In this document: piece after piece, positions 1 to 37,761 of the stretch
Layout of the letters: each line of letters opens with the position of its first letter
Numbering within the stretch: position 1 is the first letter of the stretch
Origin: Rhizaria sp. SCN 62-66
Taxonomy: Eukaryota
DNA length: 37,761 nucleotides
Reading direction: 5' to 3'
NCBI GenBank assembly: GCA_001724265.1
Contig: MEDY01000303.1
Coordinates: forward strand, 1 to 37,761
Notes under the pieces: generated by a model
The model's input: the letters and a program-made list of their open reading frames with translations, nothing else
Told to the model about the DNA's origin: nothing
The model's database searches: none
Program-made: the position numbers and the translations under genes

Positions 1-1
1 C

Positions 2-211
2 GACTCCGAGGAGGAGATCAAGGAGGCCTTCAAGGTCTTCGACAAGGACGGCAACGGCTTCATCTCGGCCGCCGAGCTCTCCCACGTCATGACCCACCTC
101 GGTGAGACCCTGTCCGACGATGAGGTCGCCGAGATGATCCGCGAGGCCGACATTGACGGCGACGGCCAGATCAACTACGACGAGTTCGTCAAGATGATGA
201 TGTCCTCATAA
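2..211 (+). CDS. CAM: Calmodulin, C-terminal half (EF-hands 3 and 4; 5'-truncated by the window)
   Basis: Frame from nt 2 reads [69 protein letters not shown], then TAA at 209-211. It is nearly colinear with the canonical calmodulin C-lobe. Absent from the ORF track. Confidence 0.93.
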
Positions 212-1041
212 GCGCACCGGCAACATGCTACTCGTTGACGTTGGATGATGACGTCCACCAAACCCCATCCCCCGCGTGATGAGCTCGCTTATTGTTGAGC
301 TGGCTTGCTGTTATTGCTGTTGAGCGGTATGATAACTTGCGGTTGGCAACTGAGCGTTAAAGCTGTGTTCAAGTTGTCGTATGTTTCGCCAAGTATGGAG
401 TCAATGAATTGTTTGTTCTTCATGCCGCTTTACGTAGGTCTGTGAGGTTTAGAGAGAGATTCCTTGCCTCTATCTTGCAGTACAACGACGAGCGGTGGGG
501 AAACAAAAGGATGTGTCAACAAGAACCACGTGCATGCAATGACATTTCGCAATTAAGCACTGATTGTTCTTCATCTCGGCTCACAGTAACAGTGCTGTGA
601 TGGCAAAAGACCACACAAAAAATGTAACAACAAACACAAAAACATGATGACGTCGGTTCTAAACTGTACAGTTCTGTATTGCCTAGACATGTATTCTGCC
701 TCGCAATGTCCTGCTTGGCTTTCTTTGCATTGAGTCGAGCATCGAGAGAGACAAGCGAAGCACAAACATGAGAATCGGCAGGGATATGCGCCTGCACTGC
801 TGCCTCGACAACAGAGTGCAGTTATTTGAATTCAATTTAAACCTGTAACACGATACAAAGACTCTTTATTCGACTACTACCCTGTTCGTGCCTGAATCTC
901 TTTACTCGATCGATTGTCGTATTGTATTTTGAACTGCACTCCGCACAACTTCCGTCGTTAGTGAATCCGAGGTTAGAGCTAGATATAACCGTATATTTCT
1001 TAAATGTTATCTTTATTATAAGTCAATTTCTGCTTAGGAAG

Positions 1042-3954
1042 ATGGACAAGGTGACCCTGCCGCTGCAGGACATCGTGACCAGCCGCATCGTCGAACCAGG
1101 CGTTCCTCCTGCCCCCGAGCTCACCTCCCTCGAGCACTTCTTTCACCTTGTTCATGCTGTACACCAACAAAGCGATGTTGAACAAGGTGGCTGGTGTCCT
1201 GACTACTTACGTCCTACCTCAACTCTGCAACAGAGCTCAGTCAGTGCCGACACTGCTGCTGCCGCTGCCTCTTCCGTGGACGGCCATAGCTCTGCACAGA
1301 ATTCAGTTGTTCTTTCAGCGGAACAAAACCAGAAGGACATCCACGAATGTGAATCAAGTTTCTACAACGCTGCTTTCTTCGCAAACATCTAGCATCGCGT
1401 GCTTGACAGCCTGACTTCCAGCACCCGCGAGCTCACTCCCACGACGTCAGACGTCCACAGCGCTGCATCGCTGCCGCCCGTCGACGAGGACGACGCCTTC
1501 CGCACCGCGCCGCTCGCCTCGCAACGCAAGCGCGACGTCTCCGCGGCTATCATGCTCAAGAGCAAACAGCTCGTCGACAGTGCGGACATCTTGCTCCATG
1601 GTGCGCTCTTGTTGCAGACGCAGTCCGTCGTGTCGCAACGCTTCTCGCACGACATGTCGCACCTGACCACGTTGTTCCCCACCGCACTCCCCGCTGTGCC
1701 GATCGTCACCGCGGGGACCACCGCTACCACGGTCGCGGCTGTGACCGCCGCCGTGCCCAGCACCGCGGGTGCCATCGCCGTCGACGCCACCGTCACGGTC
1801 TCCGCGACCAATAACGGTCACCTGGCGCGGACTGCAAGCAGCGCTGGCGCAGACGGCGCGGCCGCTGGCTCAACCGCGACTGCGACTGCTCCTGTGCAAC
1901 TGCCCCTGGCCACGCGCTCTGTCGTCGCAGTCCCGCACATCCTCACAGAGGCCTCGGCCGCCACCGCGCTCGCCGCCGCGCCCGACCTGGCCTCCTTCCT
2001 CGACGGCGCCACGCCGGTCGCGCACGCATGGCCGCCGCCGACGGTGCTCTCGCTGCGTGCCGTGCCGCGCCCGCTGCGCCCGTACGGCGCCCACGTGGAG
2101 CTGCCGGTGCCCGGCGCGCTCGCCGACGGGTTCGCCGTGCCGGGCGCCTCCTCCGCGGCCGCGGCGCCGACGCTGACGCTCGTGCAGCGCATGTCGACCA
2201 AGCCCGTCACTGCCGCGGCCGCCGCGGCGTCCGAGTCGCTCAACCCACCGCGCTTCCCGCCGCGCCCGCGCAGCGACGTGCACATTATCCGCGACTCATC
2301 TGGCGGCGCTATGACGCCCGCCGCGCTGCCTCCGCTGACTGCGGAGCCCGCGCTGGCGTGGGGCCCGCGGCGCTGGGCGGCCCCGCTGCAGGCGCTGCGC
2401 GCGGAGCAGCGGACCGCGTTGTTAATGGCCGTCGCGGTGCGCGTTGTGGCCGAGGCGCGCGCCGTGGAGCGCGGCACGGGCCTCTCGGGTGCGGGGCTTG
2501 ACGCCACGGACGACGCGCCGGCTGGGGAGTTCACCTGCAGCGTCGGCAGCGGCGGCGGTGTGGTGACCGTGGCGTTCGCTGGACAGGAGCCCGCGGTGAG
2601 CGTGCTGGTGAAGCCGCAGGCTGTGGGCATGCACTCGCTCTCTGGCGCCACGGTGGCCGCTGCAAACGCGCATATTAAAGAACGTGACACCGACGTTGTC
2701 GTCTCAAGTGGTACAATCGCGCGAATGAATGACGATGATCATGAAAACGGCGCAGATTCGAGTCGCTCGAGTGGCGCTTCAAGTCGCCCCCCACAGCCCA
2801 CGAAGCTCGTCCTCCACGGTCTCGCCTCGCTCTTTGACGCAGACTCTGCTGCACTCACAGCCGCTGCCGCGTCCCCGTATGTGTGCACGACTATCGGAAC
2901 TGCTGGACCGAGCTCAGCAGCAACGGTTAAGACTGTAACAGACTCTCTCGGCTCCGCTGTGTCCGAGACCGCGGCCCGAGACGTGCTGCTTTCGCGCAAC
3001 ACACTGCTCCTGCTCTGTGAAGTGCTCCTCGCTGAGCTCACCTCCGAGACTGCGCTGCTCTCGCACGCGGCGCTCTCCGGCGGCGTGCTGTCGCTCGCGC
3101 CCGCGCACCAGGAGACCGTGCTCGCCGACGTTGTCGCCAACGGCGGCGTGTTGCCGCGCCATTCCGACCACGCCGCTGCGGCCCGCGCCACCGCCGCGGC
3201 CGTCACCGCCGCGGTGGCCGCGACCACGACGGTGACGACCAGCACAGCGCGCAACGACAGTACCGTCACCGCCGGCGTGGCCAGCGGCGGCGGCGTCGTC
3301 GGGCTCGGCAGCGGCGGCGATGTGCCCCGCGCGCCCGGGCTTGGCGGCCTAACTTCCGTGCGCGACGACACTGCGATTACGCGACTTACCCTCGCGGGCC
3401 GCGCCAGCCGGTTTGCGCCCGCGACGACCCCTGGCGGCGCCGTCGCGGCGGCCCACACGTGCGGCGGCGGAGGCAGCGGCGGCGTCTCCGTGGTGACCAG
3501 CACCGTCACTGCGCCCCGTGCGGCTTCGGCCGCGGCCGCAGCGGGGTCGGTCCAGCGCCCGCGGTCTTTGCTGAAGCTGCTGGTCGCGTGCGTGCGCTTC
3601 GACCGCGCGCGGCGCGCCGTGGAGGCGCAGTGCGAGCGGTTGCGCAGTCTGGCCAGCGTCCGCAAGGCCGGCGTGTCACTGTCGCTGCGCGCCGTCGAGG
3701 GCACGCCGTACGGGGCGCGCCTGCGCGTGAGGGACGGGAACGGGCGCGTGGTAATGGAGATCGGGCTCAGCGGAGCTATGGTCGCCGTGACGGCGTATCC
3801 GACGCGGGACGTGAGAGCCAAGAGCGCCTACACTGCGTCCGCGGGCGAAGATGAAGAGAACGAGGTCGCAAGGCCAGTTCTGTGCGGCTTGGTACGGGCA
3901 ATTCAAATGCTTGAGATGAAGGTTCTGTCTGTGATTGAGGCTGCTGGTGTGTAA
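1042..3954 (+). CDS. MED17: Mediator subunit 17-like protein (~970 aa), one frame with an internal in-frame TAG at 1390-1392
   Basis: ORFs 922..1392 and 1399..3954 share a frame and are separated only by TAG CAT CGC. Three segments resemble MED17 N-terminal blocks as recalled: MDKVTLPLQDIVTSRIVEPG, NAAFFANI*HRVLDSL (cf. SALTEMCVLYDVLSIV) and LKSKQLVDSADILLHGALLL (cf. RKKKSLAGAAQILLKGAERL). Ends in TAA. Confidence 0.7.
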
Positions 3955-5280
3955 AATTGACGATGTATTATATCGTTTCGTGAACAACCCTAGGGCGGGT
4001 TTTCATCGACGTCTGCCGTGAAAGATGTTAAGAAACAACAACAAGCAATGCATCCTCGTATAACACTGTTCCTGCGGCCAATGCTGTCTATATCGCTGCA
4101 ATCTGACACGATTTCGTCATTCTTTGACATGTTCTGCGCTTGCGTGCCGCAGCTTGGCGAGCTCTGGTTGATGTGGTCACGGTTGTTGATACGTTCAATC
4201 TATGGGCAATTCGGGTACAACAGCACGTTCAACTCCGTGACTACGAGTTACTTCTAGCTGGTGCACTTCGTCCATGTGTTGCCGCACTGTATCGACGCAA
4301 TGGGTCTCGTACACACTAAGGATGGAAACGCGGTACTGACAAGAGTTGCCAGTCAGTCCTCAACTACTTTACACGATTGTTATTTAGTCCATACATATGC
4401 GCATCCTCTAGTTCATAAGCGTCAGAATAGGATTTGAAGTAGTTTAAAGTGAGTTGAAATCCATAAACCGATAGATTCTCATCATATTTCCCAATTGGCA
4501 CTGTTCACGTGGTCATTTCGTGCGATTTATATCGTTCAAAGGAGCTTGGAAAAGACAAAACCTTAAATTAGGCCGTGGTTCTGGTGGGCTCGCAAGCATC
4601 AGAAAGCCCTAAATTGTGGCACATCATTAACTGACAATGTGGGTGTTGATGTAATTTTAAAATCCAAATGTCATTAGTATATTTAGTCACGGATGACTTT
4701 TTGTGTTCGATGCACGAAATAGCCCGCAAATGTGTGACATACGTGCTTCAAGCCGCTGTGGTAATCGCAGCCTAGAAGCGCGACTTCCAAACCAGTCCCT
4801 AGCATTGACTGTTGTAGGGCACGCAATGTGTACATTATTCCCAACGTTGTTTGATTGATTTGAATGTGGATTTACAATTTTCTTCTCGATCCGAGACGAT
4901 TTAGTGGCTGGATCAAGAAGATGATAGTTTGACAAGCTTTCCCCCACGTGATGGAGGTGGCTCTCTTTAAGAATGACAATCGCGGTGCATACCGACGTCA
5001 AACTAGGCCGAACGCATCTGCAAGCATATCATATGTTTGTTTAAATGCTATATTTGTATGTTTTTGATCTTTGCATGTGGTCTTGTGCTTGATTACTCTC
5101 ACAAAATCCACTCATGTTCCCTCCACTCATTTGAGGAGCTGGTGATTACAACTGTTCGCTCTCGCATACAACCATGGTCAGCTCACACCTCACTCTGTAC
5201 ACACACCCTTCTCTCTGACTTGTCATCTGCCTTGCCCTTTCGAACGGTGTCTTCTGCTCTCAACTTGCAGTGTGTAAAGC

Positions 5281-6312
5281 ATGCGTCTGGTGACCAGTAT
5301 GCTCGTCATGGCGATGCTCTTTGTGGCTGCCACCCAGGCCAACACCTACACCAGCGAGGGCGTTGTTGCTGACTTCTTCAAGGCGACTGAGTACGCGTCG
5401 ATGTTCCAGCAGTTTATTACCAAGTTCAAGCGCTCCTATGCCTCGTCTGCTTTTGCTGCACGCCTCAAGACTTTCAAGGACAACATCAACAAGCTGACCC
5501 AGTCCAACAAGGACAAGAAGCCCTACACTCTCGGTGTGACACAGTTCGCCGACCTTACCCCCGCTGAGTTCAGCAAGCAGGTCGCGGGCCTCCAGGTCCC
5601 TTCCAGTGCTTCCTTTGTCGAGGCTGACGCCGAGACCGAGGTTTCCGAGGCTCAACTCGCTGATGATACGACCACCTTCCGGGCCGGCTTCAACTGGTTG
5701 AACTACGTCCAGATCCGCCCCCCTCGCGACTCCAAGACCTGCGGCTCCTGCTGGGCTTTCACTGCTGCTGCGACCACTGAGGTGGCCCGCACTATCGCCA
5801 AGCAGGGCAACGAGTATCTCTCCACCCAACAGATCATCGACTGCTCCATTACTGGCTGCCGCGGCTGCAACGGTGGCTGGGCCGACTGCGCCTACCGCAC
5901 CATGATGGACGGCATGTATGACGAGAAGGAGGCGCCCTACCTTAACAAGGGGAGTGTCTGCGCCCCCCAAAAGATCCCCAGTCTCCTTGGCAAGCTGAAG
6001 CGTTTTGAGACCTTCGATAGCACTGATAAGAACCTGTTGGCACAGATCCGCAAGGGTCCCGTCTGGTCTGCCGTGAGCTCCTCCGGCCTTCAGCTCTACA
6101 AGAGCGGCATCCTCACCACCATGATTAACTGCACTGGCATCGTTGATTATTCGATCATGCTTTATGGCTACCATGCCGACGGCTACATCAACTATTTCCG
6201 GGCCAGTGCTAACTTTGGCCCTGACTGGGGTGAGGCTGGGTTCTTCAGGATTCAGAACACCAATGTCTGCAACCTCGCTAAAAACAAGAGTTACCGTCCG
6301 ATCGTTGTCTAA
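5281..6312 (+). CDS. Papain-family (C1A, cathepsin L-like) pre-pro-protein, intronless, probably catalytically inactive
   Basis: Signal peptide; I29 propeptide with ERFNIN-like (ARLKTFKDNINKLTQSN) and GxTQFAD motifs; CGSCWAF, GCNGG and WGEAGFF. The oxyanion Gln, catalytic His and catalytic Asn positions are substituted. Confidence 0.9.
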   Translation: MRLVTSMLVMAMLFVAATQANTYTSEGVVADFFKATEYASMFQQFITKFKRSYASSAFAARLKTFKDNINKLTQSNKDKKPYTLGVTQFADLTPAEFSKQVAGLQVPSSASFVEADAETEVSEAQLADDTTTFRAGFNWLNYVQIRPPRDSKTCGSCWAFTAAATTEVARTIAKQGNEYLSTQQIIDCSITGCRGCNGGWADCAYRTMMDGMYDEKEAPYLNKGSVCAPQKIPSLLGKLKRFETFDSTDKNLLAQIRKGPVWSAVSSSGLQLYKSGILTTMINCTGIVDYSIMLYGYHADGYINYFRASANFGPDWGEAGFFRIQNTNVCNLAKNKSYRPIVV

Positions 6313-7609
6313 GTAATGATCACAAAACAACAACGACAACACTGTGTGGGAGTGTTGTGTATTCATAATACGTCGACACTCTGCTAAAGCACTCCACAAC
6401 AACCAATATTCGATTTTGTCTCACAACCAATTGATGTAGAAGACATGAAGATGGGTATACTGTGCGAAATATGTACCTCTTCGATCAAGTGTTGCTCCAT
6501 TCCGTGCTTCTTCTTTTTTTGTTCCTTTCTTTCTTTCTTTTCTCACGAATCAGACTCATCACCCGACTACGACAACTGGTCCTGATTTTACTTTTCACAG
6601 CAATTCATCCCGCATATGAGATGATGCAACTCTATCATACAGACGCAATATAGTCGCCATAATTTAGCTTTTCTCGTCTTTGATGCTTGTTGTATGATGA
6701 TGTGGGTTTCCGGTCTGTTCACATGGGGTGTTTACTTGATTGAAAAGCTTCTAAAAGCGTGTTAGTCCGCGCAAGATAGAGGACTTGAAAGAATCGGAAC
6801 AAAGATTGTTTTTCTACGTAGCTCGTTGATATATATATATGAGTGTTGACCTTTTGCGATAATATACCTCAACTATCCTCAAGAACCATGGAAAAAAACA
6901 GTTTAAAAATTAACTATTCTGATGAATCAGCTCAGGATATAGTGTGGAAGATACATGCATTGTTGCGAGTTATACAAAATGGCCTGCAACATAAACCACG
7001 TTGAACAATGTTGTTTAAGTTGTTTCAAAATAGAATAAACCCATTTAAGCACATGTTGACATCGTCTTGGTTTGCACAAATATCCTATGTGTGCCAGCCG
7101 GGTGACCGTGACCAGTAGGGTGGGAGGGCAAAGTTAAGTCGCAGATTGAGGTGTTTGGCCGAAATTAAAAGCTGAAATTGTGGGAAGTTGACTTAAGTAC
7201 TGTTAATGTTGTTAAATAGGTTCCAGGTTTATGTTTGGTTTTAGCACTATTTATCTACGACATGCCCTTATGAGGGTTATTACTGTCTGACGGGGCTAGA
7301 CAAATGCATTTCGCTCCAACTCCAGTCTGTGGAGATCAGACCGTTATTGCTGCAGGAATACCGCGCTCTATGGTCTGGTTTGTTGACACAAACAGAGCTG
7401 TCCAGCTCTAATCAAGCGTACTTTATCAAATATACTCTTGCGGATTATCTATGAACGCATATATTCCCCTATTTTTTCCTGTCCATCGCGCCCGTCTCCC
7501 ACGCTCCTTGTTTCTTCCCTTTGATCTTGTTCTACCCTTCATAACTTTCACGTATTGTCTTGTCATGTATGCTCTTGTATGTATCTATCCACATCTTTAG
7601 TGTGTAAGC

Positions 7610-9053
7610 ATGCGTCTTCTGACGACCGTGCTTGTTGTGGCGATGCTCTTCATCGCTGCCACTGAGGCCTCCTACATTGACTCCTCTGTAGAGGGCGTGA
7701 ACTTCTTCAAGGCGTCCGAGTACGCCTCGATGTTCCAGCAGTTCATCGCCAAGTTCAAGAAGAGCTACTCAACCTCTTCCTTTGCTGCTCGCCTCAAGGC
7801 CTTCACGTCGAACATTAACCTCATCACCCAGACCAACAAGCTTGGCAAGAAGCTTAAGCTCGGTGTGACTCAGTTCTCCGACCTCACTGTGTCGGAGTTT
7901 CGCTCTAAGTTCACTGGTATCACGCTCCCCACCAGCGGTTCGCTTGTCGAGACGGAGAACATGGTCGAGCAGGAGACTGAGGCTGATATTGAGGCCAACG
8001 CCGCTGACTTCAAGACTGGCCGTGATTGGCGCTCTATGATGACCGTCCCTCGCCACCAGCACGGGTGCGGCTCGTGCTGGGCCTTTGCCGCTGCTGCCAC
8101 CGTTGAGGGTGCCCGTGCCATCGCCGGCATTTCGGGCAAGCAGTACATTTCCACGCAGCAGCTCGTTGACTGCGCCAAGGATACTCCCTGCCGGGGCTGC
8201 CGCGGCGGATGGTTCACTTGCGCCTTTAGTGAGCTCCGCAACGGCTACTACACCGACGCCGACATCCCGTATCAGATTAAGGATCTGGGCTCCTGCAGTA
8301 CTAAGACTTCTTCCACGTTTAAACCCCTCGGAAAGATCAAGAAGTTCGACTCTGTCCCTGGCAATGACAAGCAGTTCCTCAAGGCGCTCTCGTCTGGTCC
8401 CATCTGGACGACCTTGAATGCTGATATCCTTCAGAACTACGCTAGTGGCATCGTCACGAGCGACACTAACTGCTCCAAGGTGCGTACAACACCGTTGACA
8501 GAAAATGTTCGATTCCCTTCATGCTACTTTAATCATCGCGACGACGCACTTTTTACTGAGCTCACGTTTTTTTCATCCCGTCCACATGCTTCTTTCATAC
8601 GACTCTTTTCAATAGACTGTGAACCACGCTGTTGTTGCTGTGGGTTATGCTCAGGATGGCAACATCTCTTACTACTACATCCGCAACTCGTGGGGTGAGA
8701 GCTGGTACGTTCAGCTTTATTTCATCATCGCTTCTTCTCTCCTATCTTCGCTTCAAGTTTGTTCATTTCATGCCAAACGTACAGGCGTTTTCCTGTCGTA
8801 TCATCGCCGCGGTGTGCTCGGCACTGACGGAAGCGAGTTGGGCTGAGAGCCAAGATGATTCACTAGCTCATTGGTTTTGTTTAGTATCATCTTCATCTCT
8901 TTGCATTACTTCATCCTCATCGGTTGTGTTCATGTCCACTGTACTTGTTATTGATGGCCTTGTGTATTCTATAGGGGTGAGCAGGGGCACTTCAGGCTCC
9001 AAGCCGGAGCTTGCGGGCTGTACTCGAACGCAGCGGCTCGTCCCATCCTCTAA
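7610..9053 (+). CDS. Papain-family (C1A, cathepsin L-like) cysteine protease, 3 exons, 345 aa
   Basis: Exons 7610-8479, 8616-8704, 8975-9053; introns GTGCGT..AATAG and GTACGT..TATAG. The spliced product has QHGCGSCWAF, VNHAVVAVGY and IRNSWGESWGEQGHFRL, so Q/C/H/N are all present. Ends in TAA. Confidence 0.93.
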
Positions 9054-9938
9054 ACGAGCACCGCCACTGGTGCCAATTGCTATGATAGGACAAGGTGTCA
9101 TACCATAGCTTCCACGCTTCCACCACACTCAACCACTGTACAGTTAACTCGCAATACGCCAGGTGCATCCCGCTCTTAAGCGGTTGGCTTGACCTGACTC
9201 AACATTACGTGATCTCCCCCGTGTCAGACAGCGCGACTAACTTGCAAAACAAAATGAGACCTGGTCTTCCTGCTTTGCATCTTTCTACGCTTGTCACGCA
9301 CGGTTGGCACCCGATTTCTTATTATATATTACTCGACTTCGTCAAGGAGCAAACTTTTGGGCATAGGTACCTTCGCTCGATCAATCCCAATACATTGCGA
9401 ACCTTGAGTTGCCACTTAAAATCTATTAGCGACTTACAACTGTCGCTTGCTCTGGTGAGAATGAAATCAATATAGTATAGCCATCCCTCTACAAATGTTA
9501 TATACTCCGTTTGCTTGCAATAATACTCATATTGTGTAGCAATATCGAAGTTTGAAAGGTCGTGTTTCGGAGATGGTCACTGTCTGTTGGTCTCGGTCGG
9601 TTGCTCGGTCGGTCGAGTTTTGCGGCTTAACTTTTGAACCCAAGAGAGAACTCGCACTCGACCCGTATCCCATGGCGGTAGCCGTAGATAGTCTTATGAA
9701 ATATGTTTAGATGCATTTGCCTTTTGAAGCACAACATATTTTTGTTAGCACTGCTGCTGAAGTGGATATCCCCTTCTTTGACCCGTCCCAGGATCTCACT
9801 CAGGGCCACACTGCTCGACCCGTCTGCTGCTCAACAGATCCCGTCTAGCAACGTCAAACCACATGCTTCTAGAATGTCTCTCACACAGCGTATACTACAT
9901 TTCTCTTTGTATCGCCTTACCCGTTTTATTAGTCGTGT

Positions 9939-11365
9939 ATGCTTAACCGGCTTGCGCGTGCGTCCCGCGTGGCGCCCACGCTGTGCCGCCAAGCCAGTCG
10001 GACCACTTCTGCCGCCCTTCCGGCCTCCGCGTCGCTGTCCGCTGCGCTCCGCCCCGTCCAGGCCACTGCCGCGTTGTCTTTCTCGACCGACTCTTCCGCT
10101 TCCTCGGCCGGCGGCGCGTCTATCCACGACCGTGCGTACGAGGAGATCGCCCAGGGCCGCGCTCAGGCCATGGGCAAGGTCCCAAACCCTAACGCGCCCG
10201 TCTACGCCACCGGCAACAACTGGGCTGGCCAGATCTACTCGGCGGACATGAAGCCCGTCATCACGCTGCCCCGTGGCTACAACCCCGAGACGCAGGAGCC
10301 TGTGCGCTACCAGCCCTCGACTCTGATGCCGCAGTGGTCTGTCCGCCATCTCCGCACCCCCGACACCGAGAACGTACGTTAAAACACTCTCCAGAGTCTC
10401 CTAACTCGCAATCGCGCATTAAATTTGCAACATAACTTGATTTATATTAATCTTCTCTAACTTTCTCCGCTATTTGCCTTTCCGCCTTGCTTCATGGCCG
10501 TGTCTCGCAGGAGCCTTCGTATAAGTCCGTTGTGGCCGACATCCCTGCCATCAACCGCACCCCGCGTGTCACGACTTCTGCCTTCGCGGCGCCCGGCACC
10601 CACGCCGCGACGTCCCGCTTCAACTTCAAGCACACGTTTACGCTCGTCGAGCTCACTCACAACGAGTTCCTGAAAAAGCTCGTGCTGCTCGAGAACAAGC
10701 TCATCGACAAGTTCGGCTCCACCGCCGTGCTCCGCGTCGTCAAGCGCGGCGCGCCCATCAAGAAGCGTTGGGCGCTGCTGCGTTCTCCGTTCGTGCACAA
10801 GCGTGCGCAGGACCACCTGGAGTACCGCGCGCACGAGTACAACCTGCAGGTCTCGTACACGTTCCAGCTCGACGACGCCGTTCTGAACCAGTACGTCTTC
10901 TCCACGCTTAAGCAGGTGCTCAAGAACATCGGTTCCGTCACCCGCCACGGCTACCACATCGACCGCCGCTCCTCAGTCGAGGACAAGTACGTCGCACACG
11001 GCAAGGCCGCCCGCGCCGCGCTCGCGGCGGCCGAGGCGCCCCTGCTGGCGACCACGGCGGCCGAGAGCGTCAACGCCGCGATGCAGCACATGTCGCAGTC
11101 CAAGAACGTCTTCTACGAGTACGTCGCTGAGGCCGAGCGCGAGCAGGCGGCCGAGCTGGAGGCGACGCGCGAGCAGCGCGAGGCCGAGGCCCGCGCGATG
11201 CTGGAGCGCGAGTCTGCGCCGCAGCAGGAGAGCGGCGTGTTCCAGGCTGTGACGGCGACGTCGGCTAACCGCGCGCCCACGGCCGAGGACGAGGACGGAT
11301 TGATCATGAACACGGACGGCGCCGGAGCGGGCAAGAAGGGGGGCAAGGGCGGCAAGCGCAACTAA
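9939..11365 (+). CDS. MRPS10: Mitochondrial ribosomal protein uS10m with N-terminal targeting peptide, 2 exons, ~429 aa
   Basis: Exons 9939-10373 and 10511-11365 (intron GTACGT..CGCAG, phase 0). Arg/Ala/Ser-rich presequence MLNRLARASRVAPTLCRQASR, and the S10 signature GAPIKKRWALLRSPFVHKRAQDHLE. Confidence 0.8.
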
Positions 11366-12416
11366 GTCAGAAAAGAAAGAAAGAAAGAGAAATAACTCAA
11401 TTTTATGCAATTGATGTGTTTACCTGACTTCTTGAGGGACTGATGTCGTCGCTCGCGTGTTAAGGCATCGTTGGACACCTGCCACAACTAATGTCCGTCA
11501 CGAGCTGACTAGCACCTCGACTGGGTGATCATGAGAGTCAGGTTGACGAACTCAGAACAGCACTTCTCGTCTGTTATCCAGTCTTAGCACAAGGTGTGGT
11601 TGCATAGCACTACGTACGTGGCATCTGCGCTACATATGTTCCGACGCCAGCGTGCATCATACTTACATGTCGCACAGGTAAACACAAACTTCGCAAAACA
11701 AGAAGAAAAAAAGTTCTTTTAAGGGGGATATTTATTAAGTTACAGTTGAAAACAACAACAAAAGAACTCGGTGGTCTATTGACAAACTTAAACCAAATCA
11801 TAAAAACTTACCAATACATTCATACAAAGCTTTATTCAACCACATCTATGCGTGCTTACGTTCGGCACCGTAATACTTTAGTCACAGTCAGCGGCTTGCT
11901 TTTCCGGAGAGGACTCTGGGCCGCCGGTCGATTGAACCGAGGGAGATGAGGGGGATTGTGGGTTTTTATAAGTCCCCGTGCTTTTATCGCGTTGGGCATG
12001 CCTAAGACAGATATTTTTGTGTATATCTTTTGTTCGAGTATTCTCTTATTTTCGCTTTGTGCTGGCGAGTCGTTTACGTTGCCAAAACTGGGTTTTACAG
12101 AAACTGCGTACGGCACTGGGTTGAAGCTTCGCGCCTAGCGCCGAATGCATCTTCAAAACACACTCCCACGGCGTCATCTGACCGTGGCTGCGTGCCTAAC
12201 GTCCTTGCATGGCTTTGTTGGTCACTTGAAAGTATATCTCTTCTTTTTATTTTTCCATTTGGCTTCCTTCGTCGTTTGTGCTCCCTTTTCCTCCGTTCTC
12301 ACCAACTTCCCTCTTCTTCTCGGTCTCCTCCTTATCGGCTTTCGCTCCCGTCCTCCCATCTATCCCTGCTGCTGTTGATGGACCCACTCTCATTGACTTG
12401 TCTTTGTACCCGCTGA

Positions 12417-14881
<2,465 letters not shown>

Positions 14882-15452
14882 AGGGACAGGGTCGCGCTCT
14901 ATGACTGTGAGCAGGTGACTGTGAGCGACATGTTGCTTGTTGATGTGTGTGTGTTGAGGAGATGGAGTGATGGGGGAGCTGAGTCGACTAAATGATGACA
15001 GGCAAAGTAACAATGACTATTTTTCTGCGTGTGAAAATGGCCACTACTTTTATCATGATAAGTTGTATTCGCAAAAATACAAAGATATGTTTAACTCCGA
15101 TACATGTTCATCACACTCAAACGTCTCGATGTTTTGCTAACTAAAGACACTCGTCAAGACCACAATCGTATAACAATCTTCACTGCATCTTGGTTTCGCA
15201 CACTAACAAGATGTGAACGACTTCAAGCTTGAATATATTAATCACATTGTTGATTCTCATCGATATAACTGCTTATTAACGTATCAAATCACATACTGTA
15301 TTTAAAATCACTTAAACAAGTTGTTGGCATCAACTCGTCCACATACGGCAAACTTGACAAACCACAAAAATAGCAACACAAAAGCTCACATAGAGTTAAA
15401 ATACCATACTAAAACTATCGCTAATCGTTATAGAACTCGTAAATGCAACTTT

Positions 15453-15495
15453 TTAGTTGCGCGCGCCGCGTCTAGGACCGCTGTACGGGCCGCCC

Positions 15496-15566
<71 letters not shown>

Positions 15567-16309
15567 CTGTTGCTGCTGCTGTTGCTGCTGGCCCTGGTGG
15601 GGGCCCGGGGACCGATGCCGGTACTGGCCCTGCCCCGGCTGCGGCGAGTACAAGTGCTGCTGCTGCTGCTGCACGTGCGGGTGCGGCGCGTACTGCTGCT
15701 GCTGGTGCGGATACGGGGCGCTGGCGCCGCCGCCGTAGTACTGGTTGGCGGGATACACCGCGCTGCCTCCCGCGGTCGCGGCGCCGACGTTGGGCGAGCC
15801 GACCGGCACGGCCCCCATGGGCACGGCCCCGACCGGCACCGCACCGACCGGCACCGCGCCGACCGGCACGGCCCCGACTGGCACGGCCCCGACCGGCACC
15901 GCGCCGACCGGGACGGCACCGACGGGGACTGCGCCTGACGGCACGAAGCCGACCGGCAGCGGCACCACGCCGGGCGGCAGCCCGCCCGCGGCCACCGCGG
16001 CGGCGTGCGCGGCGTGCGCGTGGTGCGCCTGCGCCTGCGCTTGTGCGTGCGCAGCGTGCGCGTGTGCATGGGCCTGGGCCTGGGCGTGCGCGTGTGCGTG
16101 GGCAGCGGCGGCGCCGGCAGCGGCGGCAGCAGCGGCGTTCGGGGCATACGCGGGGTGACCGTGGGCAGCGGCCGGGTGACCGTGGTACGCGCCGTGCGGG
16201 GGGTACGCGTGTTGCTGCTGGGAGTGACCGTGAGCACCACTGGTACCGTTGGCAGAACCGGCGGCGGCGGGGGCAGCGGCGGCCGCGGCGGCGGCGCCCG
16301 CGACGACTG

Positions 16310-16343
<34 letters not shown>

Positions 16344-18626
16344 GGCGGTCGCAGGGTCGTAATGGGCTTGCTGGTGGTGCGCCTGCGTGCGCGAGTTGTG
16401 GTAGCCGCCACCGCCGTTGTAGCTGTTGTTAGGACCCTGGTGCTGGCGCTGCTGCGGCTGCTGGTGGTGGTACTGCTGCTGGGGCTGGTGGGGGGAGTAC
16501 TGGCTACCGGGGTAGCCGCCGCCGCTGGAGACCGGCGCTCCGCCCGCGGGCCCGCCAGCGCTGTAGCCGCCGTGGGGGCCGGCGTAAGGCCCGCTGCCGC
16601 CGCCGCTGTAGTGCTGGCCCTGGTAGTGACCGTGGGCCGCGGGGTGACCGTGGGTGCCGTGCCCGTGGCCGTGCCCGTGGCCATGCCCGTGGGCGGCGGC
16701 GGCGGGCGTGAAAGAGCCGCCGCCCGGCACGAAAGGCTTGGCCTTGGTGAGCAAGTCCTTCATGCTGCTGCCAGTACTCGTGGTGGTGCTGGCGGGGGTA
16801 CTCGTGGCCGCACTCGTGGCAGTGGTGGAACTGGCGGGAGCGGCGCTCGTGGTAGTCGCCGGAGTAGCAGCAGCAGCGGCGGGAGCAGCATGCGTGGCAG
16901 TGGCAGTGGCAGCGGTGCTCGTGGCGGTACTTGTGGGGGCACTCGCGGGGGCAGCGGCTCCGGGGGCGAAGGTGGCGCCAGGGATGAACGGAGCAGCCTT
17001 GGCCGAGGGGGCAACCAGAGTCGCACCGGCAGCCCCAGCAGCAGCTGCAGTGGCAGTGGGGGCCGTGCCGGTGGCCACAGCAGCCGCAAGCATTGCGGCC
17101 ACAGTGGTGTTAGCGTTCACATCATTATTGTTGTTGTTGTTGTCAGTGCTGCTGTTCACCGTGCGTGACGGCTTGACGGGAGGGCTAGACGCGGTGCTTG
17201 CCTTGTTGTTATTGATGTTGCCGTTGTTGCTGTTGTGGCCACCAGCGATGTTGCTCTTGCTGGTACGACCGTTGTGAGCAGCAGCAGCAGCACCAGGGGA
17301 GGTAACGGCGGCCTCTTTGTTGCGCATCGACGGCGGCACATACGCCTTGGGTCCATCCTTGACCGCAGTGGTGGTGTTGTTGTGCGAGTCGGTGAGAGTG
17401 GCCGAGGTGGCCGGGGGCGTCTTCCGCCAGTGATCATCATTCCTCGCGTGCGACTGCGAATGCTGCCCGCTGTTGGCGACCCGGCGGTTGGACACGGTTG
17501 AGAACAGCGCGTCCTCGTCCACCTCGTCGGGGTTCTCGACGTCGAATGCATCACCGCGGCCGTCGCCCCGGCGCACGTCACCGTTGCCGCCGCCGCTGCC
17601 GCTGCCGCCGCTGCGGCCGCTGGAACCGAACCGGGAGGACGAGGAGGAGAATGAGGCGCCGCCAGAGTTAAGGTCGCGCTCGATGGCGCGCGCGGAGGCG
17701 ATATTCTTGCGGTAGAACTCCGAGTTGGTGTCGAGCGCGGTCGAGTACCGGTTGATGTTGAACTCCTCGGTCTTAATCTTGGTGATGCGCTCGTTAGCGC
17801 GGAACTGGTCGAACTGCGTCTGCCCGCCGCTGCGCGAGATCTCTTCGTCCAGCCCCATCATCAGACCCCCACCGCCAACGCCGCCGACGCCGTTGCCGCC
17901 GTTGCCGTTGGCGAAGTCCCAGGTGTGAAGCTCGCGCTCCTGGAAGGTGGCAGTGCTGATTTCGCTGTCGGTGAAACCGGTAATTTGGGCGGAGCCGGCG
18001 CGCGCCGTGAGCGCGAGCGCGTTGACCACGTGCGCAGGCGGCAGCACACGCAGCGCGGCAATGTCCGCGCTTGCAAAGGTCATGCTGTCGGTAAAGGGCT
18101 GGATGGACTTGGGGAAGACGAGGCGAGTGAGCGAGGTGATCTCGGCCGCGCGCTCGGGGTCCTGCTCCTGCACGAACGCCAGAGTCACATGGTACGCCGG
18201 GCCCGTTGTCACAGCGGTTGCAGTCGCGGCGGCGGACTCGTCGAACTCGACCGCGTCGAGCATGCCCTCGAAGACGCGCCCGTCGCGGTGCGCCAAAAGC
18301 GCGATCTCGCCGCGCATGTTAGCGAAGATTAGCTTGGCCACGCTCGTGACGACTGTGGGCGAGACGGCTGAGTTGGAGAACGACAGCGAAGGCTCCGACG
18401 TGAGGCCCAGGGCGTCAAACGCGACGTCCTCGCCCTCATCGTCGAACGCCACGGGCGCAGTCGCGGCGGGCGCGGTTGCGGCGGTGGGGGCGGCCGAGGC
18501 AGTGGAGGCAGCGGGGTACTTCGCGGGACTCTTGGCCGCGGGGGTCTTGGTCGCAGCCGCGGCGTCGGCTTGCAGAGACTGCTTCAGGAAAGAGCCCGAC
18601 CAGGCGCCCTTGTTGTTGGCGGCCAT
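15453..18626 (-). CDS. ATXN2: Ataxin-2/Pbp1 family protein (Lsm + LsmAD, PAM2-like motifs, low-complexity C-terminus), 1057 aa
   Basis: Lsm-like LIFANMRGEIALLAHRDGRVFEGML; GFTDSEIS..ERELHTW; LsmAD FDQFRANERITKIKTEEFNINRYSTALD..ARAIER and DEDALFSTV; PAM2-like AKAAPFIPG and AKPFVPG; polyQ near the C-terminus. Confidence 0.85.
15498..15590 (-). repeat. CAG/polyQ tract (Q9-H-Q21), including a pure (CAG)21 at 15498-15560
   Basis: Uninterrupted (CTG)21 on the + strand, then GTG and nine CTG/TTG triplets, in frame within the ATXN2 ORF. Confidence 0.95.
15801..15935 (-). repeat. 15-bp coding tandem repeat encoding nine GAVPV/GAVPM pentapeptides
   Basis: Translation (GAVPV)7-GAVPM-GAVPV, with synonymous variation between units. 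Confidence 0.93.
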
Positions 18627-19494
18627 ACTGTCGCGGTCTCACTGTGCCGCGGCGAGAGGCGTGAGGAGAGGTAAGCAGCCACGGGCAGAGGGCGTGCAGA
18701 TGAGAACAAAGGAAGCAGAAAAGTGAGCCCAAATACGAGTTGTAACAAAAAAGTCGGAAATATGTAAATAGCGACAAGCGGCTTCCTATAACGGATTTTG
18801 GATAATGAAACGATTGTCACAAAATATCGGCGCGGACCGAACAAGATTCGCATTTGGCCCGACACTGGACCGAAAAAAATGTGATCGATCGTCGTCGAGC
18901 GATGGGTCTCAAAAGACCACATTTTAAGCGACTTGTATATACTGCGTGTATCCGTCATTAGGAGTGCCACAACTGTGTACTGCTACTGCATGAGCGCCAA
19001 CGTACTATGTATTTGGGGCGCACGTGTATTATGACTATATTCTAGTCAAATCAGTCCTTTCGCGAAATACTTTACGACTGTCATTAACACCTAATTCCCC
19101 GATTCACGTTTCGCGCTATAGAGCATATCTAATATTGTCTGATCGCATCATCAGCATGGGGACAAAAAGCTCACTATTTGATTTTTTTGGTGTGTTGCCT
19201 CTACTTCTAACCTCTGTGAGCTTAGTGCGCGCAGTGCGTGTCACTCGCACCCTCCCCTCACAACAAGCCTCTACCACCTGCGGCTTATTTGCACTTGAAC
19301 ACACACGGCAGTCGACAACAAGGGTTTGAAGCGACAAAACCTCGTGTGCAGCTTGTTTGTCTGCTTGAGAACTTTTTTATAGCGCATACCATTCGCGCAA
19401 ACGCATATTTTTTTTTAACTTAAGCTTCATCTCGCAACAGCCACATAACACATTGCAACAGCGATTGTCTCTTTGCTGCTTCAAGATAACCAGG

Positions 19495-21477
19495 ATGGGT
19501 TTCTTCAGCCGCTTTCTCGAGTTTTACTCGACTTTTTCGATCCTGGTGGGCGCTCCCGCTCTCTGCGTGGCGGCCCTGGCGACTCTGATGCGCGTCCCAT
19601 TCGCCCCGCCGCGCGTCGTGAGATGGGGCCGCTACACGCTCGGCGCCTACCTGCTCTGGATGCTGCTGCTCGACCGGCACACGCCAGTCCGCGGCGGCCG
19701 CCGGCGCCCGTTTCTGCGTTCGCTGTGCTTGTGGCGGTATATGCGCCGCTACTTCTCGGCGCATTTGGTCAAGGATAGCGGCGACCCGGACCCCAAGGGC
19801 CGATACCTGATCGCCATCCACCCGCACGGCATCGTGTCCTTCGGCACTTTCTGCAACCTGGTCGGCAACCCCGTGCACGCCTTCCCGGGGCTCGACTACC
19901 GCGTGGTGACCGTGAGCGCCAACTTCCTAGTGCCCATCTGGCGCGAGCTCATCCTGGGGCTCGGTTTCGCCGACGCGGACCGCAGCAGCGTGCGCGGCAT
20001 GCTAGAGTCAAACATCAGCGTCGGCATCGTTGTCGGCGGCGCGGCCGAGAGCCTCGAGTCGCGCCCGGGTGTCAACGACCTTACTCTTAACCGCCGCTAC
20101 GGCTTCATTCGCCTCGCGATGGAGACTGGGGCGTCGTTGATCCCCGTATTCACATACGGTGAAACGGATCTGTTCGCGCAGGCAGTGCCGAACCCTCAGG
20201 GATCGATCGTGCGCCGCTTCCAGAACGGACTGATGCGCATGTTCGGCTTCACGGTGCCCGCCATCTACGGCCGCACCATCGGACTGGGCATCATGCCCTT
20301 CCGCCGGCGCCTGCTCACGGTCATCGGCGCACCCATCCCGTCGCCGCTGTGCCCGACGCCGACGCTGGAGCAGGTCCAGGCCCACCACGCGCGCTACGTC
20401 GCTGCGCTGCATGCGCTCTACAACAAGTACCGGCCGCTGGCGCACGCGCTGGGTGTGCCCGCGCCCGAGCTGCGCATCACGGACCGGCCGCCCGGCGAGC
20501 GCGAACTGGACCGGATCCGCGCCGACCTGCAACGCCGGCAGCTGCACGCCGAGTCGCTCGCCAAGGGCCGTGGCGTCGACGTCACCGATGAGCGCTTCCG
20601 GTTCCGCGCATACGGACTGCCGGACGAGTTCGCGGCGGCCAAGGGACTGCGCCAGGCAGTCGGGTGGGAGGAGGAGCAAGACCTCGTCGCAGCCGCTGAG
20701 TCTGCAATCGCTGAGTCAGCAGTTGCTGAGTCAGCCGCGGGTGGCGAGTCTGCCAACGCGGCAAATGCGGCGCAATCTGCCAGTGCGGCGCAATCTGCGC
20801 CGGGTGGTGCCTCCTCCTCCGGCCTCATCTCTGTGATCAAATCTGATTCACAGTCGTCAGGCGCCACTGCGACGTCTGCGTCAGCGCATGTGCCCGGCAC
20901 TCAGGCGCCTGCCCTGGCTGCGGCGTGGGCACAGGGCTGGGACGGGCACCGCGAGGGCGGCGGCGGCGCGGCGGGCGCGGCGGCGGGGGCGCGCTCCGCC
21001 GCCGAGGCTGCGGCGCGCGAGGCCCGGGCGCTGGGCGCCAGCGAGACCGACGTGAACAGCATTCGCGAGAATAACTTTATCGGCGGCGGTGGCGGTGGTG
21101 ACGGGGGCGGCGGCGTGGCGGTGTCGCCGGAGGCGGCGTACTTAGACGGCGGCGCGACCGCGAGTGCGGGCAGACTAGCCAGCGGACTGGCCAGCGGCGG
21201 CGACGACAGCGGTGCCCTGGCGAGTGCAATTGCGGGTGTGGGCGACGTCGGCGACAGCGCTGGCGGCGATGCTGGGGCTACTGGTGATCAACAAACCTTG
21301 ACCTCTGCTGCAGGTGACAAGGGCGGCAACAACAGCAGCAACAATGGCAACTTTAACAATAACAACACTGTGATGGACCGTGAGGATGAGTGCGGGCTGG
21401 ATAGTGTCGCAAAAACCACACAACAACAGCAACAGCAACAGGAACCGCGGTCGCCTCTGTTGAAGGCTCAGTTGTGA
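19495..21477 (+). CDS. DGAT2: Diacylglycerol O-acyltransferase 2 (DGAT2/MOGAT family) with a long low-complexity C-terminal extension, ~660 aa
   Basis: N-terminal hydrophobic segments, RRYFS, HPHG catalytic motif, VVGGAAESL, RRYGFIRLAMETGASLIPVFTYGETDLF, VIGAPI. ATG at 19495 is preferred over the TTG at 19453. Ends in TGA. Confidence 0.92.
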   Translation: MGFFSRFLEFYSTFSILVGAPALCVAALATLMRVPFAPPRVVRWGRYTLGAYLLWMLLLDRHTPVRGGRRRPFLRSLCLWRYMRRYFSAHLVKDSGDPDPKGRYLIAIHPHGIVSFGTFCNLVGNPVHAFPGLDYRVVTVSANFLVPIWRELILGLGFADADRSSVRGMLESNISVGIVVGGAAESLESRPGVNDLTLNRRYGFIRLAMETGASLIPVFTYGETDLFAQAVPNPQGSIVRRFQNGLMRMFGFTVPAIYGRTIGLGIMPFRRRLLTVIGAPIPSPLCPTPTLEQVQAHHARYVAALHALYNKYRPLAHALGVPAPELRITDRPPGERELDRIRADLQRRQLHAESLAKGRGVDVTDERFRFRAYGLPDEFAAAKGLRQAVGWEEEQDLVAAAESAIAESAVAESAAGGESANAANAAQSASAAQSAPGGASSSGLISVIKSDSQSSGATATSASAHVPGTQAPALAAAWAQGWDGHREGGGGAAGAAAGARSAAEAAAREARALGASETDVNSIRENNFIGGGGGGDGGGGVAVSPEAAYLDGGATASAGRLASGLASGGDDSGALASAIAGVGDVGDSAGGDAGATGDQQTLTSAAGDKGGNNSSNNGNFNNNNTVMDREDECGLDSVAKTTQQQQQQQEPRSPLLKAQL

Positions 21478-22138
21478 CTGTGAGTTAGCTCGCATGCGCA
21501 GTAGCCGTTCCGTCTGGGAGACTGTGTATCAAGAGTTAATACCGTTTATCTGTGTGTGCTGCAAGCTATGGTCAGGTGTTGAGTGTATAGTTAATGTGAA
21601 CACCGTTTGAGCATCGAAGCGCACAACTACATTTATATATAGTTTTTGTTTTTCTCGTGATCTATTTATTTAGTTTTTGCTTTTGTCAGAAATACACTTG
21701 CGTATTCCAACTATCCATTTGACGTTTGATGCAAGTTATACCGCTTGATATATTGATCTCTGCGCCATGTTGTTTGCTCGAGTAGTCAGAAAATAATGTT
21801 TGTGCTGTATTGGTTTACAACAAATCCTTCATGCGAAAAGCAATAAAGAAGCCATGGGCTGCAAGTACGCGTAAACGATGCGCGCTTTGCGGAGTTAAGA
21901 GTAGTGGGGTGAAAAATAGGGTATACTAGATAGGGTTGGGGCGAAGTGTGGACTCGCAGGTGGTGAATGACACGTGTACGACAAATGGCACAAATCTATA
22001 GCGCAGCAGCTCACAGAGAGCTTATCTCATCTCTTAGTCGTCAACAACAGGTGGTTAACCAAACGAGAGTGCTGGAGAGAGTGTGCCTGTGCTTGTCGAG
22101 CAGTTTACAGCTAAGGCAGAGGTGCTGTACAGGCGCGC

Positions 22139-22600
22139 TTAGTCAGACTCGTCCTCAAAGAGCGTCTCCTCGCGCTCGCACTGACCGAAGCCGTGGCGCG
22201 AGGCGCAGACGAAGCAAAAGGGGTATTTCTTGTCGCCGGGCAGCACGCGCGCGTTCTTGCCCTGGCCGGTCGGCACGACGTGGCTCGCGGGCGTCACGGA
22301 CACGCCCTTGCCCGCCGCGGGGGCGCCGGCGCCGGGCCCGTTGGCAAGCTCCTGGCCCTCGCCGTCGGTGGCGGGGGCGGCGGACTCGCGCTCGGCCTCG
22401 GCGGCGAGCGCGTCGTTGATGAGCGTGCGCATCGCGGGCGGCACCAGCTGGCCGTCCATGTGCGCCGCGATGTCGTCGGGGCGGGTCGAGGCAGGGCCGT
22501 CGCAGTCGCCGCCGACGGGCAAGGTCGAATCGGTGGTGGTCGGCTGGGTCGTCGTGTCGTCGTCGTCGTCGAAGCTGGGGACTGTGAAGGGGGCGGACAT
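22139..22600 (-). CDS. Small hypothetical protein (153 aa) with a C-terminal CCHC zinc-knuckle-like motif
   Basis: GC-rich ORF in AT-richer flanks. ATG at 22600 follows an acceptor-like GCAG. C-terminal CFVCASRHGFGQC fits C-x2-C-x3-H-x4-C. Ends in TAA. Confidence 0.7.
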   Translation of the reverse strand: MSAPFTVPSFDDDDDTTTQPTTTDSTLPVGGDCDGPASTRPDDIAAHMDGQLVPPAMRTLINDALAAEAERESAAPATDGEGQELANGPGAGAPAAGKGVSVTPASHVVPTGQGKNARVLPGDKKYPFCFVCASRHGFGQCEREETLFEDESD

Positions 22601-23003
22601 GGGCGACGCTGCGGCGAGCAAAGCGTGGGTGGGATACACGGGTTTGAGTGTGTGTGGAATGAGACAGTGAGTTATGATAGTGTAATATAGTGAATAAATA
22701 TGTTTCGCATCATAATATCTAATATGGTCGTGGTGTAAGTGGTGACGGTCATTTGGTGGTGAACTACTCAGTGCAAGATCACTCTCTCGAGCGCTCTGTC
22801 AGAAGCCCACTCTCAGCAAGTCAGTCCAGATCGAGAGAAACCAACGTGTATCTCACACTAGCGCGAATCTCATGTCATGTTGCTAGTAGAAAGCGTATTT
22901 TCTTGCGCGTATGTATATTGTATTATCATTAGTCATTCTAAATCCTTTGTATTCCTTGCTCACCACCTTTCTGCCTGTCACCTCCCGTTCAGTCCAACGC
23001 TTC

Positions 23004-23973
23004 ATGATCCGCGTCGGCCGTGGCGTTGAGACCTCTGGTCGCGCCCCTCAGCTCGACGTCGTCGTCCTCGGCTCGCACCAATGGTACGTTATCTCGACAT
23101 AGTGATTATGTATCCCTTAACTATTTGTTATATCTCAAATTCGACATCTCAGTCATCGTATCTGTCGTTACGCCTTCGACTCCACCCTTTCCTTCGCGCT
23201 CTCACCGCCACTCACTGCTTCTTATCCAATCTCTGTCATCATTCCCAATCTTTAGCGGCAAGTCTTCTCTTGTGCGTCGCCTGCTCACCAGTCAGCTCCC
23301 GCTCACCGCCGCCTCAGCAGCCCCCGCCTCCTCCTACAGCCTCGGCAGCACTGCCAACTCTAGTGGCAGCGGCAGCGCCAGCGCCGCTGGCGACGGCGTC
23401 ACCCCCACGCTCGGCGTCGACATGTTCACGCTCGAGCAGACCGTTGACGGCGCGCGCCGCACGCTGTGCCTCTGGGACTGCGCTGGACAAGAGCGTCTGA
23501 GGCCCATTGTGCAGCAGGTGCTGCCCCACGCCAAGGTACGCACAAACACGCTAAATGACACATTATACACCATAAATATGTGTAAATCAACATGAATTTT
23601 GATATCATTTGGATGGTAAGCTAACCGTGCTGTATTTGTGTGTATCCGATGCTTTCTCATATTTGTCGTGACTTTATAGATTGCTTTGTTGGTATACGAC
23701 CCCACTTCCTAGAGCTCTTTCCTGGAGCTGCTCTACTGGCGCAACGAGTGCGTGCGCCTCTGCCCCGAAGCGCGGCTCTTGCTGGTGGCCACGCGCGCGG
23801 ACCAGGCCGAGGTGGCCACGGTCACTGCGGCTGCGGGCCACGCGCAGGGCCGCGAGTGGGGCGCCGCGGGGCACCTCACCGCATCTGCTGCGACTGGGCT
23901 GGGCGTGGCCGCAGTGGTCTCGGCCATGATCGACGCCGATAGCGGTGACTTCAGCGGCGATAACGACGCTTGA
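23004..23973 (+). CDS. Divergent Rab-like small GTPase, 3 exons, 217 aa, with an in-frame TAG at 23710-23712
   Basis: Exons 23004-23083, 23256-23535, 23680-23973. Spliced motifs: VVVLGSHQCGKSSL (G1), PTLGVD (G2), LWDCAGQERLRPI (G3), IALLVYDPTS*SSFLELLYW (beta4-alpha3), LLLVATRAD (G4-like), TASAATG (G5-like). Ends in TGA. Confidence 0.85.
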
Positions 23974-24243
23974 ACGGTGTTGTGATATCTCTGTCTATTC
24001 TGTTACATAGTTTGTCAATAATGAGTGTGCCCCATTCAAGAGCGCAATAATACAAGGCCAGTCATCTTTCGAGAGCTTGATTAAAAGACGTGATCGATGT
24101 TCGAAACTTGGAACGATTAACAAAATATTATGTAAAATAATTACGAAAAAACGTGTATTGGCTTTTAAAATACACACTATCAGCTATAGAGGTTATATCA
24201 CTCCATTAAGTCAACATTTTCGTTTTCGTGTCATGATCCGCAT

Positions 24244-27200
24244 TTATGCGCGCTGCTGTGCGACGAAGTTCTGCAGCATGAGCACAAGCGCGTTGAACGC
24301 GGGCTCCCACGGCGTGAACTCGACCTTGCGGACCTGGCGGATGCGCTGCAGCTGCTGCATGAACTCGCCGGCCTTCAGCTTCGCCTCCGCGGCCTTAGCG
24401 CGCATCACGGCCGCGCGCGAGTTGTCGGCGTTGGCGGCCAGCTGCGGTGTGTATCCGGGGTCGAGAGCCACGGCCGTGAGCGCGGATTTGAGCTCGACGG
24501 TGAGGCCGCGGAAGAAACTCTGCATGTTCTGCGCCAGCAGCGGCGGAATGCGATCCGCGTTGAAGATAATGTGCGAGAGCGTGAAGCAGAGCATGACGAT
24601 GTTGGTGCAATCCCACGGCTTGAGACCCGCCGCCTGCAGGTGGCGCTGCACGTACCGCACGAAGCGCGGCGCGACGTGCCCGTCGACCTGCAGCGACAGC
24701 GCGCGGGACCCGGGGTAGCCGACGTTGGCGGCGGCGACGCGCGCGGCCGAGATGAGCGCCTTATCGAACTGTTGCATCGTCGCCACGGCGTGCACGTAGA
24801 GCCGATGCACGAGCACGGGCAGCACCGAGACGACGTTGCGCAGCGACTCGACTGACTTGACGATGGCGCGCGCGCCGTGCTGCGTCAGCGGCGGCATCGC
24901 GCACCGCAGTAGCGCGCGCGGGGCCGCGGTCGTCACGGTCACCTGCACGCCCGACGGGGGCGCGTAGAGGTCGCCGACGCCGGCGCAGTGAAGCACCGCG
25001 GCCGCGCCGTCTCCGCCGTTGCCGCCGCCGCGCTTGGCGTGACCGCCGCTACTCCCGGTGAGGGTGCCCATGAGGGCGGAGGCGACGCACTTGCCCTTGT
25101 CGCCCTTGTTGTTCTTGTCGAACGGCGTCAGCGCGCCAGAGTTGTCCGAGTTGCCGCTGGCACTGCCAGAGGACGCGGCGTTGGGCGCGAAGGGCGTGTA
25201 CGTAACGCAGCGCCAGGGGTTCCAGTGCGGCATCCAGCCCTCGCGGCCCTTGGATGGCGCGCCCGCGTCGGCCGCGGCAGCCTTGGAGGCCTTAAGCTTG
25301 TTGATGGCGGCGTGCACGTCGTCGACGTCGTCCTCCCCGCCCACCGCGCTGCGGTCCCGCCCGCCCGCCGTGCCGCTCGCGATGGCCTCCTCAGTGTTGG
25401 CGACCGCGGTGCACACTTGCAGCAGCACGCCGATCTGCTCCAGCACCAGGTGCGACGCACGCAGCTCGCGGTCGTTAAGCTGCTGCAGCCGCTGCCGCCG
25501 GTCCGCCGGCGACACGCGCGGCTCCGCGCCCGCGGACCCAGCGGCCGCTGTCGGCAGCGCGTTGGCGACGGCCACGGACCGGCGGTGGTCGGCAACGGCG
25601 CGGCGTTCTTCTTCGGGGTCGAAGAACAGCTCGGCCGTCGCGGCGGCAGCAGCGGCGGCGGCAGCGGCGGCGGCGGCGGCGGCGGCGTTCGCGGCCGCCT
25701 GCTGCTGTTGCTGCTGCTCGCTCTGCGCCCGCTTCGTCGTCGACTTGTTCGTCGCCGAGCCCGACACGGAGATCGACGGGGACGGCGACGAGCGCCGCCC
25801 GGTCGCGCGGGACGTCGAGACGCCGGTCTTGGCGCTAGCGGCCTTGCTGCCCGCGGTGCGCGGGGCCGGGTCGGCGGACTCGGCACCCTTCTTGGCACCG
25901 CCGTCGGCGGCGTCGGCGGCCGCTCGGCGGCGCGCGCGGGCCTGGGCGCGCGGGTCGTCGGAGTCGTCGGCGGCGCCCTTGCGGCCACGGAGGGCGTCGC
26001 GGGAAACGCGCACGCGGTCGTCGTCATCATCGTCGTCATCATCGTCGCTGTCGGGGACAACGTCGCGGCGAGATGACTTGACGGTGAATTTACCGGCCGC
26101 CTTGTCCTCCTTCTTGGCGGCGCTGGCGCGCACGGGGGCGGGCGGGCGCTCGGTGGGCTGGGTCACGGCCTCAACCTCGTCTTCGTCGATACTGAACTCG
26201 AACTCCTCACCAGAGTCGTCGTCCTCGTCCTCGTCGTCGTCGTCAGCATTGAGGTCAAGGTCGAACGACTGCTCGCTGTCGCTACGCTTGCCCTTGGTCT
26301 TGCGGCGGTGGGCGTCGTCGTCGCTGTCTTGCTCGCTCCACTCGTCCTCATCTTCGTCCTCGTCCTCGTCGTCGCCGAAGTCGTCGTCGTCGTCGTCGTC
26401 CTGCTCCTCGTCGTCGTCGTCGTCGTCGGCGTCGCCGTCGAGGTACACATACGCGTCCGACGCCGGGTTGCTCAGCGCGGACATGTACTCGGCGCCCGCC
26501 GTGCCCAGCCCGTGGCCGACGTAGCACATCATCGGTGAGAAGATGAGCGTCGCGACGGGCACGAAGAGCGGGAAGCTGCCCGCCCGCTTCAGCGCGCTGC
26601 CGACCGCCAGCGCCAGCTCCAGCGCCTTGATGTGGTTGAACGGCAGCACGGCGTGGACTAGCTGGCACAGCAGCGCGCTGTCAAACGTCGCCGGGTGCAG
26701 CGACGACAGCGCCGCGGCATCGGCGTACTGGCCGATGTCCTCCATGAAGCCCTCGGCACCGCCCTCGAGCGCGCCCGCCGCCGACGACCCGCCGCTCGCG
26801 CCGGCGCGCTTAGCCAGCCCCAGCTTGCGCAGCGCGGCCATGATGCCCAGCCCATTGCCGCTGCCGCCCGCGGCGGTTAGCGCGGCCTCGGCGCGCTCCA
26901 TCTCCTCGACTTCAGCGAGGTCCAGCGACTCGGAGGTCCCGTCGCCGAGCTCGGCTTCGACCGCGGCAGCCTCAGCGGCGGCGGCGGCGATCGCAGACGC
27001 GGCGGCGGCGCCCGTGAGGCCCTGCTGCTTGATGCGCTTGAGCTGGTAGGCGTGCCTGCGCTTGGCCAGCGTGCGCCGGCGCTGGATCAGGTCGAGGCAC
27101 GACGCTGCCGCCACGTGCGTCACCACCTCGGGCTGCAGCGCGATGATCTCGGCCCAGCCCTGGCGCTGCACGAGGTGTACTAAGGTAAGCCGCAGGCGGA

Positions 27201-30200
27201 AGAAGTGGAGCCGCGAGGCCGTGGCTGCGTCAACCCAGGTGAGGCGCACGGCGCCGGGCGGCGCGGCGTGGGCGAGCTTGTGCAGCCAGAGCGAGCAAGC
27301 GCGGTCCAGCCGCAGCCGCAGCACGGCCTCGGCCTCGGGGGACAGAACCGATAAGTGATACGCAGCCACGCCGTCGGTCATGGGGCAATCGAGCGTCGAC
27401 AGAGAGGTCGGGATGCTGCTGCCAATGCCGCTTGAGCCACTGCTCGAGGCCGAGGAAGAGTTGTTCTTGGTGGCGGTCGTCGCGGCGGCCGTGGCCGTGG
27501 CGCCCGCGGCGGCGGCAGCAGCGGCGGCAAGCGCGACCTGTCCGCCCCTGCGGCGGCCCGCGAGGGCGGCGAGCGCGGCGGGCGCGTGGGGGCCCATCGC
27601 CGTGCCCCAGCCCGACTGCGAGGCCAGCGCGGGGACGTCGGCGCCCGCCACAATGGTCAGCACGTTCTGCGCGCGGGACGTCGCAGACAGCTGCCAGTAG
27701 GCGTCGATCAGAGCCGCGCACACGCGGGCAGCACCCTGGACCAGTTTCGAGCAAAGAGCATAGATTATACCAGAAGTGAGCAAGATGAAAGTCAAATGAA
27801 TTCTCCTACCAAGGAAATAACATTGGTTTAAATATACAAAATTACATTCTAAAATCAAATGAGTTCGTTTCGTATTGTGATATTGCAGTATAAACGCACC
27901 TGGAAGTCGCGGATGTAGAGCAGCAGGTCGAGCAGCCTCTCGGCCGTGGGCAGCGCGCCCGGCGCCAGCAGCGAGCCGTACGCAGCGCCTGCGCCCGCGC
28001 CCGCGCCGCCGCCACCGCCACCGACGGCGCTGCTGGAGGACGCGGAGCCAGCGAGCGATGCGGAATAGCGCGCGTTTTCGCTGGCGGCGGCGTCCTCTGC
28101 CGAGGGCGGGATGCAGACCGTGGGCAGCCCCGTGCTGAAGGCGTGCGAGGAGGCGAACACAGGCGCCGGCGCGGTCACCGTCGGCGTCACGGCCACGAAG
28201 CCCGCGCCGGACGCCTGGCCGGCCGAAGCGGCCGCGGCGGCGGCAGCGGCGGCCGCGGAGGCGGCGTTGGAGCTCGCGCCCGCAGCCGCGGCAGCAGAGG
28301 CAGCGGCGGCCGCGGCAGCAGCAGCGGCGGCAGCAGCGGCGGCGGCGGCGCCACCCGATGACGACGTCGAGGCCGACGCAGCGGCGGCGGATGCGGCAGC
28401 CGCAGCGGCCGCGGCTGCAGCGGCGGCCGTGTTGCCGGGCGTGCCCGCGGCAACGGTGGCGGTGGCGGCCATAGCGGTGCCGACAGACAGGTCGTGCGTG
28501 AGCGTGGTGGCGAGCACGTCCTGGCACTCGGCCAGCGACGCCGCTAGCACGCCCGCCACGCTAGCGCTGCCAGTGGAGCTGCCGGCGTTAGCCGCGGCGA
28601 CGGCGACGGCGTGCGTGGCCGCGTCAGCTACGGCGGAGACGCCGACCGCGGCTGCCAGGGGCGAAACGAGCCCCAGCGCGGAGGGCAGCGGGACGGCGTA
28701 GCCAGCGAAGAGATCGTCGCGCGCGTCCTCGCCCGCGCGCCACAGCTCGGCGAGTCCGGCGGCGGGCATAACGTGCGCCGTCATGCCGCCCAGCGCGTCG
28801 GTGGCGATCATCGCGCCCGGGGCCGAGACGGACCAGCCGACCGAGACCAGCGGCGCGCCACCGGAGGCGTCGGCGTCGGTGTAGACGAGGCGGTGCGGCG
28901 CCGCTCGGAGCGACCACAGCGCGAGACGACCGTCCTATAAGGGAAATGCAAAAAGAATGAAGCAGTTGTGGTTTCGATATGAGACATTCGTCATGAAATT
29001 AAAGAAGATATATCAACATGAAATCGACAAATTAATGTAATGAGAAAAATACTCGCGGGGCTGTGAGATTGTGTGCATCGTACCTGGTGTCCGGAGAGCA
29101 GGAGCTCGGGGTGGGAGCGCGACCAAGCGAGTGAGAGCGCGGGCGCGCGCGTGTGCGCCGTGAGCCGCACCACCGGGCAGCGCTCGAAGCGCGCGTCCCA
29201 GATGTTGATCTCGTTGTCAAGCGAGGCCGACGCAAGCAGATGCGGCACGAGCGGGTTGGCCGCGATGGCCGTGACGGCCGAGGCGTGCGCATGCGAGTGC
29301 GAGAAGCGGACGCAGTCTGCCGTGGCCGAGGCCAGCGCGCGCGGGTCGACGAGCTTGAGCGAGCCGTGGGCTGAGCCCATGGCAACGCCGGCGGCCGCGC
29401 CCTGCGGCACCCACGCCAGCGCCGTGATGGGCGACGAGCTGCCGGCCTCGGACCACAGCGGCGCCGGGTCCGCCACGCTCCACGTCGACAGCACCGAGCC
29501 CGACGACGTGGCGAACTCGGTCGGGTTCACCGGGTTGATGGCCACCAGCGGACCGCGGGCAGCGGGCGCCCAGAGCCCGGGCAGCCCGGCCCACGCGGCG
29601 GCGCGGCCGCCGGGCCCCGCGGTGGGCGTGAGCGCGCACGAGGGCACCGCGAAGGCGCCCGTGAGGCGGAGCAGCGCGGGCGGGCCCGTCGAGTCGAGGC
29701 CCAGGAACGAAGACCGAGCCACCACGGACCGGCGCGGGGCGTTGGCCGCGTTGGCAACGGCGGCCGTGACGGTGCTGTTGGCGGCCGTCAGCCGGCCCAG
29801 TTCGCTGCTGCTCGTGTGCGGAGACACGTTGCTCGGCGTCGAGATCGTCGCGGCGGCCGCGGCGGCTACGGCGGCGGCGGCCACGGTCACGTCCTCGCCC
29901 ATGCTCAGCCCTGGGGGCGCCTCGGCGAAGGCTGGCACGGACATGTAGGCGCGGTAGTGCTTCGCGGCGGCCGCGGCCTCGGCGGCGGTCGCTTCGGCGG
30001 TGCCATCGGCCTTGCTGCTACCGGATTTGGACTTGGACTTGACCTTAGAGGACTTGGAGTCGTTCGCGGGGGACTTGACAGAGCTCTTCTTGTCAAATAC
30101 GCCGCTGAGCGCACTGCGCCTCAGGCCGCCTTCGCCGTCATCGTCGTCGTCATCGTCGTCATCGTCGTCGGCAACGTACTTGCCGCCGCCGGCGCGGAAC

Positions 30201-32587
30201 TTGGTGCTTTTCTTGCTACTGCTCGAACCACCCTTCTTCTCGTCATCGTCATCATCCTCATCGTCGTCATCATCGTCGCCATCGCCGTTGGTATTGAGTT
30301 CGTTGTCGTCGTCGACACCGAAGCTGTTGCGCTCGCCCAGCGCCTTAGCGACGCGGCTGGCCTGCGCGGCCGCAACCAGGGGCGCGTAGCCGTACGCCTC
30401 CGGCCGCGCCTCGTACATAAGCACGCTGCCTCCGACCGTGGCCACGAGCAGCCGGTCGCGCGCCCAGGCCGCCCCGCTCGCGTGCGCCGGGCGGAACGGG
30501 CTGCTCACTTCGCCGCGGGCCAGCGCGCGCGCGAACGGCGCCGTCAGCTTCTGGTTCCCGGGCATTGCCAACACGGCGCGCGACGGCGAAGACAGCTGCG
30601 CCACCTGCCGCGGGTACGCCGCCAGCGAGAAGACTTCGGCCGCGCCTGCGCCCGTCGCGGAACGCGCGCCCATCGCGCCGCCGGTGTACGACGAGGCCGA
30701 GGCGTCGGTGACGGCGAGCCCAGTGCCGTGCGGGTGCGCGGGGTCCACCGGCGTCGACAGCGTGGGCGCGGTGCACGGGGACCGCAGCGGCAGCGACGTA
30801 GCCGGCGGCAGCTTCGCCAGCGTCGCCTCGGGCAGCAGCGACGCGCCGCCCTGGCCCGCGCCCGCGCCGACGCTGCTGAGCGCGCCGCCGGGGCCCCAGA
30901 TACCGCTGGCCACCGACATACGCTTGCCCTGCTCTCCCAGCACCACATGCCGCCGGCCTCCTGCTCCGCCCGCGCTGGCGGCGGCCGCCGCGGCCGTGGC
31001 GAGGTGCTGCGGGAGAAAGCGCGCCGCGTTGACCTGGACCTGCGGGCAGCCGACGCCGCCGGCGAGTGCGAAGAGGTCGTGACTGTCGTGCTGCGCGACG
31101 GCCGCGACCGACATCGGCCTCAGGTGCGTCTGGATCGGGAACACCTCAACGCAGTCGCGCAGCGCGTTGGTGCTGGCGGCAATGGCGCTGTCGGAGCGCC
31201 ACTGCGAGAGCACACCCGTCAGCGGCGCCGTCGCCAGCAGGTGCGTGCGGCGCGCGGCGGCGTCTGGCGCGAAAGTCACAGGGGCCGGGGCGAAGCCGCT
31301 GGAGCCGGCGCCGCGGCGGGACGCTGCAGAGCTGGGCGGCGGCGCAAGGAACAGAGACCAGGGCTGCGTGGTCGCGGCGTCGTCGTCGAGATCGCCAGCA
31401 GCGGCGACGGCGGCGGCGGCGGCAGCGGCGGTGGGCGTCGCGGCGGAGTCGCCATCCCCAGTCGAGCCGTTACCAGTAGCAGCAGCCGCGGCAGCGGCAG
31501 CAGTGTTGTGCTTGTGGCGCGGCGGGAGGAGCGAGCACGCGGCGGCCTCCAGGTCATCGTCGCTGGCACTGTCGTCGTCGCTGCCGGAGCCGCCGAAGGC
31601 GTCGCCCCAGCCCTGGCCCGAGGTCGTGCTGCCCGCCGCGGGGGCCGCCGATGAGGTCGTGGGGGTGAAGAGGGCGTCGATGCGGCGGACCGCGGCCGAG
31701 GTCGCCGCCGCATTGGCCGCCGCCGCCGCCGCGACGGCGGCCGCCGCGTTCTTGGAGTGCGCGAGCGCCATCGCGGCGCGCTTGGCCGCGCGCTTGCCGC
31801 GCCGGCGCGCCGCGGCGTCGGCGTCGGTGTCGCCGACCCAGCCGCCGTCGCCGCCGGGCGCGCCAAAGCCCGCCGCGAGCCCGTCGAGGTCGCCGCGGTA
31901 GAAGGCCGCTCTGTCTGCGTCGCCCGTGAGGTCGTCGCCATCGAGCCGCCCGCCCGCGCCCGCGGCCGCCGAGACCGAGGCGGAGGCGGCGGCGGCGGAC
32001 GCGGCGGCGGCGGCGGCGACGGCGGCGGCGGAGGCCGCGGCGGTCTTGGGCAGCGCAAGCGGCGCGGGCGCGGGGAGTCCGGCGGCGCGCGCGGCCCACG
32101 TGATGGCGCTGTGGATTGTGGTTAGCCACTCGACCATCTCATCCTCGAACGTCGCGTGCAAGGTGAAGACGCGGCCAGAGTGCGGCGGGCAGATCTCGAA
32201 GCCGAACTTGCGGTACAACTTCTCGTTTGTGGTGCGGAGCGAGGCGCCTGTGAGGGAGATGGTGCCCTTCATGGCGCCGTCGCGGGGCGTCTTGTAGTAG
32301 GTCATCGCGTCATCTTTGAGGACGAAGAAGCGTTTTTTCCACGCCTGGTTCACCTCACCCTTCTTGAAGAGCCAACCCTCAAAGTACTAAGAGTGCACAA
32401 CCAAAGCAAGAGGAGCACACATGAGAGGATTGCGAGAAAAGTTGATAATGAGAACGATGCATGTGCGTGATTGTGTGACGGATGGTTCTATGTGTGCTTT
32501 GCGAGTGTTGTTGTGACGTACGGGAGTCTCAGCAAGGCGACCAACGCCTGCGCTAGAAGAGGAATAACCAGCTCCAGAAGATAGCAT
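24244..32587 (-). CDS. Large uncharacterised PH-domain + WD40-repeat protein, 4 exons, ~2631 aa
   Basis: Exons (minus) 32587-32522, 32386-29084, 28934-27900, 27735-24244, with all introns phase 0 and GT-AG. PH domain YFEGWLFKKGEVNQAWKKRFFVLK..EMVEWLTTI; WD40 repeats HAHASAVTAIAANP..LASASLDNEINIWD and LLSGHQ|DGRLALWS; acidic and poly-Ala tracts. Ends in TAA. Confidence 0.82.
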
Positions 32588-33744
32588 CGCTGTGGTTGTT
32601 GCTGCGACCGTCAATCGACGACGACGAACTTGGAGACTGTGATTTGTGGCTCGAAGGCCAATGACAGGGACGCGTCTCTCAGTGACTGAGTTGAGTTCAA
32701 CGGTGTGTTAGAGGCAGCAAATACCACGCGACAATAGATACACAATCGTACCAAGAGTGCTCTTGAGTCGGTGAGTCTTGATTTAGTGTGCTAGATGCTA
32801 TAGACAGTGAGAGAGACAAAGAAGCCGAGAGCGAGGTGTGAGAAAGAGTCGGGATATCAGCACTACGAAGGGTAGTAGAAATAATATAAAGACAGCGAGT
32901 ACAAACTAGCGCACGGCGTGATCACTAATAACGCAAAAATAATTGAATCGGAGGATGATGAAGCGCTTGGAGTCAGGATCGACGGAGGCGCTCAGATCCA
33001 AGTCGCGAGTCAAGAAAGCGCTTACGTAGATCCAAAACAGGGGAGGGTAGACGCAGTCTTGAGAAGATAGTAATACAAAAGTTAGCTGGATACTGAGCAG
33101 GGTATCCAGGCATACTGGTTACATGCGCATTGACGAACGAATAGGGGAGAAATAAACGAGAATTTTGATCGGCTGCGCGTGCGAGTTTGCAGTCCCAAGA
33201 GGATCGGCCGTCACCATCACCGAGAGAGCCAGCGAGAACAGGGTCGGTTTCGGGCAAGAGCACCGCTTAAAATCGTGTATCATACTTCAGCCTGAACATC
33301 ACAAACCTCAAATATCAGGATTTCGTGTATTAATTTGGCTTGTTTATCTAGTTCTAATAACGAAACTGCGTACTATGGCTGTACTAGTGCGCTACAGAGT
33401 GCTTTGTGAAGCAGCTCTTTGCCAGTCGTTAGGGCGCAGGCCAAGCACGCGAAGCGCCGCGTGCCACATTCCTAGCATGGCCTTAGAGAAAACAAAGTAC
33501 ATAAATGTCCACAACGACTTTGTTTCGTGACTATAATTTGATCTGAGCATCTCATCACGTTGTCTATGTTACCATATCTTTGCTCTAATCCTCCTAGGCC
33601 CCTCCTAACACAACGCTCTTGCCTACAAGCGTTGTTCCTAGCTTCCTGTACGCACGCCTCTCGCTTCTACCACCTCTCTAATCACCTTCACTTAGCTTCA
33701 GCGGCACTACCTGTGCCCTTCGCGCTGCGCCGCTCGGTTTCGCT

Positions 33745-36700
33745 ATGATCCGCGGCCGCGGCAACCTCTCCGGCGGCGGCGCTGCCGGTGGCTACTCCGG
33801 TGACTCTAACGCCGCCCTAGGCTCCCCGTCCGGCCCCGGGGCCGGCGCCGCGTCTGGTTCCGCCGCCGCCGCCGCTGCGGCGGCGTACGCGGCGTCGTCA
33901 GCGTCGATGTATGGCACTTTCTCCGGCCCCGCCAGCCCGTCCATGTACCAGCAGCCGCAGCAGCAACAGCAGTCGTCGTCGTCGGCCGCGTCGTCGTTCG
34001 CCGCGGCCTCGTCGTCGTCCTCTGGCGCAGGCGGTGCGGCTGCGCAGTCGGCGGGCGCCCCCGCGTCGGTGCTGCATGCCACGCGGCTGCAGTCGGACCG
34101 CAGCCACACCGACCACCTCTTCCGCCAGGGCTGGATCGAGGGACAGCTCCAGGTTCGTTGCAGCACCCACTACATATTGCGTGCTCGTGTATTAAGATTT
34201 ATCGATATGTTATCTTGACTTATATCTGAATTATGTGCTATCGGATGTTCTATTTTGTTTTGAGTTCGTAAGCTCACTCTCAGATCGATCTATCCTCCCT
34301 TATGTACTATTCCCACTCTCTGCATACACGCAACACTATGACTTGTTCGTGCGACAGGAGCGCCAGTCCGAGTTCATCGAGGACCGGCCGCTGAACGTGC
34401 ATATCGCGTCGTGGAACGTCGGTGGCGCCAAGAAGCCTCCGGACGACATCGCGGAGTGGCTGCTTGACCGCAACCACCCCATGCCAGACATCCTTGCCGT
34501 CGGCTTCCAGGTACGTAGAGTACAACTTCGTAGAGTACAACTTAAATTTGATGAATCCCTTCAATATATTATTTTTCGCATATAGTTTCATATAGTTTTA
34601 TATTCACATACAATATTGGAAAGGATGTTTGTATTTCGACTTCTTGATAAATCGTCTCACATGTCTTGTGATCTACCTCTCACTTTACAGGAAATCGTCG
34701 ACCTCAACGCCGGCAACCTCCTGACGGACAACTCTGCCTCGAAGATGTGGGAAGCCCGCATCGAGCGCACCCTGGAGCAGCGCTACCAGCTGGTGTCGTC
34801 GCGCACACTCGTCGGCGTCGCTCTGTGCGTGTACGTCAAGCGCAACCTCGTTCAGTTCGTGCGCGAAGTGCAGGACGACAAGGTCGGCGTCGGCATCATG
34901 GGTGTCGGCGGCAACAAGGGCGCCGTCGCGGCGCGCCTCCGCGTCTACGACTCGACGCTGTGCTTCGTCAACGCGCACCTGGCCGCGCACCAGACCAAGG
35001 TCAGCGAACGCAACTCGGACTACCACAGCATCTGCGCGCGCGTCGCCTTCCGCAAGCCGCAGCCGGCCGCGGGCGGCGCCGGCGGCAGCGGCCTCGGTGG
35101 CGGGCTCGGTGGCGGCGTTGGCGGCGGCGGTAACGGCAGCGGCATGGGCCTCGCCAGCCCCGGCGGCGGCGGCGCCGCCGGCGGGCTCGCCAGCCCTGGC
35201 GGCAGCAACGGCGGCGGCGGCGGCCTCGGCGGCGGCGGCGGCTCCGGCTCCGGGCCCGGGTCCTCAGCCATGGGCGGTGGCGGCGGCGGTGGCAGCGGCG
35301 GCAACGGGAACGCCAACACGCTGAGCATCTTCGACCACGACCACGTGTTCTGGATGGGCGACCTTAACTACCGGCTCAACCTGACCGACTTCGAGTCGAC
35401 CTACGACCGCGTGGCCGCTTGCGATTGGCCGTTTCTGCTCGCCCATGACCAGCTGCTTCAGGAGAAGGCCGCCGGCAGCGTCTTCAAGGAGTGGTCAGAG
35501 GGGCCGATCAACTTCGCGCCCACTTACAAGTACATTCCGGGAACGCACGACTACGAGCGCCGGCCCGACAAGAAGAAGCGGCTGCCCGCGTGGTGCGACC
35601 GCATCCAGTGGATCGGCAACAACGTCAAGCAGCATTTTTACCGCCGCGCCGAGCTCTGCGTGTCGGATCACAAGCCCGTGTGCTCGCTCTTCACCGTCCG
35701 CTCGCACGTCGTGGTCCCTGAGCGCCGCGCGCAGGTCATCGCCAGTCTGAACCAGCAGCTCGACGCTTGGGAGAACGCGCTCATCCCAAAGATCGAGGTG
35801 TCTCCGCCGCTCTGGCGCGCGGGCGCCCTCGCGTTCGACACACCCTACACGCAAAAGCTGCGCATCACCAACACCGGCGACGTGCAGCTGCAGTTCTACC
35901 TGGCCTCGCGCGCCTCAGCCGCAGGAGCGGGCGGCACCAACGGGGCTGGTGGCGGCAGCGGCGGCGGCGGCGCGGCGGCGGCTGCGGCGGCGGCCAGCGG
36001 CGCCGACGGGGCCCGGCTGTACAAAGACTGGCTGTCGGTGTGGCCTCACCTCGGCTTCGTGCCGCCGCGGCAGAGCGTGGACCTGAACCTCGAGATCAAG
36101 ATCACAAAGAAGCACGCCTTCGCGATGGCGTCCGAGCTGGACAACTTCTCCGAGACCATCTGCGTTCACGTCGAGGGCGGCGGCGACGTGTTGATCCCCG
36201 TCACGGCGTCCTACCTGCGCTCGTGCTACGGGCTGCCGCTGTCGTGGCTGTGCCACACCAACGGCCCGGTCCGCACCACGCTGCCCGCGCGCCTGCCGCT
36301 GGGCGCGCTGCCCTCCGCGCCGGCCCCCGTGTCAGTCGCCGCGGGCGCGGCGGCGTCGGCCGCGGCCGCGGGCCAGGCGCTCGTGGCGCAGTCGCAGGCG
36401 CACTTGCCGCTGCCGGTGCCCGCCGAGCTCTGGCGGCTCATTGACGTGCTGTCGTCGCAGTTCCTCGACCTGCCGGGGCTCTTTTTCACCAACGGCTCGC
36501 CGCGCGAGATGCTGCAGATCCGCGAGGCGCTTGACATCGGCATGCACTTCCCCACCAACCTCTCTGGCCACTCGTACTCTGAGTCGCTGGTGCGCTTCCT
36601 GGAGCTGCTGCACGAACCGGTGTTCCCGCTCACGCTCGCGCACGCGTACAAGGAGACCGGGCTGCCGCTGAGCACATTCTGCCACAACGCGCTGCAGCTG

Positions 36701-36937
36701 CTGCCGCCCGTGCACTACAACACGTTCGTGTACGTGGTGACGTTTCTGCGCAAGGTGCTGCAGCACTCGGGCAGCAACCACACGTCGGCGGCGCAGCTCG
36801 TGCTCGTCTTCGCAAACTGCCTCATGCAGGAGGACCTGGCGAACTCGGCCGGCAGCGGCGCGGGGTCCGCCAACGAGGGCGTGCTGACCCCGCTTGTGGT
36901 GCTCAAACACTACATCACCAGCCACGACTTCGAGTGA
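33745..36937 (+). CDS. OCRL: OCRL/INPP5B-type inositol polyphosphate 5-phosphatase (5-phosphatase + ASH + RhoGAP-like), 3 exons, ~935 aa
   Basis: Exons 33745-34152, 34358-34510, 34691-36937. Motifs: SWNVGG, AVGFQ|EIVDL, GNKGAVAARL, FVNAHLAA, FWMGDLNYRL, FAPTYKY, PAWCDRIQW, SDHKPV; ASH-like ITNTG..WLSVWP; RhoGAP-like VPAELWRLIDVL. Ends in TGA. Confidence 0.93.
34514..34543 (+). repeat. 15-bp perfect tandem duplication in OCRL intron 2
   Basis: CGTAGAGTACAACTT occurs twice, starting within the 5' splice site region. A second tandem, CATATAGTTT x2, lies at 34579-34598. Confidence 0.85.
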
Positions 36938-37244
36938 GCTTCGGGGACCAAGCTAGTTATAATGATTTGTTGTGTGTTACGTCTTCTGTGATTGATTGAT
37001 CACAATCACCTGTTTGCTTACTAGTGATCATAGTTGCTGAGTTTGTGTGTTTTAGTACTCGTACAAGTGACTTTGTTGTGAATGAACAACGAGAAATACA
37101 ATTCAGCTTAGTTATCATGAAACCCCGTATGCTTGTCTCAATACCCGCAGACGTTAGCGAGACTGTGTTACGCTCAATATTGCTTTGCTCTCATAGATTG
37201 TGGCAATTCTAAGGTGGACATGGACAAGATAGAAAGATATGACA

Positions 37245-37247
<3 letters not shown>

Positions 37248-37277
<30 letters not shown>
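37248..37277 (+). repeat. (CA)15 microsatellite
   Basis: Perfect CA run between the convergent OCRL and RPL21 3' ends. Confidence 0.95.
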
Positions 37278-37281
<4 letters not shown>

Positions 37282-37344
37282 CATATTCTTGATAGTTTTG
37301 TTTGAATTAGAACAAGTCGTTTATTGCCGGAGTCGAAGTTGCGC

Positions 37345-37761
37345 TTACGCGAGCCAGACGAAGGGCTTGGGGGTGAGGGTGGTGACGGGCACGGAGGGGG
37401 CGATGAAGCGAGCGACCTGGGGCTGGGCGGGCTGGCGCTTGAGCTGGACGCGAACGCCGGTGGCGCGGGCCTCAGCCTTGAGGGCCTGGTTGCGCTTGAC
37501 GCGCTCGAGGAACTCCTTGCGGCAGGCGGAGTGGTTCACGTGCTCAATGCGGACGTGGATGCGCTTGGCCATGATGCGGCCGTTGACGCGCTTGTTGACG
37601 ACGACACCGATGGCGCGGCGGGTAACGTTCCAGACGGTACCGGTCTTGCCGTGGTAGAACTTGTGGGGCATACCCTTGTGGAGGGAGCCATCACCCTTGA
37701 GGTCGACGATGTCGCCGACGCGGTAGGTGGTCTGGAACTTGGACAGGGCAACAGTGCCGTG
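37345..37761 (-). CDS. RPL21: 60S ribosomal protein L21 (eL21), 5'-truncated by the window
   Basis: Minus frame HGTVALSKFQTTYRVGDIVDLKGDGSLHKGMPHKFYHGKTGTVWNVTRRAIGVVVNKRVNGRIMAKRIHVRIEHV. Ends in TAA. Confidence 0.97.
   Translation of the reverse strand, partial: HGTVALSKFQTTYRVGDIVDLKGDGSLHKGMPHKFYHGKTGTVWNVTRRAIGVVVNKRVNGRIMAKRIHVRIEHVNHSACRKEFLERVKRNQALKAEARATGVRVQLKRQPAQPQVARFIAPSVPVTTLTPKPFVWLA

What the first reader, a model, noticed from the sequence alone, without database searches (positions are those of the whole stretch)
23680..23750. Second in-frame TAG, in the beta4-alpha3 junction of a Rab-like GTPase
Seen: exon 3 begins after TTTATAG (23679) and reads IALLVYDPTS-TAG-SSFLELLYW, matching the Ras/Rab pattern ALLVYD(I/V)TxxxSFxxLxxW on both sides of the TAG. 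Using this TAG as the acceptor (intron 23536-23712) keeps the frame but deletes the core beta4 strand ALLVYD. The +4 base is A, which is not a leaky read-through context. The position is variable in the family, so it supports sense meaning and tolerates Leu but does not identify the residue by itself.
Basis: partly seen in the sequence, partly recalled or inferred. Interest (0 to 1): 0.75.

Follow-up and report, generated by a model that had tools for sequence, protein, structure and literature searches.

The report
Protist reads TAG as glutamate
The TAG 'stop' inside this small GTPase gene is very probably an ordinary amino-acid codon, because this uncultured protist appears to translate TAG as glutamate while keeping TAA and TGA as stops, a nuclear genetic-code variant I did not find described.

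Summary
The in-frame TAG at 23710-23712 is real and sits in exon 3 of an intact Rab-like gene. It reflects a genome-wide code change. In 600 kb of sampled genome, exon-internal codons were TAG 25, TAA 1, TGA 3. Nineteen Ras-family genes with defined C-termini end in TAA (13) or TGA (6), never TAG.

The residue is most likely Glu, not Leu. TAG sits at a kinase hinge column (Glu in 128 of 131 homologues) and at eRF1 position 107 (Glu in 106 of 117), with no Gln in either set. The genome holds one tRNA with a CUA anticodon, closest to its own tRNA-Glu(CUC), one anticodon base away. eRF1 carries T32S and T58K in its stop-recognition motifs.

Against Glu: four own-genome paralogue or repeat comparisons show Gln opposite TAG, flanks are Gln-rich, and Pfam scores barely separate Glu, Lys and Gln. 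No RNA contig spans the Rab intron-2 junction, so the acceptor (23679 or 23712) rests on homology and a branch-point motif. There is no proteomic proof.

Known UAG-only reassignments give Leu, Gln or Ser; known UAG=Glu codes also reassign UAA. This is a new variant of a known kind, in a lineage that is possibly rhizarian.

The parts
23004..23083 (+). Rab-like gene exon 1 (ATG; start of the P-loop)
   Evidence: Sequence; GTACGT donor at 23084; exon boundaries inferred
23084..23255 (+). Intron 1 (172 nt, GT..AG)
   Evidence: An X2 contig stops matching at 23255 with 7 letters left over, a weak hint of splicing
23256..23535 (+). Exon 2: end of G1 (GKS), an Ala/Ser/Gly-rich insert, G2 (PTLG) and G3 (WDCAGQE)
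   Evidence: Pfam Ras 27.9 bits; motif names recalled
23536..23679 (+). Intron 2 (144 nt). Branch-point-like CTAAC at 23621-23625; first AG after it ends at 23679
   Evidence: the first-AG rule is established knowledge, not tested here
23680..23973 (+). Exon 3: beta4 (IALLVYD), in-frame TAG, G4-like TRAD, G5-like SAA, TGA stop; no C-terminal Cys
23710..23712 (+). In-frame TAG, codon 131 of 217, most likely Glu
   Evidence: residue inferred from genome-wide evidence
1390..1392 (+). First in-frame TAG of the window, codon 117 of the 970-codon ORF 1042-3954 (no Pfam match)
   Evidence: No donor matching GT[AG][ACG]G in 1041-1400; coding signal upstream is mixed

Best explanation
This eukaryote uses a variant nuclear code: UAG = glutamate, UAA and UGA = stop. 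A tRNA-Glu(CUC) copy changed one anticodon base to CUA (G000:C84, about 76008-76080, minus strand) and kept a Glu-type acceptor stem, so it is probably charged by glutamyl-tRNA synthetase. It pairs with UAG but not UAA. eRF1 has changed its stop-recognition motifs (GTS to GSS, T32S; TASNIKS to KASNIKS, T58K) and probably recognises UAG poorly. The Rab-like gene is spliced at 23679 and gives a full 217-aa GTPase with YDPTSESSF. Shown: TAGs inside exons, their absence at the gene ends sampled, the tRNA gene, the eRF1 substitutions. Inferred: charging with Glu, loss of UAG recognition, acceptor choice.
For: (1) 60 stretches of 10 kb: exon-internal TAG 25, TAA 1, TGA 3 among 105,795 exon-internal codons; p=2e-14 against TAG's 20% share of stop triplets in non-coding DNA. 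(2) 19 distinct Ras-family genes with a prenylation-type end: TAA 13, TGA 6, TAG 0. (3) 12 exon-internal TAGs inside family matches: the Rab, eRF1, six kinases, SUV3, a ubiquitin-like domain and two USPs. Every TAA/TGA that I cut out of a match lay in an intron or out of frame. (4) eRF1 column: E 106, D 10, V 1 of 117; E 77, gap 1, the same TAG 1 of 79 loci. (5) TKL kinase hinge: E 128, S 1, P 1, N 1 of 131 covered among 149 homologues, found with a query ending before the TAG. (6) CUA tRNA: Rfam 58 bits; best own match tRNA-Glu(CUC), 47/73 without gaps, against Asp 39, Gln 38, Leu 42 with gaps. (7) The same TAGs occur in other public assemblies: L193 for eRF1; P0261 ends exactly before the kinase TAG. 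(8) Thr32 contacts the G of UAG and is changed in Iotanema (PMC5304391, passages).
Against: Own paralogues or repeats show Gln opposite TAG four times: L072, L074, a MORN repeat and ubiquitin; other paralogues at three of these sites show D, L or R. Flanks of the 25 sampled TAGs are Gln-rich (Q 19, E 5 of 200 residues; flank score Q -0.2, E -11.0). Summed Pfam bits over 12 sites: E 732.9, K 731.1, Q 730.3, a small margin. The closest eRF1 relative (P0004, 84%) has Val at 107, so the column is relaxed in this lineage. The CUA tRNA is single-copy and only 64% like its nearest relative. No RNA contig covers any TAG site that I laid, and there are no peptides. The composition model disfavours coding for 23680-23709.
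Confidence: 0.84

Rival explanations
1. UAG is sense genome-wide but means Gln (Iotanema-type code), or Glu and Gln are inserted ambiguously, with Gln coming from mischarging or from near-cognate tRNA-Gln(CUG).
For: Gln opposite TAG in four own-genome comparisons; Gln-rich flanks; Pfam prefers Q over E by 0.9 bit at the MORN site.
Against: No Gln among 117 + 79 eRF1 homologues or 131 kinase-hinge homologues. The only CUA tRNA has a Glu-type acceptor stem, unlike own tRNA-Gln. No Gln-type CUA tRNA among 37 pattern matches. CAG-to-TAG is a transition and Gln-to-Glu is conservative, so Gln neighbours are also expected under Glu (inference).
Confidence: 0.09
2. The code is changed as above, but in this gene the TAG at 23710-23712 is mainly the intron-2 acceptor, or the gene is decayed, so this TAG is rarely translated.
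For: CACTTCCTAG is a plausible acceptor (18 pyrimidines in the 27 nt before it, against 19 for 23679). The composition model scores 23680-23709 as non-coding. Many TAGs flagged at match edges were acceptors.
Against: The 11 codons add 11.9 Pfam bits and align to beta4 of solved Rabs. AG 23679 is the first AG after CTAAC. G1-G5-like motifs are present.
Confidence: 0.04
3. Standard code: the TAGs are nonsense alleles, assembly errors, leaky read-through sites or A-to-I edited (TAG to TGG) sites.
For: TAG is rare in exons (0.024% of codons). The assembly may hold foreign contigs.
Against: Strong excess of TAG over TAA/TGA inside exons; no TAG at 19 defined gene ends; a TAG in the only eRF1 gene found, identical in another public contig; no Trp in the aligned columns; a cognate tRNA.
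Confidence: 0.02
4. UAG = Leu, as in the rhizarian exLh.
For: The lineage may be rhizarian; Leu scores best or near best at MORN, PLA2G12 and USP5 sites.
Against: 15.4 bits below Glu over 12 sites; no Leu at the eRF1 or hinge columns; the tRNA has a short variable loop; no Leu-type CUA tRNA.
Confidence: 0.01

Closest known systems
UAG-only nuclear reassignments: rhizarian exLh (Leu) and Iotanema spirale (Gln) (PMC5304391, passages read); phyllopharyngean ciliates (Leu, Gln), Protocruzia tuzeti (Gln) and Scotinosphaera (Ser), as stated in PMC11687900 (passages read)
   Same: UAG inside conserved genes; UAA and UGA kept as stops; a CUA tRNA (shown for two ciliate genomes); eRF1 changed at Thr32 as in Iotanema (there T32G).
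   Different: The residue is Glu; the tRNA derives from tRNA-Glu; eRF1 has T32S plus T58K and keeps L69; UAG is very rare (0.6% of GAG+GAA+TAG).
Oligohymenophorea sp. PL0344 (UAA=Lys, UAG=Glu; PMC10553269, passages read)
   Same: UAG=Glu decoded by tRNA-Glu-like CUA tRNAs.
   Different: There UAA is also sense and only UGA stops, with ten CUA tRNA genes; here UAA is the commonest stop sampled and one CUA gene was found.
Peritrich ciliates (UAR=Glu; PMC11687900, passage) and Blastocrithidia (UAR=Glu, UGA=Trp, UAA dual; PMC12153298, abstract start in the search listing)
   Same: Amber read as Glu.
   Different: Both UAR codons are reassigned; here only UAG.
Rab/Ras-family small GTPases (PF00071)
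   Same: G1-G3 motifs and beta4-alpha3 pattern; best PDB matches Rab5, Rab26, Sec4, Rab27B.
   Different: Divergent: Ala/Ser/Gly insert after G1, TRAD in place of NKxD, no C-terminal prenylation cysteines; subfamily not assigned.

Membership tests
UAG-only stop-to-sense nuclear code | In-frame UAG inside intact conserved genes, without in-frame UAA/UGA | tested here: met
   25 TAG, 1 TAA, 3 TGA in 600 kb; 12 domain-internal TAGs
UAG-only stop-to-sense nuclear code | UAG not used as terminator; UAA and UGA retained | tested here: met
   0 of 19 defined Ras-family ends. Classifier ends in 600 kb: TAA 23, TGA 23, TAG 3; none of the TAG calls was a convincing end on inspection, and the TAA/TGA calls were not inspected. 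A sample, not the whole genome
UAG-only stop-to-sense nuclear code | Cognate tRNA with CUA anticodon and none with UUA | tested here: inconclusive
   CUA tRNA found; I did not search for a UUA tRNA
UAG-only stop-to-sense nuclear code | eRF1 altered in stop-recognition motifs | tested here: met
   T32S, M34V, T58K, F114V, L126M against columns conserved in at least 93% of 116 homologues; effect on function untested
UAG-only stop-to-sense nuclear code | UAG present in spliced mRNA, and residue shown in protein | not testable with these tools
   No RNA contig over the TAG; no proteomics
UAG=Leu code (rhizarian exLh, TARA phyllopharyngeans) | UAG at conserved Leu columns | tested here: not met
UAG=Leu code (rhizarian exLh, TARA phyllopharyngeans) | tRNA-Leu(CUA) with long variable arm | tested here: not met
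   intron-bearing or unassembled copies would be missed
UAG=Gln code (Iotanema type) | UAG at conserved Gln columns | tested here: inconclusive
   No Gln at the two best-conserved columns, but Gln in four own paralogue comparisons
UAG=Gln code (Iotanema type) | tRNA-Gln-derived CUA tRNA | tested here: not met
   38/73 to own tRNA-Gln, different acceptor stem
UAG=Glu codes (PL0344, peritrichs, Blastocrithidia) | UAG at conserved Glu columns and tRNA-Glu-like CUA tRNA | tested here: met
UAG=Glu codes (PL0344, peritrichs, Blastocrithidia) | UAA also read as an amino acid | tested here: not met
   1 exon-internal TAA call in 600 kb, which is a true stop after a ubiquitin-like ORF; TAA ends 13 of 19 genes
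Canonical prenylated Rab | C-terminal cysteine motif | tested here: not met
   The protein ends in FSGDNDA
Rhizaria (lineage) | Insertion between polyubiquitin monomers | tested here: inconclusive
   No junction assembled. Ubiquitin genes begin MSMQIF. CTP synthase best named hits are Leptophrys and Plasmodiophora; tree unresolved

The most novel reading that the evidence does not exclude
A code change caught in a low-use or incomplete state. A single tRNA-Glu(CUA) competes with an eRF1 that still partly stops at UAG, or with near-cognate tRNA-Gln, and the UAG inside eRF1's own mRNA (codon 107) acts as a feedback valve on release-factor level. A 437-codon gene would hold a TAG by chance about 10% of the time, and the closest relative has Val there, so this is only not excluded.
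Probability: 0.15. Interest if true: 0.88.

Novelty: new variant of a known kind. Interest (0 to 1): 0.72.

Why it matters
UAA and UAG almost always share a meaning in nuclear codes. The few uncoupled cases give Leu, Gln or Ser with UAA as stop, or Glu with UAA also reassigned. UAG=Glu with UAA and UGA as stops would be a further code variant, here with the tRNA gene and the eRF1 changes available in one genome. That makes a standing question directly testable: which eRF1 residues separate UAG from UAA (T32S and T58K are candidates). It also shows that a reassignment can persist at about 1 codon in 4,000, where most genes give no sign of it. In practice, standard annotation truncates roughly 5-10% of genes of 200-450 codons in this genome, as seen in database entry P0261.

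Tried and rejected
RNA test: four runs laid on 19000-28999. X1 (polyA) has exact contigs in two neighbouring genes but none listed over Rab exon 3. X2 covers exon 2 only. X5 gave only short low-identity pieces. No joint for intron 2 was listed (56 joints and 1,905 pieces were not shown), so the acceptor is untested.

Family searches without a usable TAG: WD40 (123 matches), ABC (20), AAA (22); kinesin (54) and DEAD (43) gave acceptor TAGs only. Several rows with TAA/TGA or mixed stops were not cut out (C317, C6:20127, C68:3971, C178:20377, C66, C430, C140 and four WD40 rows).

Pfam scan of 25 TAG-centred segments: 3 had a domain; most TAGs lie in poorly conserved sequence. The Nudix-like gene in L170 had no Pfam match. 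Pfam variant scoring cannot separate E, K and Q.

Rejected: pyrrolysine (ARAGORN's label follows the anticodon only; no PylRS search was run), A-to-I editing (no Trp in the columns), tiny introns (alignments are colinear), Asp parent tRNA (39/73).

Lineage: the polyubiquitin junction pattern found nothing relevant; Atlas searches were uninformative; the only SSU rDNA may be foreign; the tree is the quick search, as the careful one did not finish. The metagenome scan found no relative between 69% and 100% identity.

Literature: nine searches found no report of UAG=Glu with UAA retained. The library lacks most subscription papers, and no supplements were read.

Full report
Observation. The window is contig C303 of a 34.9 Mb, 714-contig eukaryotic assembly. 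The Rab-like gene has three exons, 23004-23083, 23256-23535 and 23680-23973, with GT..AG introns of 172 and 144 nt. It gives 217 codons with TAG as codon 131 and ends in TGA. Exon 3 with X at the TAG scores 33.6 bits on Pfam Ras, against 21.7 bits from the TAG onward, and aligns without gaps across the TAG to Rab5, Rab26 and Sec4. A CTAAC motif lies at 23621, and the first AG after it is the 23679 acceptor. An unspliced contig of run X4 carries the same TAG; it may be the source sample. Against the longer exon: my composition model calls the 30 nt before the TAG non-coding (0.76), and no RNA contig spans the junction.

Is TAG sense genome-wide? I took 60 stretches of 10 kb, trained a coding model, and counted stop triplets with in-frame coding signal on both sides. 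The result was TAG 25, TAA 1, TGA 3 among 105,795 exon-internal codons (a stricter setting gave 5, 0, 1). TAG makes up 20% of stop triplets in non-coding windows, giving p=2e-14. In the 3-4 kb loci cut around search hits, which are richer in gene edges, the same test gave TAG 13, TAA 12, TGA 3; most TAA/TGA calls there look like UTR or gene-end noise. The model missed both window TAGs. Classifier gene ends in the 600 kb were TAA 23, TGA 23, TAG 3. None of the three TAG calls (nor two more in the other loci) was a convincing end; the TAA/TGA calls were not inspected. Of 30 Ras-family loci, 23 gave a prenylation-motif-plus-stop match. After dropping two duplicates and two off-frame hits, 19 genes end in TAA (13) or TGA (6), none in TAG (p=0.016). 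Family searches of the genome gave 12 exon-internal TAGs after acceptors and introns were removed by inspection: this Rab, eRF1, six kinases, SUV3, a ubiquitin-like domain and two USPs. Every TAA or TGA that I cut out was intronic or out of frame; some rows were not cut out.

Which residue? Two columns are well conserved. In eRF1 the TAG lies in GK-x-KK (position 107 by the numbering of P0035): E 106, D 10, V 1 of 117 homologues (3 fused or overlong hits of 120 left out), and E 77, gap 1, the identical TAG 1 of 79 aligned loci out of 80. In a TKL kinase it lies at the hinge, VAIVT-x-LCEGGSL. With a query ending before the TAG, 149 homologues gave E 128, S 1, P 1, N 1 and 18 not covered; the two nearest read VTELC. 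SUV3 has D in the human protein and S in the other solved homologue shown. Pfam scoring of seven residues at 12 sites sums to E 732.9, K 731.1, Q 730.3, S 723.0, D 719.4, L 717.5, Y 717.5. This rejects Leu but does not separate E, K and Q. Evidence for Gln: paralogues or repeats in the genome show Q opposite TAG at L072, L074, a MORN repeat and ubiquitin, and flanks are Gln-rich. I read this as CAG-to-TAG transitions tolerated as Gln-to-Glu in weakly constrained sequence; that is inference. From memory, RAF and EGFR kinases have Gln at the hinge position, but none of the 131 covered homologues does. The closest eRF1 relative has Val at 107.

Machinery. A pattern for a CUA anticodon with A37 gave 37 matches. 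ARAGORN on 23 of the loci found one CUA tRNA; the others were tRNA-Ile or tRNA-Leu(CAG) copies or did not look like tRNAs. It lies on C84, a GC-rich contig that also carries a kinase and a kinesin match. It is a 73-nt tRNA with a short variable loop, scores 58 bits on Rfam and is single-copy. It shares the acceptor-stem start TCCCA/TGGGA with both own tRNA-Glu genes and the T stem with tRNA-Glu(CUC): 47/73 without gaps, against Asp 39, Gln 38 and Leu 42 with gaps. CUC to CUA is one base. A G37 pattern found five matches, none tRNA-like by eye (one checked by ARAGORN). Intron-bearing or unassembled tRNAs would be missed, and I did not search for UUA. eRF1 differs from near-invariant columns at T32S, M34V, T58K, F114V and L126M, among others. 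P0004 shares T58K, F114V and L126M but keeps T32. PMC5304391 (passages) states that Thr32 bonds the guanine of UAG and is Gly in Iotanema; PMC9161772 (passages) shows that standard-code relatives keep GTS. Charging with Glu and loss of UAG recognition are inferred, with precedent for Glu-type CUA tRNAs in PL0344 (PMC10553269, passages).

Independent support for the letters. A public metagenome contig (L193) is identical to the eRF1 locus over 1,626 nt, including the TAG. Database protein P0261, seen on three contigs, stops exactly before the kinase TAG. These may come from related samples.

Lineage. The best named CTP synthase hits are Leptophrys vorax and Plasmodiophora brassicae. In a quick tree the query groups (SH-aLRT 100) with three unnamed environmental proteins, inside a clade (99) that holds those two and a Ploeotia entry. 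Ubiquitin genes start MSMQIF; a single Ser insert at polyubiquitin junctions is reported for Gromia (PMC13746701, passage), but no junction is assembled here. Runs holding the window are labelled activated sludge or wastewater. Rhizaria is plausible, not shown. The only SSU rDNA is AT-rich with four group I introns and may be foreign.

Comparison. It works like the UAG-only reassignments of exLh, Iotanema and phyllopharyngean ciliates, and meets the features that I could test, but it is not a member of the Leu or Gln codes. It shares Glu with PL0344, peritrichs and Blastocrithidia but fails their feature that UAA is sense. PMC11687900 (passages) lists UAG-only cases as Leu, Gln and Ser. Nine searches found no UAG=Glu code with UAA retained; subscription papers and supplements were not seen. 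PMC12930898 (term search) has no mention of genetic codes. Earlier scan notes hold nothing on this genome; notes on bacterial TAG reading were not tested and are not support.

Verdict. TAG is sense in this genome (about 0.96). Glu is the most likely residue (about 0.88 given sense). The Rab TAG is most likely translated. New variant of a known kind; interest 0.72.

Noticed in passing
L062 minus, TAG at 1596 (G000:C63, eRF1): The release factor gene itself contains an in-frame TAG at conserved Glu107; a feedback role is possible, chance expectation about 10%.
   Followed up: partly
window 1042-3954 +: 970-codon ORF without a Pfam match, holding the window's first in-frame TAG (1390-1392).
   Followed up: partly
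L293 (G000:C706:4459-8903): The only SSU rDNA found is 40% GC with four group I introns and, by eye, a homing-endonuclease-like insert; it may be a foreign contig in the bin.
   Followed up: partly
L281 (G000:C681:3012-3527): Ubiquitin-like domain fused to a Peptidase_S74 chaperone domain, with an in-frame TAG where the organism's ubiquitin has CAG; possibly a mobile or viral element adapted to the host code.
   Followed up: partly
L125 (G000:C3:10001-20000) and L289: Stand-alone ubiquitin-like monomers ending GGHPQ or GGHSQ; of three copies in L125, two are degenerate.
   Followed up: no
L170 2600-3780 + (G000:C44): One Nudix-like gene holds at least six in-frame TAGs and a gene in L125 holds three, so TAG use clusters in some genes.
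   Followed up: no
window 5281-6312 and 7610-8698 +: Two tandem papain-family protease genes; in the first the usual catalytic His region reads VDYSIML.
   Followed up: no
P0004 (eRF1 homologue, 84% identical): An unnamed relative shares T58K, F114V and L126M but keeps T32 and has Val at 107; it may share the code or precede it.
   Followed up: no
L072, L073, L074: A family of divergent kinases with a C-terminal helical region carries four in-frame TAGs among three paralogues.
   Followed up: partly
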